Part shown: positions 1 to 64,000 of the stretch, one piece after another
Numbering within the stretch: position 1 is the stretch's first letter
How the letters are laid out: every line of letters starts with the position of its first letter
DNA from: Bacteroidales bacterium
GTDB taxonomy: Bacteria; Bacteroidota; Bacteroidia; Bacteroidales; PWNQ01
NCBI GenBank assembly: GCA_003557725.1
Contig: PWNQ01000165.1
Coordinates: 690-64,689 of the forward strand
Reading direction: 5' to 3'
DNA length: 64,000 nt
The notes under the pieces: generated by a model
What the model was told of the DNA's origin: nothing
Database searches by the model: none
Seen by the model: the letters and a program-made list of their open reading frames with translations, nothing else
Position numbers and translations under genes: made by a program

Positions 1-1189
1 GTTCCAGCACGTTTTCCATTTTCCAGGCGATCAGCAGTGCCAGTACTCCGATGATCAGCGTAAGCAGTTTTGATGTGCGCAGTGTTTCTTTTGCTGACCG
101 GTATTTCTTTTTAAACAGTTTGTTTATCAGGTCGGTTTGCAGGTTTCCTGATGCGGCCATCATGCAGCTGTCGGCGGTAGACATAATGGCCGAGAAGTAT
201 GCAGACATCATAAGGCCCATTAGTCCGACGGGCAGGATATTTCGTAAAAGTATGGGCAGCCCCATCTCTTCATCAGCCATAGCGGCTTCTGCTCCCCATT
301 GTGCAAACATGCCGCTGTCGGCAGCTACTTTAGCAAACAGGCCCAGTGTCACCCCCATAAAGGCCATCAGCGGGTATTCAAAGACACCGGCCAGGATCCA
401 GGCTCGCCGGGCGGTTTTTTCGTCACGACTGGCATATATTCTTTGGTAAAGGGTCATCCCCACAAACCAGATAGGCAGAATAGTAAAGGCCCACTTCACC
501 AGTGTTTGCCATGACACATTGGTTAGTGTAAGAAATTCCGGTCCTACGGTATCTTTGATGGCTTCATATCCTCCAACGGCTTGATATCCCATGGGGATTC
601 CTATAAATATAAGGCCTCCCATCAGGATGATCCACTGGACAGTATCCGTATATATTACGGCTTTTATTCCTCCAAGCACAGTGTATATCACTGCAATAGT
701 GCCCATAATTATCAGAGCGTGTTGCAGGTCCAGCCCATGGAAGGTGGCTGAAGCCAGTTTGGCGCCGGCCAGGATCTGGGAGCTGGTAAACCCCAGGTAG
801 CCAATTCCGGAGATCAAAGCAGCCACCATAGCCACGCGGTAATCATAGAAGTACTCCAGTATCTGGGGAAAAGTGTACATATTGTTCTTCCGGGCGATGT
901 TAAACACTTTAGGGATTAGCAGGGCGGAAGCCATCCAGGCACCTATGAGTCCGGTAAACAGCATCCAGCTGCCCGACAAGCCCATAATAAACCCCAGCCC
1001 GCCAAGGCCAATAGAGAACCCCCCGCCCACGTCTGTGGCCACTACAGATAATCCAATATGCACACTGCCCATGCTACGCCCCCCCACATAGTAGTCATCC
1101 GTACTTTTATTAAGAGCAAGAAACAAAAACCCCACACCCAAAACCAGAACCATGTAGACAACAAATACAGTAAGGTCAATCCAATGCAT
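1..1189 (-). CDS. sodium:solute symporter (SSF) family transporter, C-terminal part cut by window edge
   Basis: Not in the ORF track (no stop in window). The reverse-strand ATG at 1187-1189 reads MHWIDLTVFVVYMVLVLGVGFLFLALNKSTDDYYVGGRSMGSVHIGLSVVATDVGGGFSIGLGGLGF..., a typical SSF N-terminus. Plus-strand ORFs 51-1091 are antisense artefacts. Confidence 0.8.
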   Translation of the reverse strand, partial: MHWIDLTVFVVYMVLVLGVGFLFLALNKSTDDYYVGGRSMGSVHIGLSVVATDVGGGFSIGLGGLGFIMGLSGSWMLFTGLIGAWMASALLIPKVFNIARKNNMYTFPQILEYFYDYRVAMVAALISGIGYLGFTSSQILAGAKLASATFHGLDLQHALIIMGTIAVIYTVLGGIKAVIYTDTVQWIILMGGLIFIGIPMGYQAVGGYEAIKDTVGPEFLTLTNVSWQTLVKWAFTILPIWFVGMTLYQRIYASRDEKTARRAWILAGVFEYPLMAFMGVTLGLFAKVAADSGMFAQWGAEAAMADEEMGLPILLRNILPVGLMGLMMSAYFSAIMSTADSCMMAASGNLQTDLINKLFKKKYRSAKETLRTSKLLTLIIGVLALLIAWKMENVLE

Positions 1190-1312
1190 AGCTGTATATA
1201 TTTTCTATAAGCTCTTGGCTTATAAAGTTTTGCTTTTTTTTCTGGTCATTCATCCGCTGCAATCAGAGGTCAAAAGTCTGAAAAAAGTTAGAGAAAAGCA
1301 AAGTTGTTCAGG

Positions 1313-2053
1313 TTATATTTTTTCCTGCAATTGGGGGTAGAGTTCATTTTTCACCCACAGGAATCGGGGTTCTTCCCTTAATATGCGTCGGTATGCCGTA
1401 GCCGCCAGCAGCAATTCGCCATTGTCTTCCAGTGATTTGGCTTGCCATACCATGGCATTCAACTTAAGCCAGCGGGGTAGGTGAGGGTTATGAGAAAAAT
1501 GCTTAACAGCCTCTTGGTAGTAGGAGGCAGCTTTTTCCAGGCTTCCGCCGAAAAACCCTGGCATATGGTAATAGATATTTCCTTTTTCGGTCCAGGCAAG
1601 CGGGTTGGAGCGGTCCATTTCCAGCGATGCGTTCACATACTTTTGGCTTTTTCTCCCCAAAATTGGCGCTTTGTGTTTAGCCAGGCCTATTTCAAATCCG
1701 TTGATACCCGCTTTCAGTGCCAGGGCTTCTTTTTTATACCGGGTATTTTCCAGCTGGTTTGCTTCTTTTAGCGTTTTATCAAGCATTTCCCTGGCCTGGG
1801 TTTTTTTATCCATTCCCAGCAAGTACCCTGTATATCCATAGCGAGCCACGGTAAGATGAAGGAGCAACAGGTCATCTCCGCCCGAGCGGTAACTGCGTTC
1901 CATCTGTTTTATGGTAGATAGCCACATATCCATATTGTCACCGATATATGCACGGTATATACGGTTGTCGTATGTGTCTACCGGGGAAGCTCCGGATAAG
2001 CAGGTTGATAACGCAAGTGTTATCAATAGAGATAACCAAAATAATGTTTTCAT
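1313..2053 (-). CDS. secreted/lipoprotein-like helical-repeat protein of unknown function (possibly TPR/TatT-like)
   Basis: The track ORF 1313-2062 starts at TTG; the first ATG (2051-2053) gives MKTLFWLSLLITLALSTCLSG, a signal peptide. It lies downstream of the GT2 gene on the same strand. Confidence 0.55.
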   Translation of the reverse strand: MKTLFWLSLLITLALSTCLSGASPVDTYDNRIYRAYIGDNMDMWLSTIKQMERSYRSGGDDLLLLHLTVARYGYTGYLLGMDKKTQAREMLDKTLKEANQLENTRYKKEALALKAGINGFEIGLAKHKAPILGRKSQKYVNASLEMDRSNPLAWTEKGNIYYHMPGFFGGSLEKAASYYQEAVKHFSHNPHLPRWLKLNAMVWQAKSLEDNGELLLAATAYRRILREEPRFLWVKNELYPQLQEKI

Positions 2054-2154
2054 CGGTTTCAAATTTATTATGTCGTTATAAAGAGGTTGCCTTCAGTGTC
2101 TCGAATAACGTAATACGTTTGATTGCAAGTGGTGGGGGTGTCGACATTTCAGTT

Positions 2155-3243
2155 TTAAATCCTTCGTCCTTTCCAAACACCGTATCCCCGGGCTTTGTTC
2201 ATGAGGGCATATCCTGCGGTATACATGGCTGTTATTTGCTGCAATGGTGCTGTTAGGAGGTTTTTCACCGGGTGTTGCCCGGAGGAAACGCTGGTGATCA
2301 GAACGATAGCGCTTTCAGCCAGGATTAGTCCCAGCACTGTGGGAAAGCCATATACCAGCCATACCGGAATAAAGCCAAAGGAAGTAATCAGCAGGTAAAG
2401 CGACATTATTAGGTAGTTATTACCAAAGTAGGCATGGATATTTTTGGCAAAACCTTTAATGGCATCATGCAGGTTATGGTACATACGGCAGCTTATTTGT
2501 CCGTTTGAGAGAGTGGTATGCCCTTTTTCCCCTTCCTGTTTCAATCTTCTCATTATGTTTATGTCCTCCACCGGGTTGTTGGCAACCCTTTTATGCCATT
2601 GATTTTTGTCATAGCTTTCTTTGGTAAAAAGCATACACTGTCCGTTAGCTGCCGCCAGTGCCGGGTTTGGTGATCGTCTAATAAGAGTGAGGGGGAGCAG
2701 GCTCAACAGGGTACGGTTCATGAAGGGTACGGTGATTCTTTCATCCGGGGTATCCATGATCTGTACCGGGAATACCGATAGCAGGGACAGCTCATATTGT
2801 TTTTGCAGCGTCAGGAGGTCATCAATCAGTTCCGGTTGGGTTGTCACGTCTGCGTCCAAAAATAGCAGGCAGTTTCCGCAGGCATTTTTGCCCAGTTCAT
2901 AGCAAGCGTAGTTTTTTCCGGTCCACCCCCTGGGCAGATCCTTTCCGTGGATCAATTTCACCCGTGGGTCTTTCCGGGCATAGTCGTTTACTATTTGTGC
3001 TGTGCCGTCCCGGGAGTCATCATCATATACATAGACCTCCAGGTTTTGATGGTAGCTGTTAGTGAGCTCCTTCAGTAGTCGGGCCAGGTTTTTTTCCTCG
3101 TTGCGTGCCGGGATCAGCACCGAAACCATCTGTGAATGTTTTTGGTTTCGGTGGGGTAGGGTTGTGGCGGACAGGGTGTTCCACAGGCTGATAAGCAGTC
3201 TTAAGCAGGCAAATCCAATAACAAAAAGGGCCAGGTACATCAT
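2155..3243 (-). CDS. family 2 glycosyltransferase, CruC-like candidate carotenoid glycosyltransferase
   Basis: 362 aa. N-terminal TM helix, then VSVLIPARNEE...VYVYDDDSRDGT...LFLDADV (GT2 fold, DxD) and C-terminal TM helices. Its start overlaps the stop of the upstream acyltransferase by 4 nt. Confidence 0.8.
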   Translation of the reverse strand: MMYLALFVIGFACLRLLISLWNTLSATTLPHRNQKHSQMVSVLIPARNEEKNLARLLKELTNSYHQNLEVYVYDDDSRDGTAQIVNDYARKDPRVKLIHGKDLPRGWTGKNYACYELGKNACGNCLLFLDADVTTQPELIDDLLTLQKQYELSLLSVFPVQIMDTPDERITVPFMNRTLLSLLPLTLIRRSPNPALAAANGQCMLFTKESYDKNQWHKRVANNPVEDINIMRRLKQEGEKGHTTLSNGQISCRMYHNLHDAIKGFAKNIHAYFGNNYLIMSLYLLITSFGFIPVWLVYGFPTVLGLILAESAIVLITSVSSGQHPVKNLLTAPLQQITAMYTAGYALMNKARGYGVWKGRRI

Positions 3244-3863
3244 GGTCGAAAGTGCTTTAAGTGCTTGTCAAGGGATGAATTGAAAAAGTCATTATAGCAG
3301 CTTTCCAGTGTGGAGTCACCATAAGTAGTTTGGTTGGGGCTGGATGCATATACGTGGGCCACAGGTTTTCTTTGGGCGTGATAGTCTATAAGGTGTGCCA
3401 GAAACAGCAGTGCAGGAGGGTTTTTACTTTGGTTTAGAATTTTTTCAATGCCTTTTTCAAAAGAAAACTGGTGTTGGTGGTGCGACTGGATGCTTCCCTG
3501 GGGGAACATCAGCAACATATTTGAAGGGTCAGTGAGGATTTGTGCAGCATATTTCAGGGAGTGTATTGCTGAGCGGTTTCCTTTGCGGATGGAAAAGGCA
3601 CCGGCTTTGGCCAGCCATTTCCTTTTTTTTAGCTGGTCCTCAAGCATCATCACATGGAATGTTTTTTGGAAATGCCGGTGGTTATGAGTCACGGTAAAAA
3701 AGCCGTCCCACCAGCTAAAATGATTGGCAATCACCAGTAAAGGCCCTTTCGGAGCAGGCATGGGCGAGTGATAGCGCAACTCCCTGAAATGCCATTTGAT
3801 CATCCACCTGCTATAGTGGTTGAAAAAATTCACTACCAGCGGATTATGCTTCTCAGCGATCAT
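3240..3863 (-). CDS. lysophospholipid/glycerol-3-phosphate acyltransferase family protein, CruD-like candidate carotenoid acyltransferase
   Basis: The internal ATG at 3861-3863 (MIAEKHNPL...) was chosen because the longer track ORF (to 4064) runs through the crtW coding region. HX4D motif NHFSWWDG; FPQGS resembles the acyltransferase block III. Confidence 0.7.
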   Translation of the reverse strand: MIAEKHNPLVVNFFNHYSRWMIKWHFRELRYHSPMPAPKGPLLVIANHFSWWDGFFTVTHNHRHFQKTFHVMMLEDQLKKRKWLAKAGAFSIRKGNRSAIHSLKYAAQILTDPSNMLLMFPQGSIQSHHQHQFSFEKGIEKILNQSKNPPALLFLAHLIDYHAQRKPVAHVYASSPNQTTYGDSTLESCYNDFFNSSLDKHLKHFRP

Positions 3864-4539
3864 CTTTTTTTGTTTTATACAACTGCCACCAGGGGGTTTT
3901 AGGTGTCTCATGATGCTCATAATGATATCCGAAAAAATAGCAGCTGACCATGGCCCAAAGGTGGTTCTTTTTCTGTGTCCTTGCCTTGTGCGGCTCCATA
4001 GAAGCCTCATGAGGACGCCGGTGTGGCAGGTAGGTGCCCACATAAAACAATTGTAAAGTCGCAAGAATGGCCGGAAGAATATAGAAAACCACCACGCGGG
4101 GCTCGGGAATATGAAGACCCCAAACCAAAATATTATAAAGGATTGCCATTATAACTATTTGTAAAATAGTTAGATAACGCCACATGAAGTGCCCCCACCA
4201 TACAAAAAAGTTCTGCTTGCCCACATGATAGTCAGGGTCTTCCGGCGTGGCTACATAAAGATGATGGCGACGATGATTGCTTCTTAAGCGTTTGTATGAC
4301 ATGCCGGCAAAAAGAAATACCGCCAGTCCACCAAGGAAATGATTTAACCACCGGCGGGAGGAAACAGTGCCATGCATGGCATCATGCCCCGTGATAAACA
4401 AACCAGTATATAAATATGCCTGAACCACAATGTGAAAGTACATCCATGGATTAGTAAAACTTACCTCAACGGTGGTGAGTATATATGTAAGGTGTGCCAG
4501 CCAGAAAATAATAATCAGCACCCCGGCCAATACGCCCAT
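3853..4539 (-). CDS. crtW: CrtW-type carotenoid (beta-carotene) ketolase / membrane di-iron oxygenase
   Basis: 228 aa with three His boxes in CrtW spacing (HDAMHG, HRRHH, HYEHH) and four hydrophobic segments. Confidence 0.75.
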   Translation of the reverse strand: MGVLAGVLIIIFWLAHLTYILTTVEVSFTNPWMYFHIVVQAYLYTGLFITGHDAMHGTVSSRRWLNHFLGGLAVFLFAGMSYKRLRSNHRRHHLYVATPEDPDYHVGKQNFFVWWGHFMWRYLTILQIVIMAILYNILVWGLHIPEPRVVVFYILPAILATLQLFYVGTYLPHRRPHEASMEPHKARTQKKNHLWAMVSCYFFGYHYEHHETPKTPWWQLYKTKKDDR

Positions 4540-4595
4540 AATTCAATTTGTTTCAAACAATGACAATTGAGCGGGAAAGATGTTCAACAGGGGGT

Positions 4596-4709
4596 GGCTT
4601 TTTGCCCCGGCCTCTATAGGGTGAAGCCGTGAAAATCAGTTATCTTTAGGGATGGGGCAGTGCTGATTTTCAACGGGTGTGAAAAATTTGTGTTTTTCGG
4701 CCGGACTCA
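4596..4709 (+). repeat. family-1 repeat, 5'-truncated long form (right terminal inverted repeat only)
   Basis: Aligns with the reverse complement of 61343-61458: ggctttttgccccgg..ta.agggtgaagcc..gaaaatcag...ctgattttca..gtgtgaaaaat.tgtgt...ggccggactca. Confidence 0.8.
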
Positions 4710-4740
4710 AAAAAAATATTTTCAGTAAAAAAATTATTTG

Positions 4741-4748
4741 TATTTTTG
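4741..4748 (+). promoter_or_regulatory. candidate Bacteroidota -7 promoter box (TAnnTTTG)
   Basis: TATTTTTG lies 48 nt upstream of the ATG at 4796. Confidence 0.3.
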
Positions 4749-4795
4749 CCACAGATATAAAAAGTCAAATATTTAAGTAATTAAATTTAAAAGCT

Positions 4796-5581
4796 ATGAA
4801 AAGGTTATTTATTCTGATGCTGAGTGTTGTTGTTGCATTTTCGTTTTCGGCGTGTGACAAAGATGATGATGACAATGGCAGTGGGGCTTCTTCCATTACT
4901 GTAAAAGAGGAGCAGCAGGCTTTCGTGCTTCTCACCACCGCCACGTGGTGTGGATACTGTGCCAGTTGGGGTATTCCCACATTCGAGGGTGCCTTTAACG
5001 GGGACGATGGTGTGGATGGAGATCGTGTAAACGGTGTTGCTCTACATTATTCCGACACCGATCCCATGTATCATGAGATGGCAGCGACCATTAAAAGCCA
5101 GTTTGCTATTGGTGGGCCTCCCAACTTATGGATTGAGTTTGACAACACCCACAATCTGAATCCGGGTGGCTGGGTCAGTGCCATTAAAAGCCGTCAGGCT
5201 GAAAACAGTCCTGATTGTGGTATTGGCATGAATGTCAAGCAGGATGGTAATGACTTTACCATTGATGTGCGGGTGAAGTTTTTCAACAGCATGTCGGGCA
5301 CTTACAACCTGGCCATTTACATTTCCGAGGATGGCATTATTGCCAACCAGTCGGGTGGTACTGCGGACTATGTTCATAATCACACCTTCCGTGGTGAGGT
5401 TACGGCCAATAATGCCTGGGGAGTGGAAATGTTCAGCGGCAGTTCTCCTTCGGACTTTACCGACTCGTTCACTTACACTGCCAGTGGCTCTGTGGTGGCC
5501 GATAATGTATCGTTTGTTGCTGTTGTTTATGAAATGGATGGCGGAGTGCCTGTATCGTCTCCCAACTCCAATACCAGGTAA
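4796..5581 (+). CDS. lipoprotein with thioredoxin-like WCGYC motif (Omp28-related)
   Basis: Lipoprotein signal MKRLFILMLSVVVAFSFSAC; TTATWCGYCASWG motif; 261 aa. Confidence 0.6.
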   Translation: MKRLFILMLSVVVAFSFSACDKDDDDNGSGASSITVKEEQQAFVLLTTATWCGYCASWGIPTFEGAFNGDDGVDGDRVNGVALHYSDTDPMYHEMAATIKSQFAIGGPPNLWIEFDNTHNLNPGGWVSAIKSRQAENSPDCGIGMNVKQDGNDFTIDVRVKFFNSMSGTYNLAIYISEDGIIANQSGGTADYVHNHTFRGEVTANNAWGVEMFSGSSPSDFTDSFTYTASGSVVADNVSFVAVVYEMDGGVPVSSPNSNTR

Positions 5582-5655
5582 GGTATTTTGACCCGGATGC
5601 TGCCTTGCGTGGTTCAACAAGGACAAAGTGGGGCAGCAATTCCTCATTGATAAAT

Positions 5656-5712
5656 CCGGATCGCCTTAAAGCTAGCTCTTTAAGGTGATTCGGCTTTATT
5701 TTTTTTTTTTGG
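5656..5712 (+). terminator. rho-independent terminator
   Basis: Long imperfect hairpin ccggatcgccttaaag-ctagct-ctttaaggtgattcgg, followed by a T12-containing run. Confidence 0.65.
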
Positions 5713-5791
5713 ATTTTTCCGGTCCCCGATTTTATTTTCTAAAAAAATGTAAAAATGTCTTTTTTCCTTATGTTTTTCCTTCAGTCTGTAT

Positions 5792-5799
5792 TATATTTG
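5792..5799 (+). promoter_or_regulatory. candidate -7 promoter box (TAnnTTTG)
   Basis: TATATTTG lies 43 nt upstream of the ATG at 5842. Confidence 0.3.
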
Positions 5800-5841
5800 C
5801 AAACTAAATAGAGGACCAACAAAATTCAAATAGAATAAGTT

Positions 5842-7560
5842 ATGAAAAACGTAAGATCGTTATCTTGGATCATTTTTGCAACAGCCTTATTTGCAGGTTG
5901 TGTAAGCACTCAGATGCCGGAGGATTATACGGTAGAGCCCAATCCGCTTGAGGTGCATGGAAACACGGTAGAAGTGACCGTTTCCGGCACTATACCTGAG
6001 AAGTCTTTTCACAAAAAAGCTACCGTTGAGTTATATCCGGTATTGCGCTATGCCAATAAAGAGTTGAAGCTGGAGACCATCAGGATGAAAGGAGAAAAGG
6101 CAGAAGGAGATGGGATTACCGTAAGTACCAGCGATGGAAGACGTATAGAGCTGTCTGATAGCTTCCAGTGGGAGCCTGAGATGAAGGTGGCTGACCTGTA
6201 TGTTCATGCAACAGTAACCCGAAGAAATAAAACGGAGGTCATTCAAAACATTAAAATTGCTGATGGGGTAATTATGACCCCTAAGCGGGTGGCCAAAGCT
6301 GGGGAGCCGGCCATTGCCGATCATGGATATGAAACGGAAACCATCGTCGAGCAGACAGGTAATATTTACTATGCTTATAACCGGCACAACCTGAACTGGA
6401 ATCTGCCCCTGAACAGGGATAATCAGGATGAGATGGATGAGCTGAAGGCCTTTATGGAAAGAGGATGGGATATCCACATGATCCAGATAGATGCCTGGGC
6501 ATCACCGGAAGGGGAGCTTTCCCTTAACCAGGAACTTTCCGAAAACCGTGGAGAGACTGCAGAGAAATTTGTGGTAGACTGGTATAAGCGTAAAAACAGG
6601 CAAAAAGATAATAACATCAACTATGGAAATGTGGAAAAAGACATTACCATTGTCACTGAGGCTAAAGGTGAAGACTTTGACGGCTTTATGAGAGCACTGA
6701 ATGCTTCAGATATCCGGGAAAAGAGCACCATAGAGAATGTGATTAAGTCGCAGGCCACCCGTGCCGAAAGGGAGCAGCGCATCAAAGATATGACGGTTAT
6801 TTACGAGGAGATCGAGGAAATGCTGGAGGTGCTGCGCCGCGCCGAGATAACAGTGCACGTCTATGAGCCTAAGCGCACTGAGCAGGAAATTGCTCGTCTG
6901 GCTACTACCTATCCCGACTCATTGTCAAGGGAAGAGTTGTTGTTTGCCGCTACCCTGACTGAAGAAAATGAGACCAAACTGAACATTTATAAGTCAGCTA
7001 CTGAAGCTTATCCTGATCATTGGGTAGGATTCAATAATGCGGCGGCTATTTTGCTGGAAATGGGACGCGAAGACCAGGCCGCCCGTTATCTGGAGCAGGC
7101 AAACAGCCTAAACCCCAACGACCCACATATTGCTAACAACCTGGGCGTTCTGGCAGCATGGAAGAAAGACTATGAGTCTGCGTCAAACTACTACGCAACA
7201 GCCAGCCAGGGAGGATTGAATACCACTTATAATGAGGGAGTGATACAGATTATTAATGGAAACTATGAGGCTGCAGTAACCAGCTTCCAGGAGGTGACAT
7301 GTGACTACAATAAAGCCCTGGCACTGCTTATGGCCGGAAACACCGCCGAGGCAACACAGGTGCTGGATTGTGCCGATAGAACTGCCGAAAAGCATTACCT
7401 GCTGGCAGTGATTGGAGCACGCTCCGATAATGCCAATATGGTATACTCAAACCTGAGAAGGGCTGTGGATATAGACCCGGAGATGAAAAAAGAAGCACTC
7501 ATCGACCGGGAGTTTGTTGACTATTTCGGGCGGTCTGAATTCGTGGAAATAGTAGAATAA
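5842..7560 (+). CDS. lipoprotein with C-terminal TPR repeats, function unknown
   Basis: Lipobox LFAGC. The central segment WASPEGELSLNQELSENRGETAEKF resembles an OmpA-like peptidoglycan-binding motif. The C-terminal third shows TPR-like A/Y/N periodicity. Confidence 0.6.
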   Translation: MKNVRSLSWIIFATALFAGCVSTQMPEDYTVEPNPLEVHGNTVEVTVSGTIPEKSFHKKATVELYPVLRYANKELKLETIRMKGEKAEGDGITVSTSDGRRIELSDSFQWEPEMKVADLYVHATVTRRNKTEVIQNIKIADGVIMTPKRVAKAGEPAIADHGYETETIVEQTGNIYYAYNRHNLNWNLPLNRDNQDEMDELKAFMERGWDIHMIQIDAWASPEGELSLNQELSENRGETAEKFVVDWYKRKNRQKDNNINYGNVEKDITIVTEAKGEDFDGFMRALNASDIREKSTIENVIKSQATRAEREQRIKDMTVIYEEIEEMLEVLRRAEITVHVYEPKRTEQEIARLATTYPDSLSREELLFAATLTEENETKLNIYKSATEAYPDHWVGFNNAAAILLEMGREDQAARYLEQANSLNPNDPHIANNLGVLAAWKKDYESASNYYATASQGGLNTTYNEGVIQIINGNYEAAVTSFQEVTCDYNKALALLMAGNTAEATQVLDCADRTAEKHYLLAVIGARSDNANMVYSNLRRAVDIDPEMKKEALIDREFVDYFGRSEFVEIVE

Positions 7561-7602
7561 ACACTGGGAATACCATCAGCTAATGGCCTTAAAGCCTATA
7601 GA

Positions 7603-7642
7603 AACCGCTTTGCTCTTTTATATATGGCAAAGCGGTTTTTTT
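7603..7642 (+). terminator. rho-independent terminator
   Basis: aaaccgctttgc-loop-gcaaagcggttt followed by TTTTT. Confidence 0.6.
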
Positions 7643-7647
7643 ATCCC

Positions 7648-7719
7648 TGTGGCCGGTATAGAAAGGTTACTTTTGATTTTCAGAGGATATGAAAAATCTG
7701 TGTTTTTAGACCGGACTCA
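7648..7719 (+). mobile_element. family-1 MITE-like element, short form, degenerate left end
   Basis: ..ggccggtatagaaaggttacttttgattttcagaggatatgaaaaatctgtgtttttagaccggactca. Flanks are tccc/accc. Confidence 0.7.
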
Positions 7720-7802
7720 ACCCTGAATATCGTTCCCGGAGGCAGGGTAATGGTTTTACTTAAGCGGATTAATCATTGCTTTACCCCTTAACCCCCATAA
7801 AT

Positions 7803-9938
7803 ATGATTCAACAGATTGCCAGGGAGACCAACATAAGTGTCCAATACATAAGAGGTGTATTACAATTGCTGGAACAGGGGTCCACCATTCCCTTTATCGC
7901 CCGTTACCGGAAAGAGATGACCGGTGAGATGGACGAGGAGCAGATCATGCATGTTCGTGATGCTCACGCTCGTATTAAGCAGTTGGAAGAACGCAGGCAG
8001 TTTATTGTTCAGTCTGTGGAGAAGCAGGGGTTGCTTACGGATGAGCTGAAGCAACAGCTGGAGGGTGCCCGGAGCATGGCTCAGTTGGAGGACCTTTACC
8101 TGCCTTTCAGGCCCAAAAGAAAAACCCGCGCTGTTATGGCCCTGGAAAAGGGGTTGAAGCCGCTGGCTGCTATGATTATGAGCCGGAACAACCACCGATC
8201 ACCGGAGCAAATGGCACAGCAATTTATTGACCCAAATAAAGGAGTGCATTCGGAGCAAGAGGCCCTGGAGGGGGCCGGGGATATTATGGCAGCCTGGATA
8301 AATGAAAGAGCACGGACAAGGGCTCTGTTAAGACAGTGGATATGGAGAAACGGAAAACTGGAAAGCAGACAAAAGCCTGGTGGTGAGCGGAAAGAAAAAG
8401 AGGCGCTAAAGTATAAGGGTTACTTTACTTTTTCTGCATTTGTTTCCCGTATCACATCCCACCAGGTGCTAGCCATGTTTCGGGGAGAGAAGGAAGGCGT
8501 GCTCAAGGTGATGCTGACAGTAGACCACCAGGAGATATTTAATGAGCTGGCACCCGGATTTTTGCACCAGGAAGGGGCATGCCGTGATTTAGTTGCCGGT
8601 GCATTAAAAGATGCCATCAGGCGCTTGATGCTGCCATCCATGGAGACCGAAGTGCGCGCAGAACTGAAGGAGCGCAGCGATGATAAAGCCATCTCTGTGT
8701 TCAAAAACAATGTTTATCAGCTTCTTATGGAACCACCCCTGGGCTCTGCGCGCATACTGGCCATTGACCCGGGATTTCGATCCGGCTGCAAAGTGGTGTG
8801 CCTGGACCCGCAGGGAACCCTGCTGGAAAACGATACCATATACCCCCATTCGCCTCAAAATGAAGCAAAGCAGGCATCCCGAAAGCTGCGGACCCTGGTA
8901 TCGCGCCATAAGACGGAGGTGATTGCTGTGGGAGACGGGACCGCCGGGAGGGAAACAGAGCAGTTTATCCGGAAGATATCCTTTGACCGTGATGTGAAGT
9001 CGGTGCTGGTGAGTGAAAGCGGAGCATCGGTATACTCCGCCTCCAGGGTGGCCCGGGAAGAGTTTCCCCAGTATGATATCACCGTGCGCGGCGCCATTTC
9101 TATTGGCCGTCGCCTTATGGACCCGCTGGCCGAGCTGGTGAAAATTGAGCCACGGTCTGTGGGGGTTGGTCAATATCAGCATGATGTGGATCAGAAAAAG
9201 CTTACTCAGAGCCTGAATGAAACGGTAATGCATGCCGTAAATGCGGTTGGGGTGGAGGTAAATACGGCCAGTAAGGAGCTGCTGGCTTATGTATCCGGTA
9301 TTGGGCCGGCAATGGCCGGAAACATTATGGACTACCGAAGGAATAACGGCCCCTTTTCCCAAAGAAAAGAGCTGCTGGAGGTGAATGGACTGGGAAAAAA
9401 AGCTTTTGAGCTGGCTGCCGGGTTCCTGCGGATAAAAAACGGCAGAGAGCCGCTGGACCAATCGGCTGTACACCCCGAAAGCTATTTTATTGTGCAAAAA
9501 ATGGCCCAAAAATTAAAGGTATCCACCAGAGAACTGTTGGGAAATACCGGCATGCTGAAAAAACTTAACCCTGCGGACTTCATCACTGCGGAGACCGGAA
9601 TGCCCACGGTTGTGGATATTATCAAAGAGTTGAAAAAGCCCGGAAGAGACCCCAGAGGGAGCCTGGAAAGCTTCCGGTTCAGCCAGTCCATCCATTCCCT
9701 GGATGACATCAAGCCGGGGATGATACTGCCCGGAAAGGTCAATAATATTACGGCGTTTGGTTGTTTTGTAGACTTGGGGATAGCTGTTAATGGCCTGGTG
9801 CATGTGTCCCAGATGGCAGATCGCTTCGTGGATGACCCGGCCGCCATCGTAGTAATGAATCAGTCTGTAAAAGTGAAAGTGCTGGAGGTGGACAAAGAAA
9901 GAAGCAGAATTAGCCTGTCAATGAAAGAAATGGAATAA
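7803..9938 (+). CDS. tex: Tex-like transcription accessory protein (S1 RNA-binding domain)
   Basis: IPFIARYRKEMTG N-terminal signature, YqgF/RuvC-like core, HhH region and C-terminal S1 domain (GKVNNITAFGCFVDLG...VKVKVLEVD). The track start 7776 is TTG; the ATG at 7803 aligns with Tex N-termini. Confidence 0.9.
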   Translation: MIQQIARETNISVQYIRGVLQLLEQGSTIPFIARYRKEMTGEMDEEQIMHVRDAHARIKQLEERRQFIVQSVEKQGLLTDELKQQLEGARSMAQLEDLYLPFRPKRKTRAVMALEKGLKPLAAMIMSRNNHRSPEQMAQQFIDPNKGVHSEQEALEGAGDIMAAWINERARTRALLRQWIWRNGKLESRQKPGGERKEKEALKYKGYFTFSAFVSRITSHQVLAMFRGEKEGVLKVMLTVDHQEIFNELAPGFLHQEGACRDLVAGALKDAIRRLMLPSMETEVRAELKERSDDKAISVFKNNVYQLLMEPPLGSARILAIDPGFRSGCKVVCLDPQGTLLENDTIYPHSPQNEAKQASRKLRTLVSRHKTEVIAVGDGTAGRETEQFIRKISFDRDVKSVLVSESGASVYSASRVAREEFPQYDITVRGAISIGRRLMDPLAELVKIEPRSVGVGQYQHDVDQKKLTQSLNETVMHAVNAVGVEVNTASKELLAYVSGIGPAMAGNIMDYRRNNGPFSQRKELLEVNGLGKKAFELAAGFLRIKNGREPLDQSAVHPESYFIVQKMAQKLKVSTRELLGNTGMLKKLNPADFITAETGMPTVVDIIKELKKPGRDPRGSLESFRFSQSIHSLDDIKPGMILPGKVNNITAFGCFVDLGIAVNGLVHVSQMADRFVDDPAAIVVMNQSVKVKVLEVDKERSRISLSMKEME

Positions 9939-10029
9939 CAAAAATCCTATAATAGCGTTTCTTTATTATGAATCCTGGCCCGGACGGCAAAGTGAAGCCC
10001 CTCTTTGGTGGTCCCGGTCCGGATCAAAT

Positions 10030-10698
10030 ATGGCAGAGATGATTAAACGACTGGTTTTTTTTACGCTTTTTACATTTTTTCTTAATGCAGCCCATGGACA
10101 ACAAATCCTGGGAGCTGCTACCCTGGGGTTGAACACTACCCAGGTGGAAGGGGACGAAGTATGGGATGGCTATTATGGCTTTGCCAAGTTTGGCTTAAAC
10201 GTGGGGGCATCGGCCATTATACCGTTTACCGACCGCTGGTCGGTGAGCCTGGAGACCATGTACACTCAAAAAGGAGGGTATCAGAGGCCCCGTTTTTCCA
10301 AGGACCGAAACGGGGCTTATATGCTGCGCCTCAACTATGCAGAAGTGCCCCTGATCATACATTTTGAAGACCGGGAAACCATGACTTTCGGGCTGGGAGC
10401 CAGCTGGGGAAGACTGGTCCATATGGAAGAGTACGAACACCAGCACCTGATCCCATGGGAAACACTGTCAGGGCCTTATGAAACCAACGACTTTAACATT
10501 ATTATCGATGTGAGATTCAGGGTATATGAACGCTTTTGGGGGAATATGCGCTTGCAGCATTCGCTGGCACCTATCAGACAGCGCCAATTTTCCGACGTGT
10601 TAGGCAATGAATGGACCAGAGACCAATATAACCAGGTCATCAGCTTTCGAATCTACTACATTTTTAATGAAAATATAGAACCCGACTATGAGCGGTAA
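10030..10698 (+). CDS. outer-membrane beta-barrel protein (PorT/OmpA-beta-barrel-like)
   Basis: Signal peptide, with the alternating aromatic/Gly pattern typical of small OM barrels. Confidence 0.55.
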   Translation: MAEMIKRLVFFTLFTFFLNAAHGQQILGAATLGLNTTQVEGDEVWDGYYGFAKFGLNVGASAIIPFTDRWSVSLETMYTQKGGYQRPRFSKDRNGAYMLRLNYAEVPLIIHFEDRETMTFGLGASWGRLVHMEEYEHQHLIPWETLSGPYETNDFNIIIDVRFRVYERFWGNMRLQHSLAPIRQRQFSDVLGNEWTRDQYNQVISFRIYYIFNENIEPDYER

Positions 10699-10776
10699 TG
10701 CTTAACACCTCTGGAGGCTTTCACACCCCACCATGCTGCTTTATCCCACTTCCCCGGATAGGAATTGCCCAGTGAG

Positions 10777-11115
10777 TCAGTAAAGAAGATGTTGTTTACT
10801 TTTATCGCGCCAACCCGCATTAAAGCGGGAGCCGGTAAAGTAAATGATCAGGTCCGCATTGTGACGGTTATCTTCAAAATAAATGGTCTTATCCGCCTCA
10901 AACCGATTATTCGTGAAATACCATATCCCTTCATTACCTTTGACATTAAACCGGTTATCCGTTTTAAACACCCAAAGGTGAGCCTCAAACCGGTTATCCG
11001 TTACATATACACGAACATCCGCATCAAACCGGTTGTTTGAAGAGTAAACCTGCTGTGATTGGGATGCTAACGGAAGGATTATCAGCAGGAGGGAGGTGAG
11101 CAACAGGGTTGGCAT
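10777..11115 (-). CDS. small secreted protein built from six ~13-aa xDNRFxAD..VYF repeats, unknown function
   Basis: The ATG at 11113-11115 gives the signal peptide MPTLLLTSLLLIILPLASQ (the track start 11172 is TTG). Repeats NNRFDADVRVYV / DNRFEAHLWVFK / DNRFNV..WYF / NNRFEADKTIYF / DNRHNADLIIYF / GSRFNAGW. Confidence 0.6.
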   Translation of the reverse strand: MPTLLLTSLLLIILPLASQSQQVYSSNNRFDADVRVYVTDNRFEAHLWVFKTDNRFNVKGNEGIWYFTNNRFEADKTIYFEDNRHNADLIIYFTGSRFNAGWRDKSKQHLLY

Positions 11116-11195
11116 AAGGGTTAGGTTTATCCACCGGGCTGGATGGTCATTGATTTGCCAAAGATACCACAAAGTTCTGTTGTTGTCAATACCCC

Positions 11196-11720
11196 TTACT
11201 GATTTATATCCAGCAATCCTTCCGGCAGTTCCATGAGGATTGTTCTATCTTCCAGGCTTACGGAAATCACGTATTCTTCTATGAGGGGAACCAGGCTTTC
11301 CCCCTGGGGGAAGGAGATGGTCATTATATCTTGTGTGGGGTACGGGGTAACATACAGGATAACCCCTGTTTTTTTAGAAGTATTATCGGTAATGGTAAAT
11401 CCTTCAGGGTTAATTTCCTGCAGTATGGGGGTCTCTTTGCTTGTCGCTGTCAGGGGGAGGAAAAAATGGCAGGACAGTAATTTGGCTGCTTTCTCCGGGG
11501 TGTCAATATCCTCCAGTCCGATCCTTAGCTCTGTGTGGGAGTGCCACTGGGCACGGACCATGAAAAAAGGAACCATGTTCCCTTCGATCTGAAGAAAAAA
11601 TGGCTCCTTTTGGTCCAGCGTGAAGGTGGGTTCTTTTATGAAAAGAAAGATCAAATCACCATGTGCCCCGAAGGTTTTTCTGACAGTACCTGCCCGGAAA
11701 AGTTGCTGGGGATGGATCAT
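11196..11720 (-). CDS. rimM: 16S rRNA processing protein RimM
   Basis: 174 aa, immediately downstream of rpsP. The N-terminal G.V.K.FG..G.. motif is consistent with RimM, and a C-terminal PRC-barrel-like region follows. Confidence 0.8.
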   Translation of the reverse strand: MIHPQQLFRAGTVRKTFGAHGDLIFLFIKEPTFTLDQKEPFFLQIEGNMVPFFMVRAQWHSHTELRIGLEDIDTPEKAAKLLSCHFFLPLTATSKETPILQEINPEGFTITDNTSKKTGVILYVTPYPTQDIMTISFPQGESLVPLIEEYVISVSLEDRTILMELPEGLLDINQ

Positions 11721-11728
11721 GACCCTGG

Positions 11729-12475
11729 TTATTTCTCTTCATTATCTGCCTTCTTTTCTTTGGCAGCTTCTTCCACAGTGTCCTCTTTTTTTGCAGGCTC
11801 CTCCTTTGCAGGTTCCTCCTTTGCTTTAGGTTCTTCCTTAGCTTTAGGCTCTTCCTTTGCAGGCTCCTCTTTAGCAGGTTCTTCTTTTTCCGCAGGTTTT
11901 TCTTTGTCTGCTTCTTTCTCTGCGGGTTCTGTTTTGGCTACTGGTTCTTCTTTTTCGGTTACTGGTTCTTTTTGTTCAGGTTCTTCGGTTGCTGCTTCTT
12001 CTTCACCTTCCATTTCTGCCTTTCTCATTTTCGCAATTTGCGCAGCGCGGGCTTCATTAACCGTTTTTTCGGCTTCCAGTTGTTTCTTTTTGTCTTCCTT
12101 CATCTTCAGGCTAACGTCTTTGGAAACATGGCTGATCTTTTCTTCTTTTTCTTTCATCCAGGCATCGAATTTGGCATCGGCCTGTTCCTGGGTAAGCGCT
12201 CCTTTAGCAATCCCTTTTTGCAGGTGATTTTTGTAAAGAATACCTTTGTAAGACAAAATTGCACGTGCTGTTGCTGTGGGCTGTGCCCCTGTTTGCAGCC
12301 AGTACAGTGCCCGGTCGAAATCAATAGTGATCTCAGCAGGCTGAGGAAGCGGATCGTAGGTGCCAATCTTCTCTATATATCTTCCGTCCCGTGGTGCACG
12401 ACCATCCGCAATTACAATGTGAAAGTAAGGTCTTTTCTTCCTTCCACGTCGCTGTAATCTGATTTTTGTTGGCAT
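11729..12475 (-). CDS. rpsP: 30S ribosomal protein S16 with ~150-aa K/E/A/P-rich C-terminal extension
   Basis: MPTKIRLQRRGRKKRPYFHIVIADGRAPRDGRYIEKIGTYDPL is the S16 core. The tail contains EEPAKEEPAKEEPKAKEEPKAKEEPAKEEPAKKE. Confidence 0.9.
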   Translation of the reverse strand: MPTKIRLQRRGRKKRPYFHIVIADGRAPRDGRYIEKIGTYDPLPQPAEITIDFDRALYWLQTGAQPTATARAILSYKGILYKNHLQKGIAKGALTQEQADAKFDAWMKEKEEKISHVSKDVSLKMKEDKKKQLEAEKTVNEARAAQIAKMRKAEMEGEEEAATEEPEQKEPVTEKEEPVAKTEPAEKEADKEKPAEKEEPAKEEPAKEEPKAKEEPKAKEEPAKEEPAKKEDTVEEAAKEKKADNEEK

Positions 12476-12517
12476 AACTTCCTAACTTTTAGTAAAAATT
12501 TTATTTTAAACAGGCCG

Positions 12518-12525
12518 CAAAAGTA
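12518..12525 (-). promoter_or_regulatory. candidate -7 promoter box for rpsP
   Basis: The reverse strand reads TACTTTTG (TAnnTTTG) ~43 nt upstream of the rpsP ATG. Confidence 0.3.
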
Positions 12526-12659
12526 ATGCTTTTTTTCAAGAATTACATAAACAGGCATAAAAAAATGAACAGGAAAACCCACAATGGGATAACCGGCTAC
12601 AGAACCAACAGCCCGATAACCGAAACGGCTGAAAACTAATAGCCAGACCGGAATCCAAA

Positions 12660-12790
12660 CCGCCCGGCCCATAACTGAACCATCCAGCCAAAAACTAAAC
12701 CATCCAGCCAAAAACTAAACCATCCGACCAAAAAATGAACCGGCCGACCAAAAAAATGAACCGGAAAACCCACAGCACGAACGGCATTTA
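12660..12790. repeat. A/C-only tandem ~20-bp repeats
   Basis: catccagccaaaaactaaac occurs twice exactly (12681-12720), followed by degenerate units catccgaccaaaaaatgaac and cggccgaccaaaaaaatgaac. The top strand has almost no G/T over ~200 bp. Confidence 0.8.
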
Positions 12791-12892
12791 AGCCGTCAGA
12801 CCGGCAATGGATTAACGATTATTAACATAACTGTTGGTGCCATTCCATTGTCAGTTGGAAATTTTTCCTTTGGTTTGCACTGATATATTCAT

Positions 12893-12963
12893 TGAGTCCG
12901 GTTTAAAAAGTGACTTTTGATTTTCAGCGGATGTGAAACACTTTTGTTTTTAGACCGGACTCA
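12893..12963 (+). mobile_element. family-1 MITE-like element, intact short form (71 bp)
   Basis: TIRs TGAGTCCGGTtTAAAAA / TTTTTAGACCGGACTCA; flanked by a perfect 4-bp direct repeat TCAT (12889-12892 and 12964-12967). Confidence 0.85.
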
Positions 12964-12987
12964 TCATTAAAAAAAAAAGGAGATTAT

Positions 12988-13455
12988 ATGTTAAAAGAGA
13001 ATTTGGTTAAAGGTTTATCTGTTGCTTTATTACTGTTTTTTGTATTACCGGCTGTTGCCCAGGTAGGAATCAGTCCTCAGCAACAGCAACAGTCCAATGA
13101 GGTAACGGATGAGCAGTTAAAAACTTTTGCAGCCATAACCGGGGAGCTGGAACAGATGCAAGCCAGCTCCCGTGAGGATATGGAGAAGATACTGGAAGAC
13201 CATGGGATGACTGTAGACCGGTTTAATGAAATTATGCAGGCCATGCAGACCGGAGCGGAAATAGAGTTGTCAGACGAGGAGCGGGAACGCTTTGAGCTGA
13301 TCAATGAAAAGATTCAGGAATACCAGCAGGGGAATCAGCAAAAAGCCATTGCTGTATTGGAAAAGCATGGGATGGACCAACAGCTTTACATGCAGATACA
13401 GCAGCAACTTCAGACGGATCCCCGCCTGCAGGAACGCTATGAAGAGTTGAAATAA
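12988..13455 (+). CDS. secreted Q/E-rich helical protein (DUF4168-like), unknown function
   Basis: Signal peptide, AGGAG 7 nt upstream of the ATG, and duplicated ...D/E..L..F..I...L motif halves. Confidence 0.55.
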   Translation: MLKENLVKGLSVALLLFFVLPAVAQVGISPQQQQQSNEVTDEQLKTFAAITGELEQMQASSREDMEKILEDHGMTVDRFNEIMQAMQTGAEIELSDEERERFELINEKIQEYQQGNQQKAIAVLEKHGMDQQLYMQIQQQLQTDPRLQERYEELK

Positions 13456-13470
13456 CGCATGTATCAAGAC

Positions 13471-13606
13471 ACATGTGTTAATGTGTATCTGACACCGTAT
13501 TGAAGTGTGTCTGACAGTATATTAATGTGTATTTGACACTCTGTTAATGTGTATTTGACACTCTGTTAATGTGTATTTGACAACATGTTAATGTGTTTTT
13601 GACACC
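13471..13606 (+). repeat. six tandem ~22-bp repeats, consensus TGTTAATGTGTATTTGACAC(TC)
   Basis: Head-to-tail units read directly from the sequence; each contains TTGACA. Confidence 0.85.
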
Positions 13607-13646
13607 ATAAAGCCTGTAGTTAATGGTTAGCTGCTGGCTTTATGGT
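13604..13646 (+). terminator. stem-loop downstream of the DUF4168-like gene
   Basis: ccataaagcc-(21 nt)-ggctttatgg; there is no strong T-run (tgtttatggtgtttatgg follows). Confidence 0.35.
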
Positions 13647-13747
13647 GTTTATGGTGTTTATGGTATGATTTTTCCCTAAGTTTTTAACAATACCTTTTTG
13701 CCGGATTTTTTTGATACTTTTACCAGGGAAAAAGAAGAACTATCGTT

Positions 13748-16700
13748 ATGGCAGAATTTGCACATCTTCATTTACATACCCAATATTCCATTCTTGATGG
13801 GGCATCCAATGTGGAGTTGCTTATGCAACGGGCGGCTGATGCCGGCATGAAATCGGTGGCCATCACCGACCATGGCAATATGTATGGTGTGATGCATTTC
13901 TTTAATGCGGCAAAAAAGCATGATATTAAGCCTATCATAGGTTGTGAGGTGTATGTAGCGGCCCGGGGACGCCACCGGCGTGATAATAAAGAGGACCGCG
14001 CAGGGCACCATCTTGTCTTATTGGCGAAAGACCAAAAAGGATATCATAACCTGGCTAAGCTGGTATCCAAAGGCTTTCTGGAGGGGTTTTATTATAAGCC
14101 CAGAGTGGATAAAGAGCTGCTTGAGCAATACAGTGAAGGGGTGATTGCCTGCAGTGCCTGCCTGGGTGGAGAGATCCCCAGGATGCTGGTCAACCACGGA
14201 CTGGAAAAGGGCAGGGAAGCGCTGAATACCTATAAAGCCATTTATGGAGAGGACTTCTATCTGGAGCTGCAACGCAACGGACACGACGGGCAGGAGCCGG
14301 TTAATAAAATGCTTATACAACTTAGCCAGGAAGAGAATGTTAAACTGATCTGCAGCAATGATGTGCATTTTATCAACAAGGAAGACCATGAAGCCCACAC
14401 CATACTCATACACCTGAACACGGGAAAGGATCTGGGGGAAGATTTGGATATGCACTATACCGGGCAGGAGTACATGAAAACACCGGAAGAGATGCAGGAG
14501 TTGTTCTCTGATGTGCCGGAAGCCCTTGAGGGGGTGGATGAAGTGGTGAGCAAGGTGGAGCGGTTTGAGCTTGCCAGGGAGGTTATTCTGCCGGTATTTC
14601 CGTTGCCCCAGGGCTTTACTGATGAAAATGAATACCTTCGCCATATTTCCTACCTGGGGGCCCGCAAGCGATACCCGGAGGTCAATGCTGAGGTAGAAGA
14701 GCGCCTGGATCACGAGCTGCAGATTATAAAAAATATGGGCTTTCCAGGATACTTTCTTATTGTTCAGGACTTTATCAATAAAGCCCGGGAAATGAATGTT
14801 ATCGTAGGGCCGGGGAGGGGGTCGGCGGCAGGATCTGCTGTAGCCTATTGTGTGGGAATAACAGATATTGACCCCATTAAATACAACCTGCTGTTTGAAC
14901 GCTTTCTTAACCCCGAGCGGGTCAATATGCCCGATGTGGATGTGGACTTTGACGATGAGGGCCGGGATAGGGTGTTGCAATATGTGGTGGACAAATATGG
15001 GGATGATAAAGTGGCACAGATCGTTACCTTTGGATCCATGGCTGCTCGCTCCAGCATCAGGGACGTGGCCAGGGTGCTGAAGCTGCCCCTGCCCGAAGCC
15101 GACCGCCTGGCCAAAATGGTGCCCGACACCCCCGGGACATCCCTCAAAGAGGTGCTGAAAAACGACCCCCAGCTTAAGAAAATCAAAGAAAATGAGGACA
15201 CCCTGGAGGGAAAAACCCTTAAGTTTGCCCGAATACTGGAAGGATCCGTGCGCAATACGGGAACACATGCCTGCGGAGTAATTATCGGACCGGAAAACCT
15301 TATGGAGTACCTGCCACTGGCTACCGCCAAAGACTCCAAATTACCCGTTACCCAGTATGACGGAAACTACGTGGAATCGGTGGGAATGCTTAAAATGGAC
15401 TTCCTGGGACTGAAAACACTGTCTATTATTAAGGATGCACTGAAAAACATTAATTTAAGGCATGGCAAAGATATTAGCGTGGATAATATCCCCCTGGATG
15501 ATGAAAAAACCTATGAGCTGTTTCAGCAGGGTAACACGGTAGCCACCTTTCAGTTTGAATCGGAAGGGATGAGAGAGCACCTGAAAAGGCTAAAACCCAC
15601 CAATATTGAAGACCTTATCGCCATGAATGCCCTTTACAGGCCCGGACCCATGGAGTTTATTCCACAGTTTGTGAACCGTAAGCAGGGAAAGGAAAAGGTG
15701 GATTACCCTCATCCGTTGCTGGAAGAGATACTCAAACCTACCTATGGCATCATGGTATACCAGGAGCAGATCATGCAAACCGCCCAGATATTGGGTGGCT
15801 TTTCTCTGGGTAATGCCGACCTGATGCGGCGGGCCATGGGAAAAAAGAAAATGGAGATCATGGAAGGGATGAAAAAACAATTCGTAAAAGGAGCTTACGA
15901 AACCCATGAAATCCCTGAAGAGAAATCACTTGCCGTATTTGCCGTTATGCAGGACTTTGCCAAATACGGCTTTAACCGCTCCCATGCTGCCGCTTACTCC
16001 TTTATAGCTTATAAGACAGGATACCTGAAGGCTCATTATACCGCTGAGTATATGGCTGCTGTACTTACCCACAACCTGCATGACATTGAGAAGAAGCTAA
16101 CACCCTTTATTTTAGACTGCCAGAGTAACGGTATCCCGGTACTGGGGCCGGATGTGAACGAATCTCATGCCAATTTCACAGTGAACCAAAACGGGGAGAT
16201 ACGCTTTGGAATGGCGGCCATTAAGGGAGTGGGGGAGAACGCCGTCAATTCCCTGGTGGAAGAGCGTGATGCCAATGGACCCTTTAGGGATATCTTCGAC
16301 CTGGTGAAACGCGTCAATTTTAAATCAGTAAACCGAAAGGCCCTGGAAGCCCTGGCCATGACCGGAGCATTCGATAACTTCCCCCACGCTCACCGGGCTC
16401 AATATCTTTACAGAGAATACCCCGAAGGAGAGACCTTTTTGGAAAAGCTGATCAAGCATGGGCAGGCCTACCAGCGATCAAAAGACAGCACCCAGCAATC
16501 CCTGTTTGGAGGTACTGAAGAAGTGGAAATCGAAAACCCTCAAATGCCACAATGTGAACCGGCGCCGGCACTGCAGCAGCTAAAACAGGAAAAGGATATG
16601 ATCGGCTTCTACGTATCCGGACACCCGCTGGATGAATATAAACTGGAAGTAGAGTACCTTACCAATATAACCATGGAAGAGGTGAGCAGTAACATGGAAA

Positions 16701-17239
16701 GGTATGATTCCAAAGAGGTGATCATTGCCGGAATGGTCAGCGATGCAGCAAAACGTATCGGCCGGAATGGGAAAGAATTTGGCACAATGACAGTGGAAGA
16801 CTATTCCGGCTCTTTGAAGTTTATGCTGTTCGCAGAAGACTATCTGAGAAATAAACACTTTCTGGAAGCTGGCCAGTTTGTGATGGTTTGGGCCAAAGTA
16901 CAGCGAAACTATTACGACCAAACCAAACTGGAGGTGAAACCCAAAAGGATCATTTTGCTTTCAGAAGCCCTGGAAAAGCGAGTCAATACCATTTGCCTGT
17001 TTCTGCCCCTTCAGAAGATCAATAGCACTCTGAATCGCCAAATGGCCCAAATGGTGGATGAAAACCCTGGAAAAGTACCCCTTAGCTTTGTGGTAAGCTT
17101 TGACCTTGAAGGAATGGAGGTGGGACGAAAACGAAACACCCTTACCCTTAGATCCAGATCCAAAAATGTGAACCCGGAAACATTTCTGAAAACAATTAAG
17201 GACACTTATCCGTTTATTAAGATTAAGATCAATGCATAA
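13748..17239 (+). CDS. dnaE: DNA polymerase III alpha subunit
   Basis: 1163 aa. PHP N-terminus HLHTQYSILDG...AITDHGN, polymerase core (MPDVDVDF), HhH and a C-terminal OB fold. Confidence 0.95.
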   Translation: MAEFAHLHLHTQYSILDGASNVELLMQRAADAGMKSVAITDHGNMYGVMHFFNAAKKHDIKPIIGCEVYVAARGRHRRDNKEDRAGHHLVLLAKDQKGYHNLAKLVSKGFLEGFYYKPRVDKELLEQYSEGVIACSACLGGEIPRMLVNHGLEKGREALNTYKAIYGEDFYLELQRNGHDGQEPVNKMLIQLSQEENVKLICSNDVHFINKEDHEAHTILIHLNTGKDLGEDLDMHYTGQEYMKTPEEMQELFSDVPEALEGVDEVVSKVERFELAREVILPVFPLPQGFTDENEYLRHISYLGARKRYPEVNAEVEERLDHELQIIKNMGFPGYFLIVQDFINKAREMNVIVGPGRGSAAGSAVAYCVGITDIDPIKYNLLFERFLNPERVNMPDVDVDFDDEGRDRVLQYVVDKYGDDKVAQIVTFGSMAARSSIRDVARVLKLPLPEADRLAKMVPDTPGTSLKEVLKNDPQLKKIKENEDTLEGKTLKFARILEGSVRNTGTHACGVIIGPENLMEYLPLATAKDSKLPVTQYDGNYVESVGMLKMDFLGLKTLSIIKDALKNINLRHGKDISVDNIPLDDEKTYELFQQGNTVATFQFESEGMREHLKRLKPTNIEDLIAMNALYRPGPMEFIPQFVNRKQGKEKVDYPHPLLEEILKPTYGIMVYQEQIMQTAQILGGFSLGNADLMRRAMGKKKMEIMEGMKKQFVKGAYETHEIPEEKSLAVFAVMQDFAKYGFNRSHAAAYSFIAYKTGYLKAHYTAEYMAAVLTHNLHDIEKKLTPFILDCQSNGIPVLGPDVNESHANFTVNQNGEIRFGMAAIKGVGENAVNSLVEERDANGPFRDIFDLVKRVNFKSVNRKALEALAMTGAFDNFPHAHRAQYLYREYPEGETFLEKLIKHGQAYQRSKDSTQQSLFGGTEEVEIENPQMPQCEPAPALQQLKQEKDMIGFYVSGHPLDEYKLEVEYLTNITMEEVSSNMERYDSKEVIIAGMVSDAAKRIGRNGKEFGTMTVEDYSGSLKFMLFAEDYLRNKHFLEAGQFVMVWAKVQRNYYDQTKLEVKPKRIILLSEALEKRVNTICLFLPLQKINSTLNRQMAQMVDENPGKVPLSFVVSFDLEGMEVGRKRNTLTLRSRSKNVNPETFLKTIKDTYPFIKIKINA

Positions 17240-17393
17240 ATAAACCCGAAAGGAAAGGATTGTTTTTGACTTTTATCCATTTTTTCCCCGGCCCTAAGAA
17301 ATATAAAATACTTATTCTTATTTCAGGTGATTATTTTATTTTTGCTTCCTTGATGTCATTAAATTATCGATATAATATATAATAATTCATGTT

Positions 17394-17711
17394 ATGGTTA
17401 TAGAATTAACAGATGCCAACTTTGACGAGATCGTAAACAAAACGGATAAGCCGGTTGTTATTGATCTCTGGGCCGAATGGTGCGGCCCCTGTAAAATGAT
17501 CACCCCTATAATGGATGATCTGGATAAAGAGTATGAAGGGAAAGCGGTTATCACCAAGTTAAATGTGGATGATAACCCGGAAACCACCGGGAAGTTTGGA
17601 GTGCGAAATATTCCCACTGTATTATTTTTAAAGGACGGGGAGGTGGTTGACAAGCAGGTGGGTGCTGTTCCCAAGCAGGTGCTTGCCGGCAAACTGGAAG
17701 CCTTATTGTAA
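17394..17711 (+). CDS. trxA: thioredoxin
   Basis: 105 aa, VIDLWAEWCGPCKMI active site. Confidence 0.9.
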   Translation: MVIELTDANFDEIVNKTDKPVVIDLWAEWCGPCKMITPIMDDLDKEYEGKAVITKLNVDDNPETTGKFGVRNIPTVLFLKDGEVVDKQVGAVPKQVLAGKLEALL

Positions 17712-17783
17712 GGATCATATAAAGAAAACTATATAGAGCCGCTGTTGCTGTGTTGTGATAGCGGCCCGCACTGATTTGTAGCT

Positions 17784-18722
17784 ATGGCACCTCAACGAAT
17801 TGATATAAACCGTCTCAAGCGTTTTTCCAATGTGGAGCTCGTGGCCCGCCAGGTGGTGGAAGGCTTTATTACGGGCTTGCATAAAAGCCCCTTTCATGGG
17901 TTTTCTGTAGAATTTGCCGAACACCGTCAATATAACCAGGGAGAGTCTACGCGTAATATTGACTGGAAGCTGTATGGACGCACCGACCGATTATATGTAA
18001 AGCAGTTTGAAGAGGAAACTAACCTCCGTTGCCGCATCTTGCTGGATGTATCTTCTTCCATGTACTACCCGGTGCAACAGCAAGCTTCCCCGGAGCAACC
18101 CAATAAGATGGCGTTTTCCGTCTATGCCGCTGCCGCTGTGGTGCAGATGCTCCTGAAACAACGCGATGCCGCCGGGCTTACACTGTTTTCCGACCATACT
18201 CAACTGCATTCTCCCGTGCGCTCTACACGCCCACATATGCAATACCTGTTCGGGAAAATGGAAGAACACCTGAAGCAACCCAAACCTGAAGAAAAAAAAG
18301 CTACCGCAGTGGCTACGGTGCTGCATAATATCGCCGAAAGAATTCATAAGCGATCCCTGGTAGTGATTTTTAGTGATATGTTTGAATCATTCGATGATAC
18401 CGATAAGCTGTTTTCCGCCATGCAACACCTCAGACACAATAAGCATGAGGTAATCCTGTTTCATACCGTCCATAAAGAAACGGAATTTGACTTTGAGTTT
18501 GAAAACCGGCCACATAAATTTATAGACCTGGAAAGTGGAAGTGAGTTGAAGATTAATCCTAAAATGGTGAAAAGCCAGTACCTAAAGCGCCTGGGGGAGT
18601 TCCGGAAACAGCTTAAGCTGCGCTGTGGACAATATAATATCGATTATGTGGAGGCCGATATCAGCAAAGGCTTTGAACAGATCCTGCTGCCCTATTTTCT
18701 TAAACGAAAAAAAATGTTCTGA
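17784..18722 (+). CDS. DUF58 (vWA-like) domain protein
   Basis: GLHKSPFHGFSVEFAEHRQYNQGESTRNIDWK is the DUF58 signature; the vWA-like region ends in VVIFSDMF. Confidence 0.8.
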   Translation: MAPQRIDINRLKRFSNVELVARQVVEGFITGLHKSPFHGFSVEFAEHRQYNQGESTRNIDWKLYGRTDRLYVKQFEEETNLRCRILLDVSSSMYYPVQQQASPEQPNKMAFSVYAAAAVVQMLLKQRDAAGLTLFSDHTQLHSPVRSTRPHMQYLFGKMEEHLKQPKPEEKKATAVATVLHNIAERIHKRSLVVIFSDMFESFDDTDKLFSAMQHLRHNKHEVILFHTVHKETEFDFEFENRPHKFIDLESGSELKINPKMVKSQYLKRLGEFRKQLKLRCGQYNIDYVEADISKGFEQILLPYFLKRKKMF

Positions 18723-18884
18723 CCTCCCTATTAACCATATATATGGCTATCTTTGCCCGGATCTTTTATGAATACAGGACGCAGGGGAGGTGTTGTCATT
18801 CAGTTTGATATAGTAATTGGCGGTGGCCATTAACGGGTGCCGGTCTGCATAAAGGGTGAGCAACAGCAAAAAACAGGGGTTTCT

Positions 18885-19991
18885 ATGCACATAAATGTGG
18901 GCGATAAGGTAAAGTTCCTCAATGAGGAAGGTGGTGGGGTGGTGCGGGAGATTGTGGACCAAAAGACCGTTCTGGTTTCTATTCCGGAAGGGTTTGATAT
19001 CCCTGTATCCAAAGGTGATCTGATACTTCTGGAGCCGGAGGCATCTGGCGGTCAGGTCCCTTTCCCGGAAGGGATGGAGGGGGGAGCGGACACGCCGCAA
19101 CCCCGGGGCACCGCAGCTTCCATGGAGTCACGGGAAGACCTGGAGAGCCGTGAAGCGCTAAAAGAGCGTGTCCGGGCGTCAGCGGCATCAATGGCTATTC
19201 CCGGAGAGGCTGCTTTTTATTTGGCTTTTGAGGCAGACCTGCAAAAGCCTTTGATGGTTGGTGACCTGGATGTTTACCTGGTTAACAACACGGGTGATGA
19301 CGTATGTTATATCCTGTATCTGGACCAGCAGGGGATGGTTCGGGTAAAGCATGGGGTTATAAGTCATCAGCAGCGGCATTTTCTTCAGACCATCTCCCGG
19401 GAAGAGATCTCCCGCTGGTGCAAGGGCTGGATACAACTGATAATGGCTGCCAGCCAATTTCCTCCGCCGGCTCCGGAAAATACCGGGTTTAAGATCCGTC
19501 CCTCACGCTTTTTTTCTGCAGAGAACTACAAGGTGTATCCCGGCCGTAGCAATCCGGTTTTTCTTTACTGCCTGTCGCGCACCCACCTGCTGCTAAAGGC
19601 AGACCAGCAGCAAACAGCCTTGCGGGAGCCAGCATCCAAAGGAACGCCGGAAAGCCACCCTCCGCTGGTAAGCCGAAAAGCGATTATCGACAAGTACATG
19701 GTCGATGACGAGGAAGCTCAGGTAGATCTGCATATTGAACAGTTGTCAGAAGATCATTACCGGATGAACGCCATGGAAAAGCTGAACCGGCAGCTTTCTT
19801 TTTTTCAAAGGATACTGCAAAGTGCTATTGTCAATAAGGTGAAGCGGCTGGTGATCATCCACGGCGTAGGTGCCGGGATACTTAAAGCAGAAGTGAGGCG
19901 GGAGCTGCAACAGTATGACTATATTGATGTGGAAGATGCCCCCATTGCCCGGTATGGGGTGGGTGCCACCATTGCTAAAATTTATCAGTAA
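18885..19991 (+). CDS. Smr-domain protein (DUF2027/Smr family)
   Basis: The ATG at 18885 gives MHINVGDKVKFLNEEGGGVV. C-terminal Smr domain: VDLHIEQL...LVIIHGVGAGILKAEVRREL. Confidence 0.7.
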   Translation: MHINVGDKVKFLNEEGGGVVREIVDQKTVLVSIPEGFDIPVSKGDLILLEPEASGGQVPFPEGMEGGADTPQPRGTAASMESREDLESREALKERVRASAASMAIPGEAAFYLAFEADLQKPLMVGDLDVYLVNNTGDDVCYILYLDQQGMVRVKHGVISHQQRHFLQTISREEISRWCKGWIQLIMAASQFPPPAPENTGFKIRPSRFFSAENYKVYPGRSNPVFLYCLSRTHLLLKADQQQTALREPASKGTPESHPPLVSRKAIIDKYMVDDEEAQVDLHIEQLSEDHYRMNAMEKLNRQLSFFQRILQSAIVNKVKRLVIIHGVGAGILKAEVRRELQQYDYIDVEDAPIARYGVGATIAKIYQ

Positions 19992-20095
19992 CATTTGGCC
20001 GGATACGGCGTAATATATATATACAGGGCGTGTTGTTTGTAAAGCCAGCGCATAAAAATACAAGGCAACAACAGCAAGCCATAAAGGAAAAACAA

Positions 20096-20468
20096 GGCCG
20101 GTGTGTTCTATCGCTGCGGCTTGCCGCAGAGGAAAGTCGGGACACCACAGAGCACCATACTTCCTAGCAGGAAGGCTTCGCTTTGGCGAAGACAGCTAGT
20201 GCCACAGAAACCAGACCGTCCCGTCGTTGACGGGATAAGGGTGAAACCGTGAGGTAAGAGCTCACGATTCCGTCAGGTGACTGGCGGAATGGTAAACCTT
20301 ATGGGGTGCAAGGCTACATATACCGGAGATGCCTGCCATGCAGGCTGAAAGGTTGCTCGCCTGGATCCGGGGGGTAAGCTGCTGGAGCCGGCAGGTGACT
20401 GCCGGCCTAGATAAATGATAGAAACCGCCATTCATTGGCGGTACAGAATCCCGCTTACAGCACCGGCC
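20096..20468 (+). ncRNA. rnpB: RNase P RNA, bacterial type A
   Basis: P1 pairing ggccggtg/caccggcc. Conserved blocks AGAGGAAAGTCGGGAC, GTGCCACAGAAA, GGGTGAAA, GGTAAGAGC and ACAGAATCCCGCTTA. Confidence 0.85.
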
Positions 20469-21536
20469 TTATTTTACCTTTATACCACGGATGCGCGAAA
20501 CCACACCCGAACCACCCCGTAGCTTTACTATGTATACCCCGGAAGAGGGGAAAAGACCGCCATCTAAATGGAAATCACCTAACCCAAAAATATCGCGGCG
20601 AAATACCAACTGACCGTATAAGGTGTAAACCTCCAGACTATGATAAGGATAGTCACCCCAGGTTAGGGTGGCTGAGGATTGAAAAGGATTGGGATAGATG
20701 GAAAGGGACTGGTCATGTGTATGGTCAGGCCCCCGGCGGGTGACCCTTAACGAATCTATGTACTCCACACGGGCAATCTGTGGGCCGACCACCTCTATGG
20801 TGAGCAGTGGATGCCCGTGATCTTTACTGAGAAAAAAGTATTCAACACGCTGGGTTACCAGCGGAGGAAAAGCAGGAAGCGTGTCAATCTTTACACTATC
20901 CCGGTACGTAGCTTGGGAACGAACCCTTAACACATTAAATGTGCCATAGGGCGTGATTAACGTGCCCCAACCATCCGCCTGGGTATGGCGAATCACTTGA
21001 CGCTCAACATGCCCCAACGAAGGAATGTCCTGATTAACCGTGGTATGGGAAAAAGACGTGTCCCCATATTCCAAAGGAAAACGGTAGAATACATCCAGGG
21101 TGTCATTCCTGCCGGGAACGGGAAAACCCATGTACTCCCCGGCATAACCAATAATGCCAAACCCGGAAGGCGTATTACGGAAAAACGTCAATGGATCAGA
21201 TACAGGCATCCCGGGGATATCCATAAATCCACCCTCAGTGGCATAATTGGCCCTGTGGGCAGGAGCCAGCGGGTTGTTGAACGCCGCCTGGTAAATCATG
21301 TTCAAGTTACCCACATCCAAAAAATGAAGAACCTCCTGCTCCTGGCCCGTAAGCCAGGTGTAGTCCCAGGTGTAGTCCTCACCGGTTGGAAAACTATGGC
21401 CCGGCGTGCTTACAATCCCCGAACTAACCACCACACTGTCGCCGGCATTGGGCATATCACCGGTGGTAATGGTGATCTGAGAAAACCCGGGCCGGGCCAA
21501 AAGCAGAAAAAAACCAAAAAGAAATAACAGCTTCAT
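20469..21536 (-). CDS. secreted protein with T9SS C-terminal sorting domain
   Basis: The ATG at 21534-21536 gives the signal peptide MKLLFLFGFFLLLARPGFSQ. The C-terminus LSIYPNPF...LEVYTLYGQLV...GVYIVKL is a T9SS CTD. The longer track ORF (to 21956) runs through a repeat element. Confidence 0.75.
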   Translation of the reverse strand: MKLLFLFGFFLLLARPGFSQITITTGDMPNAGDSVVVSSGIVSTPGHSFPTGEDYTWDYTWLTGQEQEVLHFLDVGNLNMIYQAAFNNPLAPAHRANYATEGGFMDIPGMPVSDPLTFFRNTPSGFGIIGYAGEYMGFPVPGRNDTLDVFYRFPLEYGDTSFSHTTVNQDIPSLGHVERQVIRHTQADGWGTLITPYGTFNVLRVRSQATYRDSVKIDTLPAFPPLVTQRVEYFFLSKDHGHPLLTIEVVGPQIARVEYIDSLRVTRRGPDHTHDQSLSIYPNPFQSSATLTWGDYPYHSLEVYTLYGQLVFRRDIFGLGDFHLDGGLFPSSGVYIVKLRGGSGVVSRIRGIKVK

Positions 21537-21706
21537 AGTATGATAAATTGAATTGACGACTGGTAACCGGGCCGCCGCCAGGAAAACCCGGGCCGGCACA
21601 TACCCTTTATTTAATGTGCAATAATACAAAGATTCTGAATAATACAAGAGTCCGGTGTGAAGACACAAATATTTTTCAACCACTGAAACCTCCATGGCGA
21701 AAATTT

Positions 21707-21934
21707 TTTCGACACACAGGAGAATGATTATTTCCTTACCGGAAAGCTCCCGCGCTCGCCCCTCTGACTCCCCTAAAGGGGAGGACCGGGCCACCGCGCT
21801 CGCCCCTCTGACTCCCCTAAAGGGGAGGACCGGGCCACCGCACGCGCCCCTGTCCAAACCCTTGGGGGCCTGGACGAACAACGAATAAAATTCTAAACAG
21901 ATAAAACCCCATATTATTCGTGCATTCGTGGCAA
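21707..21934 (-). repeat. family-2 mosaic GC-rich repeat (copy 1) with internal 44-bp tandem duplication
   Basis: Shares ttgccacgaatgcacgaataatatg and ggcccggtcctcccctttaggggagt.agaggggcg.gcg.gggagctttccggtaaggaaataatcat with 53880-54143, in opposite orientation. The 44-bp unit gcgctcgcccctctgactcccctaaaggggaggaccgggccacc occurs at 21752-21795 and 21796-21839. Confidence 0.85.
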
Positions 21935-21946
21935 AAAATAAACATA

Positions 21947-21981
21947 TGAAAATCAAATATGATCTTTTTAGATCGGACTCA
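21947..21981 (-). repeat. family-1 repeat fragment (one arm with TIR)
   Basis: gaaaatcaaatatgatctttttagatcggactca matches the left arm of the short form in reverse. Confidence 0.6.
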
Positions 21982-21985
21982 TGTG

Positions 21986-24913
21986 TTATTCCGGAAAAGG
22001 GATCATGGCATCATAAAATGCCTGGTGTAGTTTTTGCCTGATCCGCATGGAGTTGATTTTTTGGTTTGTTGCATTAGGGTGCACTCGGTTGGAGAGGAAG
22101 ACATAAACCATGCTGTTTTGGGGGTCGGCCCACACACAGGTTCCTGTAAACCCGGTATGGCCATAGGATTTGGCCGGGGCGGATTTGGCGGAGATATTTT
22201 TTTTGCCCACCAGGTCAAACCCCATTCCCCGGTGTGATCTTTTGTGTTTTTGTGTAAACATTTGTATCACCGATGGCTCCAGGTATTGTCTTCCTCCATA
22301 GCTTCCGTTTTGCAGGAACATTTGGAACAGTATGCCCAGGTCTTTGGCATTGGAAAACAGTCCGGCGTTTCCGGCCACCCCGCCCATAAGGGCCGCCGAC
22401 GGGTCGTGGACATGTCCATGAAGCAATTGCCTGCGCCAAAAGATGTCTTTTTCCGTAGGGACGACCTGATCCTTGCTGAAGCGTGATAAAGGGGTGTAGC
22501 CCATGGTTTTTAATCCCAGAGGCCGGTAGAAGTGTTCCTGCAAATACTGGCTTATGGAGCGACCCGTCAGGCTGTCCATGGCTATTTGCACCAAAACAGG
22601 GTTCAGATCGCTGTACATATACACCTGGTCAGAGTAAACCCGGGTTTGTTTTATGTTCATCCACAAAGTGTCTGCATAGCAGTTGCGTAGGTACATGTTC
22701 CCGGCAATGCACCGGTCACTGGTATCTTTAACGGCATAGGGATTAAAGTATTTATGAAACAGATATCGTAATGTGTCTTTCCTTCCCGGAAGGGTGTCAA
22801 AAGATAACAGGCTGTCTCTATGAATTATAAAGGAAGCGGGTAGGGGTAGTACCGTGTCGCGGGCATATAATATATAGGGCAGAATGGGGAGGCTGGGGGG
22901 AAGGCCCGACTTATGGATGAGCAGGTCACCGATGCTGCATTTGAAGATATTTCTGGATGGAGTAGTGCGTGAGATCATGGTATCTGTGAGGATAAAGACG
23001 GAATCACTGAGCATGATGGTGTCCGGGGGGGGGCGCATACTGTCACTACGGGAGAAAAGGCCATGCGCGGCTGTGCTGTCCCTGCCGGCATAAAGGGTGT
23101 CTGTAAGCACTATGGTGTCGGGACGGATGCGGGTATACTCAATAATAGTGTCCTTAAAAAACCTGCCCAGCCGGTGGTGTGGGTGCAGCTCTCCCTTTCC
23201 GGTGAGGTGCATTGCCTTTAAGGTGGTGGCAGCTACCTTAGTGATGGATGCCAGGTCGTACACGTGGTGGTCTTTTACGGCCACTTGCCGGGCATAGGTG
23301 TGATGGCCGTAGCTTTTTTGAAAAACCACATCCCCCCGGTAAGAAAAGAACACCTGGCACCCCGGGAAGGCAAAGGAACTTATGGCATCAGATACTATGC
23401 TGTCCATCTTGTTAAGTATGGCGGTATCCAGCATCAATACGTGTGGGCTGGCATAGCCCAGCCGGTTTTTGGTGGTTTGCTCATATTGATATCCCGGTGG
23501 AGCCGGCCGGGGGTGCTTTCCGCGTATAGACTGTCCACCGGCTATGGCCTGAGCTGCATATCGTTGGTCATCGGGGTGTGACGACCATATGTGCATCAGT
23601 GCCATTTGCCGGAAAACCGAATCTGCCCGGGCTTCAGGGTCAAACAATACCACCATAAGAGCCCCTGCGGAGGCCCCTTGCCGGTCCAGATTCTCCAGCG
23701 ATGATGTCAGTTGAGCGTTATCCAGGGATAGACCGCAAAGGACTACTACGGCCGTATCGGTTTGGGATAATTTGAATCTACCCGGGATGAAGGAACGCTG
23801 ATCAACGGATGTATATCGATCCAACTGTTGTATGAAGGGGGAAAAGGATGTGTCAGGAACATATACGGTGAGCGTACCGGAAGGGAGGTCAAGAGGTAAT
23901 AGGGAGCCGGGATTGCTTAGCAAAACTGAGCTTTCCCGCTTTATGCGGTCCATAATATGACGGGAATAATATGCGCGGGTTAATGAGTCGTAACCGGATA
24001 AAGCCTCTGGCAGGGAAGAGGCGGCCCGGCTGTCCCCGGCCACCTGGCCTGCCTGCTGCCAGAGCGCCAGCGAAACAACCCTGCGCAGGCGCTTCTCCAG
24101 GTGAGATGATTCCTCCTCTTTCCGGTGGGTCAGTGTTTTTACCTCCTCTTTGGCCGGCAAGGTCTTGCTGCCCGCCAGAAACAGGTCAATATTCTGGCTT
24201 CTGAGGTGTTTTTGCAGATCATCCCGGGGAAATGGCGCCGCAATGACCCCCTGATAGTTTAGCTCTTGCCGGAGGATCTCTGAAAAATAGCGCTGGTTGC
24301 CGTCCGGGCCAGCCAGGATAGTGTCTTTATGAAGAAAAAGCACCAGAGGCAGGGAGGAATGGGGGCGCTGGCCAAGGACAGGCAGGTCGCCGGCATGGAT
24401 GGTTACGGCTGGGATTAAAAGATGACGGGAAGAGGGCGTGTAAAAACCCGGATGTGCGTCAAAAGAGGCCAGGTCCGGGGCCTTCCAGATATGAATGCCC
24501 CGGTGAAAGGCTTTGTTCCCGGTCATGCTCATGGCCTGACTGAATAATTTACTTTGGGTCAATGAAAGCAATTGGTTTTTAGACGGTAACAGAGAGGAGG
24601 GATCTTGTCTCAGGGTGTCCAGAAAGCCCTTTGGAGAAGTATAGACAAAGGGTAAAAGCCCATTGGCTGCGGTACCGGTATCATTGAAAGCAGAAGGATA
24701 GGCGGTGAGAAAGATGGCGGTAACTTTTTCATCCAACGATAGCTGGCCAATAATGCTGTCGGCTTGTTCCAAAAAAGCAGAAAAAGCTTCCGGATAGCTG
24801 TCCCGGTGGTCCGCTTTGCCGGGGATAAAAATCAATAACACCGCCACCAGCGCTGCAATACACAGCGAAGCAATCCAGTATGCCCGGTATTCTTTCCTGG
24901 CCGGTAGGTGCAT
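21986..24913 (-). CDS. large serine hydrolase: C-terminal beta-lactamase/PBP-type domain with ~500-aa N-terminal extension (possibly GH3-like)
   Basis: 975 aa. N-terminal TM anchor; SxxK (ASITKV), YSD and HTG (YGHTGFTGT) motifs in the C-terminal half. The identity of the N-terminal half was not recognised with confidence. Confidence 0.75.
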   Translation of the reverse strand: MHLPARKEYRAYWIASLCIAALVAVLLIFIPGKADHRDSYPEAFSAFLEQADSIIGQLSLDEKVTAIFLTAYPSAFNDTGTAANGLLPFVYTSPKGFLDTLRQDPSSLLPSKNQLLSLTQSKLFSQAMSMTGNKAFHRGIHIWKAPDLASFDAHPGFYTPSSRHLLIPAVTIHAGDLPVLGQRPHSSLPLVLFLHKDTILAGPDGNQRYFSEILRQELNYQGVIAAPFPRDDLQKHLRSQNIDLFLAGSKTLPAKEEVKTLTHRKEEESSHLEKRLRRVVSLALWQQAGQVAGDSRAASSLPEALSGYDSLTRAYYSRHIMDRIKRESSVLLSNPGSLLPLDLPSGTLTVYVPDTSFSPFIQQLDRYTSVDQRSFIPGRFKLSQTDTAVVVLCGLSLDNAQLTSSLENLDRQGASAGALMVVLFDPEARADSVFRQMALMHIWSSHPDDQRYAAQAIAGGQSIRGKHPRPAPPGYQYEQTTKNRLGYASPHVLMLDTAILNKMDSIVSDAISSFAFPGCQVFFSYRGDVVFQKSYGHHTYARQVAVKDHHVYDLASITKVAATTLKAMHLTGKGELHPHHRLGRFFKDTIIEYTRIRPDTIVLTDTLYAGRDSTAAHGLFSRSDSMRPPPDTIMLSDSVFILTDTMISRTTPSRNIFKCSIGDLLIHKSGLPPSLPILPYILYARDTVLPLPASFIIHRDSLLSFDTLPGRKDTLRYLFHKYFNPYAVKDTSDRCIAGNMYLRNCYADTLWMNIKQTRVYSDQVYMYSDLNPVLVQIAMDSLTGRSISQYLQEHFYRPLGLKTMGYTPLSRFSKDQVVPTEKDIFWRRQLLHGHVHDPSAALMGGVAGNAGLFSNAKDLGILFQMFLQNGSYGGRQYLEPSVIQMFTQKHKRSHRGMGFDLVGKKNISAKSAPAKSYGHTGFTGTCVWADPQNSMVYVFLSNRVHPNATNQKINSMRIRQKLHQAFYDAMIPFPE

Positions 24914-24946
24914 GGCCTGGCCTCCTAATGGTTTGGCTCAAAGATA

Positions 24947-24990
24947 CAAAAAATCTACCCCGAAGTAAATACTCTGGGATAGATTTTTTT
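24947..24990 (-). terminator. bidirectional hairpin terminator after the 25055-25633 gene
   Basis: atctacccc-loop-gggatagat (one mismatch), flanked by an A-run and a T-run. Confidence 0.45.
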
Positions 24991-25054
24991 ATGGCCGCAC
25001 CAAATCAAGGTGCAGTCGTACACCGGGAAAAGAAAAAACTGCCTGATGCTTAGC

Positions 25055-25633
25055 TTATTCTTTGGTGAGGTAGTAATGTACCTGCAGGAAAAAATCTTCT
25101 GTTAATTTGTTTTCCTGCGACAGGGTCATGCTTTGCTTGTCGGCACTGCTGATATACATGGTGTCGGGCTCGGGCATTCTGGGAATGGTGGTGATGATGT
25201 AGTTCTCCTTCATTTCCCAGCTGCCGGCCTGCAGGGTGTCTTTGTCCTTGCTGAGCATATGAAAGTCATAATTACTGGCGAAGTTCATCATAAAGTTTCC
25301 TGCAAACTCTTTGTTTTGCTGGATAATTTCTTTTTTAATGATTTCCGGAGTCATTTCGTCTTTTTGGGCTTCCATATGTTGCAGGTTCATTTCCAGTTGC
25401 TCCTTCATGGACCCTTCTGCGATGGTATCCAGGATCATATTAATTTGTGCTGCCTGGTTTTCAAATTCTTCCAGGTTTTTTTCGCTGAGGATGGTGGCAT
25501 ATTCCGTGATATTATCGGCTGCCAGTGAATCTATGGTCCACGTTCCGTGAAGGGTTTCCTCTGAAAACTGCGAGCAGGAAGTAATGGCCATGGCCAGCAG
25601 GGCAACGGGAATAAAACTCATAATTGATTTCAT
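25055..25633 (-). CDS. lipoprotein, unknown function
   Basis: MKSIMSFIPVALLAMAITSC lipobox; 192 aa. Confidence 0.6.
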   Translation of the reverse strand: MKSIMSFIPVALLAMAITSCSQFSEETLHGTWTIDSLAADNITEYATILSEKNLEEFENQAAQINMILDTIAEGSMKEQLEMNLQHMEAQKDEMTPEIIKKEIIQQNKEFAGNFMMNFASNYDFHMLSKDKDTLQAGSWEMKENYIITTIPRMPEPDTMYISSADKQSMTLSQENKLTEDFFLQVHYYLTKE

Positions 25634-25879
25634 AATAATGCTTTTTTAAATATGGATTAGTTGGTTCTTTAAGACGGCAAAAGTACAAATAATTTGTGTT
25701 GGCTGGTGATATCTTTGTTATTGAGGCCGATTTAATATGCTGCTATTTCCTTTCAAGGGCTTTTTCCCAGGGGGAGCATGGTGTTAATCCTTTAAAATAG
25801 AGTGTTTAAATCGAAGGTATGGGGTGAATATTTTGTTTGATAACGGTTCGATATATTATTTTAGGTCTGACGGAGTTGC

Positions 25880-26440
25880 TTAGAATCTGGTGTTTCGGAT
25901 TGCTTCGGGGTTAAAGTTTTGGGGGTGTTTTCCGGATTTGTCACTATAGAGGTTTTCCAGGGCGGTAATACTATCCTTCAGGTTGCTTCCGGGGTGTATC
26001 ACCGGTCCCAGCCCGGCTTCTTTTTTCTTATAGTCCAGATATCCCGGCACAATGGGCACCCGGGCCTTTTGGGCGATCATGTAAAACCCGCGTTTCCAGC
26101 GATTGGTTCGGCTTCGCGTGCCCTCCGGAGTGATCACCATAACCATTTTTTCATGGCTGTCAAAGTATGCTGCTGCCTGGTCAACCATGTTGGTATGACG
26201 GGAACGGTCAACCGGAATGCCTCAAAGCCGCCGGAGAAAAAAACCTAACGGAAAAACAAATGCCTCACGCTTGATAATAAAACGCGCCGGAAGACCCACC
26301 GCATTAAAAACCAACCGGCCAATAATAAAGTCCAGATTGCTGGTGTGTGGAGCCATAATCACCACACTACGATGGATATCAGGAGTGAAATCATTGACAA
26401 TCTTCCACCCCAGAACGCGTAAAATAAACCTGGATATCAT
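25880..26440 (-). pseudogene. PlsC-like 1-acyl-sn-glycerol-3-phosphate acyltransferase interrupted by one in-frame TGA
   Basis: Track ORFs 26222-26548 (HTSNLD = HX4D) and 25880-26188 (PEGTRS block) are in the same frame. Reading through TGA 26222-26224 gives ...FFLRRL*GIPVDRSRHTNMVDQ..., where the family has LGGIPVDR. Confidence 0.75.
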
Positions 26441-26611
26441 AATTAACCCATTTTTCGCAAAAATACAACATATTTCCCTTGAACAAACACAACGGGTCAA
26501 ATGTGAGATGAAAAACAGACGCCCATTAGTAAATCGCCCGCTATCCAACTACCAAAGTATACCATAAGTTGCAACCTATAACCGATTAAATGGTTTTTGA
26601 ATTTTCAAATA

Positions 26612-26683
26612 TGAGTCCAATCTAAAAAGTTTACTTTTGATTTTCAGCGGATGTGAAAAATGAGTGTTTTTAGACCGGACTCA
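26612..26683 (+). mobile_element. family-1 MITE-like element, intact short form (72 bp)
   Basis: TIRs tgagtccaatctaaaaa/tttttagaccggactca; perfect 4-bp flanking duplication AATA (26608-26611 and 26684-26687). Confidence 0.85.
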
Positions 26684-26792
26684 AATATATAAAAACCAGT
26701 TTTTTATAAATGGGTTTCTAATAATGGGAAAAAATGCAATTATTATTTTTGAAATGGGCTATTTATGATTGGTTTTATTTGTGTGTAAAGTG

Positions 26793-26800
26793 TATTTTTG
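26793..26800 (+). promoter_or_regulatory. candidate -7 promoter box for the giant adhesin gene
   Basis: TATTTTTG lies ~110 nt upstream of the ATG at 26911. Confidence 0.25.
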
Positions 26801-26910
26801 TCCACGAATGTATAAATATCACATATTTTTATAATATGCTTATAATGGGCGATTTGTAGTTTTAGCAGGGCGCCCGCAGGATTAGTGAATAACCAAAAAA
26901 TATAATAATT

Positions 26911-29900
26911 ATGTGTATACCAGTACGATTAAAGAGCCTTTTCGGTTTTTTTGTTTTGGGAATGTTTATGTTCCCCGGCAATGTGGTGACAGGACAATCA
27001 TTTTCCGTTATAGATTCTTCTCATAACACCGTTGAGCTTTCCTTTAGCACTACCCAAACCGGAGTGCTTATTGCTTTCAGCGATGATGAGACTTTTGGTA
27101 GTCCTGCTGATGGAGCAACTTACAGTGCTGACCAGGATTTGGGTGATAACACAACGGTTATTTCTGTCGGGGATGTTAGCCCTTTTACCCATGATAATCT
27201 TTCTCCCGGCACCTATTATTATTACAGGGCCTGGTATTATGATGACAGTTATAATTATACTCTTATTGGTGATGCCAATGCCCGCACATTGAAGTATGAG
27301 CCGTCCTATCATGTAACCAGTTTCAGTGGTTCTCCTAACGGGGACACGGAGCTTTCGCTCACCTGGACCGATGCCGCAGGGTCGGTACTTCCTGATGGCT
27401 ACCTGATTAAGGGGTCAACCGTATCCTATGATGATATTGCAGCTCCGTCAGATGGCACAGAGGAAGCGGACAATGCACTGGTGAAAAACGTGGAATACGG
27501 GGCGGGGAGTGTGGCTTTTTCCGGCCTGGATGCCAATACCACACACTATTTCCGCATCTGGCCATATACCAACCAGGGAACACACATCGATTATAAACTG
27601 CATACCGGAACCCTGCCAAAAACAACCGTGAAAACGGAAAAATCCTCGCAATCGGATATTGTGGAACAGGCTGGGTTTGTCTATATAACCGATATTCCAT
27701 ATGCAAGTCATACCGGATCAGTGTCGAATGGTTCTCCCAGGCTATGGGCAATCACCATTCGTGACGGTGGTGATGGAAATGATGCGGATAATTTATCCAC
27801 CACGCTCACGGATTTAACCTTGAATATCAGTAATTATGCGTTTTTGAATGAGATCGGACTATATGAATCGGACGGAACTACCCCAATTGCAACTGCTTCA
27901 GTGGCTTCATCACAGGTTACTTTTTCCGGTTTGTCCATAGAGGCTCTGGATGATAATTCAGTGGACGTTATTATTCGTGCCACCTTTTCTACCACTGTGG
28001 ACGATAATGAACAAATATCTTTTTCTATTACGGATGGTGACGTTACAGCCGATCCGGCCGGATCCACTTTTGGCACCTTTTCACTATCCAGCAAAACGGA
28101 TGGAGGGAAAAATACCATTAATGTTACGGCCACCAAGCTCCACATCAGCCATGTGGATAATCCCGTGGATGTGAATTCGGACTTTAAATTGACGGTAGAA
28201 GCTGTGGACGGCAATGATAACCTGGATAAAGATGCTGCGGATCAGGTAACTTTGAGTCTGACTACCGGCAGCGGAATCCTAAGTTCTACTACCGGCCTGG
28301 CCCAACCCCTTTCGTTAGGAACTTATCAATGGACGGATTTACAATACGATACCGAAGAAACCTTTGCGATTGAGGCCGCAGCCGCAGGACTTACCAATGC
28401 CTCTACAGGCAACATTAGCGTGAACGCCTCTTCCGATAGCGAAGTGGAAGCCCCCTCAACCCAGATCGGCGTAACAACCATCGCTTCTACCGCCAATGAC
28501 ATTGGCAATGCTGTACAAGTGTTCGCCTTCAAAATCACTGATAAGGGCACCGGCGGTGGTCTTCCCACCAAAGTAACCAATATCCGCCTGAAGCCTGCAA
28601 CCGGCAATAACATCAGTTGGGCAGACCATATTCAAAATGTAGTTGTATATACTACAGATACCGTGACTACCGGAACAGTTAATATAACAGACAATAACAT
28701 TGATATTCCCATTTCATCCGGCAACCTGGATGTTACAGACGGGAGCTCCAAAGAGGTAACCATTTCCGTTTACCTGAACACCACCAATATTATCGATAAC
28801 GGCAGCCTGCAGATGAAAGTAGATAACGATCCCCACGGCTTCACCGCCGATGCTTCCGGAAGTGGTTTTGCAAGTGCATTTACTGCCGAGGTTGTCTCGA
28901 ATACGCATACCATTGACGTTGACGCCACCGAACTGGCATTTATCCAGCAACCCACAGAAGTCTATACCGGCTATGTCATGGACCCGCCTGTTACCGTAGA
29001 AGCTATAGATGCAAACGGAAACCGCGACCTGGATTATAATAACGACATTACACTTACTCCTGATAAATCATCCATTACCGGAACCGCTACTGAAACAGCA
29101 TCCTCCGGCCTGGCCACTTTTGATAATGTAATCTTTGATACAGAAGCTACCGGTGTAACGCTAACCGCAAGCAATGGTAGCCTGGCAGATGCAAGCAGTC
29201 AGCTATTTGACATCATTCTCTCAGAACCCCAAATAGAAATAACTCACGACGGAAGTCCGCTGGACCCTGCTGATGGAACCACAGACCTGGGTTTTGGCGA
29301 TGTGGAATGGGGCGCTAGCTCCACAATAACCCTGACAATAAAAAATACCGGAAAAGCAGACTTAGAGATCACAGGCATTACGGATGACGGTGATTTTACA
29401 GCCTCCGGACTGACTCCTACAGTAACCCTCATCCCCGATGCCAGCACGAACTTTGATATTACATTCAGCCCGACATCCCAGGGACCGATTACAGGAACGA
29501 TTAACGTAGCGAACAATGATACTGACCCTTTTTATATCAACGTCGAAGGACAGGGGATCTATAATTCCCAATCCGACATTATTGCCGATGGTGGCTTTAC
29601 GTATCCAGAAAATATCGAATATGTTGATTATATGGCTTCTAACATTACTGATGCAAACTATAATTCTGATGCCATTCAGGTTGGCCGGTTTACCATCCGC
29701 GACGGCGGAGCCAGTAACGATGCGGACGACCAGTCTACTGTTTTGCAGGATATCACATTTTCCGTTAGCAACCATGCCAACATCAACCGCATTGCCATTG
29801 TGGACGGGAGTACTGTAAAAGCTGAAGCTGCTGCTGCAGCCGATGTCAGCTTTAGCAGTCTGGGGCTGGAGGCACTGGATAACGGAGAGAAAAATTTTGA

Positions 29901-32900
29901 CATTTACGTAAGTTTTGATAACACCGTTACCGATAATGAGCAGGTACAACTAAGCATCACTTCCGTTACAGCCGGTACCGGCTCAGATTTCGCCACAGCC
30001 GATGGCGGTGGAGCTGAAACATCGGTCACCGGAGATGATAACCGTATTAATGTTACGGCCACCAAGCTTACCATCAGCCATGTGGATAATCCCGTGGATG
30101 TGAATACCGACTTTGCGCTGACGGTAGAAGCCCTGGACGGCAATGATAACCTGGATACCGACGCTACGGATGGGGTAACCCTGGATCTGAACACTGGCAG
30201 CGGTACCCTGAGTTCTGGTACCAACCTGACCCAAAACCTTTCATCAGGAACTTATCAATGGACAGACCTGCAATACGATACCGAAGAAACCTTCGCGATT
30301 GAAGCCGTGGCTTCAGGACTTACCAATGCTTCTTCCGGAGACATTAGCGTGAACCCCTCTTCCGACAGCGAAGTGGGAGAGCCCACAACCCAGATCAGCA
30401 CACAGACTATCGCTTCTACCGCCAATGACATCGGCGATGCCGTAGAAGTCTTCGCCTTCGACATCACCGATAATGGCGCCGGCGGTGGCCTCCCCACCAA
30501 AGTAACCAATATCCGCCTGAAACCGGCAACCGGAAATGACATCAGCTGGGCAGACCATATTCAAAATGTGGTTGTATCTACTACCAGCACGGTAACTACC
30601 GGAACTGTAGATATAACAAATAGCTACATTGATATTCCCATTTCATCCGGCAACCTGGATGTTACAGACGGGAGCTCCAAAGAGGTAACCATTTCCGTTT
30701 ACCTGAACACCACCAATATTACCGATAACGGCAGTCTGCAGATGAAAGTGGATGACGATCCCCACGGCTTCACCGCCGATGCTTCCGGAAGTGGTTTTGC
30801 AAGTACATTTACTGCCGAAGTTGTCTCTAATACACACACCATTGACGTCACCGCCACTACCCTGGCCTTTATCCAGCAACCCACAAATGTATATACGAAT
30901 TATACCATGGATCCGTCAGTTACAGTGGCGGCAACAGATGCCAATGGAAATCGCGACCTGGATTACACTACGGATTTAACGATTAAGGTCCACGCAACCG
31001 GTTCTGCGGATGGGGAGGAATTTACAGTTATTCCTGTTGCCGGCCTGGCCACTTTTGATGCTATTAGCTTTAATGACGGAGATGCAGAAAACGATGTACA
31101 CTTCAAAGCCGAAAGCGGAAGTCTTACATCTTCAGTTGATAGTGATAATTTTAATATTATCCTTTCCGTTCCGGAAATTAAAGTTACGCATAACTCCATT
31201 GAAGTAGCTCATGATGGCACAGTGACTTTCAGCGCCATTGAAGCGGGCACAACTACTACAAAGGATATTGTAATTCATAATACAGGCAAAGCCGATTTGG
31301 AGGTTTCGGGGCTGAACGTAACCGGTGGAAGCACCGGAGGGTTTAGTCTTGTAAATCCTCCCACAACATCTTTTACCATTATTCCTGATGGAGATCAAAC
31401 AATTACCGTGGAATTTGCACCCGATGCGGCTGATAGCTTTTTAGAGGCCCTTGAAATAACCCATGATGATGGGGTTGCTACTAGTCCATACCATGTTAAT
31501 TTATCCGGGGACGGGGATCCCAATAATGAATCGGATATTGTGGAACAGGATGGGTTTGTCTACCCAACGGATATTCAGCATGTTGATTATCAGTCTGGGG
31601 ATATTATTACTGATGAACTTGCTACTGATGCCATTGAGGTTGGTCAGTTTATTCTCCGGGATGGTGGCGATGGTGACGATGCAGATGGGCTGTCTACTAT
31701 TTTGGATGAGATTGTTTTCCATGTTTCCAATGATCAATATTTGAGACAGGTGGCACTGGTGGTGGATGGCAGTGTAGTCGTCAGTACAGCAGCAGGGTCA
31801 AGCGTTACATTTACTGGCTCTGGTTTAGTCACTGCCCCGGATAACGGGTCCAAGACATTTTCGCTATATGTAAGTTTTATGGAAAATGTTACGGATAATG
31901 AGCAGTTTCAGTTTACAATCACCGGCGTAACTGCAGGCAGCAACGGCTCGAATTTTGCGGCTTCTGATGGTGGTGGGGCATCCACATCTGTTGACGTGGG
32001 TAAAAATCGTATTGACGTCACCGCCACACAAATGGCCTTTGAGTCTGTTCCTTCTACGGTTACTTTAGGTAGTCCCTTTACCATACAGGTGAAACCTGTA
32101 GACGGCCATGGCAACGTGGACCTGGATGAAGACCGGTCTGTGGACATTAGCCTGGAGTCGGGAACAGGGGCCTTGTATACGGCGGCGGCTTCAAAGGCCT
32201 TTGACAATGGCATAGCCCAATGGGATGACCTGGAGTATAATGTAGCGGAAATGTTTAAGGTGAAGGTGACAGATCCGGCTTCTTCCGGCGCTTTCAGTGA
32301 AATTATTACAGGCGATATTGATGGACAAATGCCTTCCTCACCTGACGCACCATCCGTAACCATTCAGTACATTGCCGATGACCAGATGAGCATTCAGGTA
32401 ACCAAACCCTCAGGTACTTTTGGAACCGACTGGGACGGCTATGTTGTCTTTGCACGGGAAGGCAGCTCCAATGATGCCGTGGTGGATAATACTGACCTGG
32501 ATGATTTCACGGCAGATGCCAATTACGGTGATGGAACACCCAACAACAACAGCTATTGTGTTGCCAAAGTTACCACCGATGCTAATGCGACTATAACAGT
32601 TACTGGTCTTACCCTCGGCAACGACTACTATTTTGTTGCCTATGCTGCTAACCAGATAAATGGTAACGATAACGACCTGTGGTCTGTTGCATCCTCACAA
32701 GTAAGTGATAAGGCAGATGTTCAAGGCGTTTACTGGCAGGGAGCATATCCCGGAAATACGAAAGTTACGGTACAATGGAATAACTATACTGCTACTCCGG
32801 GTGACTGGTGGGATGAGGTTATGGTGGTAGGCCGGGAAGGGGATGTGGTGGATTATAACGCCCCTTCCGGAGACGGCTCAGCTTATACGGCTAACGCTGT

Positions 32901-34149
32901 CTTTAAGTCGGGCGATCAGGTGGGAGAAGGATATGTGGTGTACAGGGGCATTGGAGAAAGTGTTACAGTTTCAGGGCTTGACAACGGCACGGCGTACCAC
33001 TTCCGCATTTTTGTCCGAAGGGGGACTCAATGGACTGATGCTTCTCATTATGAGGATGTTTCAGCCACCCCCACAGGGGGTGAGGGGCAACTGGTCATTA
33101 CCGAAGTGGCCGCCTACCACGAAGATGACACCAAAAATTATATTGAACTATATAATGCGGGGGATGAGGATGTAAACCTGAATGGGTGGGTTTTGGACCA
33201 GGAAGGTGTTAATGTGAATAGTATTACATTAAGCGAGGATAATCAGCATAACACCAGTGCGAACATGCTTTTGAGGCCCGGGGAGTATGCATTGATTGTA
33301 AAAAGCAACTGGGACGGACTGAAGTCGGAGTTTGGCATTGCCGGTGATGTGCCCATGTTTACTGCTTCAGGTGGTAATATCCCCTCACTGGCCGGGGGAG
33401 AGTACTATGTATTTTATCCTCCTGGAGCTAAGTCTACTACAGATGAGTTTGGTTCGGGTGCTACCTTTCAGGCGGAAGACGGTGTGTGCTATGAGCGGAA
33501 CTATATTCCCAACAGTGACGGAACCTTGCTAGAGAGCTGGAATGAGGTATCCAGTACATCTTACACCTATACTCCGGCGTCGGATAATACCAACCCGTTG
33601 CCGGTGGAGTTGGTGGTGTTCCGCCTGGACCGCGACAAGGACGCTGTGAATATTCAGTGGGTGACGGCTTCAGAGGTCAACAACAGCCACTTTGACCTGC
33701 AGCGGTCGGTGGATGGGGTAGCATTCCTTACCGTTACCACAGTGGCCGGGGCCGGAAACAGCAATGAGCTTATAGATTACCACTTCACCGACTATCCCGG
33801 GCATAATGGAGTGGTGTATTACCGTTTAAAGCAGTATGACTATGATGGTACAAGTACGGCGGGACCGGTAAAGGCTGTTGACATGCGCACTGCTGCTCCC
33901 CAAATGACCTTGTCGGCACCCTGGGTGAATCGCCAAAAGGTAAATACCCGTGTGGAGCATGTGGCCACAGGTGAAAAGCTGGTTGTACAGTTGTTCAATA
34001 TGCAGGGACGGCTTGTCACCTCCAGGGAGGTACGTGCACAGGGAACTTCGTTTACTCTTCAGGTGGACATGAACGGCAATCCTCACGGGATTTATATTAT
34101 CCGTGTGGTCAGCCGTGATCACCGGGTCAGCAAGCGGTTCTACTTCTGA
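26911..34149 (+). CDS. giant (2412 aa) repetitive cell-surface protein with lamin-tail domain and T9SS C-terminal sorting domain
   Basis: Signal peptide; three ~640-650-aa super-repeats (starting SDIVEQAGFVY / SDIIADGGFTY / SDIVEQDGFVY) containing Ig-like and choice-of-anchor-D-like (NTGKADLEI) modules; FN3-like region; LTD (LVITEVAAYHEDDTKNYIELYNAGDEDVNLNGWVL); C-terminal VQLFNMQGRLV...GIYIIRVV CTD. Confidence 0.9.
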   Translation: MCIPVRLKSLFGFFVLGMFMFPGNVVTGQSFSVIDSSHNTVELSFSTTQTGVLIAFSDDETFGSPADGATYSADQDLGDNTTVISVGDVSPFTHDNLSPGTYYYYRAWYYDDSYNYTLIGDANARTLKYEPSYHVTSFSGSPNGDTELSLTWTDAAGSVLPDGYLIKGSTVSYDDIAAPSDGTEEADNALVKNVEYGAGSVAFSGLDANTTHYFRIWPYTNQGTHIDYKLHTGTLPKTTVKTEKSSQSDIVEQAGFVYITDIPYASHTGSVSNGSPRLWAITIRDGGDGNDADNLSTTLTDLTLNISNYAFLNEIGLYESDGTTPIATASVASSQVTFSGLSIEALDDNSVDVIIRATFSTTVDDNEQISFSITDGDVTADPAGSTFGTFSLSSKTDGGKNTINVTATKLHISHVDNPVDVNSDFKLTVEAVDGNDNLDKDAADQVTLSLTTGSGILSSTTGLAQPLSLGTYQWTDLQYDTEETFAIEAAAAGLTNASTGNISVNASSDSEVEAPSTQIGVTTIASTANDIGNAVQVFAFKITDKGTGGGLPTKVTNIRLKPATGNNISWADHIQNVVVYTTDTVTTGTVNITDNNIDIPISSGNLDVTDGSSKEVTISVYLNTTNIIDNGSLQMKVDNDPHGFTADASGSGFASAFTAEVVSNTHTIDVDATELAFIQQPTEVYTGYVMDPPVTVEAIDANGNRDLDYNNDITLTPDKSSITGTATETASSGLATFDNVIFDTEATGVTLTASNGSLADASSQLFDIILSEPQIEITHDGSPLDPADGTTDLGFGDVEWGASSTITLTIKNTGKADLEITGITDDGDFTASGLTPTVTLIPDASTNFDITFSPTSQGPITGTINVANNDTDPFYINVEGQGIYNSQSDIIADGGFTYPENIEYVDYMASNITDANYNSDAIQVGRFTIRDGGASNDADDQSTVLQDITFSVSNHANINRIAIVDGSTVKAEAAAAADVSFSSLGLEALDNGEKNFDIYVSFDNTVTDNEQVQLSITSVTAGTGSDFATADGGGAETSVTGDDNRINVTATKLTISHVDNPVDVNTDFALTVEALDGNDNLDTDATDGVTLDLNTGSGTLSSGTNLTQNLSSGTYQWTDLQYDTEETFAIEAVASGLTNASSGDISVNPSSDSEVGEPTTQISTQTIASTANDIGDAVEVFAFDITDNGAGGGLPTKVTNIRLKPATGNDISWADHIQNVVVSTTSTVTTGTVDITNSYIDIPISSGNLDVTDGSSKEVTISVYLNTTNITDNGSLQMKVDDDPHGFTADASGSGFASTFTAEVVSNTHTIDVTATTLAFIQQPTNVYTNYTMDPSVTVAATDANGNRDLDYTTDLTIKVHATGSADGEEFTVIPVAGLATFDAISFNDGDAENDVHFKAESGSLTSSVDSDNFNIILSVPEIKVTHNSIEVAHDGTVTFSAIEAGTTTTKDIVIHNTGKADLEVSGLNVTGGSTGGFSLVNPPTTSFTIIPDGDQTITVEFAPDAADSFLEALEITHDDGVATSPYHVNLSGDGDPNNESDIVEQDGFVYPTDIQHVDYQSGDIITDELATDAIEVGQFILRDGGDGDDADGLSTILDEIVFHVSNDQYLRQVALVVDGSVVVSTAAGSSVTFTGSGLVTAPDNGSKTFSLYVSFMENVTDNEQFQFTITGVTAGSNGSNFAASDGGGASTSVDVGKNRIDVTATQMAFESVPSTVTLGSPFTIQVKPVDGHGNVDLDEDRSVDISLESGTGALYTAAASKAFDNGIAQWDDLEYNVAEMFKVKVTDPASSGAFSEIITGDIDGQMPSSPDAPSVTIQYIADDQMSIQVTKPSGTFGTDWDGYVVFAREGSSNDAVVDNTDLDDFTADANYGDGTPNNNSYCVAKVTTDANATITVTGLTLGNDYYFVAYAANQINGNDNDLWSVASSQVSDKADVQGVYWQGAYPGNTKVTVQWNNYTATPGDWWDEVMVVGREGDVVDYNAPSGDGSAYTANAVFKSGDQVGEGYVVYRGIGESVTVSGLDNGTAYHFRIFVRRGTQWTDASHYEDVSATPTGGEGQLVITEVAAYHEDDTKNYIELYNAGDEDVNLNGWVLDQEGVNVNSITLSEDNQHNTSANMLLRPGEYALIVKSNWDGLKSEFGIAGDVPMFTASGGNIPSLAGGEYYVFYPPGAKSTTDEFGSGATFQAEDGVCYERNYIPNSDGTLLESWNEVSSTSYTYTPASDNTNPLPVELVVFRLDRDKDAVNIQWVTASEVNNSHFDLQRSVDGVAFLTVTTVAGAGNSNELIDYHFTDYPGHNGVVYYRLKQYDYDGTSTAGPVKAVDMRTAAPQMTLSAPWVNRQKVNTRVEHVATGEKLVVQLFNMQGRLVTSREVRAQGTSFTLQVDMNGNPHGIYIIRVVSRDHRVSKRFYF

Positions 34150-34212
34150 TAGCCGAAAGCCACAATAGTAATTATGTGAGCCTTTTGGTCTTTTTACGCC
34201 TGAGGGCCTGAG

Positions 34213-34258
34213 CAAAAAAAGAGCTGCCTGGAAAAATCATTCCGGGCAGCTCTTTTTA
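34213..34258. terminator. bidirectional rho-independent terminator
   Basis: aaaaaaagagctgcc-loop-ggcagctcttttt between convergent genes. Confidence 0.65.
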
Positions 34259-34318
34259 TATGCCTTATTTTTCCGGCGGTCACAGAAAAAAGTATCCGAT
34301 TTATAAATTGACCTCCTC

Positions 34319-35161
34319 TTATTTGGCAGTTGCAGAGTTTATCATCTTTCCCTCACTTTTGGATAGCAACAGGGCCAGGGAAAACCGGTTGTCCGGGGTT
34401 CCGTTGTCGAGGAAGTAGTTGACCAGGTCATCGGGGGAGGTGAGGTTGCGTCCAAAGCTCCGGGAAACGACATTGATGTGAATGCCACCCCGGGCCAGGG
34501 CATTCATCAGCAGTTGTGAGCAATAAATCCGGCTGGTATCATCGGTGCGGAAGTCAAAATCATAGGGGTTCCCCAGCTGGCTGAAGGCATATTGGAAGAA
34601 CCGTTCCCGCTTTTCTGTATCCAGCTTTACTTCAAAGGCAATCAGTCCACTAAGGACAGATACCCGGTCCAGGCAGGAAAGCCCCCGGATATCCCGGATC
34701 TCCACACCGCCTCCATGGCTGTCGAGGATAAGGTATTTATGACCGGGCTTTTTATAGTACTTGCGAAGAAACCGTGCGGTTTGGCTGTGGGCACCAAAGA
34801 ACTGGTCTACCTGCCGGCGGCTGCCCAGGTAGATCACCGAGTGCTTCCAGGTGCCCGGAATAAACTCGCTGCTCACGTAACGGCGGCTGTTGGTGAAAAA
34901 TAAATGACCCGGCTGCAACTTTTTTAAATATGGCTCCAGCTCGGTAAAAGAAATATCCCCGGGACCTTCCACCTCCTTGCCGTCCCTGTAATAGGCCTCG
35001 CCAACTTTTATATCTCCCACCCTCTCCACCACCGGCCCCTGGATGACCAGACGGAAATCATCCACCACCTTTACCGTACCCGGAGAAATGTATGAAAACC
35101 CCAGCAACAAAAGGGCCAGGAACAGAACAGCCGAAATAAATAGTGCCGTTTTCTTTACCAT
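34319..35161 (-). CDS. YiiX-like permuted papain-fold (NlpC/P60 superfamily) hydrolase
   Basis: The ATG at 35159-35161 gives MVKKTALFISAVLF (the track start is TTG). GTWKHSVIYLG ... NPYDFDFRTDDTSRIYCSQLL matches the His-then-Cys permuted order. Confidence 0.55.
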   Translation of the reverse strand: MVKKTALFISAVLFLALLLLGFSYISPGTVKVVDDFRLVIQGPVVERVGDIKVGEAYYRDGKEVEGPGDISFTELEPYLKKLQPGHLFFTNSRRYVSSEFIPGTWKHSVIYLGSRRQVDQFFGAHSQTARFLRKYYKKPGHKYLILDSHGGGVEIRDIRGLSCLDRVSVLSGLIAFEVKLDTEKRERFFQYAFSQLGNPYDFDFRTDDTSRIYCSQLLMNALARGGIHINVVSRSFGRNLTSPDDLVNYFLDNGTPDNRFSLALLLSKSEGKMINSATAK

Positions 35162-35221
35162 AGCAAGTGCATTCAAGTCTTATTAGTTGGTGGTGACAAA
35201 AGTAATCATTTTATACACTCT

Positions 35222-35293
35222 TGATTCCGGTCGAAAAACACAAATTTTTTATGTCCGCTGAAAATCAAAAGTAACCTTTTTAGAATGGACTCA
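35222..35293 (-). mobile_element. family-1 MITE-like element, short form, reverse orientation, slightly degenerate
   Basis: tgattccggtcgaaaaa...catccgctgaaaatcaaaagtaacc...tttttagaatggactca; flanks ctct/ctat. Confidence 0.75.
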
Positions 35294-35411
35294 CTATTGT
35301 GATAGGGTGCCTTTTTTCATTACTGGCACCGGGAAAGGGGAAAAGCACACTGTATTTTTGGAAAATTGTTAGCTAAGCGACTATAGGTTGAATGCTTACA
35401 GGGAAATCTTA

Positions 35412-35445
35412 TAAAAAAAGCCGGCGGGACGCCGGCTTTTTTTAT
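35412..35445. terminator. bidirectional rho-independent terminator
   Basis: aaaaaaagccggcg-gga-cgccggcttttttt. Confidence 0.65.
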
Positions 35446-35491
35446 AAAAATATTCAGGGAACGGTATTTCCATATAGCTTTCACCTAAAGG

Positions 35492-38452
35492 TTAGTAGCC
35501 GAATATTCTTCTAAGTTTCACATTGCGTACTCGTCCATACTCTTTAAGCATTTTTCTTTCCACCTCGTCATCTTTTCCAACCACCATAATGGTATGGGGT
35601 TGGTTGCTGATATATTTATTTTGAAAGTCTTTAATATCCTGCAGGGTAAGTTCAGGTACGTGGGTGTAGATATCTCTTCGGATATCGTGTTCCAGTCCGC
35701 GCTTTTCGTTGGCTAAGTAGCTAAACAGGATACTTGACTGGGTGGTGCGTTGAGTGCGCATTTCTTCCAGCAGGCCTTGTTGAGCTCTTTCAAAGGCTCC
35801 TTCTTCCATGGGCATATCATTTTGCAGGTCTCTGAGCCCACCGATATCGTCGTCGATCTTATCGTGGGAGGTGGCAATAAGGGCCAGGTTGGTATGATAG
35901 TCTTCCTTTTTATCCGGGGCCTGAAAAATGGCCATTGCAGTATAAGCCAGAGACCTTCTTTCGCGCATCTCCTGGAACACCAGTGAGCTCATCCCTTGTC
36001 CGAAGTAAGCATTGTACAAGCGGGATACCGGGATAAGGTCCGGGTCGTACTCCACACTTCTGGACAACATGAGGATCATGGACTGGGGGGTGTCAAAGTC
36101 AACAAAGTAGACCATATCTCGTTTGGTTTCCTGTTGCTGGAAGTCTTCAGCATCCACTTCTTTAAGGTCATCGCCCATCTGGTGTTTTAACATCACCAGT
36201 CTGACCACCTCTTCCAGAGGTTGGTCACCATAATACAATACACGGTGTTTGTAGTTCTTCAGGTTATGGAGTATTTCTGTAAGATCTTCGCCATCAAGTC
36301 TCTTTAGTTGCCTCTCCGACAATATATGGGTGGCTGGGTTATCTTTTCCGTACATGCCATAGGTGACCAGGTGACCAAAAACACTTTGTAGGTTCTTTTT
36401 GGCATCTTCACGGGATCTGATGATGTCGCTCACCATTTCCTCCAGGGCCTCTTCGTCGGGTTGTGCATTGTTTAGCAATTCTTCAAATAGCGCCATGGCA
36501 GGTTCAATATTTTCCGACAAGCCGCTAAGCCGTACATAAACCTGGTCGGCACCTGCATTTATGGAATAGGATGCGCCTACCTTATACATTTCTTGTTTAA
36601 ACTCCCTGGCAGACAAAGATTCTGTGCCCAGGTACTCCAGGTAGCTGATGGCGATGGGCAACATTTTGTTGTATGTCCTTCCCATGTCAAAAACATAATA
36701 CAGGTCAAAAGTATTATTTATGGTGTTGGGAGTATAAAGGATCTCTACCCCGTTGGCCAGTTGCTGTTTATCGATGGCTTCATCATAGTTTACAAACTCT
36801 GGCTCAATGGGTTCGGGCTTATCTTCCTTAATCATTTGGAAGTACTCTGATTCTTTATCCCGGTTCATTTCGATGGGTGTGATCCGGGTTTTGTAGATTC
36901 GTTCGATGGTTGTATCTCTTCCTGTTCGCTTATATACCGCCACATAGTTATCACTTAGTTTTTCATTGGCAAATTGCACAATATCTTCTTTAGTGATTTT
37001 TTCCAGGCGATTAATTTTTTCCAGTTCATCTTCCCAGGAGACGCCTCTTACGAAGGCCTGCACGTATTTATTTGCCCTTGCCCTATTGGAGGCAAACCTT
37101 CGTGCCTCTCTATTTTTCAGATCATTGATAACTGCTTCCAATAGCCAGTCGTCAAATTCTCCTTTTTTTATCTTTTCCAGTTCTCCCAGGATCAGTTTTT
37201 TTACTTCTTCCAGCGATTGCCCGTCGCGGGGTCTTCCGGTAAGAATCAGTGTGGAGTAATCTTCCAGTACCATTTGGCTGGTGCTGGCATTCCGCATTCT
37301 TTGTTCCTGGTTCAGGTTCAGGTCAAACAGTCCTGCTTCGCCGTTGGTAAGGATCATATCCGTCATGGTGAGCAGGTCCGCATCTTTGGAGCTGGCTCCG
37401 TCAAACCGGAAGCCCATCATGATTCTCTCTGCATCGGGCCCCCAGACTTCCTTAATAATAGGCTCTTCAAGGGAGGCTTCCGGGGTATAATCAAAATCCG
37501 GCACATCGCCGGCTTCCAGGTGGCCGAATTGCTCATCGATGAGACGAATGGTCTTATCAGGGTCAAAATCACCGGAAAGCGCAATAGCCATATTGTTGGG
37601 CACATAATAGTTTTCATGGAACCAATAGATGTTCTTCATGGATGGATTTTTAATATGCTCTGTAGTTCCTATGGTAGATTGGGTTCCGTAGGTATGCTTT
37701 TGAAACAGCCCTTCCAGCATAGCTGTAAATGCCTTCCGGTCATCGCTGGTTAGGGTCATATTTTTTTCTTCATAAATGGTTTCCAGCTCAGTATGAAATC
37801 CGCGAAGCACCACATTTTCAATCCGGTCTGCTTCCACTTTGAAGAAATTCTCCAGCTGGTTGGAGGGGATATTATTTACATATACGGTTTCTTCCAGGGA
37901 AGTATATGCGTTGGTCCCGGATGCTCCCAGGTGGCTTAAAATACGATCATACTCATTGGGAACACCGTACTTGGATGCTTCATAGGATATGCTGTCGATT
38001 TTGGCGTAAAGTCTCTCACGCTCCGCTTCATCTTCTGTGTTGCGGTATACCTCAAAAAGGTCGGTAACTTCAGCAATAAGAGGCGCTTCTGCTTCGTAGT
38101 TGGTGGTACCGTAATTTTTTGTTCCTTTGAACATCATATGCTCAAAGTAATGTGCTAAGCCAGTGGTTTCCGGTGGGTCATGCTTGCTGCCGGCCCGCAC
38201 CGCAATATAGGTTTGTACACGGGGCTCATCACGGAAAACGGTCATATAAACTTTCAGGCCGTTATCCAACGTGTACAAACGCGTATTTAAGGGGTCTCCT
38301 TCAAAAGTTTGATATTCATACTCTTTCTCTTGTGCTTCTACTTCCTTCTGTGCGTCAGCCTGCACCGGATCTTGTGCAAAAGCCTGAAGCATAAAGAAAA
38401 TTGATATTATCAGACTGGATGATAATATCTTAAAAACTGATTGTGACTTCAT
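35492..38452 (-). CDS. M16 (pitrilysin/insulinase) family zinc peptidase, secreted
   Basis: 986 aa, signal peptide, inverted zinc motif HYFEHMMFKGT (HxxEH). Confidence 0.85.
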   Translation of the reverse strand: MKSQSVFKILSSSLIISIFFMLQAFAQDPVQADAQKEVEAQEKEYEYQTFEGDPLNTRLYTLDNGLKVYMTVFRDEPRVQTYIAVRAGSKHDPPETTGLAHYFEHMMFKGTKNYGTTNYEAEAPLIAEVTDLFEVYRNTEDEAERERLYAKIDSISYEASKYGVPNEYDRILSHLGASGTNAYTSLEETVYVNNIPSNQLENFFKVEADRIENVVLRGFHTELETIYEEKNMTLTSDDRKAFTAMLEGLFQKHTYGTQSTIGTTEHIKNPSMKNIYWFHENYYVPNNMAIALSGDFDPDKTIRLIDEQFGHLEAGDVPDFDYTPEASLEEPIIKEVWGPDAERIMMGFRFDGASSKDADLLTMTDMILTNGEAGLFDLNLNQEQRMRNASTSQMVLEDYSTLILTGRPRDGQSLEEVKKLILGELEKIKKGEFDDWLLEAVINDLKNREARRFASNRARANKYVQAFVRGVSWEDELEKINRLEKITKEDIVQFANEKLSDNYVAVYKRTGRDTTIERIYKTRITPIEMNRDKESEYFQMIKEDKPEPIEPEFVNYDEAIDKQQLANGVEILYTPNTINNTFDLYYVFDMGRTYNKMLPIAISYLEYLGTESLSAREFKQEMYKVGASYSINAGADQVYVRLSGLSENIEPAMALFEELLNNAQPDEEALEEMVSDIIRSREDAKKNLQSVFGHLVTYGMYGKDNPATHILSERQLKRLDGEDLTEILHNLKNYKHRVLYYGDQPLEEVVRLVMLKHQMGDDLKEVDAEDFQQQETKRDMVYFVDFDTPQSMILMLSRSVEYDPDLIPVSRLYNAYFGQGMSSLVFQEMRERRSLAYTAMAIFQAPDKKEDYHTNLALIATSHDKIDDDIGGLRDLQNDMPMEEGAFERAQQGLLEEMRTQRTTQSSILFSYLANEKRGLEHDIRRDIYTHVPELTLQDIKDFQNKYISNQPHTIMVVGKDDEVERKMLKEYGRVRNVKLRRIFGY

Positions 38453-38460
38453 TTTTACTT

Positions 38461-38539
38461 GTGTTTATGGATTATAATTTATTTGTGTTTATGGATTATT
38501 AAGGTTCAGATTATTAAGGTTTAGATTATTAAGGTTCAT
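38461..38539. repeat. short tandem repeats between dnaX and the M16 peptidase gene
   Basis: gtgtttatggattat occurs twice (38461, 38485) and gattattaaggtt(c/t)a three times. Confidence 0.8.
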
Positions 38540-38549
38540 AGCGGATGCT

Positions 38550-40346
38550 TTACTCATATTCCAGATCCAGGGCCTTTCTAAACCCCTGGAAATCCGGGTT
38601 TAATTCGTTCATTTTGTTTAGCTTATCCAAAGATGTAAACGCTTTATTTTCCAGGGGGTTGGATGCTGTATGGGTTTTAATGCGTAATGCCTGGTTTCCT
38701 GTGGCCTGGCGCAGGTAGCGTTGCAGCTCCAAAACGTGTTCCCCCTGGGCAAAAAGTTTGTTGGATAGGGTAATCTCCACGGTGGTATCGCCGGTGATCC
38801 CCGGCTTACATTGCTCCAGGTCTGCCACAAATGTGGGCTTTATGCTTTTCTTTTCATTGATATAGCTTTCCAATCCTTCTGTAAGCTCTTCTATTTTAAG
38901 TTTTTTTATGGGGTGCTGTTCATTACTGTTGTTTTCATCTGGTTGCGGTTGGTCGGTCTTTTCGGTTTCCGGGGCATCTTCTGTAAGCGAGACCGTTGAG
39001 AAGCCCGATGAAAGTCCTTTCAGGCGACCTTTTACTGGGGTATTCTTTTCCTCCTGTTGGTCATGGTGTTTTTCAGGGGTGCTGGTATTTTGGGTTGATG
39101 GTTGGGCGGGGGTTGTGTCTGCCGCCGTTTCCGGGGTTGAGCTTTTCTTTTCTGTGCTTATGGGTTTGTGTTTTTGTGCAGGCACGTTTCCGTCAGCGGG
39201 TTTCAGGGTGGGTTCTTCAGTGGGGTGCTGTTGGTTTGGAGTTTTTTTTTCTGCGTGGGCTGCAGTGCACAGTTGCATCACTGCCAGCTCTACTTGCAGT
39301 CGTTTATTATTTGCTCCCCGGTATGCCAGGTCGGCTTTATTGGTGATCTCGATCATCTCCAGCAGCTTTTCTGTGGGCAGCTGTTGGGCCAATTCCAGGT
39401 ATTTCTTTCGGATGGTTGCCCCGGTTTCCAGCAGGCAGATGGTTTTTTCATCCCGGCAAACCAACATATTGCGAAGGTGTTCGCCCAGGCCAGTAAGAAA
39501 TTGTTGTCCGGCGAACCCTTTTACAGAGATCTCTTCATAGACCAGCAGGGCGTCGTGGATATTGCCTTGAAGAAAGTGGTGGGTGAGGCGAAAGTAGTAA
39601 TCGTAGTCCAGTACATTCAGGTTTTCTGTCACATGCTCGTATGTAATCTCTTTGCCGGCAAAGTTCACCACCTGGTCAAAGATGGAAAGGGCGTCCCGCA
39701 GGGCTCCGTCTGCTTTTTGTGCGATCATCTGAAGGGCTTCCGGCTCGGCAATTACCCCTTCCGACTTTGCAACATCTTCCAGGTGTTCCCGGATCAGGTT
39801 TACGGGGATGCGCTGAAAATCATACGACTGACACCTGGAAAGAATGGTCGGTATGATCTTATGCTTTTCTGTGGTGGCTAAGATGAACTTGGCATAAGAC
39901 GGCGGCTCTTCCAGGGTTTTGAGAAAGGCATTGAATGCGGAGGTGGACAGCATGTGCACCTCATCAATGATGTATACCTTATAGTCTCCTGCCTGGGGGG
40001 GCACACGCACCTGGTCTACCAGGCTGCGGATATCTTCTACGGAGTTATTGGAAGCGGCATCCAGCTCGTGAACGTTAAAAGAGGATGACCGGTTGAATGA
40101 TTCACAGGGCTCACACTGGTTGCATGGCTCCGTATTATCTGTAAGCTCTTTGCAGTTGAGGGCCTTGGCCAGTAAGCGGGCTACCGTGGTCTTTCCCACG
40201 CCCCGCGGACCGCTGAACAAAAACGCCTGTGCCAGATGATTGTTTCTGATGGCATTTTTCAGGGTGCTGGTAATATTGGACTGGCCAACAACCTTGTGAA
40301 ACTGGTCGGGACGATACTTCCTTGCTGATACTACGTACTTTTCCAT
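38550..40346 (-). CDS. dnaX: DNA polymerase III subunits gamma/tau
   Basis: The ATG at 40344-40346 gives MEKYVVSARKYRPDQFHKVVGQ... Walker A GPRGVGKTT, zinc module CNQCEPC, DEVHML, SRC motif. The low-complexity P/T/E-rich C-terminal half is tau-like. Confidence 0.9.
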   Translation of the reverse strand: MEKYVVSARKYRPDQFHKVVGQSNITSTLKNAIRNNHLAQAFLFSGPRGVGKTTVARLLAKALNCKELTDNTEPCNQCEPCESFNRSSSFNVHELDAASNNSVEDIRSLVDQVRVPPQAGDYKVYIIDEVHMLSTSAFNAFLKTLEEPPSYAKFILATTEKHKIIPTILSRCQSYDFQRIPVNLIREHLEDVAKSEGVIAEPEALQMIAQKADGALRDALSIFDQVVNFAGKEITYEHVTENLNVLDYDYYFRLTHHFLQGNIHDALLVYEEISVKGFAGQQFLTGLGEHLRNMLVCRDEKTICLLETGATIRKKYLELAQQLPTEKLLEMIEITNKADLAYRGANNKRLQVELAVMQLCTAAHAEKKTPNQQHPTEEPTLKPADGNVPAQKHKPISTEKKSSTPETAADTTPAQPSTQNTSTPEKHHDQQEEKNTPVKGRLKGLSSGFSTVSLTEDAPETEKTDQPQPDENNSNEQHPIKKLKIEELTEGLESYINEKKSIKPTFVADLEQCKPGITGDTTVEITLSNKLFAQGEHVLELQRYLRQATGNQALRIKTHTASNPLENKAFTSLDKLNKMNELNPDFQGFRKALDLEYE

Positions 40347-40509
40347 ATATAAAGGATTGCGCTGTGAAAGGCACGCCAAAATTACTAAATTCCTAACGGC
40401 TGAACAGGGTTTTTAGTGTTAATTTAGGTTAACCCGGTGCAAGTTGTATGGTAAAATTTTATGAGGCTGGGTTAAAAAGGGTGTTTTTGTTTCTCAGTGC
40501 CTTTATTAC

Positions 40510-40538
40510 CCGGCCCCTAAAGGGTGAAGCCGGACTCA
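40510..40538 (+). repeat. family-1 repeat remnant
   Basis: ccggcccctaaagggtgaagcc is joined directly to the terminal ggactca. Confidence 0.55.
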
Positions 40539-40639
40539 TTAATATACGACGGATAGCACAGGAATAATACTACAGAATACTTGTATGGGTATTGCATAGG
40601 GTTGTGGGGGAGGGGATACCGGATATTTTTATTCAAAAG

Positions 40640-40727
40640 TGGTACCCGGAGCGGGACTTGAACCCGCACGGCCTGTACGGCCAAGGGATTTTAAGTCCCT
40701 CGTGTCTACAAATTCCACCACCCGGGC
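40640..40727 (-). tRNA. tRNA-Leu (anticodon UAA), CCA encoded
   Basis: The reverse complement reads gcccgggtggtggaatttgtagacacgagggacTTAAaatccc...long variable arm...gcgggttcaagtcccgctccgggtacca. Confidence 0.85.
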
Positions 40728-40735
40728 CTGAAGAA

Positions 40736-40766
40736 AAAAACCTCTTTTTTGTCAAGAGGTTTTAAG
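40736..40766 (-). terminator. hairpin plus U-run between the two tRNA genes
   Basis: aacctctt-loop-aagaggtt, with an A7 run on the top strand (U-run on the tRNA strand). Confidence 0.35.
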
Positions 40767-40771
40767 GTTTG

Positions 40772-40844
<73 letters not shown>

Positions 40845-40923
40845 TTGTTGAATATGGCTGCAAATATACATCTAAAAATTAATACGGCGCAAGTTTTTAT
40901 TGGAAAAAAATATCCGCATGGGA

Positions 40924-43548
40924 TTAGGTTTTCTTTTTAGATAACAACTTCTTGATTTCATTCAGTTTCATAAGAGCTTCCACGGGTGTAAGCGTATTAA
41001 TATCCGTATTAAGGATATCTTCTTTGATTTGTTCCACCAGGGGGTCATCCAGTTGGATAAAGCTCAGTTGGAGGTTGTCATCTTTTTGTGCCGCCTGGCT
41101 CACCTCTTTTTTCTTTTGGTCGGGGTTGTGAGCATGTTCCAGCTTTTTCAGTATTTCATTGGCCCGGTCCAGTGTTATTCTGGGCATTCCGGCCATGCGG
41201 GCTACCTGGATGCCAAAGCTATGTTCCGACCCTCCTTTTCTCAGTTTGCGCAGGAAAATAATTTCATTATTGATCTCTTTAACAGAGATATGGAAATTTT
41301 TCATCCGGTTAAACGTTTCCTTCATGTTGTTAAGTTCGTGGTAGTGTGTTGCGAACAATGTCTTTGCTTTAAACAGTGGGTGTTCGTGCAGGTATTCAGC
41401 GATGGCCCATGCGATGGATATTCCGTCATAGGTAGCTGTTCCCCGGCCGATCTCATCCAGGAGGATAAGGCTGCGGCTGGACAGGTTATTGAGGATGCTG
41501 GCTGTTTCGTTCATTTCCACCATAAAGGTAGATTCGCCGGAGGAGATATTGTCGGATGCCCCCACGCGGGTAAATATTTTGTCGACGATGCCCAGGGTGG
41601 CTTTTTTGGCCGGAACAAAGGAGCCCATTTGGGCCATCAGAACGATGAGGGCTGTTTGGCGGAGCAGGGCGGACTTCCCGGACATGTTGGGGCCGGTAAG
41701 GATAATGATCTGCTGGCTTTGGTCGTCCAGAAAGATGTCATTGGGTACATAGTCTTCTTCCAGGGGGAGTTCCTGTTCGATGACCGGGTGGCGCCCGCCT
41801 TTGATATCCAGCTCAAAAGAATCGTTGATCCGGGGGCGCACATAGTGGCTTTCAGCGGCTGACTTGCTGAACGACAGCAGGCAGTCCAGCTCTGCCAGCA
41901 GAGAAGCATTTAGCTGAATGGGCTTAATATACTCGCTTACATTCTCTACCAGAGAATTGTAAATGCGAAGCTCAATATCCGCTATTCGCTCTTTGGCACC
42001 CAAAATCTTCTGTTCATACTCTTTGAGCTCCTGAGTGATATATCGTTCTGCGTTTACCAGGGTTTGCTTTCGTTGCCAATGGGAAGGCACCTTATTCTTA
42101 TGGGTATTGGTAACCTCCAGGTAATATCCGAATATGTTATTAAACCCCACTTTCAGTGAAGGGATTTGGGTTTGTTCTATTTCCCGTTTTTTCATTTCTT
42201 CCAGGAAGTTTTGGTCTGAGCTCAGCAGTGTTCTCAGTTGGTCCAGCTCCTGGTCTACCCCTTTTGCTATGACATTTCCTTTGGTCAGCAGGGCGGGGGG
42301 GTCTTCCACCAGGGCCTTTGCGATGGCTTCTCCAATGCTTTTGCAGGGGTTTAGTTGTTCTCCCATTCGCTTTAGCGGGGCGATGATACTGTTGAGGCAA
42401 GCCTGTTTCAGAGGGTCTGTTTCTGCAAGCCCCCGGTAGATCTGGCGCAGTTCCCTGGGGTTTACCTTTCGGATAGACACCTTGGATATCAGGCGTTCCA
42501 TATCTCCGGAGTTTTTGAGGCAGCGGGTAATGGTTTCACAAAGGTCTTTGGCTTTTATCAGGTGTTCTACCACATCATGGCGGCGGGCGATCCTTTCCGG
42601 GTCTTTCAGGGGTAAGACGATCCATCGCTTAAGCATGCGTGAGCCCATGGGAGAGGTGGTTTGGTCCAGCACCTCCAGCAGTGTGGTGGCGTTTTCGTTG
42701 GCGCTGCTGATCAGTTCCAGGTTGCGGATAGTAAACCGGTCCAGCCAGGTATAACGCTCCTCTTCGATGCGGCTGAGCCGGGAGATATGGCTCACCTTTT
42801 CATGGTGAGTTTCGTGTAAGTAGTGCAGAGCAGCTCCGGCAGCCAGGATCCCTTTTTCATACTCCTCCACACCAAACCCTTTAAGCGAGGTGGTTTCAAA
42901 GTGTGTCAGCAACAGGTCGCGGGTAAAGTCCAGGGTGAAAACCCAGTCCTGGAAAGTGGTGAGGAAGTAATGGTCACCGAACTTTTGGGTAAACTGCGAT
43001 TGTTTGTTCTTTTGGACGATCACTTCGTTGGGCTTAAAGCTTTGAAGGAGTTTATCCACATATTGGTTATTTCCTTCAGCCAGATAAAATTCTCCGGTGG
43101 AGATATCCAGGAAAGATATTCCGGAGATATGGCTGTCCAGGTGGACAGCGGCCAGAAAGTTGTTGCTTTTATTCTCCAGCACGTTGTCGTTGGTGGACAC
43201 TCCGGGGGTTACCAGTTCGGTGATGCCGCGTTTAACAATGGTTTTCGCCATTTTGGGGTCTTCCAACTGGTCGCAAATGGCCACCCGTTCGCCCGCACGC
43301 ACCAGCTTGGGCAGGTAGGTATCCAGAGCATGATAGGGGAACCCGGCCAGGTCAACATAGGAGGCGGCCCCATTGGCCCGCTTGGTTAAGGTGATGCCTA
43401 AAATATTGGCGGTACGAACGGCATCATCACCAAAGGTCTCATAAAAATCACCCACACGAAAAAGCAGCAAAGCATTGGGATGCTTTGCCTTGATATTGTT
43501 ATACTGCTTCATCAGAGGAGTTTCTGTATTCTTGCTTTTTTTTGCCAC
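40924..43548 (-). CDS. mutS: DNA mismatch repair protein MutS
   Basis: 874 aa. TPLMKQY...GDFYETFGDDA N-terminus, Walker A GPNMSGKS, DEIGRGT. The longest ORF starts at GTG (43546-43548); the first ATG is at codon 13. Confidence 0.95.
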   Translation of the reverse strand: MAKKSKNTETPLMKQYNNIKAKHPNALLLFRVGDFYETFGDDAVRTANILGITLTKRANGAASYVDLAGFPYHALDTYLPKLVRAGERVAICDQLEDPKMAKTIVKRGITELVTPGVSTNDNVLENKSNNFLAAVHLDSHISGISFLDISTGEFYLAEGNNQYVDKLLQSFKPNEVIVQKNKQSQFTQKFGDHYFLTTFQDWVFTLDFTRDLLLTHFETTSLKGFGVEEYEKGILAAGAALHYLHETHHEKVSHISRLSRIEEERYTWLDRFTIRNLELISSANENATTLLEVLDQTTSPMGSRMLKRWIVLPLKDPERIARRHDVVEHLIKAKDLCETITRCLKNSGDMERLISKVSIRKVNPRELRQIYRGLAETDPLKQACLNSIIAPLKRMGEQLNPCKSIGEAIAKALVEDPPALLTKGNVIAKGVDQELDQLRTLLSSDQNFLEEMKKREIEQTQIPSLKVGFNNIFGYYLEVTNTHKNKVPSHWQRKQTLVNAERYITQELKEYEQKILGAKERIADIELRIYNSLVENVSEYIKPIQLNASLLAELDCLLSFSKSAAESHYVRPRINDSFELDIKGGRHPVIEQELPLEEDYVPNDIFLDDQSQQIIILTGPNMSGKSALLRQTALIVLMAQMGSFVPAKKATLGIVDKIFTRVGASDNISSGESTFMVEMNETASILNNLSSRSLILLDEIGRGTATYDGISIAWAIAEYLHEHPLFKAKTLFATHYHELNNMKETFNRMKNFHISVKEINNEIIFLRKLRKGGSEHSFGIQVARMAGMPRITLDRANEILKKLEHAHNPDQKKKEVSQAAQKDDNLQLSFIQLDDPLVEQIKEDILNTDINTLTPVEALMKLNEIKKLLSKKKT

Positions 43549-43649
43549 AACAGTTGGATTTTGTCAGACAAAAATAACATGATGATTAGAATCTTTCTAT
43601 TTTCGCCGGATAAGTTTTTAACATTTTATTCTTTTCAAAAAAGGTAATC

Positions 43650-44201
43650 ATGAGAAAGTTGCAGTTGGATGAACTTCAAAGGTTAGACACCGGATCTTTT
43701 CAGCGTGCGCCAAAGGTTCCGTTGGTGGCTGTGTTGGACAATATCCGCAGTAAAAACAATATTGGCTCGGTGTTTCGCACCTCGGATGCTTTTCGCCTGG
43801 AAAGGATTTATCTTTGTGGTATAACGGCTACTCCTCCCGATAAGGAGATACATAAAACGGCTTTGGGTGCCACAGAATCTGTAGCGTGGGAATATATGAA
43901 GGATACGGTGGAGGCGGTAAAGACATTAAAGAAGCAAGGGTATGTGGTTTATGCTGTAGAGCAGTGTCAGTCATCACTAATGCTAAATGACTTCCGTGTT
44001 GAGGATGAAAAGGTGGCGGTGATCTTCGGCCATGAGGTACATGGAGTATCTCAGGGGGTGCTTGACATGTGCGATGGCTGTCTGGAAATACCCCAGTTTG
44101 GTACCAAGCATTCGCTGAATGTGTCTGTTTCCGCCGGGGTGGTTATCTGGGAGTTGTTTTGCCAGATGAGGGGGAAGGCAGGAATTGGCTCCGCACTATA
44201 A
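43650..44201 (+). CDS. TrmH/SpoU family RNA 2'-O-methyltransferase
   Basis: NIGSVFRTSDAF ... VIFGHEVHGV ... IPQFGTKHSLNVSVSAGVVIWE SpoU motifs. Confidence 0.8.
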   Translation: MRKLQLDELQRLDTGSFQRAPKVPLVAVLDNIRSKNNIGSVFRTSDAFRLERIYLCGITATPPDKEIHKTALGATESVAWEYMKDTVEAVKTLKKQGYVVYAVEQCQSSLMLNDFRVEDEKVAVIFGHEVHGVSQGVLDMCDGCLEIPQFGTKHSLNVSVSAGVVIWELFCQMRGKAGIGSAL

Positions 44202-44226
44202 AAGAGGCATAAATGGGGGTGGGTAT

Positions 44227-44262
44227 AAAAAAAGCGGCCGGGAATTTCCCGGCCGCTTTTTT
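44227..44262. terminator. bidirectional rho-independent terminator
   Basis: aaaaaaagcggccggg-aattt-cccggccgctttttt. Confidence 0.65.
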
Positions 44263-44281
44263 ATGTAAAGTGCCATGACTA

Positions 44282-45643
44282 TTAGTCGACCACAAATAAG
44301 TCTACTCTCCGGTTGATGTATAGGGCATCTTCTGCCAGGGGTTTTTCTTCACCCACATACTCAATGGTAATTTTTCCGGCGGCTATTCCGTACTGTTCTG
44401 TCAGTGCTTTTTTGACCGCTTCGGCTCTGCGTTTGCTGAGGTTAATATTATAATCCGGGTTGGCGATCCTGCAAGTTGAGCCCACAAGTTTTATGGATAA
44501 ATTATCATCTTGCTTCATCATCTGCGCTATCCGTGCAATTCTTTTCATGTTTTCGGGAGAGACATAGGTGCTGTTTAGCCCGAAGTACACAGATTCATAT
44601 GCTATTCTGGGGTCAAAGGCTTTGCCAACGCCTGATTCTTTCAGTTCTTCAATTTCTTCGCTATGGTCTGGGATAGTAACTCCTTGCCAGTTCACCAGTG
44701 CGCCGGGTTCGGTATCCGGTTCCAGGTCGTAGGCATCTGCGATGCCGTCGCCGTCGGAATCAGGTCCTTCAAAGCGGGCAATGGCTCTATCGGCTTTTTC
44801 TTCCACTTCGTTCACTTGCTCTGCCAGGGCATGGAGCGCTTCGGTCAGGGAGTCGAGTCTGTCACGGGTTTCCAGGTCTTCAGCCTTCATGGGGTTGTAC
44901 TCCATGGGCACCTGGCGGTCGTTTTTTCCAAAGGTATAAACCAACCCCAGGCTGGTATATCCATACTTGTCGTAGCTCTTGGATAGTGGCCTTACCGTTG
45001 CATCCAGGTCATCCCGGTTTAAGTTGTTGATCATGGCTTCGGCGCTAATGGCCAGATGGTGGCTTAATTTCACACGGAAGCCCAGACCCACACTGATGGA
45101 GCCGGCACTTTGCCTGTCTTCTTCCGTTTCACCGTCATCACTGTATCCTACTGTGCCGACCACATCATCGTTATCATCGCGCAAGATGGTGCGATAAAAG
45201 GGGCCCCCATAGCCCAGAAGGGCATAGGAAGACCATCTCTTCTGTACCGACTCAGGGAAGAGCCAAGTGGTTAAAGAAACTTTGTTCTCAAGGTAAATGT
45301 CCCACAGGTTGGCCTCAAAGGACAACGGGTCGTCCCGGTCTGCATCCTGTGTGGAGCCTAAAGTGGTATAACCACCACGTAAACGCAAAGCATACCAGGG
45401 CGAAAAATGCTTCTCCACTGTGCCGTAAGCTGAAAAAGTAAATTGATCAGCATCCGCAGAAAACGGATAATAATACACGTCGGAAGCAATGTCCCCATAA
45501 AACTGTGATGTCCCAAAATTTAAAGAGACGGTCCAATTGTTTGGCTTTATCATTACGCCGGTCGCCTCCGTGGCTTCCCCTTGCTGGCCCTTCAACGAAA
45601 AGGCAAGGATTAATAGAGGGAGTAAAAGAAATAATTTTTTCAT
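44282..45643 (-). CDS. OmpA family outer-membrane protein (beta-barrel + TSP3 repeat + OmpA C-terminal domain)
   Basis: Signal peptide; DSDGDGIADAYDLEPD calcium-binding repeat; C-terminal ...NLSKRRAEAVKKAL...NRRVDLFV. Confidence 0.85.
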   Translation of the reverse strand: MKKLFLLLPLLILAFSLKGQQGEATEATGVMIKPNNWTVSLNFGTSQFYGDIASDVYYYPFSADADQFTFSAYGTVEKHFSPWYALRLRGGYTTLGSTQDADRDDPLSFEANLWDIYLENKVSLTTWLFPESVQKRWSSYALLGYGGPFYRTILRDDNDDVVGTVGYSDDGETEEDRQSAGSISVGLGFRVKLSHHLAISAEAMINNLNRDDLDATVRPLSKSYDKYGYTSLGLVYTFGKNDRQVPMEYNPMKAEDLETRDRLDSLTEALHALAEQVNEVEEKADRAIARFEGPDSDGDGIADAYDLEPDTEPGALVNWQGVTIPDHSEEIEELKESGVGKAFDPRIAYESVYFGLNSTYVSPENMKRIARIAQMMKQDDNLSIKLVGSTCRIANPDYNINLSKRRAEAVKKALTEQYGIAAGKITIEYVGEEKPLAEDALYINRRVDLFVVD

Positions 45644-45934
45644 GTCTTATTGATTTTTGTGGTCAATGCCAAAAACTAAAAAAGCCATTGGCAAACAATC
45701 CTTATTTTAGATTATCATTCTTACTTTTATATTATAAAACCTTTCGGTCAATTGATTGCTATTTTTTAAAATGTAATATGAAGCACTTTTATGCCCAAAA
45801 ACACCACAAAAGTAAATAAAATTTCATACCATTAACAATTTTATCAAAAAAAAATAAATAACCCGATCAGGAAGCAAAATTAATAAACATTTGGAAACCC
45901 AAAAAGTTTTTTAATTTTATTTATTAACAAGTTA

Positions 45935-47650
45935 TCAAAATGTGCTGATAAAGCCCATATGGATTTTTGAATTTTTAAACTTAAAGGCGCCACGCCCATC
46001 TTTTCCCAATGCGTAATAAAGATTAAGTATCCCTGCTTTAGTTTGCACTGCCACTCCGCCTCCCAGTCCTCCTAAAAGCCGGGTTTGTCTATCCTGGTTT
46101 TTCAAAACTGCTCCATTCCAGAATGCTGAAAAAAATGTGTTTTTATCCGGGTAGAAGCGGTATTCCACAAACAATGTGCTGTATCCCTGGGCATAAAATT
46201 CATCCTGGTCAAAGCCTTTCAGGGTTTGGAATCCACCCAGGCGAAAGAGTTGGTTTTTACCTGCATTTTCATCCTTCAGGTATTTGCTGTTGCTCTGCAG
46301 TAGTAATATGGACTGGTTTCCCACTTTTTGGTACCGTTGTATTTCCAGGCTAATATCTGCTATTCGGCTGTTCAGTGGTGGTTCTTCATAGGACTGCCCG
46401 GGGCGGGATTCATCCTTTTCAATGCTTTTGGCCAGGCCGGAGAATTCTGCCTGAAAGAGCCATCCTGCACGGTATATTCCTCCACCGGTTAGGGTGCTGT
46501 AATAGTATGATACGCCGGCTCCCCGGGCAGAAAAATCGTAAGGATGGCCCGGGAGTAGCGGGATATTTGCCATCACATTGGATGTTTGATAGCGGTAAAA
46601 GAATTCCACAAAGTGATTATAGCTGAAACGGTAAGGAACACCGGTTCGCAGAGACAAGGTAAGGTAGCTGGTGTCCTGCTTATACAAGGAAAACCTAAAG
46701 TCTGCTCCAAAGGGAGTGCCTGCCAGGTAGGGAGCGCTGGCATGAATGTTTAGCGACTGGCTTTCGTTTCCCGGGGCCGCCCAACGGACATTCAGTTGCT
46801 CTCCATGGCTAAAATAATTGATCAGACGCATGTCCACATTGCCATTGAGCAGAAGGCTCCCATCTTCCCCGCTGGAAAACCCCAGGAGACCATCCAGCAT
46901 GTTGGAACTCCCCTGCCGGAGCCCCAGCTTCACCCCAGCGTAATCGGGCATTAATATCAACTCCGGAGGGAATGTCTGTTCAAGAAAGTCCATGCGGCTG
47001 ATCCTTCCCTCAATGTCCTCCAGCTTCTTTTCACTAAATGGCACTCCACCTTTTTTTAAATCCAGACTGGCCCGAAGGAATGATGAAGAAACAGGAGGCG
47101 GACTTTCCCTCACCAAAATGGTATCCATCAGTACAAGATCTCCTGGCTGGATATTTATTTGAACAAATACCCGGCTGCTGTCTGTGGATTTTACACGGGA
47201 GTGGGCTCTGACAAAGGGATGTCCGCTATTCCGGTAATGGGAAAGGATGGTGTCCACCTGACTTATCATGCTGCCGTAATGATCGAAGCTATATAATAAT
47301 GTGTCGTTAGGAGAAAGAATGGTGCCGGTGATGGATGCTTCAAGAGAATACAAAGGGCCCTGGTGGTAATAAGCTGTGGTGCTGTCTCTGCCGGGGATAA
47401 GGCTGTCTATGCCCGCCTGATAGTAGCCCAGCGATTGCTTCTCCTCCAAAAGCGACCTGAGAACACGGAAAGCAGCCGGGCTGTCTCCCTCAAGAGTGTG
47501 CACGGAGAAAACAGTATCTGCGGACAAAATGACCAGCTTTTGCTGACCCGTTAACAGTAAAGGAAAGCAAAAGAGGAGGATGGCGATAGGGGATACCTTA
47601 AACCACCCACCAGGGAACAGGCTCTTCACCTCGCTTTTTAAGTATCTCAT
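45935..47650 (-). CDS. Omp85/BamA-superfamily-like outer-membrane protein
   Basis: 571 aa with an N-terminal hydrophobic signal. The Gly/aromatic-rich C-terminal half ends in ...HMGFISTF (terminal Phe). The family assignment is tentative. Confidence 0.5.
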   Translation of the reverse strand: MRYLKSEVKSLFPGGWFKVSPIAILLFCFPLLLTGQQKLVILSADTVFSVHTLEGDSPAAFRVLRSLLEEKQSLGYYQAGIDSLIPGRDSTTAYYHQGPLYSLEASITGTILSPNDTLLYSFDHYGSMISQVDTILSHYRNSGHPFVRAHSRVKSTDSSRVFVQINIQPGDLVLMDTILVRESPPPVSSSFLRASLDLKKGGVPFSEKKLEDIEGRISRMDFLEQTFPPELILMPDYAGVKLGLRQGSSNMLDGLLGFSSGEDGSLLLNGNVDMRLINYFSHGEQLNVRWAAPGNESQSLNIHASAPYLAGTPFGADFRFSLYKQDTSYLTLSLRTGVPYRFSYNHFVEFFYRYQTSNVMANIPLLPGHPYDFSARGAGVSYYYSTLTGGGIYRAGWLFQAEFSGLAKSIEKDESRPGQSYEEPPLNSRIADISLEIQRYQKVGNQSILLLQSNSKYLKDENAGKNQLFRLGGFQTLKGFDQDEFYAQGYSTLFVEYRFYPDKNTFFSAFWNGAVLKNQDRQTRLLGGLGGGVAVQTKAGILNLYYALGKDGRGAFKFKNSKIHMGFISTF

Positions 47651-48275
47651 TGGCTATTTTAAAATGATTGCAACCAAAAAAACCACGATAGGCCGACAGG
47701 GGAGAGGGGTGCGGGGCCTCCAGAACATGATGGCGTGAGGTGTCAATTAATTTCTTTTTGGCCCGGGCCATACTGCCCCAAAGCATGAAAATTAATCCAT
47801 TATGGTGTCCGGATAACACGGAGATCACCCGGTCGGTGAAAATCTCCCATCCATTACCCTGATGGGACCCGGCACTCCCTGAACGGACAGTTAACGTAGC
47901 ATTAAGCAAAAAGACACCCCGGGTGGCCCAGACACTCAAATCCCCCTTCTCCGGCATATCATGGCCAAATTCCCGGCCGATCTCTTTATAGATATTACGT
48001 AAAGATGGCGGAAGGGGAATCCCTTCAGGAACCGAAAAACATAACCCATGGGCCTGACCGGGACCATGATAGGGATCCTGACCCAAAATTACTACGCGAA
48101 CCTGCTGAAAAGGGCAAAGATCAAAAGCGGCAAAAACCTTATTGCCAGAAGGGTAAATCTTTTTACGGGCATATTCCCCCCTGACAAAATCTCTAAGGGT
48201 ATGAAAGTAAGGTTTTTGAAACTCCTCTGATAATGCTTCCCGCCAACCAGACTCCATCTTTACAGGGGTACTCAT
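47598..48275 (-). CDS. ung: uracil-DNA glycosylase (family 1)
   Basis: VVILGQDPYHGPGQAHGLCFSV and HPSPLSAYRGFFGCNHF motifs. Confidence 0.92.
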   Translation of the reverse strand: MSTPVKMESGWREALSEEFQKPYFHTLRDFVRGEYARKKIYPSGNKVFAAFDLCPFQQVRVVILGQDPYHGPGQAHGLCFSVPEGIPLPPSLRNIYKEIGREFGHDMPEKGDLSVWATRGVFLLNATLTVRSGSAGSHQGNGWEIFTDRVISVLSGHHNGLIFMLWGSMARAKKKLIDTSRHHVLEAPHPSPLSAYRGFFGCNHFKIANEILKKRGEEPVPWWVV

Positions 48276-48519
48276 GGTTCATCCTTTTATAAATTCAACA
48301 GAACCATGGCGATAGAATCATTGTAGATGAAGACCGCCATAGCATTCAGGTGACAAAAATAATCATATCCCAGCATCGGCAGAAGATGAAATTTTGACAA
48401 ACTTAAACATATTTATCCTTTTTATTGTTATTTAAAATGAATCTAATTGCTATAAGCCAATAATTTTGTAGTTTTGTTCCTTCATGTTTAAAACAGACTT
48501 ATTTATTATCTCGTTGAAA

Positions 48520-48663
48520 ATGAAAAAGAAACTATTAACTTACGGTATGATTTTGGTGTTTTTGTCCGGTATGCTTTTCACATCTTGCCGGAACAGACAA
48601 TACTGCCCCGGCATGTATGGAGAGGCTTGTGAGCATGCACCTGGTTTGGAGAAATCGGTATAA
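48520..48663 (+). CDS. possible 47-aa Cys-rich lipoprotein (below the ORF-track size cut-off)
   Basis: ATG AAA AAG AAA... gives MKKKLLTYGMILVFLSGMLFTSCRNRQYCPGMYGEACEHAPGLEKSV*, with signal peptide and lipobox LFTSC. Confidence 0.35.
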   Translation: MKKKLLTYGMILVFLSGMLFTSCRNRQYCPGMYGEACEHAPGLEKSV

Positions 48664-48704
48664 TGCACAGATATACACTCCGGAAAAGATAAAATATGTG
48701 AGCA

Positions 48705-49466
48705 ATGTTGAACCCATATGCCATCTTAGTGTCATTTTTTTTATTGGGCTTTGCCACCTTTGGAGGGTATGCACAGGAGCCACAGAGTGAAGAAAGGACT
48801 CCAGGAGAGCACTTGCCCTACGAGTGGGGTGTTGGTGGTGTTCTTCATACGGATGGGTTTGGGATTACTGCCCGGAGCATCCGGGGGAAGAGCTATTTTC
48901 GAAAGTGGTTGTATGAAGTGGATGTGTTTACCATGAAGCATCCCAAAGAGGTGCGCACCAAAAATTCTTACTTTAATAATGCCAGCAGCTTTGTTTATGG
49001 TAAGGAAAGCTATTTTATGATCTTCCATGGTGGGGTGGGGCGCCATGTGGTACTGAACCGGGAACCTTTGTGGGAGGCAGGAGTGGAAGTGAGAATGGTA
49101 TACAGCCTGGGCCTTTCACTGGGGGTGACCAAGCCGGTATACTTGTATATCTTTGATGATAATCAGCCCTACTATCAGGATGGGGAGCTGATGAAGTATG
49201 ACCCTGAGATTCACGGCATATTTGACATTCAGGGGCGTGGGCCGGTCACTAAAGGGTTTGACGAGTTGTCTATTTATCCCGGGGGGTACGCCAAACTGGG
49301 CTTTAACTTTGACTTTGGAGAAAGCCGGAGGAAGCCAAGGGCATTGGAAGCCGGAGCGATGCTGGACCTGTACCCGGTGAAGATACCCATTATGGCATTT
49401 GCCGACAACAAACAGTTTTTTCTGTCTTTTTACGTAAGCTATTTTATGGGAGGACGATATAATTGA
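48705..49466 (+). CDS. secreted protein, unknown function (possible small OM barrel)
   Basis: Signal peptide MLNPYAILVSFFLLGFATFGGYAQ; Gly/aromatic-rich. Confidence 0.5.
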   Translation: MLNPYAILVSFFLLGFATFGGYAQEPQSEERTPGEHLPYEWGVGGVLHTDGFGITARSIRGKSYFRKWLYEVDVFTMKHPKEVRTKNSYFNNASSFVYGKESYFMIFHGGVGRHVVLNREPLWEAGVEVRMVYSLGLSLGVTKPVYLYIFDDNQPYYQDGELMKYDPEIHGIFDIQGRGPVTKGFDELSIYPGGYAKLGFNFDFGESRRKPRALEAGAMLDLYPVKIPIMAFADNKQFFLSFYVSYFMGGRYN

Positions 49467-49636
49467 CAGCACCGTTAACTGGCCCAATAGTGCCGGTAAC
49501 TGATTTACAGGAAGCGTTCATTAAAAGTAGCTGGATAATATGGCAGGCAATGCCGTATTTTTATTGCCAATTGCGGAAATAGTTGTATTTTGCCGCCCGT
49601 TTTGAAAGAGAAAAATATAGTAGGAAATATCAATAA

Positions 49637-52606
49637 ATGAACATTATGACCATTAAGAAAATTTTTACAGGCGTTGCAGTGTTAGTCATTTTGGGAATGG
49701 CCTCCTGGATGACGTTTTGGAATACCAATTCCGAGGCACAGTATGAACGACGTAGCACTCGTGACTTTATGATCCCCCCCAAAGGAGCCAAGAATGCTAT
49801 TGAATATCTTTCATCTATGCAGGGCGAACGGTTAAGCCGGCATATAGATCACCGTGATGTGGTGAATGCGCGCCATCAGCTGAAAAGGAACAGAGCCAAC
49901 CCCAAGGGACTAAACCTTCAGTGGGACGAGGTGGGACCGGATAATGTGGCCGGCCGTGTACGGGGATATTGTATTGACCCCGACGACCCGGCAATAATGT
50001 ATACCGGAGGGGTATCCGGAGGATTGTGGAAAACCACCACCGGCGGCAGCTCCTGGATACAAATTATGGATGTTAGTGAAAACCTGTCCATCTCTTCTGT
50101 TGAAATGGGACCCAACGGAGAAGTGTATGCCGGAACAGGCGAAAGCTTTGCCAACGTGCTGGGAAATAATTTTTCTACCCCCGGTGTTATTGGCACGGGG
50201 ATATATAAATCCTATGATGGAGATAACTTTAGCCTGCTTTCTTCTACTGTTCCTGCGGCTGGAAACAACCCTAATGTGGACTGGGCACTGGTGAACCGGA
50301 TTGCAGTAAACCCAAATAATGGCGACCTCTGGGCGGCCACCAACCGGGGCCTGAAGTACTCCACTGATGGAGGATATAATTGGGACCACTACCCTATCCT
50401 TCCCAATGGGCAGCCCCAGATGATCAATGTCCCTGATGTGAAAATCTCACCCGGTGGCGTGCTCGTGGCCGTGATTGGTCACCACGTACATGTTAGTAAA
50501 ACCGGAAACTTAGGTGATCTTTCCAATGTGTCCACCAGTTCTACCTTGCCCACCAGTGGGATTCGCCGGACCGAAGTGGCGATATCCGATAACAATCAAA
50601 CCATATATGCCGTTATGGCTGCCTCAGATGGGTCTTTACTCAATATATATATGTCTGATGATACCGGCGATTCATGGTCGGTTGTGGGGCCCGGTGGAAG
50701 TAGTAACTTCGATGTGTTCGGCCCTAACAACCAGGGTGGATACGATAACGTAGTGGCTGTCTCTCCCTCCAATCCCTATCACGTTTTTGTGGGAGGTATT
50801 CATATGTGGGAAGGAAAGCAGGTTACGCCGGGGCAAACTTTCGCCTGGCAACGAATTACACAGGGATTTCTGGACCAGATCGGTACCCCATTCTTTGAAA
50901 ATTATGTGCATGTGGATCACCATGTGTATAAATTCCACCCCAATAAACCAAATACCATGTATGCAGGTACTGATGGTGGTATTTTCAGAACACAGGATAA
51001 GGGCAAAACATTTTCTGCCCTCAACCGGAAACTAAATATTACACAGTTCTATGCAGTGGCTATTGGTCCCCATGGCGGAGTAATGGGAGGAACGCAGGAT
51101 AATAGTACACCTTATGTGAGCGGAAAAGGAAACACCCCAATGAATGCGGATGTTTTGTTTATGGGAGATGGTGGCCATGCTGCCTTTTCAGTTATTGATC
51201 AGGACATACTGTTTGTAACCTCTCAATTTGGAGTTACCGGGAGGTCCAATGATAAAGGAGATACTTATCAGCGAGGAGAGGAGCGGGATGCTGCCGGAGA
51301 TCCTGTGCCCGGTTTTTTCTCCCAGCGTATGCTGGATGAAGGAACTGAAGCTTCTTTTGTTACACCCATTCTCTTCTGGGAGTCGGTAAACGTAGATAAT
51401 TCCCGGGACTCTGTCTGGTTCCAGGATACCACCCAGGCTTATTCGGCGGGAGATACTCTTTTGATCAGAAGCCACACCAACCGTTATCCGTTCCATCACA
51501 TCCTCAGTCAAAATCTGAACCAGGGGGAAGAGCTGCAGGTGGCCGATCCCGTACAGTCAAGGTTCTTTTTGGGTACCAATGATGCTGTATGGATGACCAG
51601 CGAGGCACTGGACTTCTCCAACACCCCCAAGTGGTTTAGAATTGCTGATATTGACGGAACGGCTCAAAGTATGGTGATCTCTCCAGATGGTGATGTGATG
51701 TATGTGGGTACCCGTGGGGGCTTTAGCGGAGCTGGAAAGGTTTATCGTATTTCCAACATTATGAGTGCCTGGGACAGTACAGCAGCCGACATAACCAGTG
51801 CGCAGCAAGTGATAGAAGTGGATATTATCCGGCAGTTTGCCTCCGGGCGCTGGGTTACTTCCATTGCCCTAGACCCCAGCGACAATGACCATATAGTGGT
51901 TACTCTGGGCAACTATGGAGAGAGTACCTATATATACCGTTCCACAGATGCCACCAGTGCAAGCCCCACCTTCCAGTCACGACAAGGGGACCTGCCTGCC
52001 ATGCCGGTATATGCGTCGCTGATCCCCATGAATCAAAGCAACACCGTGTTGATAGGTACAGAGTACGGCGTATATGCCACCTCGGATATCACAGCTCCCT
52101 CTCCTGTCTGGGCGGAAGAGAACGAAGGCATGGACAAAGTGCCGGTACACATGTTTGCACAACAAACTAAAAACCTTCCCTATATTACGGTCACTGAAGT
52201 GATCGAAGGGGAGACTTTTACTGATGTGTACCGGGGGATATCAAACTATGGCGAAATTGCTATCGGAACCCATGGCCGTGGACTGTTTTCAACCAAACAA
52301 TATGTGGGAATGGAAGAGCCACCTGTTCGCTATGCTTCCGGCAAGGATAAGCTTCAGATAAAGCTTTATCCCAACCCGGTATTTAATGATAATGCTACGG
52401 TGGAGGTGAAGCTGCAGAAACAAACCCAGGCCGTATTCCGGGTGTTTGACATGACCGGAAGGTTGATTAGTGAAGAAACCATGACTCTGGATGCCGGAAG
52501 TCAACACGTAGACTTCTCACTGGGGCAATTAAAGCGGGGAAACTATATCTTACAGATGGTTTACGATGGCAATAAGTCCGCTACCACACGTTTTATCAAG
52601 TTGTAA
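49637..52606 (+). CDS. BNR/Asp-box (sortilin/VPS10-like beta-propeller) protein with T9SS C-terminal sorting domain
   Basis: Asp-boxes STDGGYNW, SDDTGDSW and TQDKGKTF; C-terminal KLYPNPVFNDNATVEV...GNYILQMV CTD. Confidence 0.8.
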   Translation: MNIMTIKKIFTGVAVLVILGMASWMTFWNTNSEAQYERRSTRDFMIPPKGAKNAIEYLSSMQGERLSRHIDHRDVVNARHQLKRNRANPKGLNLQWDEVGPDNVAGRVRGYCIDPDDPAIMYTGGVSGGLWKTTTGGSSWIQIMDVSENLSISSVEMGPNGEVYAGTGESFANVLGNNFSTPGVIGTGIYKSYDGDNFSLLSSTVPAAGNNPNVDWALVNRIAVNPNNGDLWAATNRGLKYSTDGGYNWDHYPILPNGQPQMINVPDVKISPGGVLVAVIGHHVHVSKTGNLGDLSNVSTSSTLPTSGIRRTEVAISDNNQTIYAVMAASDGSLLNIYMSDDTGDSWSVVGPGGSSNFDVFGPNNQGGYDNVVAVSPSNPYHVFVGGIHMWEGKQVTPGQTFAWQRITQGFLDQIGTPFFENYVHVDHHVYKFHPNKPNTMYAGTDGGIFRTQDKGKTFSALNRKLNITQFYAVAIGPHGGVMGGTQDNSTPYVSGKGNTPMNADVLFMGDGGHAAFSVIDQDILFVTSQFGVTGRSNDKGDTYQRGEERDAAGDPVPGFFSQRMLDEGTEASFVTPILFWESVNVDNSRDSVWFQDTTQAYSAGDTLLIRSHTNRYPFHHILSQNLNQGEELQVADPVQSRFFLGTNDAVWMTSEALDFSNTPKWFRIADIDGTAQSMVISPDGDVMYVGTRGGFSGAGKVYRISNIMSAWDSTAADITSAQQVIEVDIIRQFASGRWVTSIALDPSDNDHIVVTLGNYGESTYIYRSTDATSASPTFQSRQGDLPAMPVYASLIPMNQSNTVLIGTEYGVYATSDITAPSPVWAEENEGMDKVPVHMFAQQTKNLPYITVTEVIEGETFTDVYRGISNYGEIAIGTHGRGLFSTKQYVGMEEPPVRYASGKDKLQIKLYPNPVFNDNATVEVKLQKQTQAVFRVFDMTGRLISEETMTLDAGSQHVDFSLGQLKRGNYILQMVYDGNKSATTRFIKL

Positions 52607-52636
52607 CGTCAATCATCACACGAAATTCAGTCCCAC

Positions 52637-52678
52637 CTGCAGGCCGGCCCCGGAACTTGGGGCCGGCCTGCGGCTTTT
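52637..52678 (+). terminator. GC-rich hairpin terminator
   Basis: gcaggccggcccc-ggaactt-ggggccggcctgc followed by ggcTTTT. Confidence 0.5.
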
Positions 52679-52689
52679 AAAAAAAAATC

Positions 52690-53283
52690 ATGAGACTGCA
52701 ATCCCATCAGCGCCAACAGCAGGTTCGAAGGTCGTCTGTGCTCAGGACCTTCCGGAAAGCACACCGGTATACAGGGGCCATGCTGTTTGTTTTTTTCTTT
52801 ATCATGTCTGTAACCGGTGTGCTTCTGGCCTGGAAAAAAAATAGCGCAGGCTATATTCTGCCGGTGACACAAATGGGTACCACGTCTCAACTCCAGCTGT
52901 GGATGCCTTTGGATAGCCTGCACCAGAAAGCAATGACCGTTTTGCGTGATTCCATCTCCCCGGAGCTTTCCACAGACCTGAACCGGATAGATATACGAAA
53001 GCAGCGAGGAACGGTAAAGTTTATCTTCTCCCGTCATTATTATGAAATCCAGTTGGATGGAGCCACCGGGGAGGTGCTCCAGATAGCCCACCGGAACTCG
53101 GACATTATTGAGGGCTTGCACGACGGTACATTCCTGGATGACTTGCTGGGAACCCAGGGGGAACCGGTTAAACTGGTTTACTCTACCCTTATGGGGCTTG
53201 CGCTCTTGCTTTTTACTGTAACGGGGTTTTACTTGTGGTATGCGGGCCGGCGCCGCAGGCGAAAATCTGCCCGTCGGCATTAA
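52690..53283 (+). CDS. PepSY-domain membrane protein
   Basis: 197 aa. TM helix, periplasmic PepSY-like core, TM helix and a basic tail (RRRRRKSARRH). Confidence 0.6.
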   Translation: MRLQSHQRQQQVRRSSVLRTFRKAHRYTGAMLFVFFFIMSVTGVLLAWKKNSAGYILPVTQMGTTSQLQLWMPLDSLHQKAMTVLRDSISPELSTDLNRIDIRKQRGTVKFIFSRHYYEIQLDGATGEVLQIAHRNSDIIEGLHDGTFLDDLLGTQGEPVKLVYSTLMGLALLLFTVTGFYLWYAGRRRRRKSARRH

Positions 53284-53840
53284 TGGGACTTGTGGAATTC
53301 AGCACCCAGGTCTATTAGATTTTCCTGAACCATTTCCCTGATGATGGGTTTTACTTTCAGATGACCCAGAGGGACGCCACCCAATGCCTCCACTGCTTCG
53401 ACGGAGTCCAGAGAAAAAAGGCCCTGACGGGTCTGGTGCTGGTATAGAAAGTGCACCTGTGCATTCCGCCCGGCCAGAGTGGCCACTACCCCCGGAATAT
53501 CTCCTCCCGGGGGGCGGTCCAGATGGGTATGAACAAACGACGCTCCAATACAGGTGCCCTTTCCAGGGACTGAAAATATGTGAAAGGTGCCTCCGGAAGA
53601 TATGGCGGATTGCCTGAATAGCGGAATGCCCAGTCCTACTTTCCGGGTGGTGCGGGTAGTGAAAAACGGATCGGAAACGTTGTGTATGGTCTCCCTGTTC
53701 ATCCCCCTGCCATTATCAAGGATTGATAGGGTATATAAGTCTTTGGATAGGCACTCGGTGATGCGAACGGAAACTTTGCTGGATCCTGCATCAAAGGAAT
53801 TTTCTGCTATATCTAACAAATGGTGGGCTAATGTTTTCAT
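53280..53840 (-). CDS. GHKL (HATPase_c) ATP-binding protein, hydrogenase-locus associated
   Basis: The ATG at 53838-53840 gives MKTLAHHLLDIAENSFDAGS (N box), DNGRGM (G1) and GLGIPLF...GKGT (G2). There is no HisKA/DHp domain. Confidence 0.75.
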   Translation of the reverse strand: MKTLAHHLLDIAENSFDAGSSKVSVRITECLSKDLYTLSILDNGRGMNRETIHNVSDPFFTTRTTRKVGLGIPLFRQSAISSGGTFHIFSVPGKGTCIGASFVHTHLDRPPGGDIPGVVATLAGRNAQVHFLYQHQTRQGLFSLDSVEAVEALGGVPLGHLKVKPIIREMVQENLIDLGAEFHKSH

Positions 53841-53879
53841 GTGTTTAATTTTTGCTCCTTGTTCCTTGTTTGGCGTTTG

Positions 53880-54143
53880 TTGCCACGAATGCACGAATAA
53901 TATGCTACTCCTCACATCCCACGCATCACACCCAAACGCTCCGCGCCACACACCAAACCCAAATCCCTATGCCCCATGCCCCCGGCCCCTAAAGGGGAGG
54001 GCCATCGCGCATGGTTGCCTCACCAACGTTTCTTCACCGCAAGCTGCCGCGGGTTGGCCCGGTCCTCCCCTTTAGGGGAGTTAGAGGGGCGCGCGTGGGA
54101 GCTTTCCGGTAAGGAAATAATCATCCCCCTGTGTGTCAAAAGC
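53880..54143 (+). repeat. family-2 mosaic GC-rich repeat (copy 2)
   Basis: See 21707-21934. Contains the palindrome ctcccctttaggggag and an upstream inverted partner cccctaaaggggagg. Confidence 0.85.
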
Positions 54144-54284
54144 TTTGTTCCCGAATTCTCGGGACCTGCGGCATGGGTGTTTCATTTTAATCACATTTAA
54201 TATCCTTTTATATTTGATATTATGTGTTTTACGGATGATTATCAGTTTCGGGTTTCGGGTGGGTATTGCTTAATATTTTGAGGG

Positions 54285-55022
54285 CTATGTGATTATTGGT
54301 TTTCTGTCATTCAAGCAGTTAAGGCATTTTTTCACTTCTTCAAAACTTCTGTGGTGCATTTTTAACAGGGTATAAGCTGCACCAACATCCTGGGGTTGAT
54401 GTGCGTCGGATGAACGGATAAATGATTTATTTTTCAAATGGGGCTGTTTTTTCCAAAGGGATTGAGCGGGAGTGTGCCGGCACATCTCCAGGGCGTCAAA
54501 GGGCAGGTCCTGGGGGATGAATCCCAGTTGGCTCATAATGCTGAACATGGGTCGGTCAATGTGTGCCGGAATAAATATGCCCTTCATTTGAGCTACTGTA
54601 GCTTGAATTTGGCTAATGCTTTGGTTCAAAGCTCCATGGAGGGAGTGAGGCACCAGTCTCAATATTTGTGCGTCCTGGTCAACCAGTGGCTGATGGCCCA
54701 GTTTTTCCGGGTTATTGGGAGTTTTCATTATATATTTATCGATGTAGTTCTGCAGGGCTTTGATATTTTCGTGACTTACAAGGCATAAGCAATGCACTTC
54801 TTCAACGGATGTAATTTCTGCACCGTTGATCACGAAGATGCCGTATGCTTTTGCCATTTCCCTGATCACAGGGGCCTGCAAAGTACTGTTATGGTCTGTG
54901 ATACCTATAATGTCCAATCCCTTTTCGGCTGCTGCTTCCAGCAGATTTCGGGGGCTCATGTCCAGGCTGCCGCAAGGAGATAATGCAGTATGAATGTGTA
55001 GATCGGCACGGTAGAGGTTCAT
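54285..55022 (-). CDS. PHP-domain metal-dependent phosphoesterase
   Basis: MNLYRADLHIHTALSPCG...DIIGITDHNS...PAHIDRP...SSDAH motifs; ATGA overlap with the upstream gene. Confidence 0.8.
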   Translation of the reverse strand: MNLYRADLHIHTALSPCGSLDMSPRNLLEAAAEKGLDIIGITDHNSTLQAPVIREMAKAYGIFVINGAEITSVEEVHCLCLVSHENIKALQNYIDKYIMKTPNNPEKLGHQPLVDQDAQILRLVPHSLHGALNQSISQIQATVAQMKGIFIPAHIDRPMFSIMSQLGFIPQDLPFDALEMCRHTPAQSLWKKQPHLKNKSFIRSSDAHQPQDVGAAYTLLKMHHRSFEEVKKCLNCLNDRKPIIT

Positions 55023-55357
55023 GAGCTGTTTAGCAGGTTATGCAGCCGGCCGGATATTTCGAAAGCACTTAGTGTTGTACCCACTATGGGGATCTGCTCC
55101 TGGTTGCTGTATTGCTGTGTATCCTCAAGGGGCTGCAGGTTATTTACCAGAATAACTGCGGATAGGTCTTTCAGGGATGCAATAGCCATTACGTTTTTAT
55201 GGGTTTGCAGGGTGATCCAGGCCATTCCCTCACTGGCATTTCCCATCACATCGCTTAGAAGGTCTGAGGTATATCCGCCGTTTACGGGTTTGTCCAGGCC
55301 ATCACTGCCTGAATAAACGGTTAGATTCAACGCTTTTACCACATCTTTTACGGTCAT
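55019..55357 (-). CDS. DRTGG-domain protein (copy 2)
   Basis: 112 aa. ...GYTSDLLSDVMGN...ITLQTHKNVMAIA... is paralogous to 57145-57519. Confidence 0.7.
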   Translation of the reverse strand: MTVKDVVKALNLTVYSGSDGLDKPVNGGYTSDLLSDVMGNASEGMAWITLQTHKNVMAIASLKDLSAVILVNNLQPLEDTQQYSNQEQIPIVGTTLSAFEISGRLHNLLNSS

Positions 55358-55359
55358 AA

Positions 55360-56709
55360 TTATCTGTTTTTGTCTAGCTTGGGTTTTCCCCAGATGTCCC
55401 TGAGGATATCCAGTGATTCGTTTTTATCCATCATATCTTTTTGTTCCAGTCGCTTTTGAATAAAAATACATTGCCTGATGCTGGCTTTTCCCTGTACCAC
55501 ATCCTTGGCCAGGGCATGGCACGACGGGGCTCCGCACACTGTACAGTCTACCCTTGGCAGCCGCTCCATGGTGCTTTGTATTTGTTTCATCTTCCGGATT
55601 GCACTGGACACGTCGTTGTCTAAAATGAGCATGGATCTGGGCTCTACCGGGTTGGTGGATATTTGCTTCATAAGGTCTTTTTGGTACCTTAGAATGTCTT
55701 TAACATTGTTTATTGGTGCCTTAGCGGCTCGTTTTCTCAGCCGTTCTGCTGTTAAAAACCGGTTGCCTCCGGTTAATACCCCTCCGGCACAACTTTCATC
55801 GCATGAGCGCAGCTCCAGGAAGTCAATATTTGCAATTTCATCATTTTCCACCCGCTCCAGGAAGGCCGTTACGTTGTTGATGCCATCAATGGCCAGGCTT
55901 CTGTTGGCCACATGCTCCTTTTCTCCGTTGGTTAGGCTCCAGAGGATGTCCATAGAAGATAGTTGCTGGCGGTCGGGGATGGCACAAAAGTCATCTTTTT
56001 TCTGCCGGATCAGCGTATACACTTTATTATATAAGAAATCCATATTGATCACCCCGTTGATACAGGAGGCTTCTTCGCCCACCGGGCTTTTTACGGCTGC
56101 AATCTTTGCAGCACATGGGGTAACATAAAAGATGCCCACGTCCTTATCATAAACCCCCTGGTCTTTCAATTTGCGCAGATAGTAGGCGGCACTCACATCC
56201 AGTGGGGGCTTAACGGGGAGTATATGGGGCACTAATGAAGGGAACTTTACCTGAATAAGGCGCACAATGGCAGGGCAAAAAGCGGAGATGGCCGGGGTAG
56301 CAACCTTTCCGCTGTTCAGGGTTTGCTGTTGCTTTTTAAATACCAGATCAACAGCACTTTCTGCCTCATAGATATGGGTAAACCCCAGGTGCATTAAACT
56401 GCTGTGGATCTCTTCGGTGGTGATATCTTCAGGAAACTGCCCGGTAAATACAGCCGGAATAATGGCCACACGATATTTGTAGTTTCGGGTCTGACTAAAG
56501 TCATCCTGCTCAATGATAATGGCATTTACCGGACAATGCCGGAAACATTCTCCGCAATCTATGCAGTGGTTTGCCTCCAGCCTGGCCTTGCCCCCCTGCA
56601 CCCTGAGGGCTTCCGTAGGGCACACACGCATGCAATTGGCACAGCCTATACAAAGATCGGTGTCGATCTTTAACGCATGATGAAAGGCATCTTTTTTCAT
56701 ATGGGCCAT
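55360..56709 (-). CDS. [FeFe]-hydrogenase-like (H-cluster domain) Fe-S protein, putative sensor
   Basis: Two CxxCxxCxxxCP ferredoxin motifs; Fe-hydrogenase large-subunit-like core with divergent motifs SAFCPAIV / VTPCAAK / RSCDESCAGG; C-terminal CTVCGAPSC...C Fe-S motif. Confidence 0.75.
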   Translation of the reverse strand: MAHMKKDAFHHALKIDTDLCIGCANCMRVCPTEALRVQGGKARLEANHCIDCGECFRHCPVNAIIIEQDDFSQTRNYKYRVAIIPAVFTGQFPEDITTEEIHSSLMHLGFTHIYEAESAVDLVFKKQQQTLNSGKVATPAISAFCPAIVRLIQVKFPSLVPHILPVKPPLDVSAAYYLRKLKDQGVYDKDVGIFYVTPCAAKIAAVKSPVGEEASCINGVINMDFLYNKVYTLIRQKKDDFCAIPDRQQLSSMDILWSLTNGEKEHVANRSLAIDGINNVTAFLERVENDEIANIDFLELRSCDESCAGGVLTGGNRFLTAERLRKRAAKAPINNVKDILRYQKDLMKQISTNPVEPRSMLILDNDVSSAIRKMKQIQSTMERLPRVDCTVCGAPSCHALAKDVVQGKASIRQCIFIQKRLEQKDMMDKNESLDILRDIWGKPKLDKNR

Positions 56710-57141
56710 TTAGGTGTTTTGGTGGTCCTTTTTAATATAACAAATAATCTCTACCTGTGTTCCCTTCCCCGGAGTACTTGAGATATTCAGTTCGTCGGCA
56801 TGGGCTTTTATATTGGGCAACCCCATTCCTGCTCCAAAGCCCATTTCCCTGATTTTCTCCGTTGCGGTGGAAAACCCGGCCTGCATGGCCTGGTCGATAT
56901 CCTTTATGCCCGGTCCCCGGTCTGTAAACAGAATGCGAATGCGCTTTTCACTTACATCCACCTCTGCAGTCCCATGATAGGCATGTACCACAATGTTTAC
57001 TTCCCCCTCATACATGGCCACAACTACCCGTTTGATCAGCTTTATATCCAGGTTTAGCTGCTTAAGCATCCGCTTCACCTCACTGGAGGCAAAGCCCGCC
57101 TTGCTGAAGTTGCCTCCTTCTATGTCGTATTGGGTTTTCAA
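56710..57141 (-). CDS. RsbW/SpoIIAB-like GHKL ATPase (anti-sigma-type Ser/Thr kinase fold)
   Basis: 143 aa. GGNFSKAGFASSEVKRMLKQL..., DRGPGI and GFGAGMGLPN...GKGT motifs. Apparent TTG start 3 nt after the preceding stop; its own stop abuts the next ATG. Confidence 0.75.
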   Translation of the reverse strand: MKTQYDIEGGNFSKAGFASSEVKRMLKQLNLDIKLIKRVVVAMYEGEVNIVVHAYHGTAEVDVSEKRIRILFTDRGPGIKDIDQAMQAGFSTATEKIREMGFGAGMGLPNIKAHADELNISSTPGKGTQVEIICYIKKDHQNT

Positions 57142-57144
57142 TGG

Positions 57145-57519
57145 TTAAAAGATTGGTTTAATGCCCGATTCATAAAGCAATCCACTGATTTTATACAGGG
57201 AAAAGGGGCTTTCAATTACGGTAACCTGGCACTGGGTGGCCAGTTCTACTATTTCCCGGCTGCATTTTTTGTTGCGGCCAATAATTATGCAAAGGATGTC
57301 CGACATTTCTGCCGTACGTACCACCTGTGGATTGGTAAGGCCTGTGACCAGTACCGTTTCACAAGCATCTATGGTGAGTACATCGCTCATCAGGTCGGAA
57401 GTGAAGGCCGTCTTCACGGCCACATTGTTATGGGGTCCCGGGTTTACAATGTTTCCCGAGACAATGCCGGAAAGGGTCTTGATGGTTACTCCCTCCTGGG
57501 TTATGGTCTGCTGTTTCAT
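57145..57519 (-). CDS. DRTGG-domain protein (copy 1)
   Basis: 124 aa. TSDLMSDVL...VLVTGLTNPQVVRTAEM...IIIGRNKK matches the remembered DRTGG proteins of hydrogenase loci. Confidence 0.75.
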   Translation of the reverse strand: MKQQTITQEGVTIKTLSGIVSGNIVNPGPHNNVAVKTAFTSDLMSDVLTIDACETVLVTGLTNPQVVRTAEMSDILCIIIGRNKKCSREIVELATQCQVTVIESPFSLYKISGLLYESGIKPIF

Positions 57520-57602
57520 GCTATGTGGCTTTTTCTGGTGTCTTTGGTTTTATCTGTAATGCGCTGTTTGCTTCTGGTTTTTCGCATCGTGTTCTTACGG
57601 TA

Positions 57603-57610
57603 CAAAAATA
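57603..57610 (-). promoter_or_regulatory. candidate -7 promoter box for the DRTGG-GHKL-sensor-DRTGG-PHP operon
   Basis: The reverse strand reads TATTTTTG, 84 nt upstream of the ATG at 57519. Confidence 0.3.
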
Positions 57611-57639
57611 CACTTACTTTTTTAAACCACCAAGAAAAA

Positions 57640-57655
57640 TGTTAAAAAAATAACA
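57640..57655. promoter_or_regulatory. TGTTA-N6-TAACA palindrome (Rex/CRP-like operator candidate)
   Basis: tgttaaaaaaataaca, a perfect 5+5 inverted repeat. Confidence 0.5.
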
Positions 57656-57656
57656 A

Positions 57657-57672
57657 TGTTAACAAAATAACA
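57657..57672. promoter_or_regulatory. TGTTA-N6-TAACA palindrome (second, 17 bp from the first)
   Basis: tgttaacaaaataaca. Confidence 0.5.
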
Positions 57673-57683
57673 ATAGGAGTAAG

Positions 57684-57714
57684 AAAGAGAGGCGGCGCAA
57701 AGCCACCTCTCTTT
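57684..57714 (-). terminator. hairpin terminator after hydA
   Basis: aaagagaggcgg-cgcaaag-ccacctctcttt (one mismatch), followed by a U-rich tract on the coding strand. Confidence 0.45.
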
Positions 57715-57723
57715 GGGTATTTA

Positions 57724-59514
57724 CTAATATCGCTCCCTTTTCACATACTTGGTGTGAAGCAGTTCGTGCGATTTATGACTGAGTGGTTCACCCAGAAAGT
57801 CCTGATAAATTTTGGTAACGTCCGGATTTTCGTGGGATTTTCTGATGGGCATAGCCATATCTTCCTCGTAAATGGCTTTAGTCCGTTGGTCACGGATCTT
57901 TTGGCTGGTGGGGATGGGCTGTCCGCCGCCTCCCAGGCATCCACCGGGGCAAGCCATAATTTCGATAAAGTGGTAATTTGCTTTACCATCTTTCACTGAC
58001 TGCATCAGTTTTTTAGCGTTGGTCAGGCCATGAGCAATGGCGCATCTCAGTTCCACTCCGTCAAGGAATTTCCAGGCTTCCACCGGGTTTTCGATTTTCA
58101 CAACCGCTTCCTTCACTCCTTCCATTCCCCTGACGGGCATGATATTGAGGTTTTCAAAGGGCACTTCACGGCCGGTAACCAGTTCGTAGGCGGTGCGCAA
58201 TGCGGCTTCCATTACTCCTCCTGTGGCTCCAAATATGGTAGCTGCACCGGTGGAGTCACCCATCAGGCTATCGAACTTCTGGTCATCCATTTCCATAAAC
58301 TCCAGGCCGGCTTGTTTAATCATTATGGCCAGTTCTCGTGTAGTGAGCACATGGTCCACATCCTTATAGCCACTGTCTCTCATTTCGGGGCGGTCGGCCT
58401 CGAACTTCTTGGCGGTACAGGGCATTATAGATACGGATACAATGTCTTTGGGGTCCAGGTTACGCTGTTGGGCGTAATAGGTTTTGGCCAGAGAGCCAAA
58501 CATTTGCTGGGGAGATTTGCAGGTAGACAAGTTTTCCAGGAAGTCGGGGAAGATATGCTCTGAAAACTTGATCCATCCTGGCGAGCAGGAGGTCATCATG
58601 GGCAGACGGATGGACGTGTCTTCGTCCACCAGTGCTTTTTTCAGGCGGGTAAGCAATTCGGTTCCTTCTTCCATAATGGTCAGGTCGGCGGTAAACTGGG
58701 TGTCCAGCACCGAGTCGAATCCCAGCCGTTTCAAAGCGGACACCATTTTTCCGGTGACACGCGATCCTGCGTGGAAACCCAGCTCTTCGCCAAGTCCTAC
58801 ACGCACAGCCGGTGCGGTTTGTACCACTACATGTTTGGATTTGTCGTAGATGGCCTCCCATACTTCATCGATATTGTTCACTTCAATGAGCGCACCGGTG
58901 GGGCAGCGGTTGATACATTGCCCGCAGTTGGTACACACCACATCGTGCATGGGTTTTTCAAAGAAGCTGGATATCTTCATCTTACCTCCCTTGTTGGCTA
59001 CAGCCAGGGCACTGACGGCCTGCAGGTTTTCACAGGTACGTACACAGCGTTGGCAGCGGATACACTTGCTGTCGTCTTTCATAATGGATGGTGACGACTG
59101 GTCAATGGTGTAGTTTTTCTCCGGTACCAGGTCCAGGAACATTTCGTTACCGGTACGGTACTGGTTGGCCATGCTTTGAAGTTCGCAGTTGTTGTTTCTG
59201 TAGCACTTGGTACAGTCTGCATTGTGTTCTGACAGCAGCAGTTCGATGATGTGCTTTCTGGAACGGCGCACCTCCATGGTGTTGGTGTGGATTTTCATCC
59301 CTTCGTGTACCGGCATGGCACAGGCCGCCACCAGCCCTTTGGCGCCTTCCTGTTGTACAATGCATACCCGGCAGTTTCCTGCCACACAAAGGTCTTCATG
59401 GTGACACAGTGTGGGTATTTTTATCTTTGCCTTACGTGAAGCATCCAGGATGGTTTTTCCTTCTTCAATGCTCACATCAATGCCATCGATATTTAAATTG
59501 ATCATATTTGCCAT
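57724..59514 (-). CDS. hydA: [FeFe]-hydrogenase catalytic subunit (multimeric NuoG-like HydA type)
   Basis: 596 aa. N-terminal 2Fe-2S, His-ligated 4Fe-4S (HNADCTKCYRNNNC), two ferredoxin 4Fe-4S motifs, H-cluster motifs TSCSPGW / MPCTAKKFE / EIMACPGGCLGGGGQP, and a small-subunit-like tail. Confidence 0.9.
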   Translation of the reverse strand: MANMINLNIDGIDVSIEEGKTILDASRKAKIKIPTLCHHEDLCVAGNCRVCIVQQEGAKGLVAACAMPVHEGMKIHTNTMEVRRSRKHIIELLLSEHNADCTKCYRNNNCELQSMANQYRTGNEMFLDLVPEKNYTIDQSSPSIMKDDSKCIRCQRCVRTCENLQAVSALAVANKGGKMKISSFFEKPMHDVVCTNCGQCINRCPTGALIEVNNIDEVWEAIYDKSKHVVVQTAPAVRVGLGEELGFHAGSRVTGKMVSALKRLGFDSVLDTQFTADLTIMEEGTELLTRLKKALVDEDTSIRLPMMTSCSPGWIKFSEHIFPDFLENLSTCKSPQQMFGSLAKTYYAQQRNLDPKDIVSVSIMPCTAKKFEADRPEMRDSGYKDVDHVLTTRELAIMIKQAGLEFMEMDDQKFDSLMGDSTGAATIFGATGGVMEAALRTAYELVTGREVPFENLNIMPVRGMEGVKEAVVKIENPVEAWKFLDGVELRCAIAHGLTNAKKLMQSVKDGKANYHFIEIMACPGGCLGGGGQPIPTSQKIRDQRTKAIYEEDMAMPIRKSHENPDVTKIYQDFLGEPLSHKSHELLHTKYVKRERY

Positions 59515-59549
59515 TTTTCTGATTTTTTGTGGTTCAACAAAGTGGTTGA

Positions 59550-60716
59550 TTAGTAAATCATTTCTTCCCTAAAGTTATCCACGATAGAGGAGAATGAGTT
59601 GGCTACCGATTGTCCCAGGCCACATTTGGATGTGAGTTTCATGGTTTGGCTCAGCTTAAGCAATTCATCCAGGTAGTCAATGGATTTATCGCCTCGTTTC
59701 ACGGCTTCCACGCCCAGCAGTAGTTGCTGGCATCCCACCCGGCAGGGTGTACATTGCCCGCATGATTCTTCCTCAAAGAATTCCAGGTAGTTGTGAATAA
59801 CGTTAAACATGGACCGGGAGCTGTTGAATACCATCATAGACCCTCCGGTAGGTACGCCTTCAAAACCGATCACTGTATCTTTAAACTTTTTTCGGGGCAC
59901 ACAGAATCCGGCTGCGCCTCCCACCTGTACGGCTTTGGTGTCGCCATCGCCAAATTCATCCACGAAATCCTGCAGGGGCATGCCCAGCTCCAGCTCATAG
60001 ATGCCCGCAATGGGGGTGTCTCCGGAAACGGAAAACACTTTCGAGCCACGGGAGTCATCGGTGCCCAGTTCTTTGAACTTTTCTGAACCCAAACGGCATA
60101 TCATAAAGGCGTATACCAGGGTCTCCACATTGTTGATTACCGTTGGCTTGCCCTTATAACCGCTCACGGTGGGGTAGGGGGGCTTGTTTCTGGGCTCTCC
60201 CCGCTTGCCTTCCATAGACTCAAACAAGGCGCTTTCTTCACCACAAATATAGGCTCCTGCTCCGGTAACAATATGTATGCGGAAGTCAAAATCCAATGCA
60301 TCCAGGGTCTTATGAAATTCATCCAGGTGCTTTTGTAAGTCGTTGAGCAGGAATTTATATTCTCCGCGAAGGTAAATGTATCCTTCTTTGGCTCCAATAA
60401 CTTTGGCCCCAACGGCCATTCCGCCAAACACCTTGTAAGGTACCTTGAATAAAATCTCCCGGTCTTTGAATGTCCCCGGCTCGCCTTCATCGGCATTGCA
60501 TATGATAAAGCGCTCATCGCCTTTTTCCTGTGCGGTGAACTTCCACTTCATACCGGTGGGAAAGCCTGCACCACCACGGCCGCGAAGACCTGAGTTCAAA
60601 AGCTCATCTACGATCTTCTCGTTATCCATCTTCAGCGCATCGGAAAGGATCTCCTTAAAACCGCATTCCTCGCTGAATATGATATCTACTCTTTTTAACT
60701 GTTTATTTTCTGCCAT
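59550..60716 (-). CDS. hydB: NuoF-like flavoprotein subunit of NAD(P)H-linked hydrogenase
   Basis: 388 aa. GLRGRGGAGFPTG (NADH), GAGAYICGEE (FMN), CGQCTPCR...CGLG (N3 cluster). GGAGGT lies 4 nt upstream of the ATG. Confidence 0.9.
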   Translation of the reverse strand: MAENKQLKRVDIIFSEECGFKEILSDALKMDNEKIVDELLNSGLRGRGGAGFPTGMKWKFTAQEKGDERFIICNADEGEPGTFKDREILFKVPYKVFGGMAVGAKVIGAKEGYIYLRGEYKFLLNDLQKHLDEFHKTLDALDFDFRIHIVTGAGAYICGEESALFESMEGKRGEPRNKPPYPTVSGYKGKPTVINNVETLVYAFMICRLGSEKFKELGTDDSRGSKVFSVSGDTPIAGIYELELGMPLQDFVDEFGDGDTKAVQVGGAAGFCVPRKKFKDTVIGFEGVPTGGSMMVFNSSRSMFNVIHNYLEFFEEESCGQCTPCRVGCQQLLLGVEAVKRGDKSIDYLDELLKLSQTMKLTSKCGLGQSVANSFSSIVDNFREEMIY

Positions 60717-60729
60717 ATTGACCTCCGTT

Positions 60730-61197
60730 TTAGCTATGGTGCTTAATATCAGTAATTATTTCCTTAACCTTCTCCGGTGTCAGGTCCGTATAGGCATTGT
60801 CATTTATCAGCATAACCGGACCCTTATGGCACCAACCCAAACAGTTGGTCTCCAAAAGTGTGAACTTCTTGTCCGCACTGGTATCGCCTATATTAACCTT
60901 TAACAGGTTCTCAAGCGTCTTGATAATTTGACGCTTGCCTTTCATGTCGCAGGTGATGGTGCGACAAACACGGATCACATACTTTCCCCGTGGAACTGTG
61001 TCCAAAAAGGAATAGAATGATGCTGTTCCGTAAACCTGAGCCGCCGACAAATCCAATTGCCGGGCAATTTCTGTGATGGCTTCATCACTCAGGTACCTCT
61101 CCTGGTCTACTACACCTTGAAGGATGGCCATTAAATTGGTTCGTTCCGAACCATGAGCATCCACAAGCTGTTTTACCATTTCTTGTGTATCAGACAT
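60730..61197 (-). CDS. hydC: NuoE-like thioredoxin-fold 2Fe-2S subunit
   Basis: 155 aa. VCRTITCDMKG...CLGWCHKGPVMLIND. GGAGGT lies 5 nt upstream of the ATG. Confidence 0.88.
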   Translation of the reverse strand: MSDTQEMVKQLVDAHGSERTNLMAILQGVVDQERYLSDEAITEIARQLDLSAAQVYGTASFYSFLDTVPRGKYVIRVCRTITCDMKGKRQIIKTLENLLKVNIGDTSADKKFTLLETNCLGWCHKGPVMLINDNAYTDLTPEKVKEIITDIKHHS

Positions 61198-61240
61198 TTT
61201 TTACCTCCGTAATTGATTGGTTTATTAATCTTTCCTTAAC

Positions 61241-61256
61241 TGTTAATTTGCTAACA
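61241..61256. promoter_or_regulatory. TGTTA-N6-TAACA palindrome downstream of the candidate hydC -7 box
   Basis: tgttaatttgctaaca. The extended form CTGTTAATTTGCTAACAA resembles the clostridial-type Rex box TTGTTAA-N4-TTAACAA. Confidence 0.5.
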
Positions 61257-61265
61257 AATAAAGGT

Positions 61266-61273
61266 CAAAGATA
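61266..61273 (-). promoter_or_regulatory. candidate -7 promoter box for hydCBA
   Basis: The reverse strand reads TATCTTTG (TAnnTTTG), 69 nt upstream of the hydC ATG. Confidence 0.3.
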
Positions 61274-61284
61274 ATAAACTCTCC

Positions 61285-61300
61285 TGTTAACCGGATAACA
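61285..61300. promoter_or_regulatory. TGTTA-N6-TAACA palindrome upstream of the candidate hydC -7 box
   Basis: tgttaaccggataaca, within CTGTTAACCGGATAACAG. Confidence 0.5.
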
Positions 61301-61342
61301 GAACCGCTTTTTTTTGAAATTTATAGATAGTCTAAATAAGAA

Positions 61343-61495
61343 TGAGTCCGGTCTGGATACACACATTTTTCACATCCGCTGAAAATCAGCACCGCTTTAT
61401 AGATGGGGCAAAGCTGATTTTCAGCGGCTTCACCCTTTAGGGCCCCGGGGCAAAAAGCCAATGAAAATCGAAAGTAACCTTTTAGACCGGACTCA
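61343..61495 (-). mobile_element. family-1 MITE-like element, intact long form (153 bp)
   Basis: TIRs tgagtccggtct.../...agaccggactca; perfect 4-bp flanking duplication AGAA (61339-61342 and 61496-61499). Carries an ~82-bp internal module with the hairpin gctgaaaatcag...ctgattttcagc. Confidence 0.85.
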
Positions 61496-61654
61496 AGAAT
61501 ATTTAACAGGAGCCATAGAATAAATCTGAAATATAGCAATTGGTATCTTAGAGCCCTGCTCCTGAAAGCCAGAGGGGGTGCATAGTGTGATTTATGGACT
61601 GCTTGTTTACGCCTTTTGAGAATTGCTTACTTTTGGCATGTGATAAATCGTATT

Positions 61655-62416
61655 ATGATGCGACGCTATTTTATTCAACTGGATTACTGTGGGGAAGGGT
61701 TTTATGGTTGGCAGAGGCAACCGGATAAGCCCTCTGTGCAGCAATGCCTGGAAGAGCATTTCACTCTGGTGTTGGGCCAGAATGTTCATATTACCGGAGC
61801 CGGAAGAACCGATACGGGGGTGCATGCAAAAAACTATGTGGCGCATATGGATGCTTCATTAGGCCAATGGACCCCCACACAACTGGTGGCCAAAATGAAT
61901 GCATTCTTGCCCTGGCAGATCGTTTTACACCGTATGATACCCGTGGCAGATGATGCCCACGCCCGTTTTCATGCCAGAAGCAGAACATACCTATATTATA
62001 TAGCACAAAAAAAAGACCCTTTTATTTTCCGTAAGGCATGGTATTACCCGGTTCATTTGGATGTTGACAGGATGAACCTTGCGGTAAAATATATTTTGGG
62101 CGAGCATGATTTTTCCTCTTTTGCCAAAACCGGGTCCCAGGTGAACAACCATATATGCTCTGTGGAGGAAGCTGTCTGGTTCACCGATGGGCACTGTCTG
62201 GTATTTCGTATTCGGGCCAATCGTTTTTTGCGCAATATGGTAAGGGCATTGGGGGGGAGCCTGGTGGATGTGGGCCGTGGAAAAATTCAGCCGGGGCACA
62301 TGGAGCAAATGCTTATGTTCAAAAATAAAAAACAGTGGCATACCTCTTTGCCGGCCAGGGGGCTGTTTTTATCCCATATTGAATATCCTCAGCACATATT
62401 AACAGCATATTCTTAA
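61655..62416 (+). CDS. truA: tRNA pseudouridine(38-40) synthase TruA
   Basis: ATG at 61655 (MMRRYFIQLDYCGEGFYGWQRQP); catalytic GAGRTDTGVHA; the track start 61616 is TTG. Confidence 0.88.
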   Translation: MMRRYFIQLDYCGEGFYGWQRQPDKPSVQQCLEEHFTLVLGQNVHITGAGRTDTGVHAKNYVAHMDASLGQWTPTQLVAKMNAFLPWQIVLHRMIPVADDAHARFHARSRTYLYYIAQKKDPFIFRKAWYYPVHLDVDRMNLAVKYILGEHDFSSFAKTGSQVNNHICSVEEAVWFTDGHCLVFRIRANRFLRNMVRALGGSLVDVGRGKIQPGHMEQMLMFKNKKQWHTSLPARGLFLSHIEYPQHILTAYS

Positions 62417-62481
62417 TAAGTTTTTTCACAAGGTTGTTTTTTCACCTGTAAGCCGTTGTATTTTTGCAGAAACGGCAAGAT

Positions 62482-64000
62482 ATGCACGCAGAATATAACG
62501 AACAGAGTATAAAGTCGCTGGACTGGAAAGACCACATTCGGGCTCGTCCCGGGATGTATATTGGCAAACTGGGAGAAGGTTCGTCCCGGGATGACGGCAT
62601 TTATGTTCTTCTGAAGGAAACTATTGATAACTCTGTTGATGAGTTTGTTATGGGGTATGGGCGAAAGATTGAAGTGGATATTAAAGAAGGGGAGGCCACT
62701 GTCAGGGACTACGGGCGCGGCATTCCTTTGGGCAAAGTGGTGGAATGTGTTTCCCGGATCAATACCGGAGCAAAATATGATTCCCGGGTGTTTAAGAAGG
62801 CGGTGGGGCTTAATGGTGTGGGGACAAAGGCAGTAAATGCACTGGCAAGTAGGTTCACCGTAAAGTCTGTTCGCGATGGGAAAGCCAGAGTGGTTACCTA
62901 TAGCCGGGGCATACTTACCCGGGATGACATGCTGGAGACCAAAGAACCCAACGGTACCGAGGTGAAATTTGTCCCTGATGATCAGATATTTGGAAACTAT
63001 CGCTTTATCTCAGAGCACATTGAAAAGCAACTATGGAACTATGCTTATCTGAATAAAGGGCTGACCTTAAGGTATAATGGATTTGTTATCAAGTCCACCA
63101 ATGGTTTGCTGGACCTTCTCACAAGCCAAACGGACGAATCCTTTATATTTCCCGTAGTTCATATTGCTGAAGACGATTTTGAATGTGCTTTTTCATATTG
63201 CGACCGGAAATACGGGGAAGACTATTATACTTTTGTAAACGGTCAGCATACTCCACAGGGGGGTACTCATCAGGCAACGTTCCGGGAAGCTTTGGTTAAG
63301 ACCATTCGTGACTTTTACAAGAAGGATTTTGACCCGTCGGATATCCGGGGGTCTATTGTTTCGGCGGTAAGCATTAAGATACAGGAGCCTGTTTTTGAGT
63401 CGCAAACAAAAACCAAGCTGGGTTCGCAGCATATGGAGCCCAATGGGCGGACTATTCGCAATTATATTTGGGATATTTTAAGCCGGAACCTGGACAACTA
63501 CCTGCACCGTCATACAGAAACGGCGGAATTGCTGCTTCAGAAGATCCAGCTCAACGAGCGTGAGCGAAAGGAGATGGCCGGGATAAAAAAGAAAGCCCGG
63601 GAGACAGCTAAGCGGGCAAGCTTGCATAACAAGAAGCTGCGGGATTGCAAGGTGCATTATAACTCAAAGCATGAAGACCGCCTGGAGTCCACCTTGTTTA
63701 TTACCGAAGGGGATTCTGCCAGCGGCTCCATTACCAAAGCCAGGAAAGTTAGAACACAGGCAGTTTTTAGCCTGAAAGGAAAGCCCCTAAACAGCTATAG
63801 CCTGGCCAAAAAGGTGGTTTATGAGAATGAAGAGTTCAACCTGTTACAGACAGCACTGAACATCGAAGACGGTCTGGAGAACTTGCGGTACAACAATATT
63901 GTTGTTGCTACCGATGCCGATGTGGATGGTATGCATATACGGTTATTGCTTATGACATTCTTTCTGAAGTTTTTTCCCGAGCTGGTAAAGAAAGGCCATT
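62482..64000 (+). CDS. parE: type IIA topoisomerase subunit B, most likely topoisomerase IV ParE (3' end beyond window)
   Basis: Not in the ORF track (no stop). The ATG at 62482 gives [35 protein letters not shown]...[12 protein letters not shown]...RDYGRGIP...[14 protein letters not shown], and the Toprim motif TEGDSA follows. Confidence 0.8.

Follow-up and report, generated by a model that had tools for sequence, protein, structure and literature searches.

A sequence of about 70 bp, bounded by inverted repeats, is present at several places in a 64,000-nucleotide window of the genome of an uncultured salt-lake Bacteroidales, and the locus at 12893-12963 raises the question of what kind of element this is and what brought it there. 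The window, by which we mean the whole stretch of DNA that was analysed, corresponds to positions 690-64689 of contig C129 of an assembly of 2.82 Mb, which consists of 236 contigs and has a G+C content of 46.7%. At 12893-12963 the window reads TGAGTCCGGTTTAAAAA...TTTTTAGACCGGACTCA. An earlier note, made from the sequence alone, had interpreted this as one copy of a family of transposed MITE-like elements, and not as a conserved regulatory motif, with 17-bp inverted repeats ending in TG...CA and with 4-bp target-site duplications. When up to three mismatches are allowed, the window contains 11 occurrences of the terminal 17-mer; shuffled sequences contain 0.13 on average, and 0 of 100 shuffles reached 11. 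As set out below, we regard it as very probable that the repeat is a non-autonomous MITE family that was moved recently by an IS1182-like transposase encoded elsewhere.

The element has a short form with a core of 70 bp and a long form with a core of 151 bp, corresponding to 72 and 153 bp in the boundaries used at first. The copies and fragments in the window are the following.

4596-4708 (4596-4709 by the first count), plus strand: long-form MITE lacking the left ~38 nt and hence the left inverted repeat.
7649-7718, plus strand: short-form MITE whose left inverted repeat has decayed (GTGGCCGGTATAGAAA); flanking 6-mers ATCCCT and AACCCT, matching at 5 of 6 positions.
12894-12962, plus strand: short-form MITE (nhmmer E = 2.7e-20); flanking 6-mers TTCATT (12888-12893) and ATCATT (12963-12968), matching at 5 of 6 positions.
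21647-21981, minus strand: composite of 335 bp with GAGTCC-type ends, whose interior (approximately 21684-21958) belongs to a second high-copy repeat family.
26613-26682, plus strand: short-form MITE flanked on both sides by AAATAT (26607-26612 and 26683-26688), a perfect 6-bp duplication.
35223-35292, minus strand: inverted short-form MITE; flanking 6-mers AATAGT and AAGAGT (in the orientation of the element), matching at 5 of 6 positions.
40510-40538, plus strand: internally deleted remnant of 29 bp, in which part of the long-form insert is fused to the right end (CCCTAAAGGGTGAAGCCGGACTC).
61344-61494, minus strand: old long-form MITE with a 151-bp core that shares ~82% identity with the long-form consensus; flanked on both sides by AAGAAT (61338-61343 and 61495-61500), a perfect 6-bp duplication.

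Every copy and fragment that had been listed from the sequence alone was thus found at its place. The supposed fragment at 21947-21981 is indeed present there, but it is one end of the 335-bp composite, the second end of which is AGAGTCCGGTGTGAAGA. Similarly, the three flanking 4-mers that had been quoted, TCAT, AATA and AGAA, all exist, but AGAA belongs to the long form and not to the copy at 35222; the flanking 4-mers of the 35222 and 7648 copies match at three of four positions. Perfect 6-mers flank the 26612 and 61343 copies, and the remaining three full copies match at five of six positions.

All copies in the window are intergenic, as had been stated, and their neighbours include housekeeping genes (tex, an M16 peptidase gene and truA). 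The copy at 12894-12962 has rpsP (11729-12475, minus strand) on one side and a DUF4168 gene (12988-13455) on the other, with the ATG of the latter following the copy after 25 nt; the 7648 copy lies between a TPR protein gene and tex, and the one at 61344-61494 between a NuoE-like gene and truA. No Rfam family reached its threshold on any of the window copies, and the only Rfam matches in the window were RNase P RNA and two tRNAs. As a separate observation, the ribosomal protein S16 gene next to the 12893 copy encodes a C-terminal extension of ~180 amino acids with purine-rich repeats of 18-nt periodicity, which appear pyrimidine-rich on the plus strand.

A profile search of the whole assembly with nhmmer (E<1e-3) returned 254 separate loci, covering 23.4 kb or 0.83% of the assembly, which supports the proposal of a dispersed family. 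These comprise 107 loci of short-form size and 39 complete long forms, the rest being partial. The core is bounded by 16-bp terminal inverted repeats, GAGTCCRGTCTAAAAA and TTTTTAGACCGGACTC, and contains no transposase gene, the longest open frame being one of 50 codons that lacks a start codon. In size, absence of a gene, inverted repeats, a duplication that varies between sites and number of copies, the family is a MITE family. What distinguishes the long form from the short one is a palindromic insert of 81 bp, located between 13-bp direct repeats (TGATTTTCAGCGG). Both forms fold into a long hairpin, the short form as DNA with -12.5 kcal/mol (z = -4.4) and the long form as RNA with -67.7 kcal/mol (z = -6.9). 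Mean pairwise identity is 81% among short-form copies (n = 79), and 91.5%, and up to 99%, among long-form copies (n = 25); the short form is diverged and the long form is younger. The long form is common to the genus and has undergone a recent burst in this species. The short form probably derived from the long form by deletion between the 13-bp direct repeats, a direction that we infer. Of the 472 contig ends, 26 to 35 are located inside a copy or within 130 nt of one, and many contigs end ~120 nt into a long form, which implies that the long form is abundant and uniform enough to break the assembly.

The position of the true ends of the element matters for the family to which it is assigned. 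Duplications were analysed for 105 full copies with permutation controls. With the boundaries used at first, a perfect 4-mer repeat flanks 49 of these copies, whereas permuted data had 1.8 such copies on average and never more than 7, and at other offsets there were 0 to 5. However, among these 49 copies an A precedes the left 4-mer in 86% and a T follows the right 4-mer in 88%. In 48 of the 49 copies, including all six that have A instead of T, the base preceding GAGTCC is identical to the one at position 6 of the right-hand repeat. The combinations of the supposed first base and the target base are T/T in 42 copies, A/A in six, A/T in one and T/A in none (Fisher p = 5e-7). The supposed last base of the element also tracks the target, the matching cases other than A being G/G once and T/T twice. 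Because their identity changes with that of the target, the outer T and A are target bases; the element therefore runs from GAGTCC to GGACTC and the duplication is 6 bp long. Perfect 6-mers are indeed present at 43 of the 105 copies, against 0.97 by permutation, while lengths of 5 and 7 each fit only two copies. The match rate is flat over the six positions of the duplication (0.73-0.81), and 36 different 6-mers are found among the duplications. The target is AT-rich and has the form A-NNNN-T in 34 of the 43 perfect duplications. In the sister species, perfect 6-mers flank 16 of 21 copies (for example, TTAATT, TAGCAT and ATATAA), and unrelated MITEs of other families likewise have 6-bp duplications, such as TACAAT, TTTATT and ATTAAA. 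The duplication proposed earlier is thus 6 bp at A-NNNN-T and not 4 bp, and the 17-bp repeats with TG...CA termini resulted from counting target bases as part of the element; the repeats are 16 bp long and end in GAG...CTC.

This correction bears on the transposases that had been suggested in the earlier note. When the T and A are counted as part of the element, its ends become TG...CA and the flanking repeat 4 bp, which would suit a MITE moved by an element of the IS3, IS5, IS701 or IS1380 families. The corrected ends and the 6-bp duplication speak against this. For IS3, the lead that had been favoured, neither TG...CA ends nor a duplication of 3-5 bp nor a two-ORF, frameshifted rve transposase was found: the T and A belong to the target, and the elements with matching ends described below encode a single DDE_Tnp_1-type ORF. 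IS5, IS701 and IS1380 do not fit either, since the ends match those of an IS1182-like clade. A further candidate of this kind is encoded in the bin itself, where the only DDE_Tnp_1 transposase is a 594-aa IS4/IS1634-like gene on contig C148. However, neither this element nor three PF01609 elements of sister genomes have an inverted repeat of the type found here, even when five mismatches are allowed, and all seven full-length insertion sequences with GAG(T/C)CC ends encode transposases of the DUF772/DDE_Tnp_1_6 clade. Mobilisation by any of these other families is highly unlikely in our judgement.

The location of the copies was analysed by using non-overlapping ORFs of at least 100 aa, which cover 88% of the genome, as a proxy for genes. 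Of 105 copies, 86 are intergenic (p = 8e-61). Among 91 classified copies, 35 are in divergent, 51 in tandem and five in convergent intergenic regions, where 27.5, 51.5 and 12, respectively, would be expected from the length of these regions (p = 0.047). The orientation of the copies relative to their neighbouring genes showed no bias (31:20, p = 0.16). The -7 box of Bacteroidetes promoters is TAnnTTTG. The sequence TACTTTTG in the left part of the element, considered as a promoter box, matches this motif, yet there is no orientation bias that would back a promoter role. The location fits a choice of AT-rich targets combined with selection against insertions inside genes, and not a terminator or promoter element.

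Several of these properties could also be expected of a REP/REPIN-like palindrome spread by a RAYT (an IS200/IS605-type tyrosine transposase) or by recombination, or of a regulatory element, such as a terminator, a promoter or a small RNA, that is selected by the host. The strong intergenic bias, the good folding of both forms and the mild enrichment in divergent regions, which bear promoters, agree with such an origin. Convergent regions, where terminators would be located, contain only five of the classified copies, however, and the balanced orientation and the absence of an Rfam match also argue against it, as does the fact that between families of the order the interiors of the elements are wholly different while the 16-bp ends are unchanged. 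REP/REPIN elements would lack a target duplication, and the 6-bp duplication is present here. Moreover, neither spread by a RAYT nor conservation of a motif generates site-specific 6-bp duplications or clean empty sites, and both were found.

The empty sites were identified in a related population. DNA of the window is present in public metagenomes from a salt lake (2012), a soda lake (2019) and sediment (2025), and no RNA run was found to contain the region. The sediment metagenome, which we refer to as X2, contains a population that is ~98-99% identical to this genome; the data on empty sites are from assembled contigs (Logan), not raw reads, and concern this one other population. At C226:3906-4058, the two flanks are contiguous in an X2 contig, which lacks exactly 157 bp, and they have six letters in common where they meet. 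The same was found at C108:20836-20988, where a contig of 57 kb skips exactly 157 bp and again has six shared letters at the joint. At C106:25113-25265, 200 bp are skipped and 43 other letters are present instead, a net difference of 157. As 157 bp is the sum of the 151-bp element and one 6-bp repeat, these are unoccupied targets that retain a single copy of the target. The fourth assessable long-form site, on C24, is occupied in X2. So are the window copies at 12893, at 7648, which is spanned by an X2 contig, and at 35222, where X2 contigs break within the element. Young long copies are thus polymorphic and old window copies are shared, which is the pattern expected of a recently active family. 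On the basis of the empty sites, the REP-like or regulatory origin is refuted for the family as a whole, and as an explanation it is extremely improbable. The variable duplications, the approximately 250 loci, the intergenic bias and the three empty sites together bear out the view that this is a transposed MITE family and not a regulatory motif. In the sister species, orthologous empty sites were not found because the intergenic regions do not align, as is understandable for genomes whose coding DNA is only 65-72% identical.

Comparison with X2 also revealed larger strain-variable regions. In the window, X2 lacks 26479-34318 (7.8 kb) and has 87 other letters in its place. This island contains the MITE at 26612 and an ORF of 2412 aa (26911-34149) that is rich in repeats and has an internal duplication of 1929 bp. 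At three further loci, regions of 10-13 kb are missing from X2: 5144-15558 of L084 (G000:C226), 1492-13400 of L085 (G000:C106) and 480-13270 of L087 (G000:C126). Around the MITE of L087, the first MITE of L085 and the second of L084, X2 lacks the whole region. Since each of the missing regions has at least one edge at or next to a long-form MITE, the MITEs may mark or mediate strain-variable islands. A smaller difference concerns six tandem 22-bp repeats at 13478-13609 (consensus TTAAAGTGTATCTGACACCATA, 82% matches), located in a gap of 290 nt upstream of dnaE (13748-17239); X2 has one unit fewer, with 22 nt missing at 13522. These repeats could be binding sites for a regulator.

The ends of the element led to a candidate for the transposase that moves it. 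Searches were extended to 301 genomes of the order. The exact end TGAGTCCGNTNTAAAAR is present in 34 of these, while the reversed control gave almost none. Most of the matches are other MITEs of 71-199 bp that have the same ends and unrelated interiors; the interiors differ completely between families of the order and the 16-bp ends are constant. Twenty solitary exact ends elsewhere were either such MITEs of 71-199 bp or solo ends located beside genes for an MFS transporter, an S41 peptidase, SsnA and NapH. By searching the genomes carrying the end with the IS1182 model, we found L070 (G230:C438), an insertion sequence of 1985 bp that starts with GAGTCCAGTCTAAAAAGGTCACA, ends with GTGTTTTTATACCGGACTC and contains an ORF of 574 aa. 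At its left end, L070 shares 23 of 23 nt with L127, a MITE of a sister species, and 22 of 23 with the long-form consensus of this genome; at its right end, 18 of 19 positions agree with the MITE of this genome. The two ends are, in addition, asymmetric in the same way in L070 and in the MITE, with A versus G at position 7 and GGT versus CAC beside the repeat. An insertion sequence with matching ends thus exists outside this genome and its genus: L070 is from a different family of the order, and its own flanking 6-mers match at five of six positions.

IS1182-family elements, according to ISfinder, have a single ORF, a length of ~1.3-2 kb and inverted repeats. The protein encoded by L070 contains the domains PF05598 (DUF772; 33.8 bits, cut-off 23.1) and PF13751 (DDE_Tnp_1_6; 34.6 bits, cut-off 25.1), and its best NCBIfam match is IS1182 (NF033551), over the full length, with 124.9 bits (E = 4e-36), which is below the cut-off of 270 bits. 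L071 and L039 match PF13751 more weakly or not at all, and IS1182 is still their best NCBIfam match, with 111.9 and 98.0 bits, respectively. Homologues of this transposase are present in 15 of the 301 genomes, and every complete copy is bounded by GAG(T/C)CC ends. The elements of this clade, including the seven full-length ones mentioned above, are 1798-1985 bp long and have a single ORF of 547-578 aa and 16-bp inverted repeats. Two of them are flanked by perfect AATATT duplications, and several complete copies lack clean duplications. L070, L071, L103, L106, L108 and L112 share with the IS1182 family the domain architecture, the single long ORF and a length of 1.8-2.0 kb. They differ from it in that the clade transposases of ~570 aa score only 98-125 bits against the equivalog cut-off and share only 23-29% identity with typical members. 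In a Draconibacterium MAG of the same order, a genuine IS1182 element (362 bits) begins with TGAGTCCGCTTTAAAAGG. Judged by its protein sequence, the predicted helper is therefore a divergent IS1182-like clade of insertion sequences of 1.8-2.0 kb from other families of the same order (GTDB Bacteroidales); it has the domain architecture of IS1182 but not the curated family score, and the assignment to IS1182 is accordingly to be taken loosely.

Among plasmid-borne proteins, this transposase is closest to unnamed transposases of haloarchaeal plasmids (27% identity), and "IS1182 family" genes on Streptomyces plasmids are 24% identical to the helper-type transposase. The haloarchaeal plasmids with the nearest homologues (H1-H7) were isolated from hypersaline lakes of the Kulunda Steppe, a habitat like that of this genome. 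A search of genome contigs for loci related to two transposases gave no matches beyond the query and a single close copy; the insertion sequence obtained in this search has a decayed or truncated right end and no target duplication.

We infer that a DDE transposase of the L070 type, supplied in trans, would bind both ends of the element and insert it at AT-rich A-NNNN-T sites, making cuts staggered by 6 bp, after which gap repair would duplicate the target 6-mer.

Searches of the bin and of the eight genomes of the genus, which includes seven sister species, gave no homologue of the candidate transposase (genome search, tblastn, PF13751 and NF033551). The window had been said to contain no transposase, which is correct, and the absence extends to the whole bin and the genus. 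Pairs of ends located 0.5-6 kb apart in this genome enclosed ordinary host genes in every case and no transposase. The absence of a helper copy from the bin implies that the helper either resides on unbinned DNA or has been lost, and it poses a puzzle, namely that of a recently active family in a genus without a detectable helper transposase. In a sister species, L030 (G003:C346:1-1777) appears, as judged by eye, to be a remnant of an IS1182-type transposase split by an IS66-like element with tnpA/tnpB/tnpC-like ORFs.

The absence of the helper from all eight genomes searched would be explained if the family were a fossil whose helper has been lost from the genus, in which case the "empty" sites of X2 would be precise deletions between the 6-bp repeats. 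The high similarity of the long-form copies, however, and the fact that it breaks the assembly at so many contig ends, do not agree with a fossil. Three of the four assessable long-form sites are empty in X2 while the diverged short copies are shared, which is the pattern of young insertions, and three separate precise deletions across 6-bp repeats would be unlikely. In addition, contigs of multi-copy insertion sequences are routinely lost from bins. We consider a fossil family very unlikely, and recent mobilisation by a transposase encoded elsewhere remains the explanation that we prefer.

The 81-bp insert of the long form has the layout A'-X-A-X'-A', with the units TGATTTTCAGCGG, GCCCC..CCCTAAAGGG and CCGCTGAAAATCA. 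At least three other families of the order also carry this module, there without the GAGTCC ends. The stem formed by A' and A shows two-sided changes between families (GCGGC/GCCGC, GCTAC/GTAGC and ATGGC/GCCAT), and in the sister species the X hairpin CCCTAAAGGG is swapped for TCCGCC..GGCGGA. In an RNAalifold consensus fold of the module, the covariation term was +0.4, with four two-sided pairs that each occur in a single sequence, which gives no real support for covariation. Its presence elsewhere without the ends, the two-sided changes and the swapped hairpin would be compatible with a separately selected structured element, acting as single-stranded DNA or as RNA (for instance, as a two-hairpin switch), that was captured and spread by the MITEs; we regard this reading as unlikely.

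Other repeats share some of these features. The second high-copy family, located in the window at 21684-21958 and 54049-54141, has at least 60 BLAST matches in the genome with 86-98% identity, many of which fall at the ends of contigs. Its basic unit, CCGCGCTCGCCCCTCTGACTCCCCTAAAGGGGAGGACCGGGCCA, has a length of 44 bp and forms a perfect tandem pair at 21750-21837. Within the GAGTCC-ended element, this repeat occupies the internal position that the insert has in the long form. The palindrome CCCTAAAGGG or CCCCTAAAGGGG is found in three otherwise unrelated repeat families of the order, which are the long-form insert, the 44-bp unit and L045/L047 (genome G162).

Classical bacterial MITEs are the Correia elements of Neisseria, RUP of Streptococcus pneumoniae and Nezha of cyanobacteria. 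The helper of the Correia elements, which duplicate TA, is unknown, whereas RUP is moved by IS630 and Nezha by IS1341/IS200-605 elements. The family described here resembles them in having many intergenic copies, inverted-repeat ends, target duplications, hairpins and length variants generated by internal insertion or deletion; it differs from them in that its sequence is unrelated and its predicted helper belongs to another family. Among IS1182 members, IS1272 replaces hairpins and leaves no duplication (PMC5678879), in contrast to the fixed 6-bp duplication of the GAGTCC clade. Among described elements, the most similar is MITEPye1 of Paracoccus yeei, a MITE of the IS1182 family that is intergenic, forms a stem-loop and has 18-bp inverted repeats and short direct repeats (PMC11578231). 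Like the family found here, MITEPye1 is small and gene-less, with IS1182-like ends of ~18 bp and a long stem-loop, and its authors proposed mobilisation in trans (PMC11578231). However, it is present in one to three copies per chromosome and has 4-bp direct repeats (PMC11578231), compared with the ~250 loci and 6-bp duplications found here. It is also from another phylum and unrelated in sequence, and in the present case the helper is absent from the genome.

As selfish DNA, the family is of an ordinary type. It documents a clade related to IS1182, as yet unnamed, that has GAGTCC ends and a fixed 6-bp duplication at A-N4-T, and that has spawned unrelated MITE families across the order. It also provides a clean example of how target bases counted as element bases can mislead the assignment to a family. 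The family accounts for a good part of the fragmentation of the bin and, as its insertions differ between the samples of 2012 and 2025, they can be used as strain markers for soda-lake and salt-lake Bacteroidales.

What the first reader, a model, noticed from the sequence alone, without database searches (positions are those of the whole stretch)
53280..57519. Uncharacterised sensor/regulator-like module fused to the hydrogenase locus: DRTGG - GHKL ATPase - H-cluster-like protein - DRTGG - PHP, plus a second GHKL ATPase
Directly downstream of hydCBA lies a five-gene minus-strand unit with almost no intergenic space. It runs DRTGG (57519-57145), then a GHKL ATPase whose apparent TTG start is 3 nt after the preceding stop, then an H-cluster-domain protein whose ATG abuts that gene's stop, then a second DRTGG after 2 nt, then a PHP phosphoesterase with an ATGA overlap. 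A second stand-alone GHKL ATPase (53840-53280) follows after a repeat insertion. The unit has its own candidate promoter and operator sites, and a hairpin separates it from hydA. None of the six proteins has a recognisable DNA-binding, receiver, HisKA or sigma-factor domain, so the output is unclear. From memory, similar gene sets sit beside HydABC in Thermotogae and Firmicutes with no experimentally assigned function. My inference is that this is an H2/redox-sensing kinase/phosphatase (partner-switch-like) system controlling the hydrogenase or electron flow. It is the most system-like unexplained gene set in the window.
Basis: partly seen in the sequence, partly recalled or inferred. Interest (0 to 1): 0.78.

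Follow-up and report, generated by a model that had tools for sequence, protein, structure and literature searches.

The report
Putative hydrogen-sensor gene cassette beside hydrogenase
This is a typical Bacteroidales copy of a widespread six-gene cassette built around a "group D" putative hydrogen-sensing [FeFe] hydrogenase; the sensor class is already known, but how it signals is not, and natural gene fusions found here name its neighbours as the likely partners.

Summary
On the minus strand, downstream of hydCBA, lie DRTGG-1, a SpoIIAB-like GHKL ATPase, a 449-aa H-cluster protein, DRTGG-2, a PHP phosphoesterase and, after a REP-like insertion, a second GHKL ATPase.

The H-cluster protein is not an unknown. 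It is a full-length homologue (37% identity, E 6e-99) of TamHydS, the only characterised "group D / M2e" putative sensory [FeFe] hydrogenase, and it has every sequence hallmark of that group.

The gene order is kept in 70 of 80 Bacteroidota loci; the other 10 are cut by contig ends. Thermoanaerobacter and Caldicellulosiruptor bescii have the same order, with hydC inserted before GHKL-2.

Natural fusions exist: GHKL1::HydS, DRT1::HydS and HydS::DRT2. They argue that these proteins act together, with DRTGG where group C sensors carry PAS. I found no paper linking DRTGG to these hydrogenases.

A kinase/phosphatase switch driven by H2 is plausible but unproven:
- There is no STAS partner, sigma factor or DNA-binding output.
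- The PHP protein is closest to EndoQ-type and nucleotide phosphoesterases, not to protein phosphatases.

Verdict: a new member of a known but functionally unresolved kind. Interest is moderate, because the fusions make the open partner question testable.

The parts
57684..57714 (-). Stem-loop between the hydA stop and the cassette; candidate terminator or attenuator
   Evidence: 13-bp stem, -22.7 kcal/mol, z -5.04, 0 of 200 shuffles fold as well. It is followed by a U-rich but interrupted tract.
57603..57610 (-). Candidate Bacteroidota -7 promoter element (TATTTTTG), 84 nt upstream of the DRTGG-1 ATG
   Evidence: one of only three minus-strand TAnnTTTG matches between 53 and 61.7 kb; another lies upstream of hydC. 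The motif is short, so this is a candidate only.
57145..57519 (-). DRTGG-1 (124 aa), a stand-alone DRTGG-fold protein with an invariant D42-x-x-S45 motif and T59
   Evidence: In other lineages this paralogue is fused to the N-terminus of HydS (P0187 and P0196).
56710..57141 (-). GHKL-1 (143 aa), a SpoIIAB/RsbW-like single-domain GHKL ATPase with intact N, G1 and G2 boxes
   Evidence: HATPase_c_2. TIGR01925, 71 bits; the best PDB match is SpoIIAB (1L0O); invariant E45/N49/H53, D74xGxG78 and GFGAGMGLPN. Fused to HydS in P0157.
55360..56709 (-). HydS-like group D (M2e) [FeFe] hydrogenase (449 aa): two N-terminal [4Fe-4S] motifs, an H-domain, and a C-terminal Cx2Cx4Cx16C cluster motif
   Evidence: 37% identity to TamHydS over 417 aa, E 6e-99. 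(residue mapping); all top 50 fold matches are [FeFe] hydrogenases.
55019..55357 (-). DRTGG-2 (112 aa), a DRTGG-fold protein; in seven representative clusters it is fused to the HydS C-terminus, where group C enzymes carry PAS
   Evidence: model and fold match. (fusions and their context).
54285..55022 (-). PHP-family metal-dependent phosphoesterase (245 aa) with a complete set of metal ligands
   Evidence: PHP 42.5 bits, plus PHP_C; invariant H9, H11, D43/H44, E69, H77, H154, D206, H208; the profile is closest to Endonuclease Q (E 1.6e-16).
53841..54284 (.). Non-coding insertion with REP-like palindromes (53984-54000 and 54064-54080) that splits PHP from GHKL-2
   Evidence: the same 17-mer occurs at 21768 and 21812, against 0.02 expected. 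PHP and GHKL-2 abut in most relatives; the fold is not better than shuffles (z -1.4).
53280..53840 (-). GHKL-2 (186 aa): a histidine-kinase-type catalytic ATP-binding domain without a DHp/HisKA domain, plus a conserved ~80-aa C-terminal region of unknown fold
   Evidence: residues 1-105 match the CA domains of KinB, WalK and ZraS. It is kept intact in lineages that have lost the downstream hydrogenase.
57724..61197 (-). Context: hydC (60730-61197), a short hydB (59550-60716, 388 aa) and hydA (57724-59514), a separate upstream transcription unit
   Evidence: HydA scores 883 bits on NCBIfam FeFe_hydrog_A6; the gap between hydA and DRTGG-1 is 100-340 nt in most relatives.

Best explanation
Identity. 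The locus is a Bacteroidales copy of the conserved accessory cassette of a group D (M2e, HydS-type) putative sensory [FeFe] hydrogenase.

What is shown:
- The 449-aa protein has all the sequence hallmarks of that group.
- DRTGG-1, GHKL-1, HydS, DRTGG-2, PHP and GHKL-2 are inherited together, in fixed order, next to NADH-linked HydABC hydrogenases in two phyla.
- In other lineages GHKL-1, DRTGG-1 or DRTGG-2 is fused to HydS.

Inferred mechanism:
1. HydS binds an H-cluster and reports H2 (or the H2/ferredoxin redox balance) through a conformational change, as reported for TamHydS.
2. The change passes to DRTGG-2, which docks at the C-terminal cluster domain in the place PAS occupies in group C, and to DRTGG-1 and GHKL-1 at the N-terminal side.
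3. GHKL-1 uses ATP either to phosphorylate a partner or to switch partners. The invariant Asp-x-x-Ser of the DRTGG proteins is the best candidate target.
4. The PHP esterase resets the state.
5. Because no DNA-binding output exists, the output is most likely post-translational control of the adjacent hydrogenase(s) or electron flow. It may run through GHKL-2, which in most genomes directly precedes a small 2Fe-2S ferredoxin gene and hydB in the bifurcating-type operon.

Confidence by part: about 0.9 for the identity, about 0.7 for a physical HydS-GHKL-DRTGG complex, and about 0.35 for phosphorylation of DRTGG with PHP as the phosphatase.
For: Group D identity:
- 37% identity to TamHydS over 417 aa, E 6e-99 (the TamHydS sequence came from the supplement of PMC6984386).
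- Cx2Cx4Cx16C at C389, C392, C397 and C414.
- H-cluster cysteines C145, C199, C303 and C307.
- F144 replaces the proton-relay Cys, and T197 replaces Met353. These are the features listed for M2e in PMC8163306.
- The TamHydS proton-path residues S249, E252, D265 and E289 map to the invariant T260, E263, D275 and E299.
- No PAS domain.

Conservation:
- 70 of 80 Bacteroidota loci keep all six genes in order.
- Thermoanaerobacter (a protein 94% identical to TamHydS) and C. bescii keep the same relative order, with hydC between PHP and GHKL-2, followed by a ferredoxin gene, HydB and HydA.

Physical coupling:
- 10 of the 150 best representative clusters are fusions that respect paralogue and order: 1 GHKL1::HydS, 2 DRT1::HydS and 7 HydS::DRT2.
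- Several fusions are seen in multiple independent assemblies, and two of the three inspected keep the usual gene order.

ATP use and candidate sites:
- GHKL-1 and GHKL-2 keep their ATP-binding boxes.
- An Asp-x-x-Ser pair and a Thr are the only residues invariant in the 11-sequence alignment, and all three persist in 18 DRTGG sequences of both paralogues, free or fused.
- The PHP metal ligands are invariant.

Autonomy of the unit:
- GHKL-2 and the rest stay intact where the downstream hydrogenase is lost (window, L001, L002, L041, L065).
- The whole set occurs without any adjacent hydABC in L085.

Literature: TamHydS has low turnover, high H2 affinity and an H2-induced structural change, and its partners are unknown (PMC8163306, PMC13104023).
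Against: - No experiment on any accessory protein was found in the searchable literature.
- GHKL-1 scores far below the SpoIIAB equivalog cut-off (71 against 135 bits).
- The locus has no STAS protein, PP2C phosphatase or sigma factor.
- DRTGG domains are not known kinase substrates. By my own recollection of the 3L2B/3L31 paper (not checked here), the DRTGG domain of the CBS-pyrophosphatase mediates dimerisation.
- The nearest solved relatives of the PHP protein are a nuclease and nucleotide esterases.
- L083 lacks both PHP and DRTGG-1, so these two are not essential to the core.
- The 2026 TamHydS study found that the C-terminal cluster is not reduced by H2. This removes the simplest redox-relay route to whatever docks there.
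- The output target is entirely inferred.
Confidence: 0.55

Rival explanations
1. Nucleotide-gated regulatory subunits rather than a phospho-relay. HydS, the two DRTGG proteins and the GHKL ATPases form a stable accessory complex. It tunes hydrogenase activity allosterically according to ATP/ADP (energy charge) and H2, with no protein phosphorylation. DRTGG acts as a dimerisation or adaptor module.
For: - The fusions show physical association only, not phosphotransfer.
- The DRTGG fold matches regulatory or adaptor domains of HPr kinase and the CBS-pyrophosphatase.
- GHKL-2 is a bare CA domain with no DHp/His acceptor.
- There is no STAS or receiver domain.
Against: - GHKL-1's best matches are a true Ser kinase family.
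- A conserved phosphoesterase with a complete metal site travels with the set in most lineages. That is easier to explain if something is phosphorylated or a phosphoester ligand is made.
Confidence: 0.2
2. The PHP protein acts on a nucleotide or nucleic acid, not on a protein. It could hydrolyse a small phosphoester signal such as pAp or a cyclic or linear dinucleotide, or trim RNA. The cassette would then couple H2 sensing to a nucleotide signal or to mRNA stability.
For: - The profile search places it nearest to Endonuclease Q (E 1.6e-16), TM0559, RNase AM (7UG9) and a pAp phosphatase (2YB1). No PHP-type protein phosphatase appears at E <= 0.01.
- The best NCBIfam hits are the PHP modules of TrlF and Ppl proteins.
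Against: - No nucleotide cyclase or synthase, and no RNA-binding partner, is encoded in the cassette.
- Similarity to EndoQ covers the PHP core only, and the EndoQ zinc-finger region is not matched.
- PHP substrate specificity is poorly predicted from sequence.
Confidence: 0.12
3. A maturation, repair or quality-control device. The GHKL ATPases would act as Hsp90/MutL-like clamps and, with the esterase, assist assembly or oxygen-damage repair of the H-cluster or Fe-S clusters. HydS would be a scaffold or low-activity hydrogenase, not a sensor.
For: - The GHKL superfamily includes ATP-driven chaperones, and GHKL-2 also hits HATPase_c_3 and MutL models.
- The cassette sits inside or next to hydrogenase operons.
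Against: - Both GHKL proteins are closest to kinases, not to Hsp90 or MutL.
- TamHydS itself incorporates an H-cluster and turns over H2 (PMC8163306).
- In L085 the cassette is not next to any catalytic hydrogenase.
- From my own knowledge, the known maturases are HydE, HydF and HydG, and the cassette proteins resemble none of them.
Confidence: 0.08

Closest known systems
TamHydS (Thermoanaerobacter mathranii), group D / M2e putative sensory [FeFe] hydrogenase
   Same: Same domain plan, with homology along the full length (37% identity). It shares the same C-terminal Cx2Cx4Cx16C motif, the loss of the proton-relay Cys, Ser/Thr at the Met353 position, and the conserved alternative proton-path residues. 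The flanking genes keep the same relative order in a Thermoanaerobacter locus whose HydS is 94% identical to TamHydS.
   Different: - Phe, not Ala, sits at the C299 position.
- Several charged residues highlighted in TamHydS differ: R32 to Q38, E392 to K402, D403 to Q413.
- The host is Bacteroidales.
- The downstream bifurcating-type HydB/HydA/HydC and the small 2Fe-2S ferredoxin gene are missing here.
- The only neighbouring hydrogenase has a short HydB.
Group C (M2f) PAS-containing HydS systems (T. maritima HydS, R. albus HydS, T. saccharolyticum hfsB)
   Same: An H-cluster sensor with the same N-terminal and C-terminal cluster domains, encoded beside HydABC. These systems have been proposed to signal through adjacent Ser/Thr kinases and phosphatases (PMC5707799, PMC3561251). 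Genetic evidence for a regulatory role exists for hfsB.
   Different: There is no PAS domain. A separate or fused DRTGG domain occupies the PAS position. The phosphoesterase is PHP, where HydDB describes a class of group C sensors as serine/threonine-phosphatase-linked. I could not retrieve group C loci here to compare their neighbours.
SpoIIAB-SpoIIAA-SpoIIE / RsbW-RsbV-RsbU partner-switching modules
   Same: A small single-domain GHKL protein whose best family and structure matches are SpoIIAB. It is encoded with small alpha/beta partner proteins and a phosphoesterase.
   Different: There is no STAS partner, no PP2C phosphatase and no sigma factor. The partners have a DRTGG fold, and the score is below the family cut-off.
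Regulatory [NiFe] hydrogenase HoxBC with HoxJ/HoxA (Ralstonia/Cupriavidus)
   Same: In concept, a low-activity hydrogenase that acts as an H2 sensor and is coupled to a GHKL-type kinase.
   Different: The metal site and proteins are unrelated. HoxJ is a complete PAS-HisKA-CA histidine kinase with a response-regulator output, and none of those parts is present here.
HPr kinase/phosphorylase and CBS-DRTGG pyrophosphatase regulatory regions
   Same: The DRTGG fold of the two small proteins (1KO7, 3L2B).
   Different: Here the domain stands alone or is fused to a hydrogenase. It carries a family-specific invariant Asp-x-x-Ser motif that precedes the position of the canonical DRTGG motif.

Membership tests
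Group D (M2e) [FeFe] hydrogenase | Two N-terminal [4Fe-4S] ferredoxin motifs | tested here: met
   C20/C23/C26/C30 and C49/C52/C55/C59 are invariant in A1. Fer4 families were found.
Group D (M2e) [FeFe] hydrogenase | H-domain with the four H-cluster-ligating cysteines | tested here: met
   Fe_hyd_lg_C scores 81 bits. C145 (FCP), C199 (TPC), and C303 and C307 (SCDESC) are invariant. All top 50 fold matches are [FeFe] hydrogenases (the model is only moderate, pLDDT 68).
Group D (M2e) [FeFe] hydrogenase | Proton-relay Cys (CpI C299) absent, and Met353 replaced by Ser/Thr | tested here: met
   F144 and T197. TamHydS has Ala and Ser at these positions.
Group D (M2e) [FeFe] hydrogenase | C-terminal Cx2Cx4Cx16C cluster motif with no PAS domain after it | tested here: met
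   C389, C392, C397 and C414, with PF04060 at 44 bits. No PAS hit.
Group D (M2e) [FeFe] hydrogenase | Full-length homology to the characterised member TamHydS | tested here: met
   BLASTP gives 37% identity over 417 aa, E 6e-99.
Group D (M2e) [FeFe] hydrogenase | Placement inside the group D clade in a phylogeny that includes groups A-G | not tested
   No group C, E, F or G reference sequences could be fetched, so no tree was built.
Group D (M2e) [FeFe] hydrogenase | Binds an H-cluster and reacts with H2 with sensor-like kinetics | not testable with these tools
   This needs expression, artificial maturation, and FTIR/EPR or electrochemistry.
SpoIIAB/RsbW anti-sigma Ser kinases | Bergerat ATP-binding fold with N, G1 and G2 boxes | tested here: met
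   E45/N49/H53, D74xGxG78 and GFGAGMGLPN are invariant. HATPase_c_2 scores 41.5 bits.
SpoIIAB/RsbW anti-sigma Ser kinases | Scores above the curated family cut-off | tested here: not met
   TIGR01925 scores 71 bits against a cut-off of 135, and RsbW 33 against 145.
SpoIIAB/RsbW anti-sigma Ser kinases | Cognate STAS-domain antagonist and sigma factor | tested here: not met
   No STAS or sigma domain occurs in the six proteins. DRTGG-2 has a DRTGG fold, and no STAS structure is among its matches.
DRTGG domain (PF07085) | Pfam model above the gathering score | tested here: not met
   20.3 and 18.9 bits against 25.2 for the window proteins. Many orthologues, and the fused versions, do pass.
DRTGG domain (PF07085) | DRTGG three-dimensional fold | tested here: met
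   The DRTGG-2 model (pLDDT 96.7) matches 2IOJ (TMq 0.79), 3L2B and the 1KO7 N-terminal domain. DRTGG-1 was not modelled; it is a paralogue.
PHP phosphoesterases (PF02811) | Family model above cut-off, with a complete set of His/Asp/Glu metal ligands | tested here: met
   42.5 bits against 26.4. H9, H11, D43, H44, E69, H77, H154, D206 and H208 are invariant across phyla.
PHP-type protein phosphatases (CpsB/YwqE) | Detectable similarity to the solved protein tyrosine phosphatases of the PHP fold | tested here: not met
   The profile search of the PDB at E <= 0.01 returns EndoQ, 3E0F, TM0559, RNase AM, a pAp phosphatase, PolC and YcdX, but no CpsB or YwqE.
Two-component sensor histidine kinases | DHp/HisKA domain with a phospho-accepting His next to the CA domain | tested here: not met
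   GHKL-2 matches CA domains only, over residues 1-105. No HisKA appears in Pfam or NCBIfam.

The most novel reading that the evidence does not exclude
The cassette is a distinct kind of hydrogen-responsive signalling device. In it, DRTGG domains rather than PAS couple an H-cluster sensor to a SpoIIAB-like GHKL kinase. The invariant Asp-x-x-Ser of the DRTGG proteins is the phospho-switch, a PHP esterase resets it, and the output is direct post-translational control of NADH-linked hydrogenases or electron flow, with no transcription factor. That would be the first signalling role for the DRTGG domain and the first signal path for group D [FeFe] hydrogenases.
Probability: 0.3. Interest if true: 0.75.

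Novelty: new member of a known kind. Interest (0 to 1): 0.5.

Why it matters
Group D [FeFe] hydrogenases are common in fermenting anaerobes. This search found more than 3,800 relatives at E <= 1e-10 and 314 representative clusters at E <= 1e-30. A 2024 survey still lists the group as functionally undefined, and the 2026 TamHydS study says that identifying the interaction partners is the critical missing step.

The window itself is an ordinary member. The comparison it prompted gives a concrete, testable list of partners: GHKL-1, DRTGG-1 and DRTGG-2 are each found fused to HydS somewhere. It also gives a candidate switch residue and shows that PHP and DRTGG-1 are dispensable in at least one lineage.

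Knowing how cells sense H2 and throttle bifurcating hydrogenases bears on interspecies hydrogen transfer, on rumen and gut fermentation balance, and on engineering ethanol or H2 yields in thermophiles.

Tried and rejected
Literature:
- I checked whether the cassette is the hfsABCD system of Thermoanaerobacterium. That system is described as PAS-containing and homologous to group C hydS, so it is not the same module.
- I looked for the T. maritima TM1420-1423 genes. One table lists TM1420-1422 as group C, and no detail was available.
- Searches for 'DRTGG' with 'hydrogenase', and for locus tags of the C. bescii and C. thermocellum neighbours, gave nothing relevant.
- Zheng et al. 2014 on R. albus HydS is not held.

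Sequence features:
- A Rex operator search found no site in the hydrogenase region, and the total was not above chance.
- The sigma-70 promoter and terminator scans were at or below chance and did not report the post-hydA hairpin.
- The 260-nt insertion between PHP and GHKL-2 does not fold better than shuffles (z -1.4).
- Other conserved neighbours in the 80 loci were mostly antisense shadow ORFs, or housekeeping genes (truA-like, msrB-like, DUF456). None was a transcription factor except rex.

Structure and family tests:
- The idea that the DRTGG proteins are STAS-like was rejected by the fold search.
- The idea that PHP resembles CpsB/YwqE protein phosphatases was not supported.
- The HydS AlphaFold model from 19 sequences was only moderate (pLDDT 68, N-terminal 67 residues unreliable). 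It was used only to confirm the H-domain fold.

Not attempted: complex prediction, because only window proteins and search hits, one chain at a time, can be submitted.

Full report
**What is in the sequence**

The minus strand between 61197 and 53280 carries these genes:
- hydC (60730-61197), hydB (59550-60716) and hydA (57724-59514).
- A 204-nt spacer.
- DRTGG-1 (57145-57519), GHKL-1 (56710-57141), a 449-aa H-cluster protein (55360-56709), DRTGG-2 (55019-55357) and a PHP protein (54285-55022).
- A 444-nt non-coding stretch.
- GHKL-2 (53280-53840).

The TTG start of GHKL-1 and the ATG start of GHKL-2 both fit the N-termini of orthologues.

Pfam recovers these domains above cut-off:
- HATPase_c_2 and HATPase_c.
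- Fe_hyd_lg_C with two Fer4 motifs and the PF04060 'putative Fe-S cluster' domain.
- PHP and PHP_C.

The two DRTGG hits are below the cut-off. An AlphaFold2 model of DRTGG-2 (pLDDT 96.7) nevertheless superposes on the DRTGG protein AF1212 (TMq 0.79), on the DRTGG domain of the CBS-pyrophosphatase, and on the N-terminal domain of HPr kinase.

None of the six proteins has a DNA-binding, receiver, HisKA, STAS, PP2C or sigma domain.

A 13-bp hairpin follows hydA (57684-57714, z -5.0). A Bacteroidota-type -7 element lies 84 nt upstream of DRTGG-1. The cassette is therefore probably its own transcription unit. No operator could be identified.

**What the central protein is**

The 449-aa protein is not an orphan. 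The literature describes a class of [FeFe] hydrogenases called M2e or group D. It is probably what HydDB lists as 'C1, histidine kinase-linked (putative)'. Its published features are:
- two N-terminal [4Fe-4S] motifs and an H-domain;
- a C-terminal Cx2Cx4Cx16C motif, with no PAS domain;
- loss of the proton-relay cysteine;
- Ser/Thr in place of Met353;
- a position upstream of bifurcating HydABC genes (PMC8163306, PMC13104023, PMC3561251, PMC5037454).

The window protein has every one of these:
- N-terminal cluster cysteines C20/23/26/30 and C49/52/55/59.
- H-cluster cysteines C145, C199, C303 and C307.
- F144 and T197.
- C-terminal cysteines C389/392/397/414.

I took the sequence of the one characterised member, TamHydS, from the supplement of PMC6984386. 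The window protein aligns to it over 417 residues at 37% identity, E 6e-99.

The four residues proposed as TamHydS's alternative proton path (S249, E252, D265, E289) correspond to T260, E263, D275 and E299. All four are invariant in the Bacteroidota family. The supplement text was machine-read and has small numbering slips, which I corrected against positions named in the papers.

No group C or group D structure is solved. A moderate model of the window protein matches only [FeFe] hydrogenases. I did not build a phylogeny, so clade placement rests on these diagnostic features.

**How conserved the gene set is**

A scan of one genome per species returned 80 loci, all but one titled as Bacteroidota.
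- In 70 of them all six families are present in the order DRT1-GHKL1-HydS-DRT2-PHP-GHKL2. The other 10 are cut by contig ends.
- In most loci PHP and GHKL-2 abut.
- In most loci GHKL-2 is followed by a small thioredoxin-like 2Fe-2S ferredoxin gene, a full-length HydB (about 600 aa), HydA and HydC.
- A separate hydCBA with a short HydB (about 390 aa) often lies upstream, behind a 100-340-nt gap.
- 34 loci have both hydrogenases, 17 only the downstream one, and 12 only the upstream one.

The window, like L001, L002, L041 and L065, has lost or never had the downstream set, yet keeps GHKL-2 intact. GHKL-2 therefore belongs to the cassette rather than being just the first gene of the hydrogenase operon.

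In the window a REP-like palindrome, also found at 21.8 kb, has been inserted between PHP and GHKL-2. In Labilibaculum filiforme a 23S-rRNA-IVS protein gene sits at the same junction.

Outside Bacteroidota, two Bacillota loci show DRTGG-GHKL-HydS-DRTGG-PHP-HydC-GHKL-ferredoxin-HydB-HydA. One is a Thermoanaerobacter locus whose HydS is 94% identical to TamHydS. The other is the C. bescii locus around Athe_1292.

**Evidence that the proteins work together**

An exhaustive search of 1.84 billion representatives found 314 clusters at E <= 1e-30. Ten of the 150 best are longer than usual. Pfam and family-specific HMMs show these to be fusions:
- one GHKL-1::HydS;
- two DRTGG-1::HydS;
- seven HydS::DRTGG-2.

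The fused domain is always the paralogue that the neighbouring gene encodes in the window, on the side it occupies there. Several fusions recur in independent assemblies, including a cultured isolate and contigs of 0.1-1.5 Mb.

Their contexts were as follows:
- L084 reads DRT1-GHKL1-(HydS::DRT2)-PHP-HydC-GHKL2-ferredoxin-HydB....
- L083 reads (GHKL1::HydS)-DRT2-HydC-GHKL2-ferredoxin-HydB-HydA. It has no PHP and no DRT1.
- L085 carries GHKL1, a DRT2-type protein, PHP, GHKL2, (DRT1::HydS) and the ferredoxin between V-ATPase and glycogen genes. No hydABC is nearby.

These are classic Rosetta-stone arguments for a physical complex of HydS with GHKL-1 and the DRTGG proteins. The C-terminal DRTGG occupies the position that PAS holds in group C enzymes. 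Two full-text searches for DRTGG together with hydrogenases found no mention of this. Subscription-only papers were not searchable.

**How it most likely works**

Shown:
- Both GHKL proteins keep complete ATP-binding boxes.
- GHKL-1's best family and structure matches are the Ser kinase SpoIIAB.
- GHKL-2 is a histidine-kinase-type CA domain with an extra ~80-residue conserved tail and no DHp domain.
- The PHP protein keeps all metal ligands.
- In the 11-sequence alignment of both DRTGG paralogues the only invariant residues are an Asp-x-x-Ser pair and one Thr. All three persist across 18 free or fused DRTGG sequences of both paralogues, from Bacteroidota, Bacillota and unclassified metagenome proteins. 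In the window they are DRT1 D42, S45 and T59, and DRT2 D32, S35 and T49.
- In the model the Asp-x-x-Ser sits where a strand runs into a helix.

Inferred:
- HydS reports H2 through a conformational change, as reported for TamHydS.
- The change reaches the docked DRTGG proteins and GHKL-1.
- ATP-dependent phosphorylation or partner exchange follows, with the DRTGG serine as the best candidate site.
- PHP resets the state.
- With no DNA-binding output, the target is post-translational, most simply the neighbouring hydrogenase or its electron partners, perhaps through GHKL-2.

I put about 0.9 on the identity, about 0.7 on a HydS-GHKL-DRTGG complex, and about 0.35 on the phospho-switch in this specific form.

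**What speaks against the kinase/phosphatase reading**

- GHKL-1 is far below the SpoIIAB equivalog cut-off.
- There is no STAS or PP2C protein.
- DRTGG domains have no known history as kinase substrates.
- The closest solved relatives of the PHP protein are Endonuclease Q, TM0559, RNase AM and a pAp phosphatase, not the PHP-fold protein phosphatases.
- One lineage does without PHP and DRT1 (L083).
[quoted passage not shown] Any relay to a C-terminal partner must therefore be conformational.

The rivals are therefore an allosteric, nucleotide-gated accessory complex without phosphotransfer; a PHP enzyme that acts on a nucleotide or RNA; and, least likely, a maturation or repair device.

**Transcription-level control in relatives**

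Nine Bacteroidota loci carry a rex gene (CoA_binding plus Put_DNA-bind_N) between hydA and DRTGG-1. The window has neither rex at this position nor a Rex box in the hydrogenase region. No other transcription factor is conserved next to the cassette.

**Verdict**

- It is a hydrogen-linked regulatory-looking cassette, syntenic with NuoE/NuoF-type hydrogenases.
- Its core belongs to a named class with a characterised member.
- The partner-switch mechanism remains a hypothesis.

The window's copy is an ordinary member, notable only for lacking the downstream bifurcating-type hydrogenase and for a REP-like insertion. The value lies in the comparative result. The accessory proteins are fixed companions of group D hydrogenases and are sometimes fused to them, which turns the published open question 'who are the partners?' into a short list of experiments.

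Noticed in passing
window 21768-21784, 21812-21828, 53984-54000, 54064-80: The 17-nt palindromic motif CTCCCCTAAAGGGGAGG occurs four times (one copy with two mismatches), against 0.02 expected. It looks like a dispersed REP/MITE-like element, and one pair forms the insertion that separates PHP from GHKL-2.
   Followed up: partly
window 59550-60716 (hydB): HydB is only 388 aa. It lacks the N-terminal 2Fe-2S domain and the C-terminal 2x[4Fe-4S] ferredoxin domain found in the ~600-aa HydB of the downstream operon in relatives. NCBIfam calls the partner HydA 'NADH-dependent, group A6'. This hydrogenase may therefore be non-bifurcating (my inference from general knowledge, not tested).
   Followed up: partly
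window 61376-61427: A strong 15+4-bp hairpin (-29.3 kcal/mol, z -4.5) lies about 180 nt upstream of the hydC start, ahead of a candidate -7 promoter motif at 61266-61273. Its role (terminator of an upstream unit, or a regulatory element) is unknown.
   Followed up: no
L034, L037, L039, L042, L055, L057, L058, L071, L079 (between hydA and DRTGG-1): A rex-type redox repressor gene (CoA_binding plus Put_DNA-bind_N) sits 200-290 nt upstream of DRTGG-1 in nine Bacteroidota relatives. It is absent from the window, which also has no Rex box in the hydrogenase region.
   Followed up: partly
L064 12613-12981 (Labilibaculum filiforme): A gene for a 23S rRNA intervening-sequence protein is inserted at the PHP|GHKL-2 junction, the same junction that carries the REP-like insertion in the window. 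This junction seems to tolerate insertions.
   Followed up: no
L085 5941-9955 (GCA_020558355.1): All cassette families occur in a shuffled order (GHKL1, DRT2-type, PHP, GHKL2, DRT1::HydS, 2Fe-2S ferredoxin) between V-type ATPase and glycogen-metabolism genes. No hydABC is nearby, so the cassette can exist apart from a catalytic hydrogenase.
   Followed up: partly
L083 11928-14960: In the lineage with the GHKL1::HydS fusion, the HydB-like subunit is a 1010-aa fusion of the NuoF-like module with a Pyr_redox_2 (GltD-like) module. This lineage lacks PHP and DRTGG-1.
   Followed up: no
window 52690-53283 (+) and 49637-52606 (+): A PepSY_TM membrane protein gene converges on GHKL-2 with a 4-nt overlap of the gene ends, exactly where relatives carry the ferredoxin-hydB-hydA-hydC genes. 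Upstream of it is a 989-aa protein whose C-terminal tail looks like a type IX secretion sorting signal (not verified).
   Followed up: no
GHKL-2, window 53280-53520 (C-terminal ~80 aa): The conserved C-terminal region of GHKL-2 (motif H-[IL]-D-R-x-P-x-G-D) matches no Pfam family and no solved structure by sequence, so its function is unknown.
   Followed up: partly

What the first reader, a model, noticed from the sequence alone, without database searches (positions are those of the whole stretch)
61241..61300. Two perfect TGTTA-N6-TAACA palindromes bracket the candidate hydCBA promoter (Rex/CRP-type operator?)
tgttaatttgctaaca (61241-61256) and tgttaaccggataaca (61285-61300) are 44 bp apart centre to centre, about four helical turns. 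They flank a TAnnTTTG box (reverse strand TATCTTTG, 61266-61273) upstream of hydC. Two further perfect copies of the same 5+6+5 palindrome lie upstream of the adjacent sensor operon (57640-57672). A palindrome with 10 specified bases is expected well below once by chance in 64 kb, and I found no other copy while reading the window. The extended sites (CTGTTAA-N4-CTAACAA) resemble, as I recall it, the clostridial variant of the NADH-sensing Rex operator (TTGTTAA-N4-TTAACAA). Rex is a known regulator of hydrogenase operons in Firmicutes and Thermotogae. No rex gene lies in the window.
Basis: partly seen in the sequence, partly recalled or inferred. Interest (0 to 1): 0.62.

Follow-up and report, generated by a model that had tools for sequence, protein, structure and literature searches.

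The report
Rex repressor sites on hydrogenase promoters
The four palindromes are very probably binding sites for Rex, the repressor that senses the cell's NADH/NAD+ balance, so this sediment bacterium would switch on its NADH-linked hydrogenase and the neighbouring hydrogen-sensor genes when NADH builds up. This is a familiar switch, but I found no description of it in this phylum.

Summary
The window holds exactly four perfect TGTTA-N6-TAACA sites, against 0.08 expected by chance. Two lie 44 bp apart on either side of a TATCTTTG (-7) box upstream of hydC. Two abut, 17 bp centre to centre, between the hydA terminator and the sensor operon.

The Rex reading is supported:
- The genome is an uncultured Bacteroidales from soda-lake sediment. 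It encodes one clear Rex on another contig.
- The whole 2.8-Mb genome has only 12 such sites. Eleven are intergenic and ten lie at its three [FeFe]-hydrogenase loci.
- The sites are conserved in relatives while the flanking DNA diverges.
- Other Bacteroidales carry TTGTTAAATAATTAACAA directly upstream of rex itself.
- In 401 Bacteroidales genomes the abutting double box occurs in 101, and the reversed control in none. Of those 101, 98 encode Rex (Fisher p = 2e-17).
- The 44-bp pair occurs in 18 genomes, all with Rex. In the copies I read, a TAnnTTTG box lies between the two sites.

This is a new member of a known kind: clostridial-type Rex operators in Bacteroidota. I also found a second conserved element, TTTAGA-N5-TATAAAT, just upstream of the Rex boxes. 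Its binding protein is unknown. Binding and transcription start sites remain untested.

The parts
61285..61300 (.). Promoter-distal Rex box of the hydCBA promoter (cTGTTATCCGGTTAACAg read on the - strand). It overlaps the expected -33 region.
   Evidence: Kept in 6 of 7 same-genus relatives and degenerate in G003 (A1). The same 44-bp pair occurs in another family (G018) and in 18 of 401 genomes of the order.
61241..61256 (.). Promoter-proximal Rex box of hydCBA (tTGTTAGCAAATTAACAg on the - strand). It starts 10 nt downstream of the -7 box, so about +3 to +20 by inference.
   Evidence: Kept in all 7 same-genus relatives. In G007 it reads TTGTGAA...TTAACAA, where TTGTGAA is the canonical Rex half-site (A1).
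61266..61273 (-). Bacteroidetes-type -7 promoter box TATCTTTG (consensus TAnnTTTG), between the two Rex boxes.
   Evidence: Invariant in 8 of 8 genomes of the genus (A1). A TAnnTTTG box (two copies imperfect) lies between the paired boxes in the copies from other genera that I read. Its promoter function is inferred from the published Bacteroides consensus, which I cite from memory.
61319..61336 (-). Second conserved element, TTTAGACTATCTATAAAT (TTTARA-N5-TATAAAT), 18 nt upstream of the distal Rex box. The protein that binds it is unknown.
   Evidence: Invariant in 8 of 8 genomes of the genus (A1). Also present at hyd2 in 8 of 8 (A5) and upstream of rnfB in 4 of 4. The composite with a Rex box occurs in 31 of 401 genomes from 17 genera, against 1 control hit.
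61203..61208 (-). Shine-Dalgarno sequence GGAGGT of hydC.
   Evidence: Invariant in A1.
57724..61197 (-). hydC (60730-61197, NuoE-like), hydB (59550-60716, NuoF-like, 388 aa) and hydA (57724-59514, [FeFe] hydrogenase), the operon under control.
   Evidence: Pfam and NCBIfam. HydA scores 883 bits on NF040763, 'NADH-dependent [FeFe] hydrogenase, group A6'. Three exact hydA contigs occur in an alkali-sediment metatranscriptome.
57684..57714 (-). Intrinsic terminator hairpin after hydA: a 13-bp stem followed by a U-rich tail.
   Evidence: -22.6 kcal/mol, z = -4.6. Relatives have different stems at the same place, each followed by a T run (A3).
57657..57672 (.). Distal box of the abutting Rex double box upstream of the sensor operon.
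   Evidence: Kept in 5 same-genus genomes and in 2 other families. Double boxes occur in 101 of 401 genomes of the order, against 0 for the control.
57640..57655 (.). Proximal box of the double box. It ends 6 nt upstream of the -33 TTG, so about -42 to -57 by inference.
57631..57633 (-). Candidate -33 element (cTTG) of the sensor-operon promoter.
   Evidence: Aligned with TTG or TTTG in four same-genus relatives (G006, G007, G001, G005) but absent in G004 and G003 (A3). The same layout is seen at hyd2, where TTG is invariant (A5), and at rex promoters (A4).
57603..57610 (-). -7 box TATTTTTG of the sensor-operon promoter, 20 nt downstream of the -33 TTG.
   Evidence: A TAnnTTTG box is kept in 5 of 7 sequences of A3.
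54285..57519 (-). Sensor operon: DRTGG, GHKL kinase-like, HydS-like sensory [FeFe] hydrogenase (449 aa), DRTGG-like and PHP.

Best explanation
The four palindromes are operators for the redox-sensing repressor Rex, which this genome encodes on contig C217 (168-782, - strand, 204 aa).

At a low NADH/NAD+ ratio, Rex dimers would occupy two sets of sites:
- Two boxes that clamp the hydCBA promoter. One lies over the -33 region and one just downstream of the start site, 44 bp (about four helical turns) apart, with the -7 box between them.
- Two abutting boxes (17 bp centre to centre) immediately upstream of the -33 element of the promoter of the HydS-type sensor operon.

When NADH accumulates, Rex leaves the DNA. 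The NADH-linked [FeFe] hydrogenase and its putative H2-sensing module are then transcribed together, and excess reducing power is disposed of as H2. The same switch covers the other two hydrogenase operons of the genome and probably rnf.

What is shown: the motif, its rarity, its promoter location, its conservation, the rex gene, the link between the motif and Rex across genomes, and the same motif upstream of rex in relatives.

What is inferred: physical binding, the response to NADH, the start sites (placed from the TAnnTTTG boxes), and that the effect is repression.
For: 1. Statistics. The window holds 4 sites against 0.08 expected. The genome holds 12 with spacer 6, against 1-4 for other spacers. 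Eleven of 12 are intergenic although only 13.6% of the genome lies outside long ORFs (binomial 3e-9).

2. Regulon content. Ten of the 12 sites lie at the three [FeFe]-hydrogenase loci: C129 (hydCBA and the sensor operon), C164 (hyd2) and C217 (hyd3, facing a HydS-PAS and PP2C operon). A one-mismatch site lies 65 nt upstream of rnfB, and two same-genus relatives have perfect sites there.

3. The regulator. The Rex candidate scores 206 bits on NF003995 (cut-off 126) and carries PF06971 and PF02629. It aligns over its full length with B. subtilis, T. maritima and Thermus Rex structures. The GxGxxG motif, the FDV Asp, a Tyr aligned with Tma Tyr100, and a C-terminal Asp are kept (residues named in PMC8836258).

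4. Motif identity. The consensus of 49 sites is aTTGTTAttnnaaTAACAAt. This matches the clostridial and Thermoanaerobacterales Rex box TTGTTAANNNNTTAACAA (PMC5367854; PMC5886521). PMC5886521 also predicts Rex boxes at hfsABCD, hydG and ech. Natural variants swap in the canonical TTGTGAA half-site.

5. Phylogenetic footprinting. Both boxes and the -7 box are conserved while the flanks diverge (A1, A3 and A5).

6. Autoregulation elsewhere. TTGTTAAATAATTAACAA lies directly upstream of the -33/-7 elements of rex in 5 other Bacteroidales (A4).

7. Co-occurrence with Rex. Among genomes with a hydC orthologue, 12 of 13 with Rex have a box upstream, against 0 of 4 without Rex (p = 0.002). Order-wide, the double box is in 101 of 401 genomes and the reversed control in 0. 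Of those 101, 98 encode Rex, while only 3 of 136 genomes without Rex carry it (p = 1.9e-17). The 44-bp pair is in 18 genomes, all with Rex.
Against: - No binding, footprint or expression data exist for this organism. The metatranscriptome shows only that hydA is expressed and gives no 5' ends.
- Start sites are inferred from consensus boxes only.
- The double box lies upstream of the core promoter (about -42 to -74). That position is more typical of an activator or an anti-activator than of a simple occluding repressor.
- The co-occurrence tests are not corrected for phylogeny. By genus the small test gives only p = 0.048.
- Many genomes with Rex (167 of 265) lack the double box, and G011 has Rex but no box at hydC.
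- I saw no Rex box upstream of this genome's own rex operon.
- G003 keeps rex but has degenerate boxes at this locus.
Confidence: 0.88

Rival explanations
1. The palindromes are bound by a different dimeric regulator, for example a CRP/FNR-family protein whose TGTGA-N6-TCACA-like sites have the same geometry. The link to Rex would then be only lineage coincidence.
For: The core has the 5-N6-5 geometry of CRP-type sites. The genome encodes 3 CRP/FNR-type HTH proteins. The upstream position of the double box would suit an activator.
Against: CRP/FNR-type proteins occur in all 31 relatives, including the 4 that have hydC but no motif, so their presence predicts nothing. The motif tracks Rex (98 of 101), lies upstream of rex itself in relatives, and is letter for letter the published clostridial Rex box.
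Confidence: 0.06
2. Rex does bind, but the double boxes upstream of the core promoter (sensor operon, hyd2) do not act by occluding RNA polymerase. They act as anti-activators: they sit between the conserved TTTAGA-N5-TATAAAT element, taken as the site of an unknown activator, and the -33 element, and so block its contact with polymerase. Two abutting dimers might bind cooperatively. This concerns the mechanism only and is compatible with the Rex identity.
For: - The double box lies at about -42 to -74, outside the -33/-7 core.
- The second element lies 3-5 nt upstream of the first box in most of the listed copies. The composite is found in 31 genomes from 17 genera, against 1 control hit.
- Its centres, about -88 at hyd2 and about -66.5 at hydC, differ by about two helical turns (my count).
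Against: No activator has been identified. The element is AT-rich and could be an UP-like or architectural sequence. The sensor-operon promoter in this window has the double box but no copy of the element. The positions rest on inferred start sites.
Confidence: 0.25
3. The palindromes are non-functional by-products of AT-rich intergenic DNA or of a mobile repeat such as the neighbouring MITE.
For: Intergenic DNA here is AT-rich.
Against: The reversed-pattern controls are 0 in 401 genomes for both architectures. The flanks of the different copies are unrelated. The boxes are kept in relatives that lack the MITE (A1). The spacer-length control is specific for 6 nt.
Confidence: 0.01

Closest known systems
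Rex operators of Clostridia and Thermoanaerobacterales (TTGTTAA-N4-TTAACAA), e.g. Thermoanaerobacterium saccharolyticum adhE, hfsABCD, hydG and ech (PMC5886521), and Clostridium pasteurianum (PMC5367854, citing Ravcheev et al. 2012)
   Same: The same 18-bp palindrome, including T rather than G at the fifth position. The same class of targets: [FeFe] hydrogenases and the sensory-hydrogenase operon hfs. The same regulator family, with a winged-helix domain and an NAD(H) Rossmann domain.
   Different: The host is a Gram-negative Bacteroidales with -33/-7 (TTTG / TAnnTTTG) promoters. Two fixed layouts recur: a 44-bp clamp around the -7 box, and an abutting double box (17 bp centre to centre). I did not find either described in the papers I could search. 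By sequence, the Rex protein is closer to B. subtilis Rex (130 bits) than to Thermoanaerobacter Rex (103 bits).
Canonical Rex operator (ROP), TTGTGAA-N4-TTCACAA, of Streptomyces, Bacillus, Staphylococcus, Thermus and Thermotoga. In T. maritima the regulon includes hydrogen-production genes (PMC8836258; PMC2883068; PMC6391272).
   Same: The geometry, the invariant G/C contacted by the conserved Arg of the recognition helix, and the logic of NADH-driven derepression of redox-balancing genes. Hybrid boxes with one TTGTGAA half occur in relatives.
   Different: Here the fifth base is T in 96% of the half-sites collected.
CRP/FNR-type sites (TGTGA-N6-TCACA, TTGAT-N4-ATCAA)
   Same: The 5-N6-5 inverted-repeat geometry, and a position upstream of the core promoter for the double box.
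   Different: The core letters differ. The presence of the family does not predict the motif. The motif tracks Rex instead.

Membership tests
Rex operator / Rex regulon | An 18-20 bp inverted repeat matching TTGTGAA-N4-TTCACAA or the clostridial TTGTTAA-N4-TTAACAA | tested here: met
   All four window sites have the TGTTA-N6-TAACA core. The consensus of 49 sites is aTTGTTAttnnaaTAACAAt. Published consensus.
Rex operator / Rex regulon | The genome encodes Rex (a winged-helix DNA-binding domain plus an NAD(H)-binding Rossmann domain) | tested here: met
   C217:168-782 scores 206 bits on NF003995 (cut-off 126) and carries PF06971 and PF02629. It aligns over its full length with PDB Rex structures 2vt2, 5zz5 and 3ikt, with GAGNLG, the FDV Asp, the Tyr and the C-terminal Asp kept.
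Rex operator / Rex regulon | Sites lie in promoter regions of redox-balancing or fermentation genes | tested here: met
   Eleven of 12 genome sites are intergenic and ten lie at three [FeFe]-hydrogenase loci. A near-site lies at rnfB.
Rex operator / Rex regulon | Sites are conserved at orthologous promoters (phylogenetic footprint) | tested here: met
   Alignments A1, A3 and A5, and other families.
Rex operator / Rex regulon | The motif co-occurs with the regulator gene across genomes, and the regulator gene itself is often preceded by the motif | tested here: met
   98 of 101 genomes with the double box encode Rex, against 3 of 136 genomes without Rex. All 18 genomes with the 44-bp pair encode Rex. 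A box lies upstream of rex in 5 relatives, though I saw none upstream of this genome's own rex operon. The tests are not corrected for phylogeny.
Rex operator / Rex regulon | Rex binds the DNA, and NADH releases it | not testable with these tools
   This needs EMSA, a footprint or DAP-seq with and without NADH and NAD+.
CRP/FNR-type operator | A core of TGTGA-N6-TCACA or TTGAT-N4-ATCAA, with a cognate CRP/FNR regulator whose presence tracks the motif | tested here: not met
   The core is TGTTA/TAACA. PF13545 proteins occur in 31 of 31 relatives whether or not the motif is present.

The most novel reading that the evidence does not exclude
The hydrogenase, sensor and rnf promoters of many Bacteroidales would be two-input switches. 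An unknown activator, bound at the conserved TTTAGA-N5-TATAAAT element, drives transcription. It might be the missing DNA-binding output of the HydS-type H2-sensing cascade. Rex then vetoes it from fixed positions, either as an abutting double box that binds two dimers cooperatively (a dimer-of-dimers mode not described for Rex) or as a 44-bp clamp around the -7 box. H2 level and NADH/NAD+ ratio would thus be integrated at a single promoter.
Probability: 0.15. Interest if true: 0.65.

Novelty: new member of a known kind. Interest (0 to 1): 0.4.

Why it matters
Hydrogen production by Bacteroidales matters in sediments, digesters and guts, yet I found no paper on how they regulate hydrogenases or on Rex in this phylum.

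This locus, with the order-wide counts, gives a concrete and testable regulon. Rex, acting through clostridial-type boxes in two fixed layouts, would couple expression of the hydrogenases, the H2-sensor modules and probably Rnf to the NADH/NAD+ ratio in about a quarter of the sampled Bacteroidales genomes.

It also shows that the sensory-hydrogenase cassette is co-regulated with the enzyme. And it flags a second conserved promoter element whose binding protein is unknown.

Tried and rejected
- One-mismatch scan of the genome. It gave 83 sites, mostly noise. Only rnfB is supported by relatives. I left sites near gcvP/hppA, flavodoxin, peroxiredoxin and V-ATPase genes as unverified.
- Counts of single boxes against the reversed control outside the genus. 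These were uninformative, because AT-rich background swamps small regulons. I replaced them with the two-box patterns.
- Metatranscriptome contigs. They show hydA RNA but no 5' ends and nothing over the promoters.
- The sigma-70 promoter and terminator scan. It does not suit Bacteroidetes promoters and missed the hydA terminator, which I then showed by folding and by alignment.
- The Ravcheev 2012 paper is not held, so I cited it through papers that quote it.
- A literature search for tandem or cooperative Rex sites returned nothing relevant.
- CRP/FNR as the binding protein was rejected.
- An origin in a MITE or repeat was rejected.
- Loci from other genomes could not be read in Python, so I worked through alignments and pattern searches.
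- The other genome copies of TTTARA-N5-TATAAA (C98, C148, C171, C206) look like chance matches.

Full report
**Observation.** TGTTAATTTGCTAACA lies at 61241-61256 and TGTTAACCGGATAACA at 61285-61300. TGTTAAAAAAATAACA lies at 57640-57655 and TGTTAACAAAATAACA at 57657-57672. These are the only four perfect TGTTA-N6-TAACA sites in the 64-kb window. Shuffles give a mean of 0.08, and none of 100 reached four. Allowing one mismatch adds two sites, against 1.9 expected. The - strand reads TATCTTTG at 61266-61273, between the first two sites.

**Genes.** All genes here are on the - strand.
- hydC: 60730-61197, NuoE-like.
- hydB: 59550-60716, NuoF core, 388 aa.
- hydA: 57724-59514, 883 bits on the NCBIfam model 'NADH-dependent [FeFe] hydrogenase, group A6'.
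- A second unit at 54285-57519: DRTGG, a GHKL kinase-like protein, a 449-aa HydS-like sensory hydrogenase, a DRTGG-like protein and a PHP protein.

A 13-bp hairpin with a U-rich tail follows hydA at 57684-57714 (-22.6 kcal/mol, z = -4.6). Relatives have different stems at the same place (A3). The sensor unit therefore has its own promoter.

**The organism and the regulator.** The window is C129:690-64689 of a 2.82-Mb, 236-contig assembly with 46.7% G+C. The nearest Rex relatives are uncultured Bacteroidales MAGs. The DNA occurs in soda-lake, salt-lake and alkali-sediment metagenomes.

One rex gene exists, on contig C217 (168-782, - strand, 204 aa). It scores 206 bits on NF003995 against a cut-off of 126 and carries PF06971 and PF02629. 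It aligns end to end with the solved Rex proteins of B. subtilis, T. maritima and Thermus. The GAGNLG Rossmann motif, the FDV aspartate, the tyrosine aligned with Tma Tyr100, and the C-terminal aspartate are all kept (roles of these residues in PMC8836258). It is the last gene of a receiver / hybrid kinase / rex operon. I saw no box upstream of that operon.

**Genome-wide distribution.** The genome has 12 perfect sites with a 6-nt spacer, against 1-4 for every other spacer from 0 to 14. Eleven are intergenic although only 13.6% of the genome lies outside long ORFs (binomial 3e-9). Ten lie at the three [FeFe]-hydrogenase loci:
- four in this window;
- an abutting pair upstream of a second operon on C164 (2Fe-2S ferredoxin, 597-aa NuoF-like, 640-aa HydA);
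- three between a third hydrogenase operon and a divergent HydS-PAS and PP2C operon on C217, the contig that also carries rex.

The other intergenic sites precede a CD0519/CD1768-family membrane protein and a FabG-like reductase. A one-mismatch site lies 65 nt upstream of rnfB, and two same-genus relatives have perfect sites there.

**Conservation.** hydC orthologues exist in all seven same-genus genomes (77-82% identity) and in nine other families of the order.

Within the genus, the hydC upstream regions diverge except for discrete blocks (A1). These blocks are the distal box, TATCTTTG, the proximal box, the Shine-Dalgarno sequence, and a further block, TTTAGACTAyCTATAAATT. In G007 the proximal box reads TTGTGAA...TTAACAA, which carries the canonical Rex half-site. 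In G003 the distal box has decayed.

The abutting pair upstream of the sensor operon is kept in five genus members and in two other families. In four of the relatives a TTG follows it at the -33 position, and in five of the seven aligned sequences a TAnnTTTG box follows 20 nt further on. The pair is degenerate in G003.

The pair at hyd2 is kept in 8 of 8 genomes with the same layout (A5). A different family (G018) has the same 44-bp pair around TACTTTTG.

**Link to Rex.**
1. The consensus of 49 collected sites, aTTGTTAttnnaaTAACAAt, is the clostridial and Thermoanaerobacterales Rex box TTGTTAANNNNTTAACAA (PMC5367854). In T. saccharolyticum that box is predicted at adhE, hfsABCD, hydG and ech (PMC5886521).
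2. In five other Bacteroidales, TTGTTAAATAATTAACAA sits immediately upstream of the -33/-7 elements of rex itself (A4). That is the usual signature of autoregulation.
3. Among 17 genomes with a hydC orthologue, 12 of the 13 with Rex have a box upstream, and none of the 4 without Rex do (Fisher p = 0.002, or 0.048 counted by genus).
4. Across 401 genomes of the order, the abutting double box (TGTKA-N6-TMACA-N-TGTKA-N6-TMACA) occurs in 101 genomes from 61 genera. The reversed control occurs in none.
5. Rex is present in 265 of the 401. Of the 101 genomes with the double box, 98 encode Rex. The three exceptions are 77-92% complete. Only 3 of 136 genomes without Rex carry the double box (p = 1.9e-17).
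6. The 43-45-bp pair occurs in 18 genomes from 10 genera, again with zero controls, and all 18 encode Rex. In the copies I read, a TAnnTTTG box lies between the two boxes; in two of them it is imperfect.
7. CRP/FNR-type regulators are present in all 31 close relatives whether or not the motif is there, so they do not explain it.

**Mechanism.** This part is inferred. I take TAnnTTTG as the Bacteroidetes -7 box and TTTG/TTG as the -33 element; that consensus is established knowledge, which I cite from memory.

At hydC, the distal box covers the -33 region and the proximal box covers about +3 to +20. They lie 44 bp apart, on the same face of the helix. This is a classic occluding arrangement.

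At the sensor operon and at hyd2, the double box covers about -42 to -74, directly against the -33 element. The two dimers sit 17 bp apart, so on roughly opposite faces. At hyd3 both layouts are combined.

Following the known behaviour of Rex (PMC8836258), Rex bound to NAD+ would hold these promoters shut. NADH would release it. Production of the NADH-linked hydrogenase, of its sensor module, and probably of Rnf would then be tied to an excess of NADH.

Three exact hydA contigs in an alkali-sediment metatranscriptome show that the operon is expressed in nature, but they give no start site.

**A second element.** The block TTTAGA-N5-TATAAAT (window 61319-61336, - strand) is invariant at hydC in the genus. 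It is also present at hyd2 in 8 of 8 genomes (as TTTARA) and about 220 nt upstream of rnfB in 4 of 4. In the genus it is enriched 38 to 3 over its reversed control.

Joined to a Rex box 2-20 nt downstream, it occurs in 31 of 401 genomes from 17 genera, against one control hit. Most listed copies have only 3-5 nt in between. A near-copy is visible upstream of hydC in G020, which lacks Rex (A2).

Its centres, about -66.5 at hydC and about -88 at hyd2, are roughly two helical turns apart. This would fit an activator site that Rex antagonises. No binding protein is identified, and the sensor-operon promoter in this window lacks the element.

**Novelty and verdict.** Rex control of hydrogenases is well known in Thermotoga, Clostridia, Caldicellulosiruptor and Thermoanaerobacterium. 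I found no paper on Rex in Bacteroidales in the library. Earlier notes of this scan reached the same reading in other Bacteroidales genomes. Those are unchecked AI notes, not independent evidence.

This is therefore a new member of a known kind. Two recurrent operator layouts and an unexplained companion element are the parts worth following up.

Confidence is 0.88 and interest is 0.4.

Noticed in passing
window 61319-61336 (- strand); also G000 C164:7391-7407 and C112:13480-13496: A conserved element, TTTAGA-N5-TATAAAT, lies just upstream of the Rex boxes at hydC and hyd2 and about 220 nt upstream of rnfB. The composite with a Rex box occurs in 31 of 401 Bacteroidales genomes from 17 genera, against 1 control hit. 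The binding protein is unknown, and it may be an activator site.
   Followed up: partly
window 61343-61495: A long hairpin (GCCGCTGAAAATCAGC...GCTGATTTTCAGCGGC, about 61378-61432) lies between the divergent hydC and truA genes. A related stretch appears in G003 but not in the other genus members (A1).
   Followed up: no
G001, G002, G004, G005, G007, G018: Several relatives carry a second, weaker Rex-like gene (PF06971 E-values of 1e-6 to 1e-8, about 214 aa). I did not find it in this genome, which is 92.6% complete. Its DNA target is unknown.
   Followed up: no
L003 and L019 (G003), upstream of hydC and between hydA and the sensor operon: G003 keeps rex but has degenerate boxes at this locus: the distal hydC box and both boxes of the double box. 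It also has the fewest boxes in the genus (7). This looks like ongoing loss of Rex control at one locus.
   Followed up: partly
G000 C175, about 12270-12350, between the Rex box at 12463 and a fabG-like gene: A run of about ten head-to-tail GTTGAAC(C/T)-like 8-nt units (CTGTTGAACCGTTGAACTGTTGAACCGTTGATCTGTTG...) lies in the leader of the reductase gene. Its function is unknown.
   Followed up: no
G000 C217:1-12274: rex is the last gene of a receiver / hybrid histidine kinase / rex operon. It lies on the same contig as the third hydrogenase operon and a HydS-PAS and PP2C phosphatase pair. In G025, rex lies about 19 kb from hydC.
   Followed up: partly
window 57640-57672, 61241-61300, and orthologous sites: Read in the direction of transcription, nearly all boxes at these promoters are asymmetric: TGTTAT...(T/A)TAACA, with a T-rich spacer. 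The boxes upstream of rex in relatives are symmetric (TTGTTAAATAATTAACAA).
   Followed up: no
window 57777-59116: Three contigs of an alkali-sediment metatranscriptome match hydA exactly, so the operon is expressed in situ. Nothing covered the sensor operon or the promoters.
   Followed up: partly
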